The notes below the pieces were generated by a model that saw nothing but the letters and a program-made list of their open reading frames with translations, was not told where the DNA came from and did no database searches. A stretch of 54,917 nucleotides of DNA from positions 1-54,917 of the IMG/VR virus record IMGVR_UViG_3300049983_000006, one strand, 5' to 3'. The stretch comes from a virus. Its lineage: Duplodnaviria > Caudoviricetes. The position numbers were made by a program, and so were the translations under genes. Shown here piece by piece: positions 1-54,917 of the stretch (positions within the stretch are counted from its first letter, which is position 1; each line of letters starts with the position of its first letter).

Positions 1-30
1 TCAGGGGGAAGCTGGGTGTAGGCTCGATCT

Positions 31-276
31 GTGAACGCCGTAGATCTGCTGCGTAGCGATCAGCCGAATCCCCCAGTTATGAAGCGCCCATGGCTTCAGA
101 TAGTTGACGAAGCCGTGGGAGGCGATCCGTTCGTGAAGCTTGTCGAGGTTGAGGGTCTGCGCTACCGGATCAACGAGGCCGCGCTGGTCGAGCTTGAAGA
201 GCGAAATGCCCGCAAGATCGAGATGGGCATCCGCATGGGCTGGCTCGGAGCCCGTCCCCCTGTGCCTCGCAGCTAG
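31..276 (+). CDS. Hypothetical protein (start uncertain)
   Basis: 81-aa ORF with plausible composition; converges on a minus-strand ORF at 273-276. Confidence 0.35.
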   Translation: MNAVDLLRSDQPNPPVMKRPWLQIVDEAVGGDPFVKLVEVEGLRYRINEAALVELEERNARKIEMGIRMGWLGARPPVPRS

Positions 277-452
277 CGCCGCCTGATCCCCAAGCACCGC
301 ATCTCCTCAGCACTGAACGCCGATAGCGGCAGTTCCGTCACCTGCCACCCAGCCTTGCGGTAGACCGCGGCAGCCTCACCGCTCGCAATCGGCAGACGGA
401 TCCCGCCCGGCTTTCGCCGCACCACCCAGACATGTCTTTGCTCGGAGGGCAC
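273..452 (-). CDS. Hypothetical 59-aa protein (not in ORF track)
   Basis: GTG at 452 with purine-rich GGAGAGGAAG upstream; reads MPSEQRHVWVVRRKPGG...IRRR to TAG. Confidence 0.4.
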   Translation of the reverse strand: MPSEQRHVWVVRRKPGGIRLPIASGEAAAVYRKAGWQVTELPLSAFSAEEMRCLGIRRR

Positions 453-524
453 CCAGCTACTTCCTCTCCGGCGCCGTCCCCCTTTACCGCTACTTAGAGA
501 CGATGGTGTCTGGGCTGGGTGAAG

Positions 525-998
525 TCAAGCCATCTCGGCCGCAAGGATTGCGTCGACCGTGTTGTGGAGCAGCCGCGTCATCTCCTCGCCGTAGCCGAAC
601 CGCTCGGCGTTCTGGTCGATGCTGCGGTGGATGTCGCCGTCCGCGTGGCGACGGGTGGCCGCGATCCAGTCGCAGAGCATCTCCGTGAGCTGGATCAGGT
701 TCATGGCGTCGATGCTGCCTTCGCCACGGAAGTGCTCTGGGTGGTGATCGTTGACGGCGTAGTGGTGCCGCAGCCCCTCGCCCATGCTCGCCAGGAACCC
801 CTTGTACTCGTCGCTGCCGTAGGTCGAGTCGCGCAGCTTGGGCGTGAACTCGTCGAAGACTTCGACCTCTGGGGGCTCCAGCTTGGAGCGGTCGTGGCGG
901 TGTGCCCGCCCAGTCAGGTCGGCAGCGACCCCCAGTAGGAGGCCACGCACCTGGCCGATGTGCTCGTGCGTGTCGGGGCGTGAGTCGTAGTCGCTCAT
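525..998 (-). CDS. DUF5662-like (HD-domain-related) phage protein
   Basis: Motifs HDRSKL, YGSDEY, HHYAVNDHHPEH and EMLCDWIAA; ATG at 998 preceded by GGAGGAG. Confidence 0.7.
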   Translation of the reverse strand: MSDYDSRPDTHEHIGQVRGLLLGVAADLTGRAHRHDRSKLEPPEVEVFDEFTPKLRDSTYGSDEYKGFLASMGEGLRHHYAVNDHHPEHFRGEGSIDAMNLIQLTEMLCDWIAATRRHADGDIHRSIDQNAERFGYGEEMTRLLHNTVDAILAAEMA

Positions 999-1104
999 GG
1001 GATCTCCTCCAGCTCGTAGATCGGTTCGGGCCACTCGATCGCCTCGTCAGCACCGCCACCCGAGACGGTCATCCACGCCTTTTCAACCCGGTCGAAGGCC
1101 GCCA

Positions 1105-1269
1105 TCAGCAGCTCCCCCGCAGAGCACAGTCCACGCCCATGAGGGCCGCGAACGCGATGAACACGAGGACGAGGACCAGGCGGAGCACGGCGTTGACGCT
1201 GGTCGACGGATCAGCAGGGCGCTTGATGGTCCGCGGCGTGTCCGCCCACAGTGGCCTGCGCCGCTCCAT
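1105..1269 (-). CDS. Small single-pass membrane protein ending GVDCALRGSC
   Basis: ATG overlaps the upstream TGA (TGATG); hydrophobic VLRLVLVLVFIAFAALM stretch. Confidence 0.6.
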   Translation of the reverse strand: MERRRPLWADTPRTIKRPADPSTSVNAVLRLVLVLVFIAFAALMGVDCALRGSC

Positions 1270-2066
1270 CAGCAGGCACCCCGCAACGCGCAATCGACGC
1301 CCTTGCCAACACCTTCGACCGCTCCCCCTACACCTTCCCCAGCTTCTTTCACAGCACCACCCGCTGCTTCCACGGTGGAAGGCACCGTTCCGGGAGACGG
1401 GGAGGCCGGTGGATCCGGGTCCCCGGGCGCGTCGCCACTGCGGCCGGGTGAAGGTTGCGGTGACGGAGACGGCACGGTTTCAGGAGAGGGCGAGGGAGCG
1501 GGGGCAGGTCTGTCGTGACCTCCACCGCCTGAGGTGCCATCGCTTCCACCCCGCTGCTTTCCCGTCCCGACGTCTTCGCTCGAGCCCCCTTCACGAGGGC
1601 CGGGCTGAAGAGTGCCGGTCGAGCCGGTCTGGGCACCACCTCCTGATGCCGCCCGCCCCCGGCTCGCCGCCCGTTCGTTGCCTCGCACCCGTTCCTGCTC
1701 GATCCGGGCGCCGGCACAGGGTTCCGTGAAATCGACACCGAGCTCGCCGGCCAGTTCACGGATGGCACGGAGCGTGCCAGCCTTCCGCTCCACCGCGCAC
1801 GCCTGCGGGTGGGTGATCGTTGCTACCGCGGCCGAGAAAGCTTCCTCGCATTGCGGCGAGTCCGACCCGTACTTCACGCAGGGAGATTCGATCTTGGTGA
1901 TCTGAGTGCTGTTGCTGAAGCCGATCGCAAGCGACCACCCCGCGAAGCCGAGGGCGGCGACGACGGCAATCCCGAAGAGCCACGATGCGATCCGCCAGCG
2001 TTTGGCTGCGCGAGCGAAGTCGGGGTCGTCTTTAGCTACGTGCGCGAGCTTCTCTCGGAAGGTCAT
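1269..2066 (-). CDS. Membrane-anchored Cys-containing, Pro/Gly-rich protein (possible lysis accessory)
   Basis: N-terminal TM helix, several Cys, PAPSPSPE repeats, ends GVDCALRGAC; coupled to the 2066 ORF. Confidence 0.7.
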   Translation of the reverse strand: MTFREKLAHVAKDDPDFARAAKRWRIASWLFGIAVVAALGFAGWSLAIGFSNSTQITKIESPCVKYGSDSPQCEEAFSAAVATITHPQACAVERKAGTLRAIRELAGELGVDFTEPCAGARIEQERVRGNERAASRGRAASGGGAQTGSTGTLQPGPREGGSSEDVGTGKQRGGSDGTSGGGGHDRPAPAPSPSPETVPSPSPQPSPGRSGDAPGDPDPPASPSPGTVPSTVEAAGGAVKEAGEGVGGAVEGVGKGVDCALRGAC

Positions 2067-2257
2067 CAGTTGCTCCCGGTCAGAATGAAGGTGACCACCG
2101 CGCCGAGGATTACGATCCCCGCCGCGCCAACCAGCCCGGTCAGCCTGTTCATCGCCCCAGTGGCGATTTCGACTTTCACGTCTCGGCCCGCCTCTCGTTT
2201 TTCGATCTCGGTGACTCGGTCCTCGACCTTGCCAATCCGGGTCTCATCGGACATCAC
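2066..2257 (-). CDS. Small coiled-coil plus TM protein, holin-like (XhlA-type architecture)
   Basis: Charged N-terminal coiled coil followed by a C-terminal TM helix; located after the tail genes. Confidence 0.5.
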   Translation of the reverse strand: MMSDETRIGKVEDRVTEIEKREAGRDVKVEIATGAMNRLTGLVGAAGIVILGAVVTFILTGSN

Positions 2258-2316
2258 GCTCTCCGCTGCTCAAGATTTGGTCCCCCCTCGGTGGCCATTG
2301 CTCTAGGATTTCGGCG

Positions 2317-2751
2317 GTGATTCGAAACTGCTCAGTAGTTGTGGCTCTCCTACTAGTCGCGTTCACCCTGCTGCTGTCAACCGCTACCGCAGCGCGTGGA
2401 GAGGGAACAGCAGGTGCCAGCAACATCGGGTTGACCCGACAGGAAGCCATCAAGGATGGTGAACGGGTGGTGCGCGGACTGTGGCCGCGTGCTTGGAAGC
2501 ACCACCACAAGACGCTGCATTGCAAGGAACATGGCGATCCAATCGTCTGCCCGCCCGTAATCTTCAACAAGCGTCTGAGCGCAGAGGAAATAGAACTTCT
2601 GTTCTCACTCATTCGAAGCACCCACCCCTACACCGAAATATTCGGCAGGGTCTACATACACAGCGCGCCTCCAAGCGTCGGGGGCTTCAGCTATCGAGTC
2701 GAACGATGTCGCACTGAACCCGTGTCTGAAGCTGGATGCTGGGAAGTTTGA
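2317..2751 (+). CDS. Secreted hypothetical protein (moron)
   Basis: Signal-peptide-like N-terminus (VVVALLLVAFTLLLSTATAA); opposite strand to the phage genes; visibly lower GC. Confidence 0.6.
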   Translation: MIRNCSVVVALLLVAFTLLLSTATAARGEGTAGASNIGLTRQEAIKDGERVVRGLWPRAWKHHHKTLHCKEHGDPIVCPPVIFNKRLSAEEIELLFSLIRSTHPYTEIFGRVYIHSAPPSVGGFSYRVERCRTEPVSEAGCWEV

Positions 2752-2843
2752 CTGACGCCCGCTAACATCTTGAACAAGTGCCCCCGCGACGTTGCAACCG
2801 CCCGGGGGCCGGCCATCGGAACCCAACTACTGAAAGGACACCG

Positions 2844-3542
2844 ATGACTTCCTCAGCCTATAAGCACCGCGCAGCCTTCCTACGGCGCAACTACGCAAAC
2901 GTCGTCGCCACCCTCGCCCTCTTCGTCGCCCTCACCGGCGTCGGCTTGGTGCAGGCGGGCGTGCTGGTCACCAGCAAGCAGATCCGCAACGGCACGATCC
3001 TCAGCCAGGACATCCACAAAGCCGGTGTGAAGTCGAGCGATATCAGCACCGGCGGGGTGCGATCAGCTGACATCCAGTCCGGGGCGGTGGAAAGCTCCGA
3101 CATCGGCGCTGGGGAGGTCGAGCCCCAGGATGTCACCATGCCCGAGCCTGAACAGCTTCAGGAGGGCGACGTCGCCACCCTTGACGTTGGCGACGACTTC
3201 GCCCTCATCGACACCGTCGGCACCTACTCCAAGGAAGACCCGACCTCCACCCTGCAGGTGGACTGGACCGGGAGCGCCAGCTCCCCGTTTGGCGCCGACT
3301 GCCTCTTCCAACTCCGGGTCGACGGGAAACCGAGCTCGGCTGACGGTGGACTGATTTTCGTCGCCTCCGGCCAGCCGATCAGCGTTTCGGCGACCGCGCT
3401 CTTCGACGGCTTCGCCACCGGGTCACACACGATTGAAGTATGGGCGAAGCAGGGGCACGGTACGGGGACCACCCGCTGTGTTGTCGGACCCGCAGAGGCG
3501 GGCATCGGTCAGACCTTCGTCGTCAGTGAGCTGGTCGTCTAG
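2844..3542 (+). CDS. Exported/surface protein with (S/A)xDI repeats (moron)
   Basis: ATG at 2844 after GAAAGGA; ANVVATLALFVAL leader, repeated G-V-x-S-x-D-I units, beta-rich C-terminal domain. Confidence 0.75.
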   Translation: MTSSAYKHRAAFLRRNYANVVATLALFVALTGVGLVQAGVLVTSKQIRNGTILSQDIHKAGVKSSDISTGGVRSADIQSGAVESSDIGAGEVEPQDVTMPEPEQLQEGDVATLDVGDDFALIDTVGTYSKEDPTSTLQVDWTGSASSPFGADCLFQLRVDGKPSSADGGLIFVASGQPISVSATALFDGFATGSHTIEVWAKQGHGTGTTRCVVGPAEAGIGQTFVVSELVV

Positions 3543-6500
3543 CTAGACAAAGGTCAGCGAGGACCCCGTCCGTTCGAGGATGGCGCTGAGGCGGGCGGCG
3601 CCAGAATCGAGCTGGGCGGTGAGGGTCTTGGAGTCGTGTTCGTAGCTCGCCTCGATGATCCGGAAGGGGAACGGCTCGGGCCAGTCCATGAGGCTGACGA
3701 AGTCCCCGGCCCTCACCGCCCACACCGGGAGCGCGCCCATCGTCGGGTGCGAGATCGCGGGAATATGGCCAGCGCCCCTCGGCTGCAGGACCAGCGTCCC
3801 AGAGCGTTGCGGGACCTTCGCCTCGGCGAGGACGACGGAGCCGATCTGAAAGGCCAGGGTCGGGAAGGCGATCGGGAAGCTGACCTCGAGCTTTGCCCAG
3901 CGCCGGCGGCCCCTGCGGGTGTAGGGGTTGTTCGGATCGGAGTCGGAGAGCAGCGGGCTTTCGTAGTCGCAGCCCGACCCGACCGGACCGGCCGTCCTGC
4001 TCCTGCCCTCGGCGTCGGTGAAGACGACCTCCAGGCCATTGATGCGGGAGTACGCCTGCCGGCCCACCGGGGACCAGCGGGCGCCGCCGGCGATGTTCGC
4101 CTGCCAGGTGAGGCGGTCGGGGTCCCACGGGTGCCAGTAGAAGGTCTTGCGGTCCCAGACCGCCCAGTTGTTGAGGAAGTAGGCGTTGCCCCGTTCCAAC
4201 GCCTCCCGCGGCGGCGCTGGAGTCGTCGGCGCGAAGTCGGGCAGGGCGAAGCTGGTGTTGGGAACGATCGAGCCGTCGCCGCGCACCGAGTAGTTCAACT
4301 CCGGTGCGCCGGTCGAGAGCAGGTGGGCGAGGACATCGTGGAAGTAGACCCCCGGCAGCTCGCCTTCGATCGGCTGCAGCGGGACACCGGTGTCGCCGTA
4401 GGCGGCCAGGCGGTCGTAGGACTGCTGGGTGCCAGCGCCGGGCAGGACTGCACCGGTGACGTAGGCGCGGAGCATCAGGTTCTTTTGCGACGATGAGAAG
4501 GTGGCGGTACGGGCGGCCCCGTCAAGCGTGAGGCTGTTGAAGGCCGCCGCCGAGCTGAAGTCCTCTTTGTCGTCGAAGAAGACCGCAGGGCTCTCGAAGT
4601 TCGACCAGCTCCCCTTGCGGGTCCCCCGATACCCGAGGGCGCCGATCGGCAGCCCTGCCGGTGCGTAGAAGATCGAATCGGTCTCCTCGCCGGCCGCCAG
4701 GTTCTCCGCTGGCGGGTCCCAAACCAGCCCGTCAGGCCCGGTCGACACCGGGATGCGGCCCTGCCGTCCCCCCACCGCAGCGATCCGTTCGCGGCGGGCG
4801 AGAAGCGCCTCCTGCCAACCCTCGAAGCCGAGCTTCACGTAGAGCGCTCGCCAGGTCTCGTCCTCGTTGAGTAGCTCCTGGTGGCCGACAGCATTGGCCC
4901 CGATGCTGAAATCGTTCCCGAGCTGGGCGGGGAACTGCTGGGTCATTCCCTCAAAGACGTTGCGCCCCAGCGGCTGGGTCCTGCCGCGGATCACTACATC
5001 GTCCACGAGGTTGAGATCGGGCCAGACCTGTCTCGGGTCTCGCGCCCAAGACCATGAGGAATCGCGGTGTCCGCCTGGGGCGGTGTTTGAGGTTCTGATC
5101 TGCTGGGCGATGTTGGCGGCATCGCTCTCCACGCCGCTGCTGCGGCTGCGGGTGCCGCCGGCGTGGCGCAGCTCGATGAAAAGGGTGTCGTCGATGGGCT
5201 CGGCCAGCACCCGAGTTGCCGTCGCAGCCGGCGTAACCACTTCGAGGTCCGCGCTGGCGATCTGGCCGAGCTCGTTTTCGGCGACGAGGCGGACGTGGTA
5301 GGCGCTGTCGGGGCGCAGCCCGGAGAGGGCACGGTCGACCGATTCAGCGAGTCCTAGCGGTCCGAGGCTGACGGGTACGGTTTTCTTGCCGTAACCGGTC
5401 GTCTCCCCGTACTCAAACCAGTAGGTCGCCGGCAGGCCGCCGGGGTCGACGATGCCGACGAGGTCCACCCGGCTCGGCCGCACCGCTTCGATGGCTACCT
5501 CGATCTGAAGCGGGTTGCCGTAGTAGCTCGAAGCGATCCCGGCTTTGAACGCGGCCTGCGCCGCGGGCGAGGACTCGATCGGCCAGTCGACCCGCCCGAC
5601 GCCGTGGTCGATGTTCCAGTTGAACCAGACCATGCCCCGGATCTGGGGCATCTCCTCCTGCACGGCTTCGCCGAGGAGGTTGCGGGTCCAGACCGCCTTG
5701 CTGCCCCCGTACTCCGAGGCGGCGGTCTCGCAGATCATCACCGGCTTCTCGGCGGCGAATTCCTGAAAGCGGTCGTAGGTGGACTTGAAGACCTTGTGGG
5801 CCGAGCGCCAGCCGTAGGACTTCGCCGGGTGCTGGCCGCTGTAGCCGTCCATGCCGACCCAGTCCACGTACTCGTCACCCGGGTACCAGGGCTCGGGGTC
5901 GGCAATGCCACCGGCGATGACGTTCGGGCACCAGATGAAGAGGACGTTGTCGGCGATCGCCTTGATCCGGCTGTGCAGGTAGCGCCAGCCCTGGATGTAT
6001 TCGGGGCCGAGGGCTTTGGTGAACCAGAGCCCGTTCATCTCCCACCAGGGCCGGATCATCACGAGGTCGGCGTAGGCGGCGGCGTCTTTGGCCCACTGGT
6101 CGATCGAGGTATCGTGTTTGCCGGCGAGTACTTCTTTCACCAGTTCGGGCGACTGGCCCATCGACTTCATCGGGATCGCGCCGCGGGCCCGGACGGCGTA
6201 GCTGGCACCAGTGCCGAAGCCGTCCCATTTCAGCCCGCCTTCCGCGGGCGAGCGCCAGGGGTCGGCGAAGTGGACGACATCGACCGTGCGGCCGGCGTGT
6301 TGCTCGAAGCGGTCCCAGGTGGTTTTGTCATAGGGGGCGTCGCCGCGGGCTTTCGGTTCGCCTTCCATCAGCGCCACGTCGCCATCCATATCCGCCCCCC
6401 AGAGGCACCGATATCGAGGCGGCGCAGGGGCGCGGGTGGCGGCTTCGTAGTGGGCGACTACTCTCTCGCCCGAGAGATCGCCTTCGTAGATCGCGAACTC

Positions 6501-8477
6501 GTCGAGCCAGCCGGCGAAGGCACCTTGCAGCCCGCCGATGGCATTGTCGTGGGAGAGTCTGACGTTGCCGGCGGTGCCGCCGTAGGCGCTGACCGATTTT
6601 TCGCCCTTATCGACGCCGTTCACGTAGAGGGTCGCTTTACCTCCGGGAACGATCACGAAGACCGCATGGACCCACTGGTCGTCTCCCGGCCAGGCGCCTT
6701 CCCAGTTGGCCGTCGTGCCGAACCCGTTCAGGGTCAAGCGGATGTTGCTGGTGCCTTCCTGGATGTAGGCGAAGACGCCGGCAGACCCGCCGTTGGAGCC
6801 GCCGAAGAGGTGGTCGTGTTTTTCGTGGGCGGCTTTGCGCTTCGCCCAGATCTCGAAGGTCTTGGTACCCGAGAAGGGGTCGTAGGTGAGACCTTTGACG
6901 TAGGACGCTTTGGCCTCGTCAAAGAGAGCAGCTGCATCAGGCTCGCCTTCGAGGGCGCCTGCGGCTCCAAGCTGGACTTCATTGCGGTATTCGCCGGGGC
7001 GCTCGTGGCCTGAGCGGTCCTCGACTTCAGAGCCACCGGACTCGTTCAGCCGCCAGTAGAGCAGCGGGGCATCCTCCATGACCACGGAGCGGTAGGTCGG
7101 TCCATCGCCCGAGGCCTCTGAGGTCCCCGAACCGCCCGCCGTTACCGTCCCCGAGCCGGTGTCGTCTCCGGCGGCTAGCTCGACCCCGCTTCCACCCGCG
7201 GTCAGCGCCCCCGCGCCGGCGTCGCTACCGGCATGTTCGCCTTCACCCGAGCCTGAGCCCGTGACGTTCCCGCTGCCCGAGTCGACGTATTCGATTCCGG
7301 GCTCGTACTCGACCATCAGCCCGGCGAGGTCGACGAAGACGGCGTCGGTCGTCGCGGTGCTCTTGCGGATCCTCAGCACCGGCGAGACGCCAAGTTCGGG
7401 AGTGGGGCCGTAGACGTATGAAGGTGGGACGGTAATCCAGCCCGTCGGGTCGGCTTCAGCGATCAGGGCACTCAACCCATTCGCCACCTCGGCCGCCGCC
7501 GGATTGGATACAAGGGTGAGGCCAAGACCGCGGGCCGTCGCGCTGCTCTGCCCACCGCGCATCACCCCGTAGAGGAGCGCGATCCGGTCAGCAGGGATCA
7601 ATCCGCCGCCGCCTTCGGAGACTTTTGCGCTGTAGGGCGCGAGTTTGAATTCGAAGGTGTCGGTCGAGTTGTTGTTTGCGTCCTTAATCTGCGAGGCGTC
7701 GGTGGCCGAGCCCAGCGCAACGCCGACGGGCGGCGTGTTGTTGATCGCGTCGTAGAGGTTGGCGGTCGCCCCGGCACCCCCGACCCAGCCGGTGCGGGCG
7801 ACGTCGGCGGAGGGCTTGAGGAAGACCACCTTGCCGTTACCGGGGAAGCTGTTCTGTGCTTCGCCTTGGTCGTCGTTAACCGCCCAGTCGTCGGTCTTCA
7901 CCGTGACCGCCGTCTCGGTACCCGTGATGTGGCCTGCGGCCATGCTGTTGATTGCCGAACTGCCAAAGTTCGCTTCGAGTTCCGCGGATTCGTAGACGAC
8001 GTCGCCGACGTCGTTGCGGATGACGAGCTTCATTTTCCCGTTGCCCGCAACCGGAATGTTCAGCTTTACTTCGAACAGGTACCAAGTGTTTGCGGCGGGT
8101 TTGAAGCCAGTTTCCAAGATCGTTTTCGCTGCAATGTTCGCGAAGACCGAGATTTCCCCGGTCGTTCGGAGGGTTAGCTGGAAACAGGTTCCTGCCGCCG
8201 AGGCGATCTGTTGAAAGTTGAGATTGGTCGATGGCGCCACCATCGAGAAGCGCTGGGCTACGCGCTGGAAATAGCTGCGCCCGAGCACTCCGGTAAGAGA
8301 GGCGGCGACCCAGTTGCCGCCTCCCGCAGCGCAGGACGCGCAGACGACACCACTACGCTTGTCGGTCGTGTCGTAACTGACAGTGCCCGCGGCGACGAGG
8401 CTTTGGCGCTCCCCGGTGTTGGTCGCAGAAGAGGTCAGCTTCTGCGACTCAAAGCCAGTGGTCAGGAGTCGCGCCAC
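3543..8477 (-). CDS. Large tail tip/adhesion protein: lectin-like + LamG + GH26 glycoside hydrolase + FN3-like + C-terminal tail hub-like region
   Basis: LYWRLNE...WVHAV...LYVNG...LDEFAIY (LamG); RPWWEMNG, YPGDEYVDWVGMDGY and KPVMICE (GH26); YWFEYG...LSGLRPDSAYHVRLVAEN (FN3); position after the Dit. Confidence 0.8.
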   Translation of the reverse strand: MARLLTTGFESQKLTSSATNTGERQSLVAAGTVSYDTTDKRSGVVCASCAAGGGNWVAASLTGVLGRSYFQRVAQRFSMVAPSTNLNFQQIASAAGTCFQLTLRTTGEISVFANIAAKTILETGFKPAANTWYLFEVKLNIPVAGNGKMKLVIRNDVGDVVYESAELEANFGSSAINSMAAGHITGTETAVTVKTDDWAVNDDQGEAQNSFPGNGKVVFLKPSADVARTGWVGGAGATANLYDAINNTPPVGVALGSATDASQIKDANNNSTDTFEFKLAPYSAKVSEGGGGLIPADRIALLYGVMRGGQSSATARGLGLTLVSNPAAAEVANGLSALIAEADPTGWITVPPSYVYGPTPELGVSPVLRIRKSTATTDAVFVDLAGLMVEYEPGIEYVDSGSGNVTGSGSGEGEHAGSDAGAGALTAGGSGVELAAGDDTGSGTVTAGGSGTSEASGDGPTYRSVVMEDAPLLYWRLNESGGSEVEDRSGHERPGEYRNEVQLGAAGALEGEPDAAALFDEAKASYVKGLTYDPFSGTKTFEIWAKRKAAHEKHDHLFGGSNGGSAGVFAYIQEGTSNIRLTLNGFGTTANWEGAWPGDDQWVHAVFVIVPGGKATLYVNGVDKGEKSVSAYGGTAGNVRLSHDNAIGGLQGAFAGWLDEFAIYEGDLSGERVVAHYEAATRAPAPPRYRCLWGADMDGDVALMEGEPKARGDAPYDKTTWDRFEQHAGRTVDVVHFADPWRSPAEGGLKWDGFGTGASYAVRARGAIPMKSMGQSPELVKEVLAGKHDTSIDQWAKDAAAYADLVMIRPWWEMNGLWFTKALGPEYIQGWRYLHSRIKAIADNVLFIWCPNVIAGGIADPEPWYPGDEYVDWVGMDGYSGQHPAKSYGWRSAHKVFKSTYDRFQEFAAEKPVMICETAASEYGGSKAVWTRNLLGEAVQEEMPQIRGMVWFNWNIDHGVGRVDWPIESSPAAQAAFKAGIASSYYGNPLQIEVAIEAVRPSRVDLVGIVDPGGLPATYWFEYGETTGYGKKTVPVSLGPLGLAESVDRALSGLRPDSAYHVRLVAENELGQIASADLEVVTPAATATRVLAEPIDDTLFIELRHAGGTRSRSSGVESDAANIAQQIRTSNTAPGGHRDSSWSWARDPRQVWPDLNLVDDVVIRGRTQPLGRNVFEGMTQQFPAQLGNDFSIGANAVGHQELLNEDETWRALYVKLGFEGWQEALLARRERIAAVGGRQGRIPVSTGPDGLVWDPPAENLAAGEETDSIFYAPAGLPIGALGYRGTRKGSWSNFESPAVFFDDKEDFSSAAAFNSLTLDGAARTATFSSSQKNLMLRAYVTGAVLPGAGTQQSYDRLAAYGDTGVPLQPIEGELPGVYFHDVLAHLLSTGAPELNYSVRGDGSIVPNTSFALPDFAPTTPAPPREALERGNAYFLNNWAVWDRKTFYWHPWDPDRLTWQANIAGGARWSPVGRQAYSRINGLEVVFTDAEGRSRTAGPVGSGCDYESPLLSDSDPNNPYTRRGRRRWAKLEVSFPIAFPTLAFQIGSVVLAEAKVPQRSGTLVLQPRGAGHIPAISHPTMGALPVWAVRAGDFVSLMDWPEPFPFRIIEASYEHDSKTLTAQLDSGAARLSAILERTGSSLTFV

Positions 8478-8496
8478 GGTGTTGCCTCCGCGCCGA

Positions 8497-8886
8497 CTAG
8501 CTCAGGTTGAGAGTCGGCGTGTAGCTCTCGTTCGTTTTGGCTTTGGACATGTCCCGCGCCGCGCCGCCTGCCTGCAGGTTCCAGGCGCAGATCAGGATCG
8601 AGCCCGTGCGCAATACGACCGACTTCACGCCGGAAGGCCAGTCCGTAGCCGACCCGGTTTCCCAGGTCATTTTCGCGAAGGCGGCGACCCCAGCCACCGA
8701 GGTCGGCTCGGCCTGCGTCTTTTCCGCGTAGCCGGTCCCGGTCGCTTTGGCGAAGCCGCCCGCGAAGGTGGCGCTGGCGCCGAGTTCATCGGCGGTTTTC
8801 GTCGAGAGGTCGAAGCGGCAGGTGGACGGCAGGCCGTTGTTCTCCAGCTCGGCCTTACCCTCGTTGAACATGATGAAGTCAGCCAT
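8497..8886 (-). CDS. Minor tail protein
   Basis: 129-aa ORF with strong RBS (AGGAGGAG) between the Dit and the tail tip gene. Confidence 0.7.
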   Translation of the reverse strand: MADFIMFNEGKAELENNGLPSTCRFDLSTKTADELGASATFAGGFAKATGTGYAEKTQAEPTSVAGVAAFAKMTWETGSATDWPSGVKSVVLRTGSILICAWNLQAGGAARDMSKAKTNESYTPTLNLS

Positions 8887-8937
8887 CGGGATCTCCTCCT
8901 AGTAGGTCGGGGTTCAGTAGCTGGGTGTGGCGCCGGA

Positions 8938-11523
8938 TCAGGCGGGGTCGGGAACGCCGCGGTAGCGCGGAGTGGCGTAGAGGGCCACCTTCAATTCGTT
9001 CGGGAACCCGACGCCCATCAGCTCGGGATCGTGCGGCGAGGCCATGAAGACCAAGCGGTTCTTCCGATGCTCAAGGCCGCTCGGTGCGAGCTTGAGGTAG
9101 TCGAACTCAGGCACCACCGAAACCCAGCCCCCGCCGGAGATCGACTCACGTTCGGCGGCATCGTGTCCGAGCTCAAGCGCGTGGCCTTCGAAGATGGTTG
9201 CCTGCAGCTGCGGAATCCACGTGACGTAGTTGTCATAGAGGCGCGTACAGGCGCTGCTGCCGGTCTTGCTGTCATAGAAGCCCGACTTACCATCGTCGAG
9301 AGCGCCCCCGGTCACCAGGTCGCGATCCTGGCCGGCGGCCAGCAGGCGCGGTATTCCACCTTCGAGCAGCGAGCCCCAGGCAAACCAGCGACCGCGACGA
9401 TCGACATGTAGGAAGACCGATCGGCCGACGCCGTACTGGGCGGGAATTGCGATTCGGCCCAGTTCGGCTGGTTCACCTCCTACCCGTTTGAGGATCCGTA
9501 GCGATTCTTCGACCGGGACTGCCGGGGCGCTGATGTCCAGGCCGAAGAAGAGCCAGTTGTTTTCGTCGACGTAGCGGGCAAGCGCGCCGCCTTGAATTCG
9601 CTCTCCCGCCGCCGCCGCCACGGAGGAGCGCTCGACGTGGATCCCGACGACGATGTCCGTATTGACAACGTTGCCGCCGATCGCGTAGCGCCCGGCCAGG
9701 ATGTTCGCGTCAGAGACCGCCGTCCGCTGTGCAGAAACTTCGCCGACATTCAGCGTGAAGTCGTCGGCGTCACCGCTGGTCACCCATTTTTCGCCTTCGC
9801 CTTCGCTGTAGTAGACCGTGACCTGAAAGCCGTCGACTTCGGCGTCGGTGCTGGTTTCGATCTGAGAGTTGTACCCGGCGAAGACAGCACCGAAATTTGC
9901 TGCGTTGACCTGAGCCGGGGTCCAGGTCGTTCCCCAGAGGTCGCTCGGCCCGCCATATACCGCGTCGCCCCACAGGATGTGTGACCAGCGGTTCGGATTG
10001 GCGTGCTCGCTCCCCGCGATGGCACCCGCCTTGACCAGCTTCACAGATTGATCACGGACGCCAGAGCTTGAGAGACCTCCCGCGCCGGCCGAGTAGGTGC
10101 GCCTTCGGACTCGCAACGCGATGCCCTTGATCGTTGCGGTCCCCGGGATAGCGAACCCGAGGCCCGTGACCTTGAGGTACTTGGAGACCTGGGGATAGGT
10201 CAGACCGGCCCGCGCCACCGATCCGTCAAATCCTTTGGCATTCGCGAGGTTTACCCAGCTTTGGGTCCCCACCGTCGCGTCTTCGGCCACAGTCGTCGGA
10301 GACGAGGGCCCGGCAGACGTACCCGAGGCAGCCAGCGTCTGTCCGTTCAGGATGCCCGACTGCGCGAACTCGTCGCGAGCAAGTAGGGCAGTCGGTTGGC
10401 GAAGGACGGGACTGGCCGAGATGCGGCCGCTTCGCTCCTCCACCGACCGCACCCCAACGTCGAGGAAATCGAGTTTGTCGCCCACCACGGTGGACTTGTG
10501 GACCAATCTGGCCTGCCACTGATGCTCGCCGCGGCGGGGGGCTCGCAGCCAAACCTGCCCGAGCGTCAACCGCACCACCTGGCCCTCTCTGAAGTGGTTG
10601 GCCGGGAAGTAGGTCGGTTCCAGTTCGGTGCTCGAGCTGAGGTCCCCAACCCCGTATTCGCCGAGGATGGCGACTTCGCCGGCATTGGAGATCGGCATGT
10701 GGATCCAGGCATAGAGCTCGAAGACACCCTTATGGGTCAACGGCCCCACGCCGCCGACATCCGTCGAGAGGCCGGCGGTCCAGTTGGGGGTCAGAGTCGC
10801 CCTCACCACAGACACTCCGGCTTTGCCGTCGACGGTCGTCGTCGTTGGGGTAGCCCCCCCGAGAGGCGTCAGATCTTTGGCTGCGTACCGGGCCTGCGCG
10901 GTTGCGGTCTGTTCGAAATAGCGGGAGTCCCGTCCCCAGAGCAGCTCCCAGACATCGGCTCCCGGCGAGACGATCTCAGCCCTTCCGAGGGCCTCAGCGG
11001 TCCCCGGCACCTCGTCGACCACACATTCAAGGACCCGGTCTGAACCGCTGAATTCTCCGACCAGGATCTCCTCCCCTACACCGAAGGGACCGCAAATGAA
11101 GGTCACCTCTTCTTCAGCACGCCAGCTATGGATGTAGCGGTTGTCGATCAGCCCTTCGCCACCCTTGACCCCGCGAATCTCGTAGTCGATCGCGACGCCG
11201 TCGGGGAACACGAGACGGAGGGTCCCGCCCTCCCCGTTGCCGTACTTGTGGAGCTTCTGCGCGAGCTGGATCTGCCGTTCGCGGAAGTCGGCTTCGTCCC
11301 TCCCGACGATCCTCAGTTTCGGCGGGATCTCAATGTTCTTGTCTCTGCCCCCCGCCGCCAGCTCCCCCTCGGTGTCTGCATTGGAGGTCCACTGCTGCTC
11401 GCGCTCGGGTCGAGGGACCCGCAACGGGGACATGACGAAGTACCCCGCTGCTTCGTCATCTTCGTCTTGCTCGAAGGCCAGCGCGACCTCTTCGGGGTCG
11501 AGGATAACTCTCAAACCGGGCAC
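8938..11523 (-). CDS. Distal tail (Dit)-like protein with inserted beta-rich domains
   Basis: Directly follows the tape measure; 861 aa, longer than a minimal Dit. Confidence 0.65.
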   Translation of the reverse strand: MPGLRVILDPEEVALAFEQDEDDEAAGYFVMSPLRVPRPEREQQWTSNADTEGELAAGGRDKNIEIPPKLRIVGRDEADFRERQIQLAQKLHKYGNGEGGTLRLVFPDGVAIDYEIRGVKGGEGLIDNRYIHSWRAEEEVTFICGPFGVGEEILVGEFSGSDRVLECVVDEVPGTAEALGRAEIVSPGADVWELLWGRDSRYFEQTATAQARYAAKDLTPLGGATPTTTTVDGKAGVSVVRATLTPNWTAGLSTDVGGVGPLTHKGVFELYAWIHMPISNAGEVAILGEYGVGDLSSSTELEPTYFPANHFREGQVVRLTLGQVWLRAPRRGEHQWQARLVHKSTVVGDKLDFLDVGVRSVEERSGRISASPVLRQPTALLARDEFAQSGILNGQTLAASGTSAGPSSPTTVAEDATVGTQSWVNLANAKGFDGSVARAGLTYPQVSKYLKVTGLGFAIPGTATIKGIALRVRRRTYSAGAGGLSSSGVRDQSVKLVKAGAIAGSEHANPNRWSHILWGDAVYGGPSDLWGTTWTPAQVNAANFGAVFAGYNSQIETSTDAEVDGFQVTVYYSEGEGEKWVTSGDADDFTLNVGEVSAQRTAVSDANILAGRYAIGGNVVNTDIVVGIHVERSSVAAAAGERIQGGALARYVDENNWLFFGLDISAPAVPVEESLRILKRVGGEPAELGRIAIPAQYGVGRSVFLHVDRRGRWFAWGSLLEGGIPRLLAAGQDRDLVTGGALDDGKSGFYDSKTGSSACTRLYDNYVTWIPQLQATIFEGHALELGHDAAERESISGGGWVSVVPEFDYLKLAPSGLEHRKNRLVFMASPHDPELMGVGFPNELKVALYATPRYRGVPDPA

Positions 11524-11537
11524 ATTCCCCCCTCGTC

Positions 11538-14500
11538 TTAGTAGATGGCCGGACTGCCGGCGTTCGCCAGGCGGCTGCGAGCCTGCATAGGCCCACCGAT
11601 CGCGCCGTCGATCCAGGACACGAAGGCCGCCATGAACGCGGGGCCCTGCGCCTCGGCGAGCTTCATCAGGTGCTTGTCCACCTCAAGGCGTTCTTTCTCG
11701 AACTGTTCGCGCTGCTGCAGTACCTCGCTCAACGCGTTGACGGCCTCGCGTAGGGCCTTCACGTTCTGCGCCGCCTCAATGTCGTCCCGCGGGTCGGCGG
11801 TCGCCTGTGCGGCTGCGAGCTGTTCTTCGGCCAGCTTCAGCATCTTCTCCCGGACCGCCCGGTCGTCGGCGCCATCGGGCGTCAGTTCGGCGAGTGCTAG
11901 ATCCCGATTCAGGTAGTCGGACTGGGAAGGTGGCGGGTTGGCGGCTTCGTCGGGTTTGAGGTTGATCGTTTCGTTCAGCGAGCGCAGGGTGGTCATTACC
12001 GACGCGAGTTCGTTCTGCAGCCCACCCTGCTTAGCCTTTTCGCGTTCCTGCTCTTTCGGGCTCAGCGCTTCTTCCAGCCGCTTTTTAACCTTGCGGAGCT
12101 GCTTCTGGATCGCCATCTTGCGGGCAGCGAGGAGTTCTTTCTGGAACTTCGCCGCTGCGATGTCGTCAGCGTGACTGTCGGCGCTGGTTTCAAAACCCTG
12201 CTCGTCGAAGGTTGCCTGCTTGGTCGAACCGGCGAGGGTGCCTGCGAGTTCCCCGATCTGCAGTTGCTGGGTTGGCGTAAGGCCGGGTGCCGAGAGCATC
12301 TGCTGAATCTGCGAAGGCAGGCCGGCAGCTGAGCCGGGGACCGGCGAGGTCTTCAGAGGCGGCAGCGCAGCAACTGCACCTTTGGAGACCCCGCTTTTGG
12401 GCTTCGGTTTCGGCGGGCGAGCACCGCCGCCACGCCCGCCCCGTCCACCGCCGGCGCCTGAGGCTCCCGAGCCACCTGGCCAGAAGGGGCGCATTACCGC
12501 CGTCAGCGGACAGCTCGGAGCGTTCCAGTCCGCGATGCCGACTTCGTTGGACCAGTTGCCGGAGATGAACTTACCTCCGCCGACGTAGACCCCGATGTGT
12601 TCGCCGCTGTAGCCGAGCAGATCGCCGGGCTTGGCGAGCGAGATTGAGCTGCCGAGGTTCTTGCCACCCTCCCAGCCGTGTTCGTATTCGGGGGTGTAGG
12701 CGGAGTTGGCTGGGATCGGAAGGCCCTGAGCCAGCAGCATCGCACCGACGAACTCCGCACACCAGGGATCGAAAACGCCCTCGGTTTCGCCGACCCATTT
12801 CTGATGCCGCTTGGAGCCCTCGCCGACGCCGAGGTTGTTCTGCGCCCATTGCACGGCGCGGGAAGCGCTTCCCTTCTGCAGGCTCGCGACGTCGAAGCCC
12901 GAGCCCGACTGCGTCTTCCCGCTCCAGTCGCGCAGCGGTCCGCTGATCGCGCCGCCCCGGCGACGGGCGAGGATCTTTACCTTCCCGATGCTGTCCGTGG
13001 GGAAGCTCGAGGGATCGAGGCCGAGCTTGCGGACGCCGCCTTCGGTGACGTCGATCGCGCGGCCGGTGAAGCCGGAGGGACCAAGGTCGATGATCGGCAG
13101 GTTGGCCGTGTGCCCCGCGATCGTCGTGCGCCCGTAGACCGGGTGCCCACCCGCTGCCGCCGCCATCCAGGCCCGCGTCGTGTCGTTATCCCAGCCGGCG
13201 TCGGTGCCGGGGTGAAGGTTCAGCGCGAGCCCCGGCCGCGCGACCGGAGTGCCGCTCGCCGTCGTCGTAGCAGGACCGTTGAAATAGGAGACGCGGCCGA
13301 TCAAAGTTTTGCCGTTCCAACCCGCCGCTGCCGCCGGCAGGTTCGCCGGTCCCTTGGCGCCGAGCTTGTCAGAGTCAAAGCCGCTCTTGATCCAGTTGCC
13401 GACCTTGTCGATCACGTAGCCGCCGAGATCGCCCATCCACTCGGGCAGGTGCGGCGTCGGGAGCTTGCCGAGGAAGAAGCCCGCGCCCTTGCCGGCGAGG
13501 CCAGCCGCCGCGCCCCCTACAGCCGAGACAGCGCTCTTCGCGCCGCCCCAAATGTCGCCGCCCGTGAGGAAGCCCGGAATGCCGAGGTCCCGGCCCGCCT
13601 GCATCCAGTAGGCGACGTTGTCGCGGCGGTACTGGGGGTTCGTCGCGATTACCCACTCGGGATGCTGCGGGGCCTCCTCGCCGACGATCACCATCGGCTT
13701 CGTGACGGCGCCGCCCGTGTAGCGGTGCTGGGCGTCGGGTTTCCCGAGCCCGCCCTTGCTGGCGCCGGGGACGCTGTTGATGTTGCCGGCGCGCTCGGAG
13801 AAGGACTTCTCGCCGATCTCGATGTCGGGCACGCCGGGGATCAGGTTGATCACGTCGGCGATGTCTTCGACGAAGCCGACCACGGCATCGCGGCCGTCGC
13901 GGAAGGCGCCCTTGATCTTTTCCCAGGCGCCGCCGAAGAGATCTCCCATCGCCCCCGCGACCGTCTTTACGGTGGAGGTCACCGGTGCCGCCAGGGTCCG
14001 CAGGATCCCGATCACAACCTTGACCGAGCCCCCGAAGATGTTCTTGACCCCGTCCCAGGCTTTCCCGAACTTGAGGGTGAGGATGCCGCTGATCACTTCG
14101 ACTACCCCGCGGATCACCTGGATCTCGCCGGAGAAGACCTGACCGAGGCCGCGCATGGTCTCGGCGATCGTGCCGAAGGCGTTTTTCACCCCCAGCAGGA
14201 AGACGGATTTGACGACGCGCCCAACCGCCTCGATCGGTCCCTTGAACTGGGTGTAGAAGCTCTTGACGGCGTCGACCGGGCTACCCGAGCCGGTGAAGGC
14301 TTCGCCGAGGAGGGACACCTGGGTCTTGATTTCACCGAAGGCGTCGCTCGCCGCATCGCCGAGCGGAGCGACCAGCCTGCGGAAGGTCTCCGAGTGCTTG
14401 TAGAGCAGGTAGAGCCCGGCCCCCACGGCAGCGACAGCGGCGGCGACGGCGAGCCACGGGCCAGCGGCGGGTGCAGCTGCAAGCAGACCACCGCCAGCGC

Positions 14501-16808
14501 CAGAGCCGAGGATCGAACCTACCTCTGCGCCGCCGAGCATCCCAGCCGGGGCAGCCGTGGTCGCGACCGTGGCGCCGAGACCGAGGACACCACCCAGCTT
14601 CCCCAGCATCCCCCCCTTGCCCTTCGCCTTCCCGAGCAGGCCCCCACTCGGCGTCGCGGCAGCCTGCTCGGCGACCGCGGCCGTTGCGGCCGCTTCCCGC
14701 AGCTTCTTGAACCACCCAACCAGCGTCGAGACACCCGTAATCGCCGCGGTGAACTTCAGCGCTTTGTTCAAAGCAGCGAAGCCCGCCATCGTGACCAGGG
14801 CACCATCGAGCCCCGGCACCTTTTCGATCAGGGCGTTGATCAGGCCGAGGATCTTGCTGACGCCGTCAACGAACTTCGTCAGCGGCCCCGAACTTCCGGC
14901 GAGATGGCCGAACAGCTTGGCTGCCTGTTCCAAGAGCCCGACTAGGTGCGGCCCGAAGCTGGCGGTCGTCTTGCCGATCACTTCCTCGAGCACCGGCAGC
15001 AGATCCTTGCGGATCGAGTGCGTGAGATTGAAGAAGCCTTTGCCCCCCGAGAGACGGCTGACGGACTTGAAGACGTCCCGCACCAACCGGCCCATCTCGA
15101 AGATCCCGGGTTTGGCTTCGGCGAAGTAGGACTTCAGGGAGTTCTTGCCATCGACCGACTCGGCCCAGTCCTCGAAGCCCTGCGCTGATTCGTCGAGCGA
15201 GTCGAGGATTTCGCGGCCGAGCGGGGCCGCCGCTTCGCCGACGCTCAGGATGCCCGCACTGACCGACTGGAGGATCGAACCGACCCGTTCCATCGTCGAG
15301 CGGGTCTTGTCGAAGAAGTCACCGATCCGCCCCGATTCGCGACCCGCTTCGGCGATCCCATCGACCCAGCCGGTGAGCCGGACCGTGCTCTCGCCGAGCC
15401 AGCCTAGGAACGGCTGCGCCGCGACCATGATGTGACGGAGTGCGCTGAAGAGGTTCATTCCCGAGGTCGCCATCTGGCCGATCAGGACCGTGTTGCCCCC
15501 GGTGATCCGCGAGAAGTCGCGCCCGAAGCCCTTGCTCCCTACGAAGTCGCCGGCCTTCTCCGCTGCCTTGGAGAGGACCTCGGTCGTCCCGCCGATCGCG
15601 GCCCGCAGACGGGGGAAGAGCGGCAGGGCGGATTTGATCCCTCGCTCGACGCCGGGGAGCAGGCCGTCGGCGGCGGTCTCCCGCAACTCGTCGACTTTCG
15701 GTTTCAGCCCGAAGAGGAAGTGGGCGAAGCGCTGGGCCGAGGGCGGCAGTTTGTCGAGCGCCGTGGCTGCCGAACTCGCAGCCGAACCGACGCCTTCGAG
15801 GGCTTCTTTCTCGGCCTCGTTGGCCTTCTGAAGTTCGCGTCGAGCGTCGGCGACCTGGCGCCGCGCTTCCTCGCGCTGCTGCCGCGCTTGAACGACCGCC
15901 GGGTTCTTGTCGACGCCGCGGCGGGTGGAGGCGGTCCGTTCACGATCGGCGTCTTTGCGGTCCTGGCGGGCTTCTTTCAACGCCTGCTTGGCTTCTTCAA
16001 CCTGAAGTTCGAGGCCCGTCATCTCGTCGGGCGAGACGGAGCCGGGGTCCTTGTGGGCAGCCTGGAGCTCGCGGCGGGCCTCGCTCAAACTGAGAGCCGC
16101 CCGCTCCTCGCCGAAGGCGGCCTGGATCGCGGCGTTCTTGACCTCCTCCAGCTCCTCCCGCGCTTCCTTGCGGGCTTCGGTCAGATCGCGCTGTGCCTGC
16201 TCGGCGGAGCGTTGGGCGTCCTCCACCTGGCGCTCGGCCTGACTGACTTGTTCGGCTGCAGCCTCCTGAGCTTTCGCAGCCTGCTTGGCCGTTTCGCCAG
16301 CCGCGGCCTGCTGCTGGCTCATCTCCCCCAACGCATCGCCGACGCCCATCAAGGCGAGCTGACCGACGCCGAGCGCCTGAGCGAACGAGCCGAGCAAAGC
16401 CGGGTAGACCACCAGAGCCCCCGTCAGTGGCGTCAGGGCCCCGGTTAGGCCGACCGCTGCCGCCGACATCTGACCGAGGCCCTGAGCGGCGTAGTCGGTG
16501 CCGGCGATCAGGGCCGGCCACTTGATCACGCTGACGAGGTTCCGCATCAACGTGAATCGGACGTTCACGTTCTGGAGCTGCTTAGCGAGGGAGGTGTTCT
16601 CCTGGCGTACCCGCTGCGTCGAGGTGGAGAGCTTGAAGTTGCGGTCGTTTACCTGGTCGATCGCAACTGCCTGCGCCGCGGCGGTTTTGTTGTAGCGATC
16701 GGTCGCGTCATCGACGCTGTCGATGGCACGAACGGATTTGCGCGCAGCCTCGGTGACGCCGCGCTCCTCCCCTTCGAAGTAGAGGCGGATGCGCCCCCGT
16801 TTTGCCAT
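11538..16808 (-). CDS. Tape measure protein with RlpA-like DPBB and NlpC/P60 (CHAP-like) domains
   Basis: 1756-aa Ala/Gly-rich helical protein; IIDLGP...GRAIDVT (RlpA-like); PWCAEFV...PGDLL...HIGVYVG (NlpC/P60). Confidence 0.9.
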   Translation of the reverse strand: MAKRGRIRLYFEGEERGVTEAARKSVRAIDSVDDATDRYNKTAAAQAVAIDQVNDRNFKLSTSTQRVRQENTSLAKQLQNVNVRFTLMRNLVSVIKWPALIAGTDYAAQGLGQMSAAAVGLTGALTPLTGALVVYPALLGSFAQALGVGQLALMGVGDALGEMSQQQAAAGETAKQAAKAQEAAAEQVSQAERQVEDAQRSAEQAQRDLTEARKEAREELEEVKNAAIQAAFGEERAALSLSEARRELQAAHKDPGSVSPDEMTGLELQVEEAKQALKEARQDRKDADRERTASTRRGVDKNPAVVQARQQREEARRQVADARRELQKANEAEKEALEGVGSAASSAATALDKLPPSAQRFAHFLFGLKPKVDELRETAADGLLPGVERGIKSALPLFPRLRAAIGGTTEVLSKAAEKAGDFVGSKGFGRDFSRITGGNTVLIGQMATSGMNLFSALRHIMVAAQPFLGWLGESTVRLTGWVDGIAEAGRESGRIGDFFDKTRSTMERVGSILQSVSAGILSVGEAAAPLGREILDSLDESAQGFEDWAESVDGKNSLKSYFAEAKPGIFEMGRLVRDVFKSVSRLSGGKGFFNLTHSIRKDLLPVLEEVIGKTTASFGPHLVGLLEQAAKLFGHLAGSSGPLTKFVDGVSKILGLINALIEKVPGLDGALVTMAGFAALNKALKFTAAITGVSTLVGWFKKLREAAATAAVAEQAAATPSGGLLGKAKGKGGMLGKLGGVLGLGATVATTAAPAGMLGGAEVGSILGSGAGGGLLAAAPAAGPWLAVAAAVAAVGAGLYLLYKHSETFRRLVAPLGDAASDAFGEIKTQVSLLGEAFTGSGSPVDAVKSFYTQFKGPIEAVGRVVKSVFLLGVKNAFGTIAETMRGLGQVFSGEIQVIRGVVEVISGILTLKFGKAWDGVKNIFGGSVKVVIGILRTLAAPVTSTVKTVAGAMGDLFGGAWEKIKGAFRDGRDAVVGFVEDIADVINLIPGVPDIEIGEKSFSERAGNINSVPGASKGGLGKPDAQHRYTGGAVTKPMVIVGEEAPQHPEWVIATNPQYRRDNVAYWMQAGRDLGIPGFLTGGDIWGGAKSAVSAVGGAAAGLAGKGAGFFLGKLPTPHLPEWMGDLGGYVIDKVGNWIKSGFDSDKLGAKGPANLPAAAAGWNGKTLIGRVSYFNGPATTTASGTPVARPGLALNLHPGTDAGWDNDTTRAWMAAAAGGHPVYGRTTIAGHTANLPIIDLGPSGFTGRAIDVTEGGVRKLGLDPSSFPTDSIGKVKILARRRGGAISGPLRDWSGKTQSGSGFDVASLQKGSASRAVQWAQNNLGVGEGSKRHQKWVGETEGVFDPWCAEFVGAMLLAQGLPIPANSAYTPEYEHGWEGGKNLGSSISLAKPGDLLGYSGEHIGVYVGGGKFISGNWSNEVGIADWNAPSCPLTAVMRPFWPGGSGASGAGGGRGGRGGGARPPKPKPKSGVSKGAVAALPPLKTSPVPGSAAGLPSQIQQMLSAPGLTPTQQLQIGELAGTLAGSTKQATFDEQGFETSADSHADDIAAAKFQKELLAARKMAIQKQLRKVKKRLEEALSPKEQEREKAKQGGLQNELASVMTTLRSLNETINLKPDEAANPPPSQSDYLNRDLALAELTPDGADDRAVREKMLKLAEEQLAAAQATADPRDDIEAAQNVKALREAVNALSEVLQQREQFEKERLEVDKHLMKLAEAQGPAFMAAFVSWIDGAIGGPMQARSRLANAGSPAIY

Positions 16809-17020
16809 TAGCCGAGCCCTTGCAGGTCCTCAGGGACCGAAGCAAAGGGGTCGCCGGAAACCTCCGACGACCCCTTGGAACCTCCTCGCCCCTCCATGAA
16901 ATGGCGCAGCAGCATCTCCCGCTCCCAGGCGGGGATCTCGTGCTCCGCTTCGTAAGCGGAGATGCGGAAGTGCCGACGAAGCACGAACAGTTCCAGTTCT
17001 TCTTCGTCGGTTAGGTAGGG
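16808..17020 (-). CDS. Tail assembly chaperone frameshift extension (T frame of G/GT)
   Basis: The -1 frame relative to 17011..17358 reads PYLTDEEELELFVLRRHF...DLQGLG and ends in a TAA overlapping the TMP ATG; it has no upstream start of its own. Confidence 0.65.
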   Translation of the reverse strand, partial: PYLTDEEELELFVLRRHFRISAYEAEHEIPAWEREMLLRHFMEGRGGSKGSSEVSGDPFASVPEDLQGLG

Positions 17021-17358
17021 CGCCGCTGCTGGAAGAGGTCGTTGAAGAAGTCACCGATGTCGGCGCCCTCAATCTCCTCGTCTTTCCAGAGGTCCTTCAG
17101 CACCTTCGAGGCCGGCGGCGTTTTCTTTCCCGGCTTCGCCACGATCATCTCGTCGATCGTCTCCAGCACGACATCGAGTGCTTCCTCGTCGGTCGTAGTG
17201 GCATCGAAGTGACGGATGGATTCCTGGGTCTCGCGGATCTTCCGTTCCTTCGAGCGGGTCAGCGCGACGGTCTCGTAGAAGTGGACCGCATCGTCCTTGT
17301 CTGAGATCTCCACCGTCAGCGGTTTGAACCGCTTCTTGAACTGCAGCGTGTTAGCCAT
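17011..17358 (-). CDS. Tail assembly chaperone (G)
   Basis: Acidic 115-aa ORF between the tail tube and tape measure genes. Confidence 0.8.
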   Translation of the reverse strand: MANTLQFKKRFKPLTVEISDKDDAVHFYETVALTRSKERKIRETQESIRHFDATTTDEEALDVVLETIDEMIVAKPGKKTPPASKVLKDLWKDEEIEGADIGDFFNDLFQQRRPT

Positions 17359-18383
17359 TAGGCGTAGCTCGCAGTCGCGTTGACAAGGGTGATCGTGGTC
17401 GAGCCGGTGGAAGCAGTGGTCGACTTCCAGCTAAAGCTCGCCCCGTGTCGACGCTGGTTTTGCAGCGCATCGACGTCTCCATCGGTGTACTGGCAATTCG
17501 CCATCGCCAAGTACAGCTTGTAGGGGTAGGAGCTGGCGATAATCGACTCCGAAACCCATTTCGCCAGGGCAGAGAACCCGGTGGCGTTGAGCAGGGCGTC
17601 GTAGTCGTCGGGGTCGAGCTGGCGCTTCGGGATCGAACCCGAGACGACGATCGGTCCCTCGTTGGATTTCTCCATGATGTCCGGAAACTTCGAAGCGATC
17701 CCGAGTGACCTCGCTGCCTCCACGGGGTTGCTGATCGCCAAGGAGAAGTCCTGGGTGGTGCCCGAGCCGGCAAGCCAGGACAACGTCAGGTTCCCCCTCA
17801 CGAACGGCCGGATGCTGAGTGCCTCGTAGGCGGGTGACAAGGCCGGATCGGCGATCCGCGTCATGTAATTCGCCGGCCCGTTTGCACTTAGGCCGGCCCC
17901 ACCCTCCTCAGGCGTCTCGATCGAGAGCTCCGAGCAGGCTGCGCCCTTTAACCGAAAGTAGGTTCCCTGGTCGACGTAGGCAGCCTCCATCTGCGTCGTG
18001 ATCGGGCTTGGGCCGGAAGGACCGAACGGGGCTTTAAAGACGTGGCGAAACGCGCCCGTCGGGATCACCGCGCCATCGGGGTCCGTGATCACGCCGTTGC
18101 CGGTCGTGGTGACGGGGTCTCCGCAGATGTGCTTCAGGCGCCAGCCAGTCGTGTCCGGGTAGGCCCGCGATTTGTACTCCCAAGCAGGCTCGTAGGCGTC
18201 GGTGATAACCGCCAGCGGCTCGTCTTGGTTTCGAAGCTCATCATCCCGCGAGAGCGGTTTGGCCCCGAGTTTCGGCTGAAAGCTCTGGATCGGGGGGAAG
18301 AGCTTCTTCGTGGACAGGGTCGGTGAGTTGGTCTCGTTACCGGGCGTCGACTCAAACGACTCCCGGACGTATCCGCTGGGCAT
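17358..18383 (-). CDS. Major tail (tube) protein
   Basis: 341-aa Ser/Thr-rich beta protein in the canonical position. Confidence 0.8.
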   Translation of the reverse strand: MPSGYVRESFESTPGNETNSPTLSTKKLFPPIQSFQPKLGAKPLSRDDELRNQDEPLAVITDAYEPAWEYKSRAYPDTTGWRLKHICGDPVTTTGNGVITDPDGAVIPTGAFRHVFKAPFGPSGPSPITTQMEAAYVDQGTYFRLKGAACSELSIETPEEGGAGLSANGPANYMTRIADPALSPAYEALSIRPFVRGNLTLSWLAGSGTTQDFSLAISNPVEAARSLGIASKFPDIMEKSNEGPIVVSGSIPKRQLDPDDYDALLNATGFSALAKWVSESIIASSYPYKLYLAMANCQYTDGDVDALQNQRRHGASFSWKSTTASTGSTTITLVNATASYA

Positions 18384-18728
18384 TTAGTTGTCTCCCTTCG
18401 AGGAGGCGTGCTCGTCTTTGGCCCGCGACTCCTCAGCGCCGGAGAACCCCTGGCGCTGGGCGACGATGAGGCCCTTGCGTCCTTCCTTGACGGTTTCGGC
18501 CGCAAGTTCCTCTGCGGCCTCAACCTCGGAGGCTTTGATGTCGACCAGTTCGAGCGGGACGCCCTTGGTCTTGTCGTACTCCCTTGCCGCCTCCAGGGGC
18601 AGCTCGCCCTCGCCACCGACCGGAGTCGGCGCATCTGGATAGAAGTAGCCCGGTACACCGGGCACGTTGTGCGGGGTATTCGGGGCACCGGGCAGGTTCA
18701 GCCGGAGTCCCTGGCGCTTAGAGGCCAA
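18384..18728 (-). CDS. Hypothetical virion-module protein
   Basis: TTG start with AAGGAG RBS; abuts the tail tube gene. Confidence 0.65.
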   Translation of the reverse strand: MASKRQGLRLNLPGAPNTPHNVPGVPGYFYPDAPTPVGGEGELPLEAAREYDKTKGVPLELVDIKASEVEAAEELAAETVKEGRKGLIVAQRQGFSGAEESRAKDEHASSKGDN

Positions 18729-18743
18729 TGTGACTCTCCTTCG

Positions 18744-19187
18744 TTATTGGAACGTCAGAATCGAGACGTGCGTCTCGTAGCCGATCTGGGTCCGGCTTCC
18801 TTCTTCACCTTGGGGAGTCGCGAACGGCTCCGCTGGGGTGACCTTTGCGTCGGTACAAAGTCCGTTGAGAACGAACCCCTGAGCGTCCGGGGTCAAGGTG
18901 TCGATTGCGCGAACGAACCCAAATGCGCTGGCCATCAAGGCGACCTGCGCGGCGATTACGTCGCGGCCAAGCTCCACGTAGAAGAGGACGGGGAAATCGA
19001 AGCGCCAGTCATCCGCTCCAACGTGGTCCTCCGCGTTATCTACCTCGGTGCGCCTCAAGGTGGGCATCTCGATTACCGCACATGGCGGTTTGATCGCTCC
19101 GGGGCTCCACTTGTAGCCACGGACATCGACCCCTTCGAGGACTTCGACCAGGGCATCAGCAAGTTCGTCGTGGATCTGGACGCTCAT
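18744..19187 (-). CDS. Tail terminator-like protein
   Basis: Size and synteny; acidic composition; PPCAVI motif. Confidence 0.6.
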   Translation of the reverse strand: MSVQIHDELADALVEVLEGVDVRGYKWSPGAIKPPCAVIEMPTLRRTEVDNAEDHVGADDWRFDFPVLFYVELGRDVIAAQVALMASAFGFVRAIDTLTPDAQGFVLNGLCTDAKVTPAEPFATPQGEEGSRTQIGYETHVSILTFQ

Positions 19188-19654
19188 GGTCGACCGAGGC
19201 TCCCGAACGCCTCCATGATCTTGTGCGCGACGATGTCCTCCATCAAGGGCACCGAGCGGCTGATTGCGGCCTCAAGGAAGTGGGCGCCCTTGTAGCGCGC
19301 CCTCGGACGGCCCTCCTCGCCGACAGCCGATACGACGATCGAGGTGCCGCGTATATGCAGCGCCTCCGCCCGCTTGGGACGGATCACTCCACGAGGGCTA
19401 CCGCCGAAGTTCAGGAGGCCGGTGATGTCGTCGCCCTTGCGCGGCCCCAGCGTGGTGAGGTAGGCGCCGCGGGTGGTCGCTTTGGTCGTCAGCGCTTGGG
19501 CGACGATCGCCGGAGCTCCCCGCTTCGCCTCTGGAAGGACAGCGCGTTGGCCAGCCTCCTTGAGCCCCTCTTTGACTTTGTCCCTAAGAAGTTTGCGCCC
19601 AGCCTTCAGCTCCTCCTTGGTCTGGAAGTCTTCAAGCCGTGCATGAATCCTCAT
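19184..19654 (-). CDS. Neck/tail completion protein (HK97 gp10-like)
   Basis: Basic protein with LNFGG...IRPK...HFLEAA motifs; synteny. Confidence 0.6.
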   Translation of the reverse strand: MRIHARLEDFQTKEELKAGRKLLRDKVKEGLKEAGQRAVLPEAKRGAPAIVAQALTTKATTRGAYLTTLGPRKGDDITGLLNFGGSPRGVIRPKRAEALHIRGTSIVVSAVGEEGRPRARYKGAHFLEAAISRSVPLMEDIVAHKIMEAFGSLGRP

Positions 19655-20211
19655 GGCAGTACCAGCCGCCTGTAGTCGGAGAGGCCGCCGCGTACCGAAC
19701 TGGCGAGGGCCTCGGGGCGCTCGAAGAATCCGCCGTCGATATTGAAGGTTCGCTCGTAGGCCTGGATGTCGCGGCGCATCCAGAGGGCGATCTGGGTCTT
19801 AGCCAAGTTCTTAATGTCCTCGGGAATTGCTGCGAAGCCCCAGTCCCCTTTGATCGTGACCTCGCACTCCCCCGGATTCGCGGCCAGCTTGATCCACTGG
19901 AAGACGCCGTCGCGATTTGGCAGCGGACGCAGGTGAAAGTCGGAGACGGCAACAAGGCTCGGATTGCTTCCCTCGGTGCCGGTGCGCAACTCGACTACGG
20001 AGCGCAGGTCGAAGGGAGAGAGATTGAGATAGGTGCCGCCACCATGGGCGAAGGTCCGCGTCTCATCAGCGGTCGGCTCGAACTCGCGGTGCGTGTGGTT
20101 CGCAAAGCTACGCGTCACCGCTCCGATTAAGGACGTGAGTAAGGCGTCATCCTCGTCGCCGGCAGAGCCCTGGAGGAAGCCCTTGACCTCCTCCAGGGTG
20201 ACGAGAGCCAC
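19651..20211 (-). CDS. Head-tail connector/adaptor (gp6-like)
   Basis: LVTLEEVKGFL...DDALLTSLI and WGFAAIPEDIK motifs. Confidence 0.8.
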   Translation of the reverse strand: MALVTLEEVKGFLQGSAGDEDDALLTSLIGAVTRSFANHTHREFEPTADETRTFAHGGGTYLNLSPFDLRSVVELRTGTEGSNPSLVAVSDFHLRPLPNRDGVFQWIKLAANPGECEVTIKGDWGFAAIPEDIKNLAKTQIALWMRRDIQAYERTFNIDGGFFERPEALASSVRGGLSDYRRLVLP

Positions 20212-20216
20212 GGTCC

Positions 20217-20414
20217 TTACGCCTTCTGATTCCGGCTACGGGTTGCCCGCTTGCTGGTCGGGGTGTCGAGTAGGCCATCGGCAGACTCCTCAGTCACAGT
20301 CTTCGAAGAGACATCCAGTCCCTCCGGGATCGGCTGGCCCGCTGGTACGACGACGACGCTTTGACCGAGGGCGTTTTTCTGAACGATGTCCTCGGAGGCG
20401 ATCTCTAGCTTCAT
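20217..20414 (-). CDS. Small hypothetical protein after the capsid gene
   Basis: ATG at 20414 with AAAGGAG RBS. Confidence 0.6.
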   Translation of the reverse strand: MKLEIASEDIVQKNALGQSVVVVPAGQPIPEGLDVSSKTVTEESADGLLDTPTSKRATRSRNQKA

Positions 20415-20459
20415 CTTCTGCTCCTTTCGAAGCGCTTGGGAGTTGAGTAAGGCCATTGC

Positions 20460-20493
20460 AAAAAACCCCAGCGAGCCGCAAAGCCCGCTGGGG
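20460..20493 (-). terminator. Intrinsic terminator after the major capsid gene
   Basis: Minus strand reads CCCCAGCGGGC-TTTGCG-GCTCGCTGGGG followed by T6. Confidence 0.8.
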
Positions 20494-20509
20494 GGAAGCT
20501 GAACCCGGC

Positions 20510-21835
20510 CTACAGGCCCGTGACTTTGCAGAAGGCGGGAGGCATCTGGACACCAAATGCAGCCCGCGTCTCAGCGAGGATCGCGATCAGGTTCTTGATA
20601 AAGAAGTCCGAGTGCGAGTCGGACGCCAGAATCTGAACGCCTTCACGGAGCCACAGAGTCGCCCAGTACCAAGCACCGACGATGCCCGTTCCTGCGGTGA
20701 CGGCAGCCGTGACAGCCACCGGCTTGCCCCAGAGCTGTTCGGTGCCGGCGGCAGCCGGCGGTCCGTACAGGTAGCCACCCGTGCCGGCGGTGGCACCGCT
20801 GTCATCGCGGGAGAGGCGGACTTTCTCCCAGTCGGTCGGGAACAGCGCCACGCCGGTGGGCTCGATGTACCCGAGACGCATCTGCGTCATACCTTTGTGG
20901 ACGGCGTCGGCGACGGAGTCAGAGCCCTTTGCCTGGCCCAGGATGTTGGGCGTGTTGAGGATGCCCAACAGGTTGTCCCCGGTGCCGTTACCCGCTACGA
21001 CCTGATTCTCCATGCGGAGCTCCAGCCCGTAGCGCAACTGCCCGTCCACAATGGTCCGGAGCTGCCCCGCGTCGGAGAGCGCCCGACGGGTGGACGGGAT
21101 CCAGTGAGCGATCGTGCTGACCGCTTCGCTGACCTTTTCGAACGCGAGGGAGGCCTCCGGCTTGGTGCCGGTTGCGAGGGTCGTCGCCTCCGCGATCTCC
21201 GCCGCCACGTTCGTGAACGTGTTCTGACGAACCCACTCCACGGTGTCGGAGTCGGTGGTGCCGGTGGTGATCAGGTCGAGCACGGTCCGCGTCCGCTGCG
21301 GCTGCGGGACGTACCCCTTGTGGTCGGGCTCGACAAACGCGCCCGCCGAGGTCTCACTTCCACCGGTCAACAGCGAAGCCTTGAGCTCCTGTACCGATCC
21401 CTGCGCAAGGCGGGCATTGAACTTCGCGTGCTCGCTCTCCAGGAGGCCGGACGCTTTCAGCTCCTTGTAGGAGTCGCCCTCGACAGCGGCAGCACCCAAG
21501 GGCAGCGGCGCCTCGTGACGGGACAGGCGCGCAATCCCCTCGGCGATGCTCGGCCCGTCGTCCCCGGCCTTCGGGGGCTCGTCGCCGCTCATCGCGCGGA
21601 AGACGCCGTCGCGCACAGCCTCGAGATTCGCCAGCTCCTCCGAAGAAGCGCTGTACTCCTTGTTGATCGCGTCCATTTCTTTGAACGCCTCTGACTCGGT
21701 GTTGTTGGCATCCTCGCCTGCGCTGGCGAACTTGTCGCGGGCGGCCTCAAAGGCCGACCATTTCTCCTGGGCCTCGGTGCGCTTCTCCGAGATCTGGTCG
21801 TTCACCTCGGTTAGCTTGTCTTTCAAAGCGGGCAT
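20510..21835 (-). CDS. HK97-family major capsid protein
   Basis: N-terminal coiled-coil delta domain; KPEASLAF, TIAHWIP, GNGTGDNLLGI and DFFIKNLIAILAETR motifs. Confidence 0.95.
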   Translation of the reverse strand: MPALKDKLTEVNDQISEKRTEAQEKWSAFEAARDKFASAGEDANNTESEAFKEMDAINKEYSASSEELANLEAVRDGVFRAMSGDEPPKAGDDGPSIAEGIARLSRHEAPLPLGAAAVEGDSYKELKASGLLESEHAKFNARLAQGSVQELKASLLTGGSETSAGAFVEPDHKGYVPQPQRTRTVLDLITTGTTDSDTVEWVRQNTFTNVAAEIAEATTLATGTKPEASLAFEKVSEAVSTIAHWIPSTRRALSDAGQLRTIVDGQLRYGLELRMENQVVAGNGTGDNLLGILNTPNILGQAKGSDSVADAVHKGMTQMRLGYIEPTGVALFPTDWEKVRLSRDDSGATAGTGGYLYGPPAAAGTEQLWGKPVAVTAAVTAGTGIVGAWYWATLWLREGVQILASDSHSDFFIKNLIAILAETRAAFGVQMPPAFCKVTGL

Positions 21836-21841
21836 TGCTGA

Positions 21842-22867
21842 CTACCTTTCGTTCTTGTGTTTTGGTTTCTGCGTAGCCAGCCGTGCGATCCTCGCCCGCT
21901 CCTCCTCGGCGCCTGCCTTGGGTTCGGGCTTGTCGATGGGCTGTTCTTCGTTTGGTTTCGAAGTTGGTTGTGAGGCTGCGTGGAACTCGGTTGCATCTCC
22001 CTCGAGCGACACGCGAAGAGCCCCGGTTTTTGCCGAAGTTGCACCGGTCCCGGCAAGCTTCGAGACGGTTCCCTCGAAGGACTCCACTCGGTCGGCCATG
22101 CCGAGTTCCACCGCCCGCTTGGCGGTGACTACTCGGCCCTCTCCAAATCCCGACCGGACGACGTTCGCGGTGACGCCACGTCCAGCCGCCACCCCCGCAA
22201 TGAAAAGCTCGTAGAAGTCGTCCACGATCTCCTTGCGAGCTTGAAAGGCCTCCTCGCTCAGGGCTTCGTTTTCGTTGCCCTCGACCTTGTATTTGCCGGC
22301 GGCAATGTAGGTGGGCTTCACCCCGAGCTGCTCGTTGTAGCCAGTCCAGTCGGAGTGGATAAGGAAGACACCGATCGACCCGACCATCCCGCTTGGGGTG
22401 ACGACAATTTCATCGGCGGCCGATGCCAGCCAGTAGGCGCCTGAGGCGGCCATCGTGTTGGAGATCGCGATGATCGGCTTCGTCCCGCGGTAGCCCCGGA
22501 TTTCGTCGGCGACCTCTGGCATCAAGTCGGTGGACCCACCAGGCGAATCGATGTCCAAAAGAATCGATCCGATTTCCTCGCTTGCAACGGCTTCACGGAG
22601 GCAGGCGCGAAATTGACGGAGACCGCCTCCGCCGCCGAACAGGAGGCTGACCAACGAGGGACGAGCCGTGATCAGCCCGCGCAGCGAGATGACAGCGACC
22701 CCACCGGTGACAGGGACATCCGCAGCGGCGGCCTGAACAGGTGCCTCAGCCGTTGGCAGTTGCGCAGCAAGCCGCTCGCCGATCAGGGTGAGGGACTCCT
22801 CCCGAACTGCCCAAGTCGAAGATTCCTGCAGACAGGGAACAGCAACGCGCGAGCGCGTGGACTCCAT
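21842..22867 (-). CDS. S49-family (SppA/ClpP-like) prohead protease
   Basis: LDIDSPGG, AASGAYWLAS, VGSIGV and AGKYK motifs; lies between portal and capsid. Confidence 0.9.
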   Translation of the reverse strand: MESTRSRVAVPCLQESSTWAVREESLTLIGERLAAQLPTAEAPVQAAAADVPVTGGVAVISLRGLITARPSLVSLLFGGGGGLRQFRACLREAVASEEIGSILLDIDSPGGSTDLMPEVADEIRGYRGTKPIIAISNTMAASGAYWLASAADEIVVTPSGMVGSIGVFLIHSDWTGYNEQLGVKPTYIAAGKYKVEGNENEALSEEAFQARKEIVDDFYELFIAGVAAGRGVTANVVRSGFGEGRVVTAKRAVELGMADRVESFEGTVSKLAGTGATSAKTGALRVSLEGDATEFHAASQPTSKPNEEQPIDKPEPKAGAEEERARIARLATQKPKHKNER

Positions 22868-22882
22868 GTGGATCTCCTTTGG

Positions 22883-24391
22883 TCAGGCGCCGAGCGCCGA
22901 GAAGAACTGCTTGATCTGGTCTAGGTCGCCGTCGGCTTGGATCAGGCCGTTCTCGATCGTGGTGCCGAGGGCTGAGGCCGCCTCTTCGTCTCCAGAGTCA
23001 TCAGCCAGCTCGCGCTCGAAGCGGGCTCGATCGAAGAGGTCACCACTGGCGGCCCCTGCGCCGGCGCGGGTCAGCACACGGTCGCGAGCCCGTCCAACGT
23101 GAGAAGCGACCGTCTCGGCGTCCGTGCCAGCTTCTTTGTCCCCGTCATCCTCAGCACCGAGAGGTTTCAGATTGTTGCTCTGGATCAGCGGCAGGTCCGC
23201 CCACGGGTGATCGTGTGGGGGCAGGCCCTCCATTTTCCGACCGTCGTTGATCGTGTAGAGGCCCGCTTCGATTCCCTTGGTGATCGCCGGGATTCGCTTC
23301 TCTGGGTCGCCTTTCAACTGCTCGTTCAGATCGAACTCGACGAAGTGCCCCTCAAAGGCCGGCTCGGAATCAATGAGCTGCGCCTGAAGCGTTTCCTGGA
23401 TGAAGACGAGCCAAGGGCCAAGGACCGTCGTGAAGAGCATCTTGTGCTGCTCGGTGATGTTGGAGAAAGTTGCTTTCTCCAAATCGCCGATCATTGGGGG
23501 CGGCATGTCGTAGACCGCTGCCACTTCTTCGCGGTTCAGCTTCCGCGACTCGATCAGCTCTGCCTCTTTAGCGGTCTGCGAGAACGGCTTCCAGTCCATC
23601 CCGCCGCCGAGGAGAAGCATGCGGAAGGCATTGTCGATACCGCCGTGAGTCTGTTCGATCTGCGCCCGGAGTTCGTTGATCTCCTCCGGTTTCAGCTTTG
23701 CGTCTTTGTCAGCAACAAGAGCGCCAGATGGCCGGACCGCGTTATCGAAGGAGCCGGTCGCGTAGCGCTGAGCGGCGTCCTCCAGCTTGATCGTGGTTCC
23801 GAGTTGTTGTAGAGGAGAGACGCCGAGGTCACCATCAGGCGCCGCCCATGCGAAGTGGATGACGTCGGCGGGATCGAGGAACTTCGACTTCCCGGTCTGG
23901 GTCGTCTCCCAGAACAACACCCCGCCCCGCTCGTCGAGATGTGGAAGCAGGAACCGCCAGTCGAGTGGAAGGAATCCAGTGACGGGGCCACCGCGGCGTT
24001 GGCGGAGCTTCCCAAGCACGGAGTTGCCGTGAAGAGTGGTCGGGAAAGAGATCGCCTGCTTCAGGCTGAAGGCCGAGCCGCGGTTCCACGGCGTTCGAAG
24101 GACATCGGGCAGGCTGCCGGTGGAGACTTCCTGCCGGTTGTTCTGAGAGTCGCGGGTGTAGACCTTCAGTGGCAGTCGCGAAATCTGGCGGGACAGTTTG
24201 TTGGTGTTCACCGCCACCCAGGGCTGAGTGCGATAGAGCTGTGCATAGGAGACGGTCAGGCCACCGGTGAGGCCAACGTTCCCGGCGCCGTAGCTGCCGT
24301 AGGCACCTAGAGGAACTGAAGGACGCGAGAGCGACGAGGTGCGGCCGCTCGCCGTAACGAGTTTGCCGCCGGCGGTCTCAAGGACCGTCAT
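22883..24391 (-). CDS. HK97-family portal protein
   Basis: ISRLPLKVY, HGNS, GVSPL, ATFSNITEQ and FVEFD...LKGD motifs. Confidence 0.95.
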   Translation of the reverse strand: MTVLETAGGKLVTASGRTSSLSRPSVPLGAYGSYGAGNVGLTGGLTVSYAQLYRTQPWVAVNTNKLSRQISRLPLKVYTRDSQNNRQEVSTGSLPDVLRTPWNRGSAFSLKQAISFPTTLHGNSVLGKLRQRRGGPVTGFLPLDWRFLLPHLDERGGVLFWETTQTGKSKFLDPADVIHFAWAAPDGDLGVSPLQQLGTTIKLEDAAQRYATGSFDNAVRPSGALVADKDAKLKPEEINELRAQIEQTHGGIDNAFRMLLLGGGMDWKPFSQTAKEAELIESRKLNREEVAAVYDMPPPMIGDLEKATFSNITEQHKMLFTTVLGPWLVFIQETLQAQLIDSEPAFEGHFVEFDLNEQLKGDPEKRIPAITKGIEAGLYTINDGRKMEGLPPHDHPWADLPLIQSNNLKPLGAEDDGDKEAGTDAETVASHVGRARDRVLTRAGAGAASGDLFDRARFERELADDSGDEEAASALGTTIENGLIQADGDLDQIKQFFSALGA

Positions 24392-24683
24392 CGCTCAGCA
24401 CCTGGATCCACGAAAGGTTCTGGCTGGGAATGACTGCCGGGCCGCTCAACTTCTCGACTTGAGCCTCTCCCAAGTACTCGGGTGCATCCAGGACTACGCA
24501 GTCCTCGTAGTCAGCGCAGAGCACGCCGCGGATGGAGCGGTCGTCCTTGGTGTGGACGAGGACCCGCCGACGCACGAGCTCCCGGAAGTACTCCCGGGGT
24601 CGACGGGCACGCCGGTTGGCGAGGACCGCTGCAGGCACCCCCAGAAACACAGCCGCAGCGAAGAACGAAAGGAGGAAGGTCAT
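24378..24683 (-). CDS. Membrane-anchored Sm/LSm-like fold protein
   Basis: N-terminal hydrophobic helix, then VLVHTKDDRSIRGVL...VVLDAPE...VIPSQNLSWIQ resembling Sm1/Sm2 motifs. Confidence 0.5.
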   Translation of the reverse strand: MTFLLSFFAAAVFLGVPAAVLANRRARRPREYFRELVRRRVLVHTKDDRSIRGVLCADYEDCVVLDAPEYLGEAQVEKLSGPAVIPSQNLSWIQVLSDDGP

Positions 24684-26347
24684 GCCAGCACCGCGATGAA
24701 GGGCCGAGTTCCTCCGCCATCAAGAACTTCTTCCACACCCATCTGTAGACAAATGCAGGCGTCGATCAGCTTCTTCGACTTGGCCTTGGAGAAACGCCAA
24801 CCCTCGCCGGCGGGGATCGCCGCGGCGGACAGGACATGGGAGCGCAGTACCGGGTCCCCGTCATGGCGGAAGCCGTCTTCATTGATGATGTCGTAGAGCT
24901 TTTTCGACGCTGGGATCTGGCGGCTCAGCCGCTGCGGAAACTCGATCATGAAGAAGCCCTCGTCCTCAAGTTCCTCGGGATCGAAGAGATGCGGGTCGTA
25001 GATGACGCCAAGGACTTCTCCTTCGGTCTCGTTGATTTTGCGGATGTGCGCACGCACGAGCGATTGACGGATGGTCTCCTCGTCGACCAGCTCATGAGCA
25101 GCAGGCTGCGGGCGTCCGGCGACCTTGATCCGTCGGGCCCAAACGTGGGCCTTGGGGATCAGCTTCCCTCGCTCCTCGTCCAAGTAGAGCTGCGTGACCG
25201 CGCAGCCATCCGACTTCTGCGCGTAGTCGACGATGACGTAGCGAGGCTCGCCGACGGGGATCGTCGATCCGTCGTCCATCCCGTCCCAGACTGGAGCCTT
25301 GATGATCGCGTCTGCGGCCTGAGCCCAGACGTTTGCCCGGTAGCGCTGGAAGGTGGAGGGCTCCAGGGTCTCGTGGCCATCTTCGAGGCCAGCGATCGTG
25401 ACGAAGGAGGCTGGGTTGGCGAGCTTGACGACTTCCATGTCATCGAGGTCGTCGTCGGAATTGCACGCCCACTCCAGCATGCAGGTGTTTCCCGAGGGCG
25501 CTTCGATGATCGTCAGCCGGCCGTCCTTGTGCTGTTGCGGCAGCCCTCGGGCATTGATCTTCAGTTCCCGGCTGATCTTCCCGCCGGTCGTCTCGTAGTC
25601 GTACATCTTCGCCCGCTTGATGCCGAGGACCGAGGTCTCCTCATCATGGCCAGCGGTCGAAATCGTGATGACCAACCCGCCGCGCTTGAAGGTCGCCGAG
25701 CGCAGCGCCGTGTAGAGGCTGTCGTTTTCGTGGGCGTGAAGCTCGTCGATCAGCGCCAGTGAGGGGTTATAGGAGTGGCGCTTTCCTCCCTGTTTCGACT
25801 GGTCGGACGCCAGCACCTTGATAAAGCCCTGGTCCCGCTTCGAACGGATTTCGCGGGTGGACTTGCGTAGCTCGAGGCGAGCTTCGAGTTCCGGCTCAGA
25901 GTCGATGAAGTGACTCGCGAAGCGGTACATCGTTTTCGCCTGCTCGCCGTCAGCGGCACCAATGAAGCACTCGGCGTTGTCGGTGACCAGCAGGTGGAAG
26001 ACGGCGAGGGCGGCGAAGAGGAGCGTCTTGCCGTTTCCCTTCGGGAGGAGGACCAGGAGCTCGGCGCGCCCCGTCTTGAAGGCCATCTTCAGGATGAAAC
26101 GCTGGAACGGCTCCAGCCTCAGCGGCTTGGGAGGACCCGTGTACCCGACTTCGACCACCGGCAGGGTCAGAAGCTCGGCGAACCATATGAACCACTCAAG
26201 GCTCCACCGCATGTCGCCGGCGGGCCGCTTGGTCGGCTGCCACCTAAAGCCCGAACTTGCCGCCTTTCTCTGCCCGCCTCTTTTCGATTTCGTGTTGCTC
26301 GCGGGCTTTCGGCGTGAGGAGGAGGTCTTTGGCGTACTCGTGGGCAT
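24680..26347 (-). CDS. terL: Terminase large subunit (start may be the ATG near 26212)
   Basis: Walker A PKGNGKT, Walker B LIDELH, ISTAG coupling motif, C-terminal RNase H-like IDA motif. Confidence 0.95.
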   Translation of the reverse strand: MPTSTPKTSSSRRKPASNTKSKRGGQRKAASSGFRWQPTKRPAGDMRWSLEWFIWFAELLTLPVVEVGYTGPPKPLRLEPFQRFILKMAFKTGRAELLVLLPKGNGKTLLFAALAVFHLLVTDNAECFIGAADGEQAKTMYRFASHFIDSEPELEARLELRKSTREIRSKRDQGFIKVLASDQSKQGGKRHSYNPSLALIDELHAHENDSLYTALRSATFKRGGLVITISTAGHDEETSVLGIKRAKMYDYETTGGKISRELKINARGLPQQHKDGRLTIIEAPSGNTCMLEWACNSDDDLDDMEVVKLANPASFVTIAGLEDGHETLEPSTFQRYRANVWAQAADAIIKAPVWDGMDDGSTIPVGEPRYVIVDYAQKSDGCAVTQLYLDEERGKLIPKAHVWARRIKVAGRPQPAAHELVDEETIRQSLVRAHIRKINETEGEVLGVIYDPHLFDPEELEDEGFFMIEFPQRLSRQIPASKKLYDIINEDGFRHDGDPVLRSHVLSAAAIPAGEGWRFSKAKSKKLIDACICLQMGVEEVLDGGGTRPFIAVLA

Positions 26348-26624
26348 CTCGCTCCGCCTCGCGTGCAGTCTTTACGTTGGGGTGCTGGACTAGCTGACCC
26401 TGAGAGCCATCTGCAGTTAGCTGCTGGCGACCCTTGGTCCGCGGCAGGGCGTCGCGAGCGATTCGCGCTCGTTCGACCGCCCGGACATAGCGCTCGAGCG
26501 CTGGCATGTCGGACTCGTGCCAGGTGCTCTGCTCCTCAAGCTGCTTCTGAGTCTTTTTCCAAAGCACCTTTGACTCGGAGTCGAAGTCCTCTGGAGGGGG
26601 AAATTTGGCGCGCGGCATGCTCAC
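26244..26624 (-). CDS. terS: Terminase small subunit, P27 family
   Basis: PPP...W...D...LERY...HP...LLLTPKAR pattern; directly upstream of TerL. Confidence 0.9.
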   Translation of the reverse strand: MSMPRAKFPPPEDFDSESKVLWKKTQKQLEEQSTWHESDMPALERYVRAVERARIARDALPRTKGRQQLTADGSQGQLVQHPNVKTAREAERDAHEYAKDLLLTPKAREQHEIEKRRAEKGGKFGL

Positions 26625-26780
26625 CTCAGATTGAAAAGGGAACAGAAAGGAACATCAGCCGCGCGCGTGCGCGTCTATATAGAGCGGGAACGAAAACCCA
26701 GCCGAATCCGAGTTTTTCGTTTTCGTGGCTAACGGCGCTGCTGTAGAGGGGGTCGCTGGAGATTCTTGACCCCCCTCCCC
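26625..26780. other. Putative cos/packaging-site region
   Basis: Intergenic gap between HNH and terS; minus strand has GGGGAGGGGGGTCAAGAATCT...CAGCGCCG...CGAAAACGAAAAA, as expected in HNH/P27-terminase cos phages. Confidence 0.5.
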
Positions 26781-27107
26781 TCACACCCGACGCTTCCCGT
26801 GTCGTCGGAGGTGGCAGTCGCGACAGCGGGTGCGAAGGTTGTCTTCGTCGTTGGTGCCGCCCTGCTCCAGTGGTATCTCGTGGTCAACTTCAAGGTCAAG
26901 AGCGGAGTTGCAGCGCTTGCCGTCGATGATCTCGGTGCAGCGCCAGCCGTCCCGTCGCTTCACCCGTTCCTTTATGGCGGTCCACTCCCAGCCGGAGGTG
27001 ATGCCGCCTCGTCTCTCTGCCTCGTGCTGCTTGCGGTGTTTGGGGCAGCGGGTCTGGTTGCTTAGCTCACTGCACCGGGGTTCGATGCAGCGGCGGACCG
27101 GAGACAC
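26781..27107 (-). CDS. HNH endonuclease (terminase-associated)
   Basis: RDGWRC, VDHEIPLEQGG, NLRTRCRDCH motifs. Confidence 0.92.
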   Translation of the reverse strand: MSPVRRCIEPRCSELSNQTRCPKHRKQHEAERRGGITSGWEWTAIKERVKRRDGWRCTEIIDGKRCNSALDLEVDHEIPLEQGGTNDEDNLRTRCRDCHLRRHGKRRV

Positions 27108-27110
27108 GGG

Positions 27111-27542
27111 CTACTGCGGTGGTGCTGCGGTGGTTCCGACATAGACGCGTCGCTCCGGGCGCCATGAAGGGACAACGCGGTAGAGCAGCTTGAGAAGACG
27201 CGGGTGGTCGACCAGCCAGCGGAGACGGGGGCGAAGGCTCTCGATGACCAAGCGGCGGGCCTGACGCTCACGAGCATCATTGAGAGTCTTGGCGTAGGCG
27301 CGGGCTTGGTCGGCTGCCCAGGTCTGGACCTCATCGAGGATCGGATCGAGGTAGAGGTCAGCGCCCCCGTCTCGCGAGGGCTTGATCTCCGCGATCGTGT
27401 ACTTGAGCGCTCGTCCCCGCTCGTTGATCCGGACCTCTTGACCCACACGAAGCTTGTCGACGTCGATGCCGAAGAGGCCGCCGCTCACGTGGAGGAAGGG
27501 ACGGAGGACTGGCGTCTCATCGAACACCGCGTACTCGTTCAT
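27111..27542 (-). CDS. Hypothetical protein
   Basis: 143-aa ORF coupled by ATGA to the oxidoreductase gene. Confidence 0.6.
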   Translation of the reverse strand: MNEYAVFDETPVLRPFLHVSGGLFGIDVDKLRVGQEVRINERGRALKYTIAEIKPSRDGGADLYLDPILDEVQTWAADQARAYAKTLNDARERQARRLVIESLRPRLRWLVDHPRLLKLLYRVVPSWRPERRVYVGTTAAPPQ

Positions 27543-28399
27543 ACCGCCACCATAGACCGTGCTCCGGTAACAGCCATCTCCTCAGCGATCGACAGGGCGG
27601 CAGTACCAGAACTGCCGTCTCCGGCGAAGAAGGCCTCCCACTCTCGCAGCAACGGTTCCCCTTGATCGACTGGGAGTGCGATGCGAATGATGCCTGGTGC
27701 CAGGAGGCCGAGGGTCTGACGCTGGTAGTCGAGCTGGAGCGCGCCTTCGTCGCCGACTACTTCCAGAGCCCGGACCTTGTTCGAATGCAGGTGGCTGGCT
27801 TCCAATGAGATGGAAGGCGTACCGGGGATCACCAGGGGAGAGATGTGCTGGGCGGCCAGGAGGGCAGCGACGTGGTGGTCGCCCCGAACTACATGCTCAA
27901 GGCGGAGGTTGAAGCCGAGCGCGTCGAGGACGTCCAGGTCGTGGGTGGCGAGGTCGAAGATGGGGTCCCCTCCGCGGTCGCTCGCATAGCCGAGCCGACG
28001 TATGTGGATATGGCGGACGGTGCCTACCCGGTGGAGGTGGTTAGCGAGGGCCTGCACCGCAGGGTTGAACCGCTCGGTGTAGCCGACGAGGAGGCGGCAG
28101 TCGTTGATGGCCGCGCAGTGCTGAGCTGCCTCTAGCTGATCGACGGTGAAGGAGCCGGGCTTCTCTACCAGCACATCCTTGCCGCGTTCGATCCAGAGTG
28201 CCGCTATGCGGTTGAGGTCTTCAATCGGAGTCGCCACGCACACGGCGTGGGGCCAGTCCACCAAGTCCTGCGTAAGCATGTGGTGCTGCGCCCCGGAGGT
28301 GGTGCTGGGGTCCAGCGTCTTTACGGCGTGGCCCATCTCCTCAAGGACGCGGGCGTGGTTCTTCCCCATCACTCCATAGCCGACAACAAGGATGTTCAT
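27539..28399 (-). CDS. Gfo/Idh/MocA-family NAD-dependent (nucleotide-sugar 3-)dehydrogenase, GnnA/WlbA/WbpB-like
   Basis: VVGYGVMGKNHARV, VLVEKP, VGYTERFNPAV and DLATHDLD motifs; start at 28399 by ATGA overlap. Confidence 0.9.
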   Translation of the reverse strand: MNILVVGYGVMGKNHARVLEEMGHAVKTLDPSTTSGAQHHMLTQDLVDWPHAVCVATPIEDLNRIAALWIERGKDVLVEKPGSFTVDQLEAAQHCAAINDCRLLVGYTERFNPAVQALANHLHRVGTVRHIHIRRLGYASDRGGDPIFDLATHDLDVLDALGFNLRLEHVVRGDHHVAALLAAQHISPLVIPGTPSISLEASHLHSNKVRALEVVGDEGALQLDYQRQTLGLLAPGIIRIALPVDQGEPLLREWEAFFAGDGSSGTAALSIAEEMAVTGARSMVAV

Positions 28400-29286
28400 G
28401 CCAGCGCCCCTACCATCGGGCGCATCGTCTCTGGGTCGATCCCGTAGTTGCGAAGCACCTTGGCGTTCTCCTTCTTCACGACGTGAGCGCAGTTGCTGCA
28501 GACGTCGATGTAGTCGGCCGTCAGCCCTTCCGGAGAAGGTGCCCATTTGGTCGGCACGCTCTTGGTCGCCTTCTTCGTGCAGCGGGTGCAGTAGCCGATC
28601 TCGACCTTGCGCTCGTCGCGGGTGGCGTAGTAGCGATACTGGTCCGCTCGGCGCTCTTCGTGGCGCAGGTCCGAGCGGTGGAAGATCTCGAGGTCGGTGA
28701 GGTCCAGGGCCGGCTCCAGCGTCCGGCGGTTCTGGCCCCACAGCCGGCGCCCATCTGGGGTCACGTAGGTCCAGTGGTTCGTCTTCACCCGCAGTCCCCG
28801 GATGGCGCGGAACATGATGCGGATGGGGTACCTGCTTTTCCGCTGCCATGCAGAAGGCGGAGGAGATGCTTCGTTGCGGGCCTCTACGAAAGTCACCTGG
28901 GCAACGTCGAGGGGGGTCTGTGCAAGGCGCTGGCGGAAGTCGTCAGGGATGGAGGTGACGGTCTCGTCGGCGTCGATTACGAGGTACCAGTCGTCCTCGG
29001 TGGTCACCTGTTCGCCTAGCTCGAACAGCATGGAGCGCTTCTGAACCTCGTTGCCCTTGAAGACTTCGGTCGGGGTGTAGATGTCGACCGGACAGAAGCC
29101 GTCGCAGGCTCCCCTGATCGCCTCTTTCTGGGAGGGATGGGACTGCGGGGTAGCACCCGGGTAGAGCGCGTAGGCTCCGTCCAGAGCCACAAGCCGATCG
29201 ACGCCAGCGAGTTCCAGGCCGGCGACCATGTCGGCTAGCCACTCTGGGTTCTCTTCGTACCAAGAGAGTAGAGCGACGATCTGCAT
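28396..29286 (-). CDS. GT-A fold (GT2-like) glycosyltransferase with C-terminal CxxC...CxxC extension
   Basis: LSWYEE, LVALDG and WYLVIDADE (DxD) motifs; YCTRC...VCSNC tail; start at 29286 by TGATG overlap. Confidence 0.75.
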   Translation of the reverse strand: MQIVALLSWYEENPEWLADMVAGLELAGVDRLVALDGAYALYPGATPQSHPSQKEAIRGACDGFCPVDIYTPTEVFKGNEVQKRSMLFELGEQVTTEDDWYLVIDADETVTSIPDDFRQRLAQTPLDVAQVTFVEARNEASPPPSAWQRKSRYPIRIMFRAIRGLRVKTNHWTYVTPDGRRLWGQNRRTLEPALDLTDLEIFHRSDLRHEERRADQYRYYATRDERKVEIGYCTRCTKKATKSVPTKWAPSPEGLTADYIDVCSNCAHVVKKENAKVLRNYGIDPETMRPMVGALA

Positions 29287-29756
29287 CAGCGGGCGGGCTC
29301 CAGCCCAGCCGCAGCTCGACCCTCGTTGATCGAGCACTTGCCCTCAGCGATCAGGTCACGTACCGGCCGAGCCGGAACACCCGCCCAGACCTCTCCGGCT
29401 GGAACGTCTTTGGTGACGACCGCTCCGGCTCCTACGCGGGCGCCGGCTCCGATCGTCCGCCAGGGCAGCACCGTCGCGTTTAGCCCGATGCGGGCCTCGT
29501 CCTCGATCGTCGCGTGCCCGCCGATCACGGCGCCGGTCGCGATCTCGACCGCGGCGCCGACGACGACGTCGTGCCCGAGGTGGGCGTGCTGGAGAAGCCA
29601 GGAGTTCTCTCCGACTTCGGTCGCCCGCTCGGTGCCGGCGTCGACGCTGCAAAAGGCGCTGATGGTGGCGCTCGGATGAACGACCGGCGGGATCGGCTCC
29701 CCGTCGAAGTCCCTCGACTCGGGAGCGCCGCCGATCCGGGCGCTGTGGTGGATCAC
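29286..29756 (-). CDS. Hexapeptide-repeat (left-handed beta-helix) N-acetyltransferase
   Basis: HLGHDVVVG, IGAGARVGAGAVVTKDVP and WAGVPAR motifs; GTG at 29756 overlaps the upstream TGA. Confidence 0.9.
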   Translation of the reverse strand: MIHHSARIGGAPESRDFDGEPIPPVVHPSATISAFCSVDAGTERATEVGENSWLLQHAHLGHDVVVGAAVEIATGAVIGGHATIEDEARIGLNATVLPWRTIGAGARVGAGAVVTKDVPAGEVWAGVPARPVRDLIAEGKCSINEGRAAAGLEPAR

Positions 29757-30694
29757 TCCGGTTTCACGCATACGTTCGTCCTCCCGAATCTCTCGGCGTT
29801 GGGCAGCTCGCCGCGCCAGTAGGGGCGCATGGATGGCTGCTGGTGACAAGGGGGGTCGTAATAGGTCCGCCCCGTACCCCGGGGGTCGGCGCAGGTGACG
29901 ATGCGGTGCCAGGACGACTCTCCCCCGAAGGTCGTCCGTTGAAGCTGATGGCCGCGGGTGGCGAAGCGTTCGGCTTCCTCCTGCTGTTCCTTCACCCGGG
30001 CCGGGAGTGCTGCGAGACGGATGCGAAGGGCCGCGGCCTGCAGCTCGTCCAGCCGGTGCGTCCCGCCGATCACCTCGTGCCGGCGCCCGTCGTGAGATCC
30101 ATGATGTCGAAGGAGCCGCACCCGCTCAGCAAGGCCGCTGTCGTTCGTGGTGATTGCCCCGCCGTCGCCGACGCCGGCAAGGGTCTTCGACGGGTAGAAG
30201 CTGAATGCCGCGGCGGTGCCAAGGGTGCCGCACCTAGCGCCGAGGTAGGTCGAGCCGATCGCCTGACAGGCGTCCTCGATCACCGGCAGGCCGTAGTCGG
30301 CGAAGTCCTCCATCGGGGCCGGGTTGCCGAAGAGGTGGACGGGGACGATCGCGGCCGTCCTGCCGCTCAGGTGGGGGGCGACCGTCTCGGAGGTGATCAC
30401 CCAGGACTCAGAATCGACGTCGCAGAAGACCGGCACGCCGCCAGCGTGTACGACCGCCTCGGCGGTGGCGATGAAGGTCAGCGCCGGCAGGATCACCTCG
30501 TCACCGGGCCCGATCACCGAGCGGAGGATCAGGGCGAGGGCGTCCGTACCGCTGGAGACGCCGACGGCATGGTCGGCGCCAACGTACTCGGCCAGCTCGT
30601 GCTCGAAGGTCTCGAGGTGCGGGCCGTTCACGAAGGTGCCGCTCTCCAACACCTCCCTGAAGGCGGCGAGGATCGCGGCGTGGTCAGCACTCAC
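29753..30694 (-). CDS. DegT/DnrJ/EryC1/StrS PLP-dependent sugar aminotransferase, GnnB/WlbC/WbpE-like
   Basis: SSGTDAL, TFIATAEAV, PVHLFG, IEDACQA and FSFYPSKTLAGVGDGG (PLP Lys) motifs. Confidence 0.95.
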   Translation of the reverse strand: MSADHAAILAAFREVLESGTFVNGPHLETFEHELAEYVGADHAVGVSSGTDALALILRSVIGPGDEVILPALTFIATAEAVVHAGGVPVFCDVDSESWVITSETVAPHLSGRTAAIVPVHLFGNPAPMEDFADYGLPVIEDACQAIGSTYLGARCGTLGTAAAFSFYPSKTLAGVGDGGAITTNDSGLAERVRLLRHHGSHDGRRHEVIGGTHRLDELQAAALRIRLAALPARVKEQQEEAERFATRGHQLQRTTFGGESSWHRIVTCADPRGTGRTYYDPPCHQQPSMRPYWRGELPNAERFGRTNVCVKPE

Positions 30695-30909
30695 GCCGCC
30701 GCGACCCCGATCTCAGCCAGCCGCTTCTCCCGCAGCTCCGCTACCTCACCCTCACTGGGATCTCCTGCTATCCAGTCTCCTCCTGAGCATGGGGCACAGA
30801 AGGTGGATGGGTTGTAACGAGAGAGCTTGGCCCCACAGCTGCAATGACGATCTGCTGGGTAAGGGCCTGGTCTCCGTTCCTTTGGAGACTTGAGGGAGAG
30901 GACGGCCAT
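30691..30909 (-). CDS. Small zinc-ribbon protein
   Basis: CSCG...FCAPC; coupled to the aminotransferase by GTGA. Confidence 0.65.
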   Translation of the reverse strand: MAVLSLKSPKERRPGPYPADRHCSCGAKLSRYNPSTFCAPCSGGDWIAGDPSEGEVAELREKRLAEIGVAAA

Positions 30910-31019
30910 CGTTCAGTCTCCGGTGTGGTCCTCGGCCCTGCGTTCCAGTGGACCAGGGGCGCTCTCGCTTTTGGGTCTCCAGGTGAATCCGACTGGGCGT
31001 GGGCGAAGAGGTGGGTCGA

Positions 31020-31292
31020 TCACGGGCGCTTCGCCTCCCAGCCGGTGGCGAGCGAGTAGGTCTTCATGCCAAAGACCTCCCTGGTCTGGAGCGCGCCCTG
31101 CTCGACCAGTTCGTCCATGACAGCCTCGTAGCGGTCGTAGGTCTCCTGCGGCGGCAGATCCTCGTCCTCGGTGCAAGGCGGAACGGCCTCGCCCTCCTCG
31201 CATACCGCTGGCGGGTTCATAACCCGGGCGGTCTCAGGAAGCTGCGAAGCGAAGATTTCGATCACCTTCGGCTTCAGATCGTCGGCGCTCAT
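31020..31292 (-). CDS. Hypothetical acidic protein (possible wHTH)
   Basis: ATG at 31292 with GAAAGGA RBS; forms the distal part of track ORF 31020..32012. Confidence 0.6.
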   Translation of the reverse strand: MSADDLKPKVIEIFASQLPETARVMNPPAVCEEGEAVPPCTEDEDLPPQETYDRYEAVMDELVEQGALQTREVFGMKTYSLATGWEAKRP

Positions 31293-31458
31293 CGGCTGCC
31301 GTCCTTTCGTGGTGGTGAAGCGGCCACCGGCTTGCCCTGCCCTGGCACCTTCCTGGCCTCCGGCCCCAGGGCTGGGGCGAAGTCGCGGTGGGTCGGCCAT
31401 AACCGGCCCAAACGGAGCTCCATCTCGGCGTCCAGAGCGCCTGCCCCGCAGGGAGTAG

Positions 31459-31847
31459 TTAGGCCGCAGGCTCCAGAGGCTGGCTCGGCGGCGGGTGCTC
31501 GATCGTGAACGTGGGGGGGCCGCAGCGCTGTTGCCGCTCGCCCGGAGCCTGTCGGATCGAGTGTCGATTCGCCTGTACTGGACGACCCGTCGGCCTCGAT
31601 AGCCAGGGTGGTCGGGGACGAACTCGATCACCTCGTCGGTGACCTCTCGGCCGAGGAAGTCATTCAGGTCCGTGTCTGGCTGTAGGTCGCACGTGCGATC
31701 GAGTACTTCGTGCGCTGACTGCGGGAGCTTCCGGCCGTGGCGCATAGCCTCGCTCGCCATCAACGCTCGCTCGTAGCGGTCCAGCTCGTTGGATACAGCG
31801 GCGGTCGAACCCTCGTCCGAGACCTCAATACGTATACGGGTCAGCAT
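31459..31847 (-). CDS. Hypothetical protein with an apparent frameshift at a C7 run
   Basis: ATG at 31847 with GAAAGGAGG RBS; after the C7 run (31513-31519) the -1 frame gives PTFTIEHPPPSQPLEPAA-TAA. Confidence 0.5.
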
Positions 31848-31929
31848 CCGCCGACCTCCTTTCTCCCCGGCTATCCAGCCGAAGATCGTTTGCGAAGGTG
31901 TGAGACCGAGCGATCCCCCTGATGGGGGT

Positions 31930-32424
31930 TCAGCGTCGGTCCTGAAGTTGTTCGCGTTCGGCGCGCCGCTTATCCGTCCAGTCGACATAGGTTGACGGGC
32001 CGTGCTTCTCACGAAACGGGGAGAAGTCGCGGTAGTCGGGAACGAACCCGCTGTTCTTGTGGTGGAGCACCATTTCGGCCGCGAGGCCTTCGGCGAGGTT
32101 CAGAAATCCAGGGATAGCGGGTCCGTCGAACCACTCGCCCACGAGCCGTTCCTGATAGCCGAGCATCTGGTGCAGCTCTCGCTCGAGGTCAAGGCCACCG
32201 ACCAAGACGTGCAGCAGCTCCAACGGGTAAGGACACCCGGTCTGGAGCTCGGCCATGCGTGTCGTCACGTCCTTAGCCTTGCCAATCTTGATGGGCGTCA
32301 GTCCGTCGATGCAGATCACGTAGACGAAACAGGTCGCCGTTGACTTGATCCGCCAGTAGAGAAATTGGTCAACCCCTGGATCGGGGATGACGAAGGCCGG
32401 GCGAACGGTCGAGACGCTGGCCAT
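31930..32424 (-). CDS. GIY-YIG-like T5orf172/Mug113-domain protein
   Basis: VYVI...IKIG...RMAELQTGCP...LERELH...GEWF motifs. Confidence 0.85.
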   Translation of the reverse strand: MASVSTVRPAFVIPDPGVDQFLYWRIKSTATCFVYVICIDGLTPIKIGKAKDVTTRMAELQTGCPYPLELLHVLVGGLDLERELHQMLGYQERLVGEWFDGPAIPGFLNLAEGLAAEMVLHHKNSGFVPDYRDFSPFREKHGPSTYVDWTDKRRAEREQLQDRR

Positions 32425-32504
32425 TCAAGCCGTCCGGAGCACGGGTAAGTCAGAGACCCGAGCTAGGCGCAGCCGTATTGGGCTGGTTCGGCAGGGCTGG
32501 GGGC

Positions 32505-32529
32505 AGTATAGCCAGCGTTCGGATGTCAA
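32505..32529 (-). promoter_or_regulatory. Candidate promoter (-10 TATACT; TTGACA only 13 nt upstream)
   Basis: Lies in a roughly 100-bp intergenic gap ahead of the GIY-YIG, sugar and packaging genes; spacing is non-canonical. Confidence 0.3.
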
Positions 32530-33434
32530 ACGCCGGTGCCTTTCAGTTCGTGGCTCTTCGCGGCTTTCAGCTTCCGCTCCAGCACCTTCACAGTTGACCG
32601 CTGATACTTCTTGCGGGCTTCCTGTAGTTGGCGTTCGATGGAAAGGCGATCAGCTCGCACCTTGCGCGTCGAATGCGCCAGGGCGCGTTTCATGTCGGCT
32701 GCGGCGTGCAGACGTCGGTGCAGCTTGCCCTCAAGGACCTCGCCCCCGTCGGGCACTGCTTGGTCCTCCGTCTGGGTATAGGCACCGTCCAGGCGCGCTC
32801 GCTCGATCTCGTCGCTCGTCGGCTCCGCTGCGTAGCCGTCCTCATCGGTCTTTGGCACCGAGCTTCCGCCGACCGTGCTCTTCATGAAGAATGATCGAAA
32901 GTCTTGAAGGACGACCTCGGTGCGCCAGCCCTTGAGGGTGCGGGTGAATGACTCGACTCGCACGCTCTGCTTGGCGCTCAGTTGAAGAATCTCGCCCTTC
33001 CCCCATGCGGGCTCAACCGGGCGGAGGATCGCGGCGGCCCTTCCACTGCGAAGGTCGGCACGCTCTCGGCGCGTGAGCTTGTGGGCGAAGTAGGACCAGT
33101 ACTCGGCCTCTGCTTTGTCGAACTCTGCCGGCGGGAGGGCGCCGCGGCGAATGGCTGCTTTGAAGTCCCGTAGGGCGAGCTTGTAATCCGGCCACTTGGC
33201 ACAGAGCCAACCCATCGTCCCGACTGGTGGCTGGGGTTCGGGCTGAAGGCGCCGGGGCGGCTCTGGGGCGCCAGCGTCATTACGGAACTCCTCGACCCGC
33301 ACCGCCCCCCGGACGATGATCTCCCCGGTATCCAGATTGGGCCTCTCGACGCGGAGCTTGCCGGTTGGCTTCCCTTCGTCTGGGAGGTTCTCGAAGGTCG
33401 GAGGCGGGAAGTGCGGCTGAGGCTTGGTCTGCAT
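32526..33434 (-). CDS. Hypothetical basic protein
   Basis: ATG at 33434 after AAGAAAGG; long ORF with phage-like composition. Confidence 0.7.
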   Translation of the reverse strand: MQTKPQPHFPPPTFENLPDEGKPTGKLRVERPNLDTGEIIVRGAVRVEEFRNDAGAPEPPRRLQPEPQPPVGTMGWLCAKWPDYKLALRDFKAAIRRGALPPAEFDKAEAEYWSYFAHKLTRRERADLRSGRAAAILRPVEPAWGKGEILQLSAKQSVRVESFTRTLKGWRTEVVLQDFRSFFMKSTVGGSSVPKTDEDGYAAEPTSDEIERARLDGAYTQTEDQAVPDGGEVLEGKLHRRLHAAADMKRALAHSTRKVRADRLSIERQLQEARKKYQRSTVKVLERKLKAAKSHELKGTGV

Positions 33435-33475
33435 TTCTCGCCTTTCTTGGTCGATGGTGGGGGTGGTGGTCCTGC

Positions 33476-33931
33476 TCATGCTGCGGATGGGTCCTCTCCG
33501 CCCCATTTGTCAGCGCCCGCGGCCCGTACGTCATGGATCGTGATCGGCTGCGGCGGCAGCCAGCCGGTGACGTTGGCCCCGGCCACGCAGCCACACGGCA
33601 AGTCCTCCCAGACGCTCCCCGACCAGTGGCCCTTGTGCTCAGGGCATGGCTCGGTGCGAAACTCTTCTCCGGCGTAGATGAGGCGAGCGAGCAGGTTGGA
33701 CTTCACGATCGGCAGTTGAAGCTCATCCAGTGCGTCTAGGTAGTCCGTCCATCGCTGATTCTCCGAGTCCTCAGGTTCCCGCTCGATTCGCTGGGCGATG
33801 GCCTCCCGCCAGGCCCGGAAGGCGTTGCAGTACTCGCTGACCGCTCGGACCGGCTCGCCTTCGATCTCTTCCAGCCGAGCGCGCAGATGGGCGGCCTCGT
33901 CACTCACCACCTTGTGGATACGGTCCCCCAC
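33476..33931 (-). CDS. Hypothetical protein with a Cys/His cluster
   Basis: GTG overlaps the mini-RF2 TAG; PCPEHKGHW...CGC motif. Confidence 0.7.
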   Translation of the reverse strand: MGDRIHKVVSDEAAHLRARLEEIEGEPVRAVSEYCNAFRAWREAIAQRIEREPEDSENQRWTDYLDALDELQLPIVKSNLLARLIYAGEEFRTEPCPEHKGHWSGSVWEDLPCGCVAGANVTGWLPPQPITIHDVRAAGADKWGGEDPSAA

Positions 33932-34269
33932 TACCCCGCTGCCCCCAGAATCAGATCAAGCTCGCCAGCGAGGACGCGGTGGACCTCATCCGTCTCAGTC
34001 CCTAGCCGGTAGTCCTTGCAGAGCTTGTAGGGGTCGAGGATGTAGGAGCGGACCTGTCCCTCCAAATGCCAGGCCGGGCCATGATCCAGACTGACCTGCG
34101 CAAAGCAGGTATGGCGGCGGCCTTGCTCATCGAACGGGCTGACGCGGACCAGCCGATGCACTCCGGCCTCGTGCGAAAGGTCGCCATCCCACGCCTGGTA
34201 CATCTCACGAAGCATCTGCGCCCAAGCCTGCGAGTCGGTGCCACCCGCCCCAGCGGTGACCTCTACCAC
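33931..34269 (-). CDS. Miniature peptide chain release factor 2-like protein (SPF present, GGQ domain absent)
   Basis: AGAGGTDSQAWAQML.EMY.W, EAGVHRLVRVSPFD..GRRHTCFA and QVRSYILDPY...KDYRLG.ET..V..VLAGELD match three separate RF2 segments; GGAGG RBS. Confidence 0.88.
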   Translation of the reverse strand: MVEVTAGAGGTDSQAWAQMLREMYQAWDGDLSHEAGVHRLVRVSPFDEQGRRHTCFAQVSLDHGPAWHLEGQVRSYILDPYKLCKDYRLGTETDEVHRVLAGELDLILGAAG

Positions 34270-34333
34270 CCCGCCACCTCCACCCGCTCAATCGGAGGGG
34301 CTGAGGCTCGCTGGTTTTGGCTCTGGAAGTGGC

Positions 34334-36007
34334 TCAAGCTGCTGAGACCGGGATCGGCCCAAACAGCTCCGAGAAATTAAGCCGTGGGCTTCCCCAGCGA
34401 TTAATTGTTTCGGCATCGTAGAGCGGCTGGCGGCGGAAGACGGGACGCAACGGCGTCTCTCCGTCTACGGCGCGCTCGGCGACGATCGGTTCGATGATGT
34501 AGCGGCCCTGCCAGGCAAGCTCGGCGTGGACGCGCATCCCTGGCTTAATCTCCTTGAGGGCGAATCCATCGAAGAGCCGCAGCAGCGCAGCCCTAGCGGC
34601 GTCAACCCCCTTTGCATCGTTTACCTCGCCTGCAATCGACTTGCGGATCTCAACGAGCGCCTCCAGCGTTTCTACCTCGATGTCCTGGAGGACGTCAAAG
34701 GCTTCGACTTCAACGCGTTGCTCTGCGAGGCGGCTGACCTCCGCCGCCGCACCCTCCAGATCAGTGGTGAGTTCGTCTCGGAAAGAGGCCCAGTCGTCAG
34801 CGGAGATCCTGTCGTCCATATAGTCGCGGCGAACGCGAGAGAGGCGCTCTTCGGCCCGCTGCTTCTCGACTTCTGCTTGGGCATGTAGCGCTTTGACCTC
34901 ATCGAGTTTTTGCGACCGTGCCGCAGCGACCTGCTCGCGAGTCGCTTGGACGTCGAGGCCAACCTGCTCGAAGTAGGAATAGACGGCAGAGTCGATGGCG
35001 GCACGATTCACCGGAGCAACCGAACACGAGTCCGGGTGCTGATGGCGCCCGTAACAGGCATAGATTTCGTAGGGGTCGCTCTTGTCCCTCCGACTTCTGT
35101 CGTCGGTGCGCGGGACCATCGACGCGCCACAGACGCACTTGAGCATTCCTTTGCGGAAGAGATGCTTGCCCTTCGGCGGCCGTCCTCTCCCCTTCCCCGC
35201 TTTGCTCTTCGCCTTGCTGTCGAGGAGAGCGTTGACCTCGTCCCAGAGCTCGGGCGGGACAAGGGCCTGGTGAGTGCCGGGGAGCAACTCCCCGTTGTGG
35301 GGGATCATCCCCTTGTAGATCGGGTTGCGGGCTATGCGGGCGATGGTGCCCTGGTGCCATTTTGCTCCGGTGGCGGTTGGAACTCCGTCGGCTTCGAGCT
35401 GCTGGGCGATCGTTAGTTGCGGGCGTCCCGCGTGAAGCTCGCGGAAGATCCGGAGGATAGTTGGCGCCTCGCTGCTGTCGATCTCGAAGCCGTCAGCGCC
35501 GTACCGCAAGCCGAGGGGCTTCGGCCCGCCGGTCGGCTTCCCATCTCGGGTGCGCCGCTTCATCCCCTTCTGCACGGCGATCGACAAGTCGGCGGAGTAT
35601 TTCTCGGCCATCTTCGAGGCCATCCCGACCATCGCCTCGTCTTGCACGTAGGCGTCGTCGTGAACTGATCGCAGCGTCACGCCAGCGCGCCTGCACAGCG
35701 TGAAGACCTCTAGCAGGGATCGGGCCTCCTGCTTGCGCCCCGAGCCGCGAGCCAGCCGCTCGGACTTCCAGACCCACAGCTCCGCCCCACCGCGCTCATC
35801 GGCAAGCTCCTTTGCCACCCGTAACGCGGTCTCAAGTTCAGGGCCCCGGTTCCCCTTCCAGCCGGACCTGTCGTCCTCGTGATGCTCAGCGACGATCTCC
35901 CGCTCCAACTCGCTCGCCCGATTGCGGCATTCCTCTAGCTGGGTTTCGTTCGAGCCTTTCTCGTCAGGAGTCGACTTCGAGGCATAGAGGACTGCGGGGA
36001 TCCGCAT
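34334..36007 (-). CDS. int: Large serine recombinase (integrase)
   Basis: N-terminal YASKS catalytic Ser, SERLAR, recombinase domain (NPIYKG), zinc ribbon (CVCG...YAC...C) and coiled coil. Confidence 0.92.
   Translation of the reverse strand: MRIPAVLYASKSTPDEKGSNETQLEECRNRASELEREIVAEHHEDDRSGWKGNRGPELETALRVAKELADERGGAELWVWKSERLARGSGRKQEARSLLEVFTLCRRAGVTLRSVHDDAYVQDEAMVGMASKMAEKYSADLSIAVQKGMKRRTRDGKPTGGPKPLGLRYGADGFEIDSSEAPTILRIFRELHAGRPQLTIAQQLEADGVPTATGAKWHQGTIARIARNPIYKGMIPHNGELLPGTHQALVPPELWDEVNALLDSKAKSKAGKGRGRPPKGKHLFRKGMLKCVCGASMVPRTDDRSRRDKSDPYEIYACYGRHQHPDSCSVAPVNRAAIDSAVYSYFEQVGLDVQATREQVAAARSQKLDEVKALHAQAEVEKQRAEERLSRVRRDYMDDRISADDWASFRDELTTDLEGAAAEVSRLAEQRVEVEAFDVLQDIEVETLEALVEIRKSIAGEVNDAKGVDAARAALLRLFDGFALKEIKPGMRVHAELAWQGRYIIEPIVAERAVDGETPLRPVFRRQPLYDAETINRWGSPRLNFSELFGPIPVSAA
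34369..34413. other. Candidate attP site (imperfect inverted repeat centred on TT at 34390-34391)
   Basis: AATTAA-N4-TGGG-CTTC-CCCA-N4-TTAATT; an AT-rich dyad inside the 3' end of the integrase. Confidence 0.45.
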
Positions 36008-36018
36008 GGGCGGCCACC

Positions 36019-36210
36019 CTACCCCGCAGCCGCCTGCCTGTGCAGGGCCTCGAGGATCACCTGCGTATTGGAAGCGGATCTTGGGAGTTTGAGCCGCTGG
36101 CGCAGGGCCTCCAGATCGTGTCCCATCTCCGCATACTGAGAAGGCGTCAGCGTCAGCAGCACCTCCATGAGATCTGCCGCCGGCGCGCGCATTTGAGTTG
36201 CGGCCTCCAT
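36019..36210 (-). CDS. Small helical protein upstream of the integrase (possible regulator/RDF)
   Basis: ATG at 36210 by TGATG overlap with GGAGG upstream; 63 aa. Confidence 0.55.
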   Translation of the reverse strand: MEAATQMRAPAADLMEVLLTLTPSQYAEMGHDLEALRQRLKLPRSASNTQVILEALHRQAAAG

Positions 36211-36308
36211 CAACCGCCCTCCCCCTCTACGCTCAGCCGCTCGGCGAGGGACCTGGTCGTGTAGAAGGCCCGCTTCTCGGACTCGATGACGTGCACCTCG
36301 CCACTCAC
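36210..36308 (-). CDS. 32-aa ORF resembling a truncated excisionase-type HTH
   Basis: MSGEVHVIESEKRAFYTTRSLAERLSVEGEGG; coupled at both ends. Confidence 0.4.
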   Translation of the reverse strand: MSGEVHVIESEKRAFYTTRSLAERLSVEGEGG

Positions 36309-36463
36309 TCCGACCCCTCCAGTGGCTGGGGACCGAACAGCTCGCGATGAAGGCGCCGAGAGTCTTCGACCAGACCCGGGCTTTGTCGGACGCCGAATAC
36401 TTCATCCCCTGCCAGCTTGAAGCGGAGGCACCAATACCAGGCCAGAAAAAGAGGTCGGCGCAT
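36305..36463 (-). CDS. Hypothetical 52-aa protein (not in ORF track)
   Basis: MRRPLFLAWYW...PLEGSE; bounded by junction repeats. Confidence 0.5.
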   Translation of the reverse strand: MRRPLFLAWYWCLRFKLAGDEVFGVRQSPGLVEDSRRLHRELFGPQPLEGSE

Positions 36464-36688
36464 CTACCCCGACCCCTCCAGTGCTAAGCGCCAGCAGCGA
36501 GAGGTGCCACCCGAGCTTTCGGTTATGCCGCTTACGAGAAGGCCGCGAGCCTCTAGACGTAGGAGCGCGAAGAGCGCGTCACTGTCGGAGAGATGCAGAC
36601 ACGCCGCCACGAAGCCCACGGACGCCCCGCAATCCAGCGGCCCCAGGGTCCGCAGAACGTCGTCGTCACTCGTCCACGTCTCGGTCAT
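36464..36688 (-). CDS. Small wHTH-like protein
   Basis: ATG at 36688 by ATGA overlap; LLRLEARGLL...WRL pattern. Confidence 0.55.
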   Translation of the reverse strand: MTETWTSDDDVLRTLGPLDCGASVGFVAACLHLSDSDALFALLRLEARGLLVSGITESSGGTSRCWRLALEGSG

Positions 36689-37035
36689 TTCGACCCCTCC
36701 AGTGCTCGGGAATTGCTGGGTGAGGTAGCGGCTCTGTCGGTTGCCAGTTTTCGCTTGTGGGCGTTGTGCTGGACGAGGCTCGGGAACCGCAGCCAACCGT
36801 AAGGGCCGCCCAGCACGAGCATGAGCGCGAGCGCCTTCCGGGACACGTACGGCGGGATGTAGTCGCCAAAGCGAGACTGGGGGACTGCGAGCTTCTGGGC
36901 CGCTCTCCAGCGCTCAGGGATCAGCCGCCAGACGAGTTCACCGATGGCCCACCAGGCCGTGCAGAAGGCGACCAGGATGCAGGCGCCTAGCACCACCCAG
37001 CCGATACCCAAAGCAATCGGGTTGAAGGCGCTCAC
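36685..37035 (-). CDS. Membrane protein
   Basis: N-terminal TM helix; coupled to both neighbours. Confidence 0.65.
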   Translation of the reverse strand: MSAFNPIALGIGWVVLGACILVAFCTAWWAIGELVWRLIPERWRAAQKLAVPQSRFGDYIPPYVSRKALALMLVLGGPYGWLRFPSLVQHNAHKRKLATDRAATSPSNSRALEGSK

Positions 37036-37613
37036 TGCTTCCCCTCCAGTGCTCGGGAAGGCTCATCAAAAAGGCTGGGTACGGGTTGGGGCTGACAGAG
37101 GCGACGGGCTTCCTTGGGCTTCATCGCACCTTTGACGAGGCGGTCTTCTAGTTCGGTCGCCAACTCGCCCTTGACGTTCCAGAGTTTCTGGCCACCCCTG
37201 CAGGGGATCGGCTCGATGAAGACGTGGGCGCGCTCGATGTGCCATTCGAAGCGACCCGGTCGGTAGTCGCCGAAGGCGTGCTCCATAGGTTCACACTCAC
37301 GCCGCTCGGCGATTCGCCCGGCGGTCATCGTGCGGCAGCCACCGATTTTGGCTATGCCGAGGATGGCGCCGTAGGGGAGGTCTCCGGGTAGCACCTCGGC
37401 GCGGCGACCGATACCGACGCTTGAGACGCAGTGGTAGAGGGCGGCTTGGAACATCGTCTGCTTCAGCGCCCTACGGCCCTCTGGCGGCAGCGTTGCCGTC
37501 GCGGCGATGGCTATCCACCCGCGGTCAGGCGTTCCCCAAGATCGGGTCTCGGTGCCCTTCCAGCCGTTCACCAGCAGGGTCGCCCAAGGCTGCCAGAGAG
37601 ATAACGCCTTCAC
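37032..37613 (-). CDS. ASCH-domain protein
   Basis: MKALSLWQPWATL...KGTETRSW...RGWIAI, GAILG and PIPCRGGQKLW motifs. Confidence 0.88.
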   Translation of the reverse strand: MKALSLWQPWATLLVNGWKGTETRSWGTPDRGWIAIAATATLPPEGRRALKQTMFQAALYHCVSSVGIGRRAEVLPGDLPYGAILGIAKIGGCRTMTAGRIAERRECEPMEHAFGDYRPGRFEWHIERAHVFIEPIPCRGGQKLWNVKGELATELEDRLVKGAMKPKEARRLCQPQPVPSLFDEPSRALEGKQ

Positions 37614-37825
37614 TTCGACCCCTCCAGTGCTTCATGCCCTAGCTGGGTGAGGGAATAGGACTCGTCTATTCCAAGCCGCTCGCTTACCAGGAAGCCTTCG
37701 TACCTCAGACCTTCAAGTCGCTCACGAGACGGTCGGCCCGTGATCGCAGCGAGGTCATAAGCGGTCAGCCCACCTTCCCGCTCAACAACCCTCAGCGTCT
37801 CTACCTGGGTTGGTCTAAGGGGCAT
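37610..37825 (-). CDS. Small wHTH protein
   Basis: LTAYDLA...LEGLRYEGFL...YSLTQLG; start at 37825. Confidence 0.6.
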   Translation of the reverse strand: MPLRPTQVETLRVVEREGGLTAYDLAAITGRPSRERLEGLRYEGFLVSERLGIDESYSLTQLGHEALEGSK

Positions 37826-38042
37826 CGGATTTCTCGCTCTCGTCGGTGAGGAAGTCGCTGACCATGCCCTCGCACTCCTGCTGGGTAAGGCGGTGGTGCG
37901 CGAACGCGTGGCCGACCTTGATAGCGAAGCCGGGAGACTCGCCGAGCACCTTGCGGGCGAGGCACCAGTGCGAGAGGAAGTGGTCGCCATCGGGCTCCAT
38001 ATCCACGATCCGCATTACCCGGTCGATGGCGCCGGGGTTCAC
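37815..38042 (-). CDS. Hypothetical protein
   Basis: Coupled 75-aa ORF with an RBS. Confidence 0.55.
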   Translation of the reverse strand: MNPGAIDRVMRIVDMEPDGDHFLSHWCLARKVLGESPGFAIKVGHAFAHHRLTQQECEGMVSDFLTDESEKSDAP

Positions 38043-38452
38043 TCCCCTAGCTCCTTTCGGACCTGATCGGCGGCTGCGTAGAGGGCGCTATCCCGGGAGA
38101 ACTTCTGCGGGGTAGAGGTCGCCGACCGTTCGAGGTTGTGCGCGTCGACGGCCTCCAGCAGTCCCTCTACTTGCTGCCTTAGTTCACCTATCTCCCTTGC
38201 AGAAGCCTCCGCCATTGAGTCGAAGGCACCTTTGGCCCCGGCGAAATCGTGCTCCAGCTTCTCTGCCTGCTGCCTTAGTTGGTCTCGCTCGGCTTCAGAC
38301 TTCGCAGCGCGTTTCTCGGCGGCGTCGGCGCGACTTCGCTCCAGGGCGATCTCTGCGTAAGACTCGTCCCCGATCTGCGCTTCAAGGGCGACGATCTCCT
38401 CGATGTAGCCCTCGCGAATCTGGGTCTCGTTCTGGCAGCTGAGATCGTTCAC
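38039..38452 (-). CDS. Coiled-coil hypothetical protein
   Basis: Heptad-rich ORF with GTGA coupling. Confidence 0.65.
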   Translation of the reverse strand: MNDLSCQNETQIREGYIEEIVALEAQIGDESYAEIALERSRADAAEKRAAKSEAERDQLRQQAEKLEHDFAGAKGAFDSMAEASAREIGELRQQVEGLLEAVDAHNLERSATSTPQKFSRDSALYAAADQVRKELGE

Positions 38453-39522
38453 GCCTTACCTCTCTTTTGGTCTGAGGACTGCTGCTGGGTGGAGATGGAG
38501 GGGTCTTCGCGCTCGGCTTCGTCGGCGTAGCGGCGGAGCGCGTCGGCCATCTCTCGGGCCTGGGTGGGCGTGGCGCAGGCCAGATTGTGGACCGGTCGGT
38601 TGCCCTGCTCCCAGTTCGCGACCTCGACGGCTACGACGCACGGCTCGCCTACCTCCATGCGGTCGTGCTCGATGAGGACGGACCAATGCTCGCCTTCGTC
38701 CTCGCCCGACCAACGCTTAGGAATCGCCCCCTCCTCTACCCCGCCTTCCTGTCCACCGGAGGGGTGCTGGGGCCACCAGACGCGCCAGTTTTTCCCTTCT
38801 GCCTGATGGCGGCCCTGGTGACCAGGGTGGAGCCCGTACGAAAGATCGCCGGGAGTGTTCGGGGTGCCGTTCCTAGAACCGCAGATCGGCAATTCGCCCG
38901 GGTGATCTAGCAACTGCCTCAGCACCCCAACCGGTGCCTCGTAGTCACCGATCTCATCGAACTCTTTGAGGGCGGCCAGCGCTTCTGCTCGCCAGCCGCC
39001 CTCAGCTACTGATATGCCGTGGTTCGTCTTTCCGGGTACGGCGACAGGGACATCACCTCCTAGGGGTTGCTGGTTCCCGTCCGAATCGGCGCTGCCCGAA
39101 CTGCTGGGATTGTCAGCGCCGACTCCGGCGGGTTGCTGGGTGAAGTGGTGGAGGGCCTGATGGACGCGGGCGGTTTCGCCGGGCATGGCAAGTTCAGCCG
39201 ACCGCTCGGCAAGCTCCTGGTCGGCCTCGCGCATCAGGTCGAGCAGGGCGTTCGTCTCATCCTGCCCGGGGACCTCTTCGAGTTTCGCCGAGAGCCGCTC
39301 ATTGACACCCTTGTAGACCTTCAAGAGCGCCTCGGCCTGCCGCTCCTCCCCAGCCTCAGGAACAAGCACCCGGACTCTCAATGGTCCTCGATGGGCCGAG
39401 CCAAGGGGCGGTTCGTGGGCTTCGCAGCGGCTTCCCTCCGGCCCGGTAGACCCGCACTCCGGGCACCTGTAGAGGAAGAGCTTGCCGCCCTCTTCGTAGA
39501 CGTAGGCGGTTAGGTGGTTCAT
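38449..39522 (-). CDS. Mosaic hypothetical protein with N-terminal Zn-ribbon-like motif
   Basis: ATG at 39522 by ATGA overlap; CPEC...C..H motif; low-complexity linkers. Confidence 0.65.
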   Translation of the reverse strand: MNHLTAYVYEEGGKLFLYRCPECGSTGPEGSRCEAHEPPLGSAHRGPLRVRVLVPEAGEERQAEALLKVYKGVNERLSAKLEEVPGQDETNALLDLMREADQELAERSAELAMPGETARVHQALHHFTQQPAGVGADNPSSSGSADSDGNQQPLGGDVPVAVPGKTNHGISVAEGGWRAEALAALKEFDEIGDYEAPVGVLRQLLDHPGELPICGSRNGTPNTPGDLSYGLHPGHQGRHQAEGKNWRVWWPQHPSGGQEGGVEEGAIPKRWSGEDEGEHWSVLIEHDRMEVGEPCVVAVEVANWEQGNRPVHNLACATPTQAREMADALRRYADEAEREDPSISTQQQSSDQKRGKA

Positions 39523-39959
39523 GCGAGGTCTCCTGCGATCCGGCCGCGTCGGAACTTGACAGCGCCGGGGGTGCTCGACTTGCAGCGCACCCACGGGCAA
39601 TAGGTCCCGGTTTCGTCCCAGAAGTCGTAGACGTCCTCAGCGGGTTTCGTGGTCGTGCACTCGGAGATCGGCTCGCAGCACCAGTTGTCATCGCCGCCCG
39701 CCGGGTGCTCGCACTCGCACCGTTCCTGTCGCCATTCTTCCTCTGCCTCCTTTGGCCACCAGACCATCCAGTAGGTCTCCATGCGGACCTCGGTGAACTC
39801 GCAGTCGAGGGCTCTCGCCATCTGCGCTCGGTCCCTCCCGTAGCTCTCGCTCGCCGGGAAGATCGTCGGTTCGGCCTGATACATCGGCTGGGTCATGTAG
39901 TGGTCGCCGGGAGACGGTTCCTTGCGCCAGTCACGCTTCGCCTTCGTTGCCTCAGCCAT
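39519..39959 (-). CDS. Cys/Trp-rich hypothetical protein
   Basis: AAGGAG RBS and TAATG coupling. Confidence 0.65.
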   Translation of the reverse strand: MAEATKAKRDWRKEPSPGDHYMTQPMYQAEPTIFPASESYGRDRAQMARALDCEFTEVRMETYWMVWWPKEAEEEWRQERCECEHPAGGDDNWCCEPISECTTTKPAEDVYDFWDETGTYCPWVRCKSSTPGAVKFRRGRIAGDLA

Positions 39960-40222
39960 TACGAGGTCTCCTTCTGCTGCTGGGTAGGGGTGGGGGCTCT
40001 CAGTTGGTCGGGCGTCGAGAGGACCGTCCAGCCTTTGCAGGACCAGAGCACGTACTTACTGGTGAAGCCGATGACGGGGCCGGGCGGCCAGAGCATGCAG
40101 GTGACTAGGTCGCCCTTTTCCCACTTGCAGTCCGGCGGCCTGCGTTCAGCGGAGGGGGCGGGAGTCGAACCCGCAGTCCCGCTTTCGCGGGGTGACGCCT
40201 TAGCAGGGCGCTGGCTAGCCAT
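39959..40222 (-). CDS. Hypothetical protein whose 5' part overlaps the tRNA
   Basis: ATG at 40222 lies in the tRNA D-loop; the frame is open to the TAA at 39959. Confidence 0.4.
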   Translation of the reverse strand: MASQRPAKASPRESGTAGSTPAPSAERRPPDCKWEKGDLVTCMLWPPGPVIGFTSKYVLWSCKGWTVLSTPDQLRAPTPTQQQKETS

Positions 40223-40236
40223 TCGCCTTCCCCTCC
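40150..40236 (-). tRNA. tRNA-Ser(GCT), long variable arm, no encoded CCA, A at position 8
   Basis: GGAGGGG/CCCCTCC acceptor with G discriminator; GGC/GCC D-stem; GCGCC-CTGCTAA-GGCGT anticodon arm; CCCGC-GAAA-GCGGG variable arm; GCGGG-TTCGACT-CCCGC T-arm. Confidence 0.85.
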
Positions 40237-40649
40237 CAGTCGGCCTGAATCTCGGCCTGAGCCTCTGCTTGTTCGAGCCAGGCTTCGTCGTCTTCAGTCC
40301 CCTCCTCACTCTCTAGATCACTCCAGGGGCTTATTAATTCGCTGCCGTCTGATAGCTGGGTGGTGGTGCGGGATTGGATGCGGACGTTGGTGTAGCTATC
40401 TGAGTTGCGATAGCCAACGCAGCGACGGCACGCTTCATCGAGATTGGCGCACTTGCCGATTAGCTCACCGCCTCCGGCCGTATCGGCGTAGATCCGATGT
40501 TCGTCCCGCTCCTCTACAGGTGGAGAGTCGAGTGCGGCTCGAAGCTTGTGGCGAGCGCTGGTCTCCTCGGCCTGCCTGCCTACGAAGCGGCGATTGGTGG
40601 CGAGGGCTTCGATCTCTCGCTCGGTCAGTAGAACCACCACGCGTCTCAT
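40215..40649 (-). CDS. Hypothetical protein
   Basis: 144-aa ORF with ATGA coupling; its 3' end overlaps the tRNA. Confidence 0.6.
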   Translation of the reverse strand: MRRVVVLLTEREIEALATNRRFVGRQAEETSARHKLRAALDSPPVEERDEHRIYADTAGGGELIGKCANLDEACRRCVGYRNSDSYTNVRIQSRTTTQLSDGSELISPWSDLESEEGTEDDEAWLEQAEAQAEIQADWEGKANG

Positions 40650-40930
40650 TGCTGGCCTTTCTGTTCTGCGAAGTCCTCTAGCCGTTCCAAGATCGTCGCG
40701 ATCCGGGCCTCCTCCTCGTCGGTGAGGTCCGCCTTCCAGACACGGAGCATCAAGCGGGCCTCCTCAACGCTTAGGACATTGGGTGCCTTGGCGGGGACGA
40801 CTTCGACGGGTGCTATGTCATGGGTCTCGCGGGCTTCGATTCCAGCGGCGTGGACACCCGTCGAGAACGTGTCGCGGTAGTAGCTGCAACCCGGGTGGGT
40901 GCAGGCGTAGATGATGTACGGCTTGCTCAC
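40646..40930 (-). CDS. Hypothetical protein with a CxxxxC motif
   Basis: YACTHPGC; coupled; AAAGGAG RBS. Confidence 0.6.
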   Translation of the reverse strand: MSKPYIIYACTHPGCSYYRDTFSTGVHAAGIEARETHDIAPVEVVPAKAPNVLSVEEARLMLRVWKADLTDEEEARIATILERLEDFAEQKGQQ

Positions 40931-41148
40931 CGTCGCTCTCCTTTGTCCTTGGTGTGTGCCGGGAGTTCGCCGTCTTTCCTCAGCGAGGCGCGGCAGTGCA
41001 GGCAGGTGACGACCTCTGGCGAGGAGTGATTGGCGACTTCGACCCAGCGGTTGGTGCTGGCCAGGGCGCCGCAGAGCGTCAGGTTGAAGCCCGGTGCCGC
41101 GTGGATTTTCCGCGACGGCTTGTATTCGACGGTGCGAATCGAAGCCAT
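40927..41148 (-). CDS. Small zinc-finger-like protein
   Basis: KIH...TLCG...VTCLHC; start at 41148 by TGATG overlap. Confidence 0.6.
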   Translation of the reverse strand: MASIRTVEYKPSRKIHAAPGFNLTLCGALASTNRWVEVANHSSPEVVTCLHCRASLRKDGELPAHTKDKGERR

Positions 41149-41249
41149 CAGCGCGGCCCTCCGAACGTCCAGAGCGTTAGCTTCACCCAGCCACAGAGGA
41201 TCACCAGAAAGACCGGCAGGCCGATGAGCAGTTCGACCGCCGGACTCAC
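41148..41249 (-). CDS. 33-aa single-TM microprotein (not in ORF track)
   Basis: MSPAVELLIGLPVFLVILCGWVKLTLWTFGGPR; start and stop both overlap neighbours. Confidence 0.55.
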   Translation of the reverse strand: MSPAVELLIGLPVFLVILCGWVKLTLWTFGGPR

Positions 41250-41614
41250 GACTGGCCCTCACTATCGGTGGAGGGGAAGGCGGCGTCGAGGGCTGCTTCC
41301 TGATCGATCCGGGCCAGCCGCATCGCCTCGTCGCGTTCCTTGTCCGACGCCTTCGACCAGTCGTCGAGGCAATAGCCCCACTTCCGGCAGGCAATCTTTA
41401 GCGCCAACGGCACCAGCGCCGCCTCACCCAGCAGCACCTCCTTTACCTCGCTGAGGGGGACGACCTCGACCGGAACGGCGGGGTGAAAGATGCGCCCGAG
41501 GAACCCGCCTTGCGGATTGTCGTGGTAGTGCCCGCGCTCTCCGTCGGGACCGTAGAACGCCGTGTTCGCGCCCTCGCCGCACTCCGAACAGAACCACTGC
41601 GTCCAGCGCCTCAC
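41246..41614 (-). CDS. Hypothetical protein
   Basis: FCSECG motif; coupled. Confidence 0.6.
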   Translation of the reverse strand: MRRWTQWFCSECGEGANTAFYGPDGERGHYHDNPQGGFLGRIFHPAVPVEVVPLSEVKEVLLGEAALVPLALKIACRKWGYCLDDWSKASDKERDEAMRLARIDQEAALDAAFPSTDSEGQS

Positions 41615-41910
41615 GTCTTCTCCTCCCGAGGTTCCGAGGGGGCGGGCTTAGGCTCGGCTCGGTAGCGGGTGCCGAACTCCTCTGCGGTCATGGGCCAAAT
41701 CTCGTTGCCGGTGCCGTCGAGGCGACGGACGATGTAGTCGCCCTTGTTTGCCACCCCGCCGGGGGTCCCCACGAGATCATCTGCGTTGGAGAAGCCGCCC
41801 ATGTACCGAGGAAGCTCCGGCTCCATGAAGGCGACGATCTCCTCAATGTTGTCGCCGGTCCAACGGAGCGCTTCCACCGGTTCGGAGCGGCATACGAATC
41901 GCTCAGCCAT
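41611..41910 (-). CDS. Hypothetical phage protein (VEALRWTG...GDYIV family)
   Basis: VEALRWTGDN...GDYIVR...F...Y pattern common in small phage proteins. Confidence 0.7.
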   Translation of the reverse strand: MAERFVCRSEPVEALRWTGDNIEEIVAFMEPELPRYMGGFSNADDLVGTPGGVANKGDYIVRRLDGTGNEIWPMTAEEFGTRYRAEPKPAPSEPREEKT

Positions 41911-43684
41911 TGTCGCTGCCCTCCTGTACCTCGGCCTGTGGTGAGGGAGGCTGGGTAGACGCGGGAGGCGGAACCCGTTCGAGATCTTTCAGCGCTGCCT
42001 CGGCGGCCTCCGCGTCGCCCCCGTCGAGCCAGTAGAGCGCTTCGGCGATCTGGGTGTCGCGCTCATCCTTCCGTTCCTGTTCGCGGCGGATCAAGCACTG
42101 AGCGGCCTCCAGCGCATCGCGTAGCTCGTCCTCGTCCGTCTTGTAGCCGCGCAGGATGCCGCAGACCTCATCCGCCGAAACCGGCTCGGGTCTTCCCTCC
42201 TCCACCCCGCCGCTGTTCCCTGGTACTGGCTGGCCAACGGTTTGATCGAAGAGGCGCGGATCGTCCTTCAGGAGATCCTTGGCTGCGGCGTACTCAATCC
42301 AGTCGTTGTCCTCAGGACCGCCGTCGGGCTCGTCGCCGCACCCGCCGATGAAGTCGATTGCCCAGCCGAGCGAGGACCGGTAGAGACCGAGCAGGGTGAG
42401 ACCGCCCCCCGGCTTCTCGAAGACCGGCAGCTCCCCGCTGTCCCCCGGTGACTCCGAAACAGGCTGGGTGGCGAAGAACTCTTCGGCGTCGCGGGCGGCG
42501 AATTCGTACGCCTTGGCCAGGCCCTCGTAGTAGTTCCAGGTGGCCTCATAGGTGTGGCCCGCCTCCAGCTTGCCCGAGGCGTGGTCGTCCTTTTCGGCCT
42601 GCCGCGTTTTCGCCCGTTCCCGCTGCCACTTCTCGGCGGTCTTCCTCAGCTCCGAAACGAACCGCTTCGCCTCCTCCCCCAGTAGCTCGGGGGTGGACTG
42701 GCAGTCGGCCCGGAAAAGGGCGAAGTCGAGAATGTCGTCAAGCAGGGCGAGGCGGGTCGCGTGCCACATCTCCGCCTTCTTGCTATCCGTGTTGGCGCCC
42801 TTCTTTCGTTCCTGCTCGCGTAGCTCCGTCAGCCGCTCGCGCACCTGCTCCAGCCCGCACCGTGGTACCTCAGGGTCCGCCGGGGGCTGGGTAAGGACTG
42901 CTTGGATCGCGTCGCGGACCTCGGCGGGGATGCGCTTCTCGGCGAACGCGTTGTACTTGTCGCTCTCCTGAATGCCGAGCGCGACCCGGGCCGTGTATCC
43001 AGCGTCGGCCGTCCAGATCATGTCGTCGTTGACGTCGGCCTCGCCGAACCCCGGGATCTCTTCGTTGTCGCCGTCCTCGTAATTCCGGTGGTCGGCGTAG
43101 AAACGCAGGGCCACTTCAAGCGTCCGGGTCCGCTCCTCTACCTCCTGCTGGGGGGAAGTGGATGAGTCTCGAAGCCTGTTCAGGTATTTCAGGAGCGCGA
43201 GAAGAGCCGCCCGCGTACCTCTGATGAAGGGCGTCTGCGGGTCGATCTTGCGCTGCTTCGCCAACCGTCGCTCGACCTCAGCCCTTACCTGCTCGTCTCT
43301 TTGGGATAGAGCTGCCTCGGCTTGGACCTTGGCGACGCGCTGCTCTTGGACGTGGGCGCGGGCCTGGTCTAGCTGGCGCTCTACTTCCTTTAGGCGCTCC
43401 TCGGCTTTCTCCCGCTTCTCCTCGCAGGTGTTGCAGCCCTGTTCGGCGAACGCCTCCCGGCACTCCTCCAGCCGCTCCTCCCATTCCTGGTCTATCTGGG
43501 AGCGGATGGCTGGTAGGGCGGGGGCGAGTTGCTCGCGGATGTCGTCGCAGAGGCGCTCGTCGCCCTTGTGCATCTCCCCGCTGCAGTAGTAATCAGGCTG
43601 GCGGTTGTAGAGATCCTGGAAGACCGCCAATACGGCGTCTTTCGGTACCTCGCCCTGGCTCGGGTTGGGGCTAGGCTGGGACAT
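41903..43684 (-). CDS. Large mosaic coiled-coil hypothetical protein
   Basis: Probable start ATG at 43684 after GGGAGG; helical modules joined by TQP/SPQQ linkers. Confidence 0.65.
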   Translation of the reverse strand: MSQPSPNPSQGEVPKDAVLAVFQDLYNRQPDYYCSGEMHKGDERLCDDIREQLAPALPAIRSQIDQEWEERLEECREAFAEQGCNTCEEKREKAEERLKEVERQLDQARAHVQEQRVAKVQAEAALSQRDEQVRAEVERRLAKQRKIDPQTPFIRGTRAALLALLKYLNRLRDSSTSPQQEVEERTRTLEVALRFYADHRNYEDGDNEEIPGFGEADVNDDMIWTADAGYTARVALGIQESDKYNAFAEKRIPAEVRDAIQAVLTQPPADPEVPRCGLEQVRERLTELREQERKKGANTDSKKAEMWHATRLALLDDILDFALFRADCQSTPELLGEEAKRFVSELRKTAEKWQRERAKTRQAEKDDHASGKLEAGHTYEATWNYYEGLAKAYEFAARDAEEFFATQPVSESPGDSGELPVFEKPGGGLTLLGLYRSSLGWAIDFIGGCGDEPDGGPEDNDWIEYAAAKDLLKDDPRLFDQTVGQPVPGNSGGVEEGRPEPVSADEVCGILRGYKTDEDELRDALEAAQCLIRREQERKDERDTQIAEALYWLDGGDAEAAEAALKDLERVPPPASTQPPSPQAEVQEGSDNG

Positions 43685-43862
43685 CAGCGGCCTCCCTGAC
43701 GGCGCGTTCCCGCTCGGACTCGACGGTGATCTCGCCCGTTCCGTCGCAGCGCTCGCAGCAAGTAGCGCCTTGGGCGATGGGATCGGCCATTTCGCCGCCG
43801 CCCTCACAGTCAGGGCACTCCCACCGAACCGGCCCGTAGGGACCTCGCTCAAGAACGATCAT
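43671..43862 (-). CDS. DnaJ-type zinc-finger small protein
   Basis: CPDCEGGG and CERCDGTG repeats; GGAGGAGG RBS. Confidence 0.7.
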   Translation of the reverse strand: MIVLERGPYGPVRWECPDCEGGGEMADPIAQGATCCERCDGTGEITVESERERAVREAADVPA

Positions 43863-44037
43863 CAGGGACCTCCTCCACGCCCTCGCCTCTGAGGGCCTCG
43901 GCAATCGCTTCGTCCAACAAGGGCTGGGCCTCTTCCTGTTCACCGACCGTGCCGGTGAGCTTCTGAAGCGTCGAGCGGTTGAGGTAGACCGGTATCTTCG
44001 CCCCTACCTGCCCCTGGCTCTGGGGGTTCTCAGACAT
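43849..44037 (-). CDS. Small hypothetical protein (RHH-like)
   Basis: KIPVYLNRSTLQKL...LLDEAIAEAL; GGGAGG RBS. Confidence 0.55.
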   Translation of the reverse strand: MSENPQSQGQVGAKIPVYLNRSTLQKLTGTVGEQEEAQPLLDEAIAEALRGEGVEEVPDDRS

Positions 44038-44350
44038 CGTGAGGCCTCCCCGTCGCCGTCATCGTCCCTAGCGCAAGGGAGACCTCTAGGACTTCTTTGC
44101 CGTCGACCAGCACCGTTCGTCTGACCGTGAATCGGTCGCCGGCGAGTTCCCGCTTCTTGTCGCGCTGGATTTCAAAAAGGAGGCGACTGATCCCAGCGAC
44201 CAGATCGGTCTCGCTGGGGACCCCTCCCGACCACCCCCACTGCCGTTCTTGGTAGATCCTGACGGCGCTGCTAGCGGCTTGGGCGGCGAGGGCTGCTATT
44301 TCAACCTTCCCCACGGTGTGGATCGTCTTGGTCTCAGGGCTAGTTGGCAT
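44030..44350 (-). CDS. Hypothetical protein
   Basis: 106-aa ORF with GGAGG RBS. Confidence 0.6.
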   Translation of the reverse strand: MPTSPETKTIHTVGKVEIAALAAQAASSAVRIYQERQWGWSGGVPSETDLVAGISRLLFEIQRDKKRELAGDRFTVRRTVLVDGKEVLEVSLALGTMTATGRPHDV

Positions 44351-45278
44351 GGTCGGTTCCTCCGGCAGGCTCCAGAGAACTCATCCGCTTGATGAGGTCG
44401 AGAGCCGAGTCGAGGAGCGCCGTCTGGGTCGGCTGGAACTTCTCGCCGAACTTCTCTTGGTAGATCGGCTTCAGCTTCCGGTACACCGCGCCGTAGACCC
44501 CGGGGCGCCAGGCAGCGGCAGCGACGGCGTCAGCGTCAGCGACGGCGACAGCGACGGCGGCAGCGTCAGCGACGGCGGCAGCGTCAGCGACGGCGTCAGC
44601 GACGGCGACAGCGACGGCGACAGCGACGGCGGCAGCGACGGCGTCAGCGTCAGCGACGGCGACAGCGACGGCGGCAGCGACGGCGGCAGCGTCAGCGACG
44701 GCGGCAGCGTCAGCGACGGCGTCAGCGACGGCGACAGGCTTCGTGATGCCCCGCTTTTTCAGCTCAGCCTTGACCGTCTCGGTCAGCTTCTCTTTCCACG
44801 CCCGGCGCCTCTCCCAAGCCTCGTCGCGGATCTTGTAGATGAGGGGCCGGGCCTCACCGAAGGACTCGGCCGTCATCTCAGGGAATGCGCGGAGCTGAGC
44901 GGGTGCCTCCTCGACGCCGGCCAGCTCCAACCAAGTCGGCAGGGCAACTCGGACCGACCAGTCGGTGATCATCCAAGCGCGGTCCTCGTCTCGACCGTCC
45001 CCTGCGGTTCCGATGTCATCGAAGCTCGTGTCTTTCAGCTTTTGCCGAAGATCAACGGGGAGAGCATCGTTCAGTCGTCGCTTAAAGGCGCTGATCACGG
45101 GGGAGCAGTCTTCGGGACTGTCACCCCAGGGAAGACCTAGAACCCAAGAGCGAATCTCCCGCTCACACCCTTCGGGATGGGTGCAATCAGGGGCAGGCGC
45201 GGGGTGTTCCCCCGACTGCAACTTGATCTCGGGGAGCAGCGCCAGGCGCTCGGGGAGGGGTTTCAGGGTTGCAGGCAT
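44340..45278 (-). CDS. Alanine-rich repeat phage protein
   Basis: DCSPVI...RLND...DW.VRV..P.WL N-terminal domain followed by an AVADA repeat tract. Confidence 0.75.
   Translation of the reverse strand: MPATLKPLPERLALLPEIKLQSGEHPAPAPDCTHPEGCEREIRSWVLGLPWGDSPEDCSPVISAFKRRLNDALPVDLRQKLKDTSFDDIGTAGDGRDEDRAWMITDWSVRVALPTWLELAGVEEAPAQLRAFPEMTAESFGEARPLIYKIRDEAWERRRAWKEKLTETVKAELKKRGITKPVAVADAVADAAAVADAAAVAAAVAVAVADADAVAAAVAVAVAVAVADAVADAAAVADAAAVAVAVADADAVAAAAWRPGVYGAVYRKLKPIYQEKFGEKFQPTQTALLDSALDLIKRMSSLEPAGGTDHAN
44513..44734. repeat. Tandem GCCGTCGCT(GAC)-type repeat encoding Ala/Val/Asp
   Basis: Directly visible reiterated gcgacggc/gcgtca units. Confidence 0.9.
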
Positions 45279-45583
45279 TGAGCCGTTCCTTCCGGGGCAG
45301 CCGATGCCGCCTCCTCAGTGGTTTGTTGAGTTGAAGAGGGGGAGTCGATGATCTGGAGGTCGGGGCAGCGCCAGACATCCGGTGCGCGCTCAAGCTCAGC
45401 GATGACTAGGAAGCTGTGTGCCCCTTTGCGGCGGATGTAGAGACGAGGCACGTACGGACCCCAGCCGGAGAGGAAGCGGCTGATCACGCCCTCCCCTCGC
45501 CGGTCGTGCTTTACCGGCGTGCCCACAGCCAGCAGCCGCCCACCTTCGCTACCTACGGAGTCGTAGACCTTGGGGGTGTTCAT
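45263..45583 (-). CDS. Hypothetical protein (SH3-like)
   Basis: VGTPVKHDRRGEGVI pattern. Confidence 0.55.
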   Translation of the reverse strand: MNTPKVYDSVGSEGGRLLAVGTPVKHDRRGEGVISRFLSGWGPYVPRLYIRRKGAHSFLVIAELERAPDVWRCPDLQIIDSPSSTQQTTEEAASAAPEGTAQCLQP

Positions 45584-45623
45584 GCTGAGCTCCCCTCGAT
45601 CTCTGAGATCACATCTTCTACGG

Positions 45624-46205
45624 TCATCTGGTTAGAGCCCCCCCCCCTGAGATCCCCGGCTCTGAGGGGTCCGTCAACCGGGCCTGAGCCGGAGGCATGT
45701 GGACACCGGTCTCGGGCGCCCGCAGGATCACGAGGCAGCACCCGAAGGGCGGACGTTCATTCGGTTTGACGACGAGCTGACCAGGCCTCAGGAAGCGCAT
45801 CCGGCCGGACAGGAACTCGACCTCGAGAGTGCCAGCCCGACGGTACGGCTCGACCCAGCGCTGCCACCATCCCTGCTCGGTGCGGTTCGCCGGAAGCAAG
45901 AGGACCACGAGCTCAGCGCCCCCCCCGTGGGCCTTTTCAAGCCACGGTTCGATGTTGGAGTACGGCGGATTGCAGTAGACGCGCTCGCCGGTCCAGTCTT
46001 GGGCCAACCCGTCTTCCTCGACGGTGTAGAAGCGCGGGAGCTTGGCGTTCACCGGCGAGGCGGCGACGTCGATCGAGAAGTCGAAGCGCTTGTGCAGGGG
46101 GGCGAAGTCCTCCGGCGTCGTGGCGCGATCGTCGATGTGCGGACGCGGCCCGTGCCGATCCACCTGCTGGGGGTGGTTGCGAGCGTGAGATCCGACCAGG
46201 CTCAA
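45624..46205 (-). CDS. Phage DNA N6-adenine methyltransferase (Dam-type phage family)
   Basis: TP..F, IDVAAS, DGLAQDW, YCNPPYS, LLPANRTEQ.WW and GRMRF motifs. Confidence 0.92.
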   Translation of the reverse strand: MSLVGSHARNHPQQVDRHGPRPHIDDRATTPEDFAPLHKRFDFSIDVAASPVNAKLPRFYTVEEDGLAQDWTGERVYCNPPYSNIEPWLEKAHGGGAELVVLLLPANRTEQGWWQRWVEPYRRAGTLEVEFLSGRMRFLRPGQLVVKPNERPPFGCCLVILRAPETGVHMPPAQARLTDPSEPGISGGGALTR

Positions 46206-46870
46206 CTCGCCACCGCCTCAGGCCGTTTCGGGCACTTCCGCTCTAGCTCTACCTCAAGCCCCCAGTCCTCCGCGAACTCCAGAACATGACCCGGAAGCGC
46301 ATCGAAGGGCACGTACAACCGCGGGGTGGCGTTGGAATCGAAGCGAGGGTGGTGTCCGGTGCAGCCGAGGCGGGCGTTGCGGGGGTCCCATGCTGCGAGG
46401 TTGACCAGCTCTTCGCGCAAGTCCTGAGACATCGGGACGTTCCAGCCATCCCAGTAGTCCTCGACCTCGGCGCGGAGCAACATCGCCCCGACTGCCTTTT
46501 CCACCCGCTGCCGATTGATGATGTGGCAGCGCTCCAGCTTGTTCGTGCAGGGTCGATCCTCGTCGTCGAACTGGGCTAGCCAGCAGCCGTAGGGCTCGGC
46601 GCTCCGCACGGCCTCGGCCGCTTCGCGCTGGTCGACGCCAAGTGCGAAGCCTTCGGGCAGCCAAGCAGGGACGGCCGGAGTGCTGGGGCGTGGCGCTGCC
46701 CGTCGAGGGCGACGCTCTGCCGCACGCTTCGGGCTGACCCGAGCGAGGGGCTTGCTCCGCTGCAGTTCCTTCTCGTAGCGGAAGCGGCCGTGTCCGTCAG
46801 GGCACTCGCCCGGATGGCCTTGCGACATGCCGCGTTCCTCTACGCAGCCCTGGGGGCAGATGTAGCGCAT
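46202..46870 (-). CDS. HNH-like (His-Me finger) nuclease
   Basis: CW...C...ERCHII...DPRN...GCTGHH.RFD; start at 46870. Confidence 0.55.
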   Translation of the reverse strand: MRYICPQGCVEERGMSQGHPGECPDGHGRFRYEKELQRSKPLARVSPKRAAERRPRRAAPRPSTPAVPAWLPEGFALGVDQREAAEAVRSAEPYGCWLAQFDDEDRPCTNKLERCHIINRQRVEKAVGAMLLRAEVEDYWDGWNVPMSQDLREELVNLAAWDPRNARLGCTGHHPRFDSNATPRLYVPFDALPGHVLEFAEDWGLEVELERKCPKRPEAVAS

Positions 46871-47199
46871 CAGGCCCTCACCGCCTTGCCGATCCCACGG
46901 GCCTTCTCCCACTCGCCGACGCCCTTAGCGATGAGGTGGCGCTGGCGCTCGGTCAGCTCGCCGAGGAAGCGGCCCTCGTTGGCATCGGCGGCGGACATGA
47001 TCCGCCTGAACTTCTGGCTGGGGAAGCGGTGGTGCGCCAGCACGATGTCCGCGACGGGCATCCGCTCCAAGCAGGACGGGACCTCGGCTCGGAGCAGATC
47101 GGCGACGGAGACCTCGTCGGCTTTGATCTGGCGCTTCAGCTCGTAGCGCTTCAGGCGGACCTGGTTGGCCACGGCAAGGGCTTGAAGGTGCTGGCTCAT
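46870..47199 (-). CDS. Actinobacterial integration host factor (mIHF/sIHF, H2TH)-like DNA-binding protein
   Basis: QALAVAN.VR.KR.ELKRQIK...VADLL...M.VADIV...RRIM...R.LGELTERQR parallels mIHF. Confidence 0.7.
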   Translation of the reverse strand: MSQHLQALAVANQVRLKRYELKRQIKADEVSVADLLRAEVPSCLERMPVADIVLAHHRFPSQKFRRIMSAADANEGRFLGELTERQRHLIAKGVGEWEKARGIGKAVRA

Positions 47200-47939
47200 A
47201 CCTCACCACCGCCCGAAACTCGCCAGTCCGGTCCCTCGACCTTTACCACTCGGCAGTAGCCAGCAAGCCGGCTCATCAATGGCTCCCCGTACCGCTTGCC
47301 GATCTCCGAGGGCGTCAGGTTGGTCGTCACCAAGAGCGGCGCGCCGGCTTGTTCCCGGGCATCGACGGCAGCAAAGATCTGTTCGATGCCGAAGTCCGTC
47401 GGCCGCCCCTTGTCGAGGTCGTCGAGGACAACCGCGCCGCTCCCAGACAGCACGTGCAGGGCGGCAGCGCGGGACTCATCGTTAAAGCTCGCACCGAGCT
47501 TTGCCATCGCCCGGGCAACGGAGAGGTAGGCGCAGCTCGACTCCGATAGACGGGTCCAACAGGCTGCGGTTGCCAGGCGAGTCTTCCCGCGGCCGGTGGG
47601 GCCGGTGAGCATCAGGCCACCAGATTCTTTCGTCCCTGCCCACTCCCGCAACGCGGCGAGCGCGTTCTGCTGGCCGTTGCGAACCTGGAGGTCGTCGAGC
47701 CCGAAGCCGCGCAGCTTCACGGGCAGGCCGCAACGCTCCTCCCGTTGGGCGCGCTCAACGGCGCGCTCCGCGGCAGCTTCTTCGGCCAACGCCTTGTTAA
47801 TACACGCGTCGCACTTCGGCGAGCGCTTCATCATGCCCCTGACCCAGCGAGCCCCGACCGAGTCGCCTTTGGGCATCGTTAACCTCAGCTCAGCGCCGCA
47901 TCCGATGCAGCTCGTCTCCAAGGTAGCCGTCGCGTTCAC
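47196..47939 (-). CDS. DnaC/IstB-like ATPase (helicase loader)
   Basis: CxxC...CxxC, GPTGRGKT, VVLDDL, LVTTN and SRL motifs; GTG at 47939. Confidence 0.92.
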   Translation of the reverse strand: MNATATLETSCIGCGAELRLTMPKGDSVGARWVRGMMKRSPKCDACINKALAEEAAAERAVERAQREERCGLPVKLRGFGLDDLQVRNGQQNALAALREWAGTKESGGLMLTGPTGRGKTRLATAACWTRLSESSCAYLSVARAMAKLGASFNDESRAAALHVLSGSGAVVLDDLDKGRPTDFGIEQIFAAVDAREQAGAPLLVTTNLTPSEIGKRYGEPLMSRLAGYCRVVKVEGPDWRVSGGGEV

Positions 47940-48682
47940 GCCGCCGGCTCCATGACCGCGTCGTAGTCGGAGAAGTCCTCGGTGGTTGCATCCTGGCCTT
48001 GTGGTCTGGACTGCGATCGCTCGAGCCACTGGCGCCACTTCCAACTGACGTCATCGAGAGCCCGCTTCTCACCGGGCCCGTCGATCCAGTAGTGGGCAAA
48101 CTTCTCTGCCTCTTCGGTCAGATCAAGGTGGGAGAACGACTCGCAAGCTCGGTCAGTCGCCTCGACCTTCGGAGACGACACACCGCGGGCAAATGCAACT
48201 CGATCCAGAAGCGCGAAGATGTTCTGGTGCTGCGCGCCCGCCCCTGCGGGCGCTTCACCTTCCTCTTCCTTATCCCTTTCCACTTCCCTTTCCGGGTCGG
48301 AGGGCTCCGGTACTACTACGGGACTGTTACGGGAATCAATGGAATCGGCTTGAGGAGGGGGAATCTCGGAGGGTCGAGGCTTATTGATGACCTGGTGCTT
48401 ACGGAAGTTCACGCATTGAATGAACGGCTCGCCCTCGGCCTCATAACGGATGATTAGACCAGCGTCGGAGAGTTCCCCTAACCACTCCCGTAGGAGTACG
48501 GGAGTCACGTCTTCGTCTTCAGGGAAGACCTCGCCGATGATCCACTGGATGAGTTCCTGAAGTCTGCCGTCATCATCGGCGAGGTTCCACAGATGGATAT
48601 TCAGCAGTCGCGCATCTCGCGAGACCGAGCGAACCTTCCGGTGTTTCGGATAGCTGGGCTTCACCGTTCTGATCCGCGGCAC
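47936..48682 (-). CDS. Phage replication initiator
   Basis: MPRIRTVKP...W.LADDDGR...GLIIRY...NFRKHQ.INKP; directly upstream of the DnaC-like gene. Confidence 0.85.
   Translation of the reverse strand: MPRIRTVKPSYPKHRKVRSVSRDARLLNIHLWNLADDDGRLQELIQWIIGEVFPEDEDVTPVLLREWLGELSDAGLIIRYEAEGEPFIQCVNFRKHQVINKPRPSEIPPPQADSIDSRNSPVVVPEPSDPEREVERDKEEEGEAPAGAGAQHQNIFALLDRVAFARGVSSPKVEATDRACESFSHLDLTEEAEKFAHYWIDGPGEKRALDDVSWKWRQWLERSQSRPQGQDATTEDFSDYDAVMEPAA
48305..48505. promoter_or_regulatory. Candidate replication origin iterons
   Basis: ACTCCCGTA-N4-TACGGGAGT (48484-48505), TCCGGTA-N4-TACGGGA (48306-48323) and a third TACGGGA at 48328, all within the initiator gene. Confidence 0.45.
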
Positions 48683-49042
48683 CTACGCCGCCCTCTGACT
48701 GGTCTCGAGAACCTCAGCGATGCGAGCCCGAACCCCATCGGACCCGCCGTTCTCCCCGATCAGATGCTCGGCAACCGTGATCGCGGCAGCGATGGTCGGG
48801 GACCGCCATGCGTAATTCCCTATCGCAAGGCCGGTGACCGGCTCGGTGACCGTCCAATAGGACTTGCTGAACTTCGGAGTCGCTGAGCCAATTTCCGCCT
48901 CATTCGGGACCGGGGAGAGCGCGCGGTGGACCACCATGTCGATTCCGGCCACATGGCACGCGTAGCCCTCAACTTCAAGGCGTGGGCCAGCATCCACATA
49001 GACACAAGGCGGCAGCGCGATCGATACCTTCTTCCGCTCCAT
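48683..49042 (-). CDS. Hypothetical protein
   Basis: 119-aa ORF abutting both neighbours; WTVTEPVTG motif. Confidence 0.65.
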   Translation of the reverse strand: MERKKVSIALPPCVYVDAGPRLEVEGYACHVAGIDMVVHRALSPVPNEAEIGSATPKFSKSYWTVTEPVTGLAIGNYAWRSPTIAAAITVAEHLIGENGGSDGVRARIAEVLETSQRAA

Positions 49043-49957
49043 CTACGCAGCCCAGCTCTCTGGATCAGGCTCAGGGAGTAAGGACAAAGGGGCGGGCTCC
49101 CCAGGGGTCGCATCGACTGGCTCCGCCATTGACATCGGAGCCTGGCCCCGACCCCCGGGGATCTCCTCACCCGAATGGACACCGCCGGCATGCTCCTTCG
49201 CTGCAGAGGCTCGGGCAACGGTGTCCACTCCGGCGAGTGGTTTGTCGGGCGAAGCGGTGCTGGTGTCGGAAGGGTCGACGAACCCCGGTGCCCGGTCTTC
49301 ACCAGCACCGCTACCGGGACCAGTCAGCCCGGCTTCGCCCGAACCAGCGCTAACGGGAGGTGCCGAGGTGAAAGATGAGACCTCGGCGGTGCTTCGCTCA
49401 GAAGAGCCTCCATGCCCGTCCCCACGGGTGTCAGCGCTGGTTCCGGCGATCTCCTTCTGGAGGTCGGCAACCAGACCGGGCAGCTCCGCCCGGCCCTTTG
49501 CAGTGATTTTGTAGATCCAAGCTTTGCGGGCGTTGGCTGCCGCGTGGGCGACTTTGCGAAGCACGCCCGTGGACTGCATGTAGCCCCGGGCGCGCACTGC
49601 GTTGATCAGCGTCCCCTTTACTTCGGAGGCGATCGGAGGCACTTCGAGGGCGTCCAGATCATCCGTGTGGAAGTAGCCCGTGGAGAGCAGGGTTCGGTGG
49701 ACCTGGATTTCCATGACGAGACGCCAGCGGTCCCGCTCCTTCGATTCGGATTGGAGAATGCGGGCCTCGTCTACGGACCTGACATTGCCTCCGCGGCTTC
49801 CTACGCCTCCGCTGACGGGCGTTAAGTGCTTATCCGTAGCCGTGCCGCTCCGGCGCTGTTCGTTGTGCCAGGCGTTGTTGCAGTCCTTGCCGCAGAAACG
49901 GGCGTCTGCACGGTGGGTGATCAGGTGCTTGCCGCACTGGTCGCAGGTGCGGGTCAT
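49043..49957 (-). CDS. Zn-finger-containing hypothetical protein
   Basis: CDQCG...ARFCGKDC N-terminus; disordered C-terminus. Confidence 0.7.
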   Translation of the reverse strand: MTRTCDQCGKHLITHRADARFCGKDCNNAWHNEQRRSGTATDKHLTPVSGGVGSRGGNVRSVDEARILQSESKERDRWRLVMEIQVHRTLLSTGYFHTDDLDALEVPPIASEVKGTLINAVRARGYMQSTGVLRKVAHAAANARKAWIYKITAKGRAELPGLVADLQKEIAGTSADTRGDGHGGSSERSTAEVSSFTSAPPVSAGSGEAGLTGPGSGAGEDRAPGFVDPSDTSTASPDKPLAGVDTVARASAAKEHAGGVHSGEEIPGGRGQAPMSMAEPVDATPGEPAPLSLLPEPDPESWAA

Positions 49958-50241
49958 TGTGCCCGTCTCCGCTTAGGGAGTACGCCCAGTCCGGGGAATG
50001 CGAACTCCAATTCGTTTTCGCCGCCGACCGTAAGTCGGTAAACATCGATTATTCCTTCGCGCGGCTTCCGCTCAATTGGCGGGAAGGTCTTGCGACTGAT
50101 TCTCTGCAGCCATGCTGCGGTCTGCTGCGCTGAACATTTGAAGCCACAGACTTGCAACATGTAGGCAACCTCGTCTGCACAGGTCCACTCGCGCGGGAAG
50201 CTAGCGACGATCAGAATGATCATCTTGTCCGTCGGCTTCAC
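49954..50241 (-). CDS. wHTH-like hypothetical protein
   Basis: GTG at 50241 by GTGA overlap; YRLTVGG motif. Confidence 0.55.
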   Translation of the reverse strand: MKPTDKMIILIVASFPREWTCADEVAYMLQVCGFKCSAQQTAAWLQRISRKTFPPIERKPREGIIDVYRLTVGGENELEFAFPGLGVLPKRRRAQ

Positions 50242-50441
50242 GCCGCCACCTCGGACCGCTCCTGCGACTCCAGCTTCCGGACCACCTGGCGAGACCGAAC
50301 CCAGCGCCAGGTCACCCAAGGCTCAACCGGCCTTACCTTCAGAGTCCCCGGCTTACCGAATGCCTCGACGGTTGCCTTGAAGGTGACGCCCTTGACGGAG
50401 CATTCGATGAGGTCACCCTTCTGGAGGAAGCGGGTCTCCAT
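50238..50441 (-). CDS. Small SH3-like protein
   Basis: LQKGDLIEC.VKG..FKA.V pattern; coupled. Confidence 0.6.
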   Translation of the reverse strand: METRFLQKGDLIECSVKGVTFKATVEAFGKPGTLKVRPVEPWVTWRWVRSRQVVRKLESQERSEVAA

Positions 50442-50728
50442 CAGTTGCCCAGCCCCTCGGAGGGTCCCGCCTGATTGCGGTAATCCCGCATCCCGACGAT
50501 CAGGGCGTTGACCTCCTGCTCACCCGTTCCCAGCGACTTCAGGAACTTGATCAGGCCAGCGTCCCGCTCAGCCTCAATGGCGGACTGGATGCAGCGGGTA
50601 CCCATCGCGATCGCCTCGGCCGGGGACATCTGACCGAAAGGCTGTTCGTTGACGAAGGTGGTGACGAAGGCTTTGCCCTCGACGGTAACCATGCCCTGCG
50701 TCTCGAAGACGCCACCCTTCGCCATCAC
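50441..50728 (-). CDS. Hypothetical protein
   Basis: Coupled 95-aa ORF. Confidence 0.65.
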   Translation of the reverse strand: MMAKGGVFETQGMVTVEGKAFVTTFVNEQPFGQMSPAEAIAMGTRCIQSAIEAERDAGLIKFLKSLGTGEQEVNALIVGMRDYRNQAGPSEGLGN

Positions 50729-50967
50729 CGCTCCACCGCCTTGAAGGTGTCGGCGCGCCCAGCCCCTTCAGCCGGGATCCGCTCGACCAGCTCGACGTCG
50801 CCCAGGACTCGAAGGTCGTAGAGAACCCCGGCGGTTTTCTGGTCGAGCTCGCTCGCGATCTCATCGACCGTTGCCGGCTCTATCCCGTCACAGAGGTAGT
50901 CGTAGATCTTCTTTCGGGAGTCGCTTTCTAGGGCGACGGTCTGGCGGGTATTGAAGTCGGTGGCCAT
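50725..50967 (-). CDS. ArsR-like wHTH protein
   Basis: SRKKIYDYL...ATVDEIASEL...VLYDLRVL...LVER; start at 50967. Confidence 0.7.
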   Translation of the reverse strand: MATDFNTRQTVALESDSRKKIYDYLCDGIEPATVDEIASELDQKTAGVLYDLRVLGDVELVERIPAEGAGRADTFKAVER

Positions 50968-51158
50968 CAGCCCCGTACCTCCCCAGCCCCACACAGGCAT
51001 CTGAAAGAAGCCGACTGAAGAGAGCACCCGCACTGAATCCCTGACGAACTATGGGCAGGTACGGGTTTAGGTCGAGGACCGAGCGCCCATGCTTCAAGAG
51101 CACGCTCTGCCTCAAGGTCGACGGGCCAGTAGCCGTTGCTCTTAGGACCGAGGGCCAC
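50967..51158 (-). CDS. Small Cys-rich hypothetical protein
   Basis: H...CGC...CLC; coupled by TGATG. Confidence 0.45.
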   Translation of the reverse strand: MALGPKSNGYWPVDLEAERALEAWALGPRPKPVPAHSSSGIQCGCSLQSASFRCLCGAGEVRG

Positions 51159-51915
51159 GGCTCACCCCCGTCTCTTTGAGCCATATGCGGACGCCCGGGA
51201 TGGCCTGCAGGTTCACGTCACGGTCCTGGGCCTTGGCCAAGGACTTCTCCGCCTTCGCCGCGGCGTCGATCGACTTCTTGTTGAAGGTCAGGTGCTGTGG
51301 TTCCAGCTTGGAGAGATCGGTGACCTCCCATTCGATGGTGGTGCTGGTGCCAAAGGCGGCGATATCGCCGCGAAGCTGTTTCGGATGGACCTTCTGGGCG
51401 GGCTCGGCGACCGCTGCCTTTGCGGCTTCGCTGTGAGCCTCAGCAGCCGCACGCTGGGCCTCGGAGTTCTGCTGTTCAGCTTCGGCTTTCCGAGCTGCCT
51501 CCGCTGCAGCCGCGGCCTTCTCTTCGGCCTCTTTGTGGAGGCGATCGCGCTCTGCCTTTTCCTCGGCTTCACGTTCACGCCGCGCGCGCTGGATGAAGCG
51601 GACGCCCTTTGCGTCGAGTGCGGCGATAGCAGCGTCGACCGGGGAGAGCACCTCTTTGTAGTGACCGTCGATGTGCTTGCCGGTCTGTTCGTATGGCGCT
51701 TTGACTTTTTTGCGGCCTTCGTCCGCCGCCTTCTTCACGTCCTTCAAAGCCTTGAGGGCATCGGCGCCTGCGTTGGCCTCGCCACGGTCTCTGTAGTCGG
51801 ACGACTGGCCGAATCGACGGGCGCGGATCAGGGCCGCCTCAACGTCCCGTTTGTCGCCGAGGAACTGCTTCTCCTCCCGTACGTCGAGGAGGGGTTTGAC
51901 CTGATCGCTAGACAC
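51142..51915 (-). CDS. Coiled-coil protein of the recombination module
   Basis: GTG at 51915; long Ala/Glu/Lys coil and C-terminal AIPGVRI; follows ERF. Confidence 0.7.
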   Translation of the reverse strand: MSSDQVKPLLDVREEKQFLGDKRDVEAALIRARRFGQSSDYRDRGEANAGADALKALKDVKKAADEGRKKVKAPYEQTGKHIDGHYKEVLSPVDAAIAALDAKGVRFIQRARREREAEEKAERDRLHKEAEEKAAAAAEAARKAEAEQQNSEAQRAAAEAHSEAAKAAVAEPAQKVHPKQLRGDIAAFGTSTTIEWEVTDLSKLEPQHLTFNKKSIDAAAKAEKSLAKAQDRDVNLQAIPGVRIWLKETGVSRGPRS

Positions 51916-52510
51916 TGGCCGGCTCCCTCTCCTCATCGAGTGCGGGCGGGGTGCGATCCTCGGGCCGCTCCCACACGGCGGGCGGGTGGTCAGACTTCGG
52001 AAGTGGCCGCTCGTGTCGAGCCGGAGATGCTTGTGGTGCCTCGGCGGCGCGGTCCTGCTCGTCAGCGATCCGCTGCGCCTCCGGGCTAGGAGCTTCTGCC
52101 GGCGGCGCGGGCTCAGCCTCCGGGTCGGTTCCGAATGGAATCCCGAGCAGCTTTGCGAGGAAGTACTTTTCGCAGCCGGTCTGAGCCTTGAAAATGGCCT
52201 TGTCACCAGGAGCGTCATGGCCGGTACCGGACCAGCGGCGCTTCAGCGTTTCATCGCCTTTGGTGTCGATGACCTCGAACTCCATGACGACCACTGCGAT
52301 CGCGAACCCCTGCTGGCTGAAGTGAAGCTTCTCCTGCACCACCTGGGGGACGATCAGGATGTTCTTCTTCTCCAACTGCTTGGACGCCTCGGCAAGCACG
52401 TCCTCGAAGCGGGCGAAGTAGTAGTCGCCGCTCTCGCTCTGGCCCTTCTTGTCGACGGCCTCGGCTGCTTTGCGGGCGAGGAAGAGCTTGCGGTAGAGGG
52501 ACTCGCTCAC
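51908..52510 (-). CDS. erf: ERF-family ssDNA-annealing protein
   Basis: VDKKG...YYFA...DVL and DKAIFKAQTG.EKYFL...LGIP motifs. Confidence 0.85.
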   Translation of the reverse strand: MSESLYRKLFLARKAAEAVDKKGQSESGDYYFARFEDVLAEASKQLEKKNILIVPQVVQEKLHFSQQGFAIAVVVMEFEVIDTKGDETLKRRWSGTGHDAPGDKAIFKAQTGCEKYFLAKLLGIPFGTDPEAEPAPPAEAPSPEAQRIADEQDRAAEAPQASPARHERPLPKSDHPPAVWERPEDRTPPALDEEREPASV

Positions 52511-52863
52511 GACTCCAGCCTCCGCAGCGCCTCAGCCGCCTCATCGACCGCAGCGAGAGCTTTGCTCGCTGCCATGTTCAGCTCGGCCATGCCCTCTTGC
52601 TCGCGGTTGGCGTCGGAGAGCCTCGACGCTTCGACCATCTTCTCCCTGGCGCAACCACAATCCGACTCCAGGACTCGCCGTAGTTCGGGGTCAAGAGGGA
52701 CGGATGGCGCCGGCGCAATCGCCTCGCCGAGCGCCTCGATCTCCTTCCACATCGCGACCTCTTGGAGGTGGCCATTGTCTGCCGCCTCCAGGGCCTCGGC
52801 GCGATCCCGTTCGCGGATCATCTCCCCGATCGGTCGCGGCTCTCGTCGGTGTGCAAAGGCCAT
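52507..52863 (-). CDS. Hypothetical protein
   Basis: Coupled 118-aa ORF with AGGAGG RBS. Confidence 0.6.
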   Translation of the reverse strand: MAFAHRREPRPIGEMIRERDRAEALEAADNGHLQEVAMWKEIEALGEAIAPAPSVPLDPELRRVLESDCGCAREKMVEASRLSDANREQEGMAELNMAASKALAAVDEAAEALRRLES

Positions 52864-53136
52864 CTACCCAGCCCTCCTGAGGAGTTCGTTTTCTTCGCGG
52901 GCTTCCCGGCGAAGTTCGTGCTCATTGCGTGCTGCAGCAAGGTCGATGTGGGGCTCGCGAGGAAGCTGGATGCGCGGCGGTTCTTGGACCGGGTAGCGCC
53001 TGCCGTTACGGGTCGTCCACTTGTAGGCGACGACGCAGAGAAGGACGAACAGCAGCGAGCAGGTAACAGTGATCGCCATGAAGGCAAAGAGGTACTCCCG
53101 CGGGGAGTTGATGAACAGGAAGGCGAGCGAGGTCAC
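52864..53136 (-). CDS. Single-TM membrane protein
   Basis: Hydrophobic N-terminal half; AAGGAGG RBS. Confidence 0.65.
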   Translation of the reverse strand: MTSLAFLFINSPREYLFAFMAITVTCSLLFVLLCVVAYKWTTRNGRRYPVQEPPRIQLPREPHIDLAAARNEHELRREAREENELLRRAG

Positions 53137-53372
53137 GACGGTCCAACCTCCTTAGCCCAGTACGCGATGAAGTCAGGAACCGCCATCCGATTGTCCAACG
53201 GTCCGGGAAACGGCATCCGGGCAGCGAGCATGTAGGCGAGGAACTCGCCGCGAGCGGCGTCTTCCCAGTCGAGATGACCAAGGGCGCGGGCGACCGCTAC
53301 TTCAACCTGATGCGGACGCAAGAGCGTCACGCCCTCAATCCGGCCGTCCTCTTCCACCACCACTGGGGCCAC
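53133..53372 (-). CDS. Hypothetical protein
   Basis: 79-aa ORF abutting both neighbours. Confidence 0.55.
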   Translation of the reverse strand: MAPVVVEEDGRIEGVTLLRPHQVEVAVARALGHLDWEDAARGEFLAYMLAARMPFPGPLDNRMAVPDFIAYWAKEVGPS

Positions 53373-53792
53373 TCAGACCACCGCCTTTGCCGGTACGTCC
53401 TGCCCACAGAAAGGGCAGTGGCCATCGACTGCAAGATTTTCGGAAGCAGCGACCCGCGAGAGACCATCGCCGCCCCCTTCACTGCTCTTCGACGGAACCC
53501 CAGAGGTAGGAGAACAAGTATCGGTCTCTGCTCGCGGGTCGAAGTCTTGGGGTGATTGGAGGAAGGTCTTCTCGAGCCAGGTGCAGATGCCCTCGGCCAC
53601 GTCCTCGGCAGACGCGAGCGCAAGGTCCCACTGACCAGCGACCAGCGCGATCTGCTCGCCCAAGGGTCCGTCAATGCGATACCGGCGTCCCTCTTGGGTG
53701 ACTAGCTCTGCTTTGGCCCGCTCCTGGATCTCTCGGATCAGGGACTCTCGGGTGGAGAGCTTGCCCGTAGCGATGTCCTTGAGCTCGGGCAT
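53373..53792 (-). CDS. Hypothetical protein with C-terminal CPFCG
   Basis: 139-aa ORF abutting both neighbours. Confidence 0.65.
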   Translation of the reverse strand: MPELKDIATGKLSTRESLIREIQERAKAELVTQEGRRYRIDGPLGEQIALVAGQWDLALASAEDVAEGICTWLEKTFLQSPQDFDPRAETDTCSPTSGVPSKSSEGGGDGLSRVAASENLAVDGHCPFCGQDVPAKAVV

Positions 53793-53888
53793 CTAGAGAC
53801 GCCCCTTGGAAGCGAGGTAGGCAAGGAAGAAACCGCAGCAGCTCCACCCGGCAGCGAAGAAGACCCCGTGTACGAACCAGGGATCCAT
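53793..53888 (-). CDS. 31-aa TM microprotein
   Basis: MDPWFVHGVFFAAGWSCCGFFLAYLASKGRL; TGATG coupling. Confidence 0.55.
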   Translation of the reverse strand: MDPWFVHGVFFAAGWSCCGFFLAYLASKGRL

Positions 53889-53986
53889 CAGGACCACCAC
53901 CGCCCAGATCCAATGGCGTAGATCGCAATACAAGCTGCTGCGATGCCGAGCAGGAGGAGGATGAGCTTGGCGGTGCGCTTGCTCAT
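53888..53986 (-). CDS. 32-aa TM microprotein
   Basis: MSKRTAKLILLLLGIAAACIAIYAIGSGRWWS; ATGA coupling. Confidence 0.55.
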   Translation of the reverse strand: MSKRTAKLILLLLGIAAACIAIYAIGSGRWWS

Positions 53987-54096
53987 AGCGCCCCTGCCTG
54001 CCCAAGTTCGATTATCGTGACCAGGGCGAAGAGGACGAGGGCGCCGGCGGTGAGGATCGCCAAGGCGACGAGCTGATTCCGAGTCGGATCAGGCAT
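53983..54096 (-). CDS. 37-aa TM microprotein
   Basis: MPDPTRNQLVALAILTAGALVLFALVTIIELGQAGAL. Confidence 0.55.
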   Translation of the reverse strand: MPDPTRNQLVALAILTAGALVLFALVTIIELGQAGAL

Positions 54097-54196
54097 CGAC
54101 GCCCCCTACCTGCTGTTCAACCAGAAGGCACCAGGCCATCAACTGGAAGATGGGTCGAATTGTCCACGTGAAGACGACAGCGGCGAGCGGGTTCAT
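54089..54196 (-). CDS. 35-aa hydrophobic microprotein
   Basis: MNPLAAVVFTWTIRPIFQLMAWCLLVEQQVGGVDA; ATGA coupling. Confidence 0.5.
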   Translation of the reverse strand: MNPLAAVVFTWTIRPIFQLMAWCLLVEQQVGGVDA

Positions 54197-54621
54197 GCTG
54201 CCACCTGCTTGGGAAAGCGAGGATCCTTCAGCCGACGCCTGTACGGCAGGTCATAGCCAAGCTTGCGAAGCTGATGAAACTCAACTGAAACGCGTTCGAA
54301 GCTCCAATCCAGTCGCGCGGCTATCTCTTTGACCGTGAGGCCCTGCGCCCACCACTCGACGATCTTTCTCGCGCGGTTGTCGACCCGCTCGGCAAGGTGA
54401 AGCTGGTGGCAGGTGATGCAGCGATGGGCCCCCCTCCATTTGGAGCCTTGGCCGAGGTCGACTCCACAGTCCTCGCATGCAGAGCGACCGACCGTTTCCG
54501 CACATCGGCGCCGGCGCTCGCGTTCGGCCAGCACGCGACACTCCTCACCGCAGTACTTGGTCTTGTGGTGGGTCGGCCGGAACGCGTTCTCGCACCACGC
54601 GCAATTCATCTCGCGCGTCAT
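54193..54621 (-). CDS. Zn-finger plus HTH DNA-binding protein
   Basis: Four CxxC/CxxxC pairs followed by WAQGLTVKEIAARL...LRKLG. Confidence 0.75.
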   Translation of the reverse strand: MTREMNCAWCENAFRPTHHKTKYCGEECRVLAERERRRRCAETVGRSACEDCGVDLGQGSKWRGAHRCITCHQLHLAERVDNRARKIVEWWAQGLTVKEIAARLDWSFERVSVEFHQLRKLGYDLPYRRRLKDPRFPKQVAA

Positions 54622-54917
54622 GCCGCACTCGCTTCGTCAACCACCAGCGCGTAGTAGTGCTCAAGCGCACCGCGGCGGGCGACCGAGTCCACCAGCCTGA
54701 TTAAGCCGGCCTTACCCAGCTCTTTGACGTGGTAGCAGACGTTCCCCAACGGTTCCTGCAGCTCGAAGGCCAACTCGTTCGGAGACATCGCCCGACCGTT
54801 GTCGATCGTCAGTAGGTCCAAGATCCCGACTCGGGTCTTGTGGATTGAGGCTCGGGCGACCTTCTCCCAGTTGATCTGCAGAATGCCGCGGCTGCCGCGA
54901 ATGATCGTTCGCGTCAT
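54618..54917 (-). CDS. ArsR-like wHTH transcription regulator
   Basis: HKTRVGIL...SPNELA...LGNVCYHVKEL...RRGALEHYY. Confidence 0.85.
   Translation of the reverse strand: MTRTIIRGSRGILQINWEKVARASIHKTRVGILDLLTIDNGRAMSPNELAFELQEPLGNVCYHVKELGKAGLIRLVDSVARRGALEHYYALVVDEASAA

What the first reader, a model, noticed from the sequence alone, without database searches (positions are those of the whole stretch)
33931..34269. Phage-encoded 'decoding-only' mini release factor 2: SPF kept, GGQ arm and domain 1 removed
Seen: a 112-aa ORF with its own GGAGG RBS, translationally coupled to the next gene. It joins three non-adjacent RF2 segments in order and in frame: AGAGGTDSQAWAQMLREMY.W, EAGVHRLVRVSPFD..GRRHTCFA and QVRSYILDPY...KD.R.G.ET...VLAGELD. 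Known: in bacterial RF2 these segments build the domain 2/4 superdomain that reads UGA/UAA through SPF, while domain 3 (GGQ) hydrolyses peptidyl-tRNA and domain 1 contacts L11/RF3. Here domain 1, a stretch within domain 2 and all of domain 3 are missing or replaced by short linkers (DGD; DHGPAWHLE). That looks like structure-respecting minimisation and not random decay. Inference: it could be a non-catalytic stop-codon binder that stalls or modulates termination, readthrough or translational coupling, or a decoy for RF2-binding factors or anti-phage effectors. The gene ends in TAG, the one stop codon RF2 does not read.
Basis: partly seen in the sequence, partly recalled or inferred. Interest (0 to 1): 0.92.

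Follow-up and report, generated by a model that had tools for sequence, protein, structure and literature searches.

The report
Phage mini release factor without catalytic domain
A soil phage carries a small, conserved gene made only of the stop-codon-reading parts of bacterial release factor 2, without the part that frees the finished protein, so it may interfere with how host ribosomes stop at UGA/UAA.

Summary
It is a 112-aa ORF on the MINUS strand (34269..33931) with a GTG start, GGAGG 7 nt upstream, and a TAG stop overlapping the next gene's GTG. It matches RF2 in three ordered pieces (RF2 residues ~125-151, 185-215, 316-354). Domain 1, the domain-2 beta-hairpin and all of domain 3 (GGQ) are absent. 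It is not a one-off relic. Fourteen close homologs (56-82% identity) share both deletions. In a scan of 1.84 billion representatives, the best 150 hits held 13 clusters of this type and 53 that lack domain 3 only. Deletion endpoints cluster tightly, and the decoding motifs (helix-tip GxGG-E/D, SPF, RRHT, RSY) are largely kept. AlphaFold gives a confident fold (pLDDT 87) that matches the RF2 domain 2/4 superdomain. No GGQ partner gene occurs in the window or in five other viral records. I found no paper describing such a family. Best reading (about 45%): a non-catalytic A-site stop-codon binder that competes with RF2. The function is inferred only. Carrier phages do not avoid TGA, dN/dS could not be computed, and two disrupted variants exist.

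The parts
33931..34269 (-). Mini-RF2 ORF: 112 aa, GTG start at 34269-34267, TAG stop at 33933-33931
   Evidence: Pfam PCRF E = 1.3e-18; PDB RF2 E = 3.7e-20 in three stretches; AlphaFold pLDDT 87, pTM 0.79; Foldseek RF2 TM 0.71-0.78 normalised to the query
34277..34281 (-). GGAGG Shine-Dalgarno-like motif, 7 nt before the GTG
   Evidence: read directly from the sequence
34186..34266 (-). Segment 1 (residues 2-28): strand beta1, the GAGG-T-D helix tip and helix alpha5; aligns to RF2 125-151
   Evidence: G7, A8, G9, G10 are invariant and D/E12 is kept in 12 of 12 close relatives that have this region
34093..34185 (-). Segment 2 (residues 29-59): EAGVHRLVRVSPFD...RRHTCF, that is beta4, the SPF loop (34132-34140) and beta5; aligns to RF2 185-215. 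The join to segment 1 replaces the ~33-residue domain-2 beta-hairpin
   Evidence: RF2-model positions 143-176 are unoccupied
34060..34092 (-). Linker (residues 60-70, SLDHGPAWHLE) standing where ~100 residues of domain 3 (GGQ) lie in RF2; lowest model confidence (block pLDDT 61)
   Evidence: RF2-model positions ~209-308 are unoccupied
33943..34059 (-). Segment 3 (residues 71-109): domain 4 (QVRSYILDPY...VLAGELD); aligns to RF2 316-354
   Evidence: R74, Y76, P80, G102 conserved
33476..33931 (-). Downstream 151-aa ORF whose GTG overlaps the mini-RF stop (TAGTG); no family match; not a conserved partner by the test available
34334..36007 (-). Large serine recombinase (integrase) directly upstream on the same strand, 64-nt gap, no terminator-like site between
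   Evidence: Pfam Resolvase, Recombinase and Zn_ribbon_recom

Best explanation
The gene encodes a folded, selectively maintained accessory protein of a temperate siphovirus-like phage, probably with an actinobacterial host. The protein derives from the decoding superdomain (domains 2 and 4) of bacterial RF2. It has lost the catalytic GGQ domain 3, the RF3/L11-contacting domain 1 and, in this subtype, the domain-2 beta-hairpin. Because it keeps the elements that in RF2 read the stop codon, the most likely mechanism is A-site binding at UGA/UAA without hydrolysis of peptidyl-tRNA. That would make it a natural competitive antagonist or modulator of RF2-dependent termination, delaying termination and shifting the balance towards readthrough, frameshifting or stalling. 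Shown: the architecture, its conservation, the motif retention, the predicted fold and the absence of a catalytic partner. Inferred: ribosome binding, codon specificity and the consequence for host or phage.
For: (1) Three-piece collinear match to RF2 with no GGQ. (2) Fourteen homologs at 56-82% identity share both deletions. With the profile against 1.84 billion representatives, the best 150 hits plus the window classify as 14 with both deletions (13 clusters plus the window), 53 lacking domain 3 only, 80 full-type and 4 ambiguous. (3) Endpoints cluster: the last RF2-model position before the gap is 207-216 (mode 209) and the first after it is 303-310. (4) Decoding motifs are kept. In the window's subtype: SPF 13 of 14, acidic helix-tip residue 13 of 14, His 12 of 14, Thr 13 of 14. 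In the other subtype: SPF 35 of 51, E/D 49 of 51, His 40 of 51, Thr 45 of 51. Of 48 near-invariant RF2 columns in the footprint, 31 are kept in at least 90% of close relatives. (5) AlphaFold pLDDT 87, pTM 0.79; the best PDB matches are RF2 chains, both ribosome-bound and free. (6) Full-length RF2s plateau at about 94 bits and 35-45% identity, while close minis score 109-193 bits, so this is an old separate clade and not a fresh prfB fragment. (7) No PF00472 gene in the window or in 5 other viral records; the two sub-threshold hits lie inside the mini genes. (8) PDB titles show that catalytically dead RFs (RF1 GAQ, GGS and GGD mutants, RF2 Q253P) stay on termination complexes, and that compact 'pre-accommodated' RFs sit in the A site before domain 3 docks. 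(9) 0 of 5 mini-RF genes end in TGA; the three high-GC ones all end in TAG. Recalled, not from a call: the roles of the SPF loop, the helix-alpha5 tip, and the beta5 His/Thr in reading the three stop-codon bases.
Against: There is no functional or expression data; no RNA run was listed. Carrier phages do not avoid TGA: G003 42 of 98 ORFs, G001 11 of 45, window 40 of 67, all near trinucleotide background. A strong RF2 block would therefore hit the phage's own genes. No coding-like readthrough extension stands out beyond same-frame neighbours expected by chance. The switch-loop Trp is kept in only 3 of 14 and 16 of 51, and SPF is replaced by SPH, SPY or other tripeptides in a minority. Without domain 3 and the switch loop, A-site affinity may be low (inference). 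Disrupted relatives exist: P0010 lacks 22 residues of domain 4, P0017 loses similarity after residue ~50, and 4 of the close relatives are called from an internal Met and so lack the helix tip. dN/dS was not obtainable.
Confidence: 0.45

Rival explanations
1. Decoy or sponge acting off the ribosome. The isolated RF2 decoding superdomain would titrate a factor that normally recognises this surface of RF2. Candidates are an RF2-recruiting rescue adaptor (ArfA/BrfA-like), an RF2-modifying enzyme, or a host defence or toxin component.
For: It is a small acidic standalone protein (pI 5.2). It moves between unrelated phage neighbourhoods as a single cassette, and only the mini gene is shared among 5 loci, as counter-defence genes often do. 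Carrier phages keep using TGA, which fits a protein that does not block termination. PDB hits include RF2 bound by ArfA and BrfA through this superdomain (titles only).
Against: The strongest conservation falls on the residues that in RF2 face mRNA and rRNA, which a protein-protein decoy need not keep. No PADLOC model matches it or its two downstream neighbours. No candidate target is known.
Confidence: 0.2
2. A-site occupant with a protective, hibernation or rescue-blocking role. It would bind ribosomes without strict codon dependence, by analogy with catalytically inactive aeRF1 paralogs such as Dom34, to park ribosomes, shield them or block rescue during infection.
For: The fold and motifs point to the A site. 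Motif drift in a minority (SPH, SPY, SQI; His replaced) suggests strict UGA/UAA reading is not always needed. Passages of Burroughs and Aravind 2019 (PMC6514570) propose that inactive RF paralogs halt translation under stress.
Against: Most members keep the full RF2-type reading set. No hibernation-factor or rescue gene was seen beside the mini genes in the neighbours scanned (10 flanking ORFs).
Confidence: 0.12
3. Non-functional remnant of a captured prfB gene that is drifting towards loss.
For: Variants P0010 (22-aa internal deletion), P0017 (unrelated C-terminal half, on 20 contigs) and four relatives called from an internal Met exist. Every close-relative cluster is small, 1-2 member sequences.
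Against: Open frames are maintained down to 56% identity with shared endpoints. There are 13 plus 53 clusters at the 50% level among only the best 150 hits. RF2-invariant residues are selectively retained. The compact fold is predicted with confidence, and a ribosome-binding site and coding-type GC3 are present.
Confidence: 0.08
4. One half of a split release factor: a separate phage or host protein would supply the hydrolytic function in trans.
For: The stop/start overlap with the downstream 151-aa ORF suggests co-expression.
Against: No PF00472/GGQ gene was found in the window (a record estimated 53% complete) or in 5 other viral records, including one 100% and one 92% complete. The 151-aa protein has no GGQ and no family match. 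None of its 49 homologs shares a longest-contig length with the 17 close mini relatives (a crude test).
Confidence: 0.05
5. Integrase accessory protein (for example a recombination directionality factor) recruited from an RF2 fragment, given its position 64 nt downstream of the serine integrase.
For: Adjacency, same strand and no terminator between. A relative (P0017) has a breakpoint inside the gene, which could be an attachment junction.
Against: The 5 viral records with the related subtype encode no serine or tyrosine integrase, including a complete 78-kb genome. Retention of the decoding motifs is unexplained by this role. Contigs of the source sample span the gene intact and show no junction.
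Confidence: 0.03

Closest known systems
Bacterial class-I release factor RF2 (PrfB)
   Same: Homologous decoding superdomain: helix-alpha5 tip, the beta4-SPF-beta5 unit and the domain-4 strands. It matches the prfB model far better than prfA.
   Different: No domain 1, no domain-2 hairpin and no domain 3 (GGQ). It scores 107 bits against the prfB cut-off of 370. It cannot hydrolyse peptidyl-tRNA by the known mechanism.
Full-length RF1/RF2 genes of stop-codon-recoded and huge phages (Lak, crAss-like, Jade, Agate)
   Same: Phage-borne class-I release-factor homologs thought to manipulate termination (passages of Borges et al. 2021 preprint; Al-Shayeb et al. 2020). Lak phage RF2 genes appear among the hits.
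   Different: Those are complete, presumably catalytic factors in phages that reassign a stop codon. This phage reads normally under table 11 with long ORFs, and its protein lacks the catalytic domain.
PrfH (RFH) with RtcB
   Same: An RF2-family paralog without domain 1 (passages of Baranov et al. 2006).
   Different: PrfH keeps GGQ, has an altered 'anticodon' motif and always sits beside RtcB. Here GGQ is absent, SPF is kept, there is no RtcB in the window and no TIGR03072 match.
ArfB/YaeJ, ICT1 and mtRF-R (C12orf65)
   Same: Minimised members of the same superfamily that act in the ribosomal A site.
   Different: They show the mirror-image reduction: the GGQ domain is kept and the decoding domains are lost (passages of Burroughs and Aravind 2019). 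The mini-RF keeps decoding and loses GGQ.
Dom34/Pelota and inactive baeRF-1 families
   Same: Release-factor paralogs without catalytic glutamine that are thought to occupy the A site without peptide release (passages). This is the closest functional analogy.
   Different: They belong to the unrelated archaeo-eukaryotic eRF1 fold, are cellular and not viral, and Dom34 has lost stop-codon reading, whereas this family keeps it.

Membership tests
RF2 / PrfB (TIGR00020) | Decoding superdomain (PCRF, domains 2/4) with the RF2-type SPF motif | tested here: met
   PF03462 E = 1.3e-18; SPF at residues 44-46; prfB 107 bits against prfA 28-33 bits
RF2 / PrfB (TIGR00020) | Catalytic RF-1 domain (PF00472) with GGQ | tested here: not met
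   No GGQ tripeptide; no PF00472 match in the window; RF2-model positions ~209-308 unoccupied
RF2 / PrfB (TIGR00020) | N-terminal domain 1 | tested here: not met
   The ORF starts 6 residues before the GAGG motif, with an in-frame TGA 7 codons upstream; domain-1 occupancy 0
RF2 / PrfB (TIGR00020) | Score above the curated whole-protein cut-off | tested here: not met
   107.4 bits against a cut-off of 370
PrfH (TIGR03072) | GGQ kept, altered decoding motif, adjacent RtcB gene | tested here: not met
   No GGQ; SPF retained; no TIGR03072 hit for the window protein; no RtcB (PF01139) in the window
ArfB / ICT1 | Standalone GGQ domain with a basic C-terminal tail | tested here: not met
   No PF00472 match; the protein is acidic, pI 5.2
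Unnamed GGQ-less mini-RF2 family, subtype with both deletions | No domain 1; hairpin and domain 3 deleted at conserved endpoints; helix tip, SPF, RRHT and RSY retained; about 96-191 aa | tested here: met
   The window protein falls with 13 representative clusters of this type and 14 close homologs
Functional class: A-site stop-codon binder | Stop-codon-dependent ribosome binding | not testable with these tools
   Needs biochemistry or cryo-EM; only motif retention and fold were assessed

The most novel reading that the evidence does not exclude
Phages across several lineages and GC ranges carry a natural 'anti-release factor'. It is a decoding-only RF2 that occupies UGA/UAA in the A site without releasing the peptide. 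This would give the virus a codon-specific handle on host termination, usable for timed shut-off, readthrough or frameshift control, or to jam RF2-dependent ribosome rescue. Further minimisation (loss of the hairpin) happened in one clade, and the family may have arisen more than once.
Probability: 0.35. Interest if true: 0.9.

Novelty: new variant of a known kind. Interest (0 to 1): 0.75.

Why it matters
All described reduced members of the bacterial release-factor superfamily (ArfB, ICT1, mtRF-R, PrfH) keep the catalytic GGQ domain. A conserved, virus-borne family with the opposite reduction, decoding kept and catalysis lost, would be the first natural stop-codon-specific, non-hydrolysing A-site ligand in bacteria. 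It would resemble the dominant-negative GGQ mutants used in the laboratory. If it acts as inferred, it is a new way for phages to manipulate translation. It would also be a minimal (about 110 aa) module for studying stop-codon recognition apart from catalysis, and a possible tool for codon-specific control of termination or nonsense suppression. If it is instead a decoy, it points to an unknown host factor that recognises the RF2 decoding domain. Both readings can be tested directly with standard reporters and in vitro release assays.

Tried and rejected
1. dN/dS could not be computed. The metagenome and genome scans with the close-family alignment were swamped by cellular prfB: 594 and 598 confirmed stretches, of which the best 80 each were kept and none carried both deletions. 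A junction-specific degenerate DNA pattern found 0 stretches in viral contigs. L003, L004 and L005 are 100% identical over 8.6 kb, so they give no information.

2. Sequencing runs gave little. Two rows from one soil sample, one marked as the possible source, so not independent. No RNA holder listed. Their contigs span the gene intact (33819-36703, 0 differences) with no joints. Loose ends at 34128-34165 come from 151-nt contigs with mismatches, probably other organisms' prfB.

3. The idea that attP lies inside the gene, raised by P0017, is not supported. P0017's tail matches no frame of the window. It remains unexplained.

4. The upstream PCRF extension through a TGA (34189-34344) was judged weak after translation.

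5. Tests of readthrough and stop-codon avoidance were negative. The scan for readthrough targets found only same-frame neighbours as expected by chance. Genome-wide TGA avoidance was not seen.

6. The conserved-partner test was negative: 0 of 49 homologs of the 151-aa protein share a longest-contig length with the close minis (crude). The Atlas gave no lead, best score 0.77.

7. PADLOC gave 0 matches for 5 proteins.

8. Single or multiple origin is unresolved. The free tree put the P0019/L002 mini among alphaproteobacterial RF2s (129 rows, 95 columns). The AU test did not reject one clade of all 27 minis (p = 0.60). Rows left out of the tree: P0006, P0007, P0010, P0017, P0020, P0022.

9. Hit H1 (MT836116.1) proved to be an ordinary full-length prfB beside a PBP1A gene.

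11. Paper supplements were closed, so lists of phage release factors (for example Table S2 of the Borges preprint) were not seen and could include short forms.

12. 'Not in print' rests on searches and on passages read only.

Full report
**What is there.** The finding's coordinates hold a 112-codon ORF on the minus strand, 34269 down to 33931. It starts with GTG. GGAGG lies at 34281-34277, 7 nt upstream, and an in-frame TGA at 34290-34288 rules out a longer N-terminus. Its TAG stop shares one base with the GTG of the next ORF, 33476..33931. GC by codon position is 0.74/0.43/0.76, as in the other genes of this 64.6% GC window.

The record is an IMG/VR provirus of 54.9 kb, estimated 53% complete. 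Almost all its genes are on the minus strand. It has an HK97-type capsid and a large terminase and one tRNA-Ser. A large serine recombinase lies directly upstream of the ORF. The capsid's nearest cultured relatives are Arthrobacter and Gordonia phages at about 41% identity, so an actinobacterial host is likely.

**Check of the observation.** Pfam finds only the PCRF domain, E = 1.3e-18. phmmer against PDB sequences aligns the protein to RF2 in three ordered pieces: residues 2-28 to RF2 125-151, residues 29-59 to 185-215, and residues 71-109 to 316-354 of chain 6szs_z, E = 3.7e-20. NCBIfam scores prfB at 107 bits and prfA at 28-33 bits. The protein is therefore RF2-type, but far below the prfB cut-off of 370. 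It has no GGQ tripeptide, and no RF-1 domain is found anywhere in the window. A weak PCRF match that appeared to continue upstream through a TGA carries no convincing similarity once translated.

**It is a family, not a relic.**
- The word-indexed protein search returned 14 proteins of 96-165 aa at 56-82% identity that share both internal deletions. It also returned a second set of 144-188 aa that keeps the domain-2 hairpin but lacks domains 1 and 3.
- Full-length RF2s plateau at about 94 bits and 35-45% identity, against 109-193 bits among the close minis. The clade is therefore old and separate.
- A profile of the close family was run against 1.84 billion representatives. It gave 5869 hits at E <= 1e-3 and 16 at E <= 1e-30.
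- I classified the best 150 plus the window by occupancy of an HMM built from 80 full-length RF2s. Fourteen have both deletions (13 clusters plus the window), 51 lack domain 3 only, 2 lack domain 3 but keep domain 1, 80 are full-type and 4 are ambiguous.
- Endpoints are tight. The last RF2-model position before the domain-3 gap is 207-216 (mode 209). The first after it is 303-310 in the window's subtype and 295-311 in the other.
- That library carries no context, so I cannot say how many of these clusters are viral. Five IMG/VR contigs (40-57% GC) and one metagenome contig do carry the hairpin-containing subtype.

**What is conserved.**
- Of 48 columns that are at least 95% invariant in 102 full-length RF2s and fall in the window protein's footprint, 31 keep the same residue in at least 90% of 13 close family members.
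- About five of the 48 columns are linker residues that the aligner laid on the GGQ and switch-loop columns.
- The kept residues form the GAGG helix tip with an acidic residue after it, the E-GVHRLVR-x-SPFD strand and loop, RRHT-F, R-S-Y, P80 and G102.
- Across the representatives of the window's subtype: SPF 13 of 14, acidic tip 13 of 14, His 12 of 14, Thr 13 of 14. In the other subtype: SPF 35 of 51 (SPH 6, SPY 5), E/D 49 of 51, His 40 of 51, Thr 45 of 51.
- That these are the elements that read the three stop-codon bases in RF2 is my recollection of the structural literature. It does not come from a call.
- The switch-loop Trp is less well kept, 3 of 14 and 16 of 51.

**Structure.** AlphaFold2 with the 26-row family alignment gives mean pLDDT 87 and pTM 0.79. 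Only the 11-residue linker is of low confidence. Foldseek against PDB returns RF2 chains first, free and ribosome-bound, at TM 0.71-0.78 normalised to the query. In BFVD the only notable hit is a 164-aa 'PrfB' of an uncultured Caudovirales phage, E = 0.034.

**Context.**
- Only the mini gene is shared between the window and four other loci, and their neighbours are unrelated. It moves as a single cassette.
- No GGQ-domain gene exists in the window or in five other viral records, one 100% and one 92% complete. The two sub-threshold matches lie inside the mini genes.
- Those five records have no integrase of either type. The family is therefore not tied to lysogeny, even though here it sits 64 nt behind a serine integrase with no terminator between.
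- The overlapping downstream 151-aa gene has 49 homologs, but none shares a longest-contig length with the 17 close minis. This is a crude test, but it suggests the pairing is not conserved.
- In two loci tRNA genes lie nearby.

**Mechanism.** The protein keeps what RF2 needs to recognise UGA/UAA and lacks what it needs to hydrolyse. I therefore favour a non-catalytic A-site binder that competes with RF2 (about 45%).

Indirect support comes from PDB titles. Catalytically dead RFs remain on termination complexes, and compact RFs occupy the A site before domain 3 docks. Also, 0 of 5 mini genes with DNA in hand end in TGA; three high-GC ones end in TAG and two low-GC ones in TAA. In this phage the structural block uses TGA in 7 of 19 genes against 29 of 39 elsewhere (Fisher p = 0.009). 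That test was post hoc, rests on my own ORF picks, and a preference for TAA in highly expressed genes would explain it too.

Against a strong block:
- Carrier phages use TGA at background rates: 42 of 98, 11 of 45 and 40 of 67 ORFs.
- No readthrough target stands out.
- The motifs drift in a minority of members.
- Variants P0010 (22-aa deletion) and P0017 (unrelated sequence after residue ~50, on 20 contigs) show that the gene can be disrupted.

Rivals are a decoy for an RF2-binding factor (20%), a codon-independent A-site occupant (12%), a decaying remnant (8%), a split factor (5%) and an integrase accessory protein (3%).

**Origin.** A tree of 27 minis and 102 full-length RF2s over 95 shared columns placed one hairpin-containing mini on a short branch among alphaproteobacterial RF2s. 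The window's subtype sat apart. The AU test did not reject a single clade of all minis, p = 0.60. One or several origins remains open.

**Known or new.**
- Papers on phage release factors describe full RF1/RF2 in recoded or huge phages (passages).
- PrfH lacks domain 1 but keeps GGQ and pairs with RtcB (passages). RtcB is absent here.
- The broad survey by Burroughs and Aravind follows the hydrolase domain, never mentions phages, and describes inactive paralogs only on the eRF1 side (passages).
- Six full-text searches found no description of a GGQ-less bacterial-type RF.
- Databases label members 'protein subunit release factor B' or 'PCRF domain-containing protein'. No PHROG, NCBIfam or PADLOC model is specific to them.

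I rate it a new variant of a known kind, with high interest because the prediction can be tested directly.

Noticed in passing
window 3543-27542 versus 27600-54917: Stop-codon usage differs by module. Structural genes: TGA 7, TAA 7, TAG 5 of 19. The rest: TGA 29, TAG 8, TAA 2 of 39 (Fisher p = 0.009; post hoc, on my own ORF picks).
   Followed up: partly
protein P0017; breakpoint corresponds to window ~34117: A relative found on 20 contigs (longest 103 kb) is 90% identical over residues 9-50 and then unrelated, and its tail matches no frame of the window. It could be an attachment junction, a mosaic or decay.
   Followed up: partly
proteins P0010 and P0006: P0010 is near-identical to the window protein but lacks 22 residues of domain 4. 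P0006 carries a C-terminal DUF433 (PF04255) extension, possibly a fused neighbour gene.
   Followed up: no
window 34334-36007 and the whole record: The record is labelled a provirus, yet the serine integrase lies mid-record, with structural genes on one side and early genes on the other. That is the layout of a packaged temperate actinophage genome, not of an integrated prophage with the integrase at one end.
   Followed up: no
window 29753-30694 (-): A DegT/DnrJ/EryC1-type aminotransferase gene (E = 3.5e-83) lies in the accessory region of the phage.
   Followed up: no
window 31930-32424 (-): A MUG113/T5orf172-domain protein is encoded three genes downstream of the mini-RF.
   Followed up: no
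L002 4618-4693; L027 3278-3513; window 40149-40236: tRNA genes lie near mini-RF genes: tRNA-Thr 56 nt downstream in L002, and tRNA-Gly, -Thr and -Lys 2.5 kb downstream in L027. The window has a tRNA-Ser(GCT) 6 kb away.
   Followed up: no
L191 (MT836116.1 9227-15736): This 'Bacteriophage sp.' GenBank record carries a PBP1A-like gene and a full-length prfB, so it looks like bacterial DNA.
   Followed up: no
L003, L004, L005: Three IMG/VR contigs from three different metagenome records are 100% identical over 8.6 kb around the mini-RF gene.
   Followed up: no
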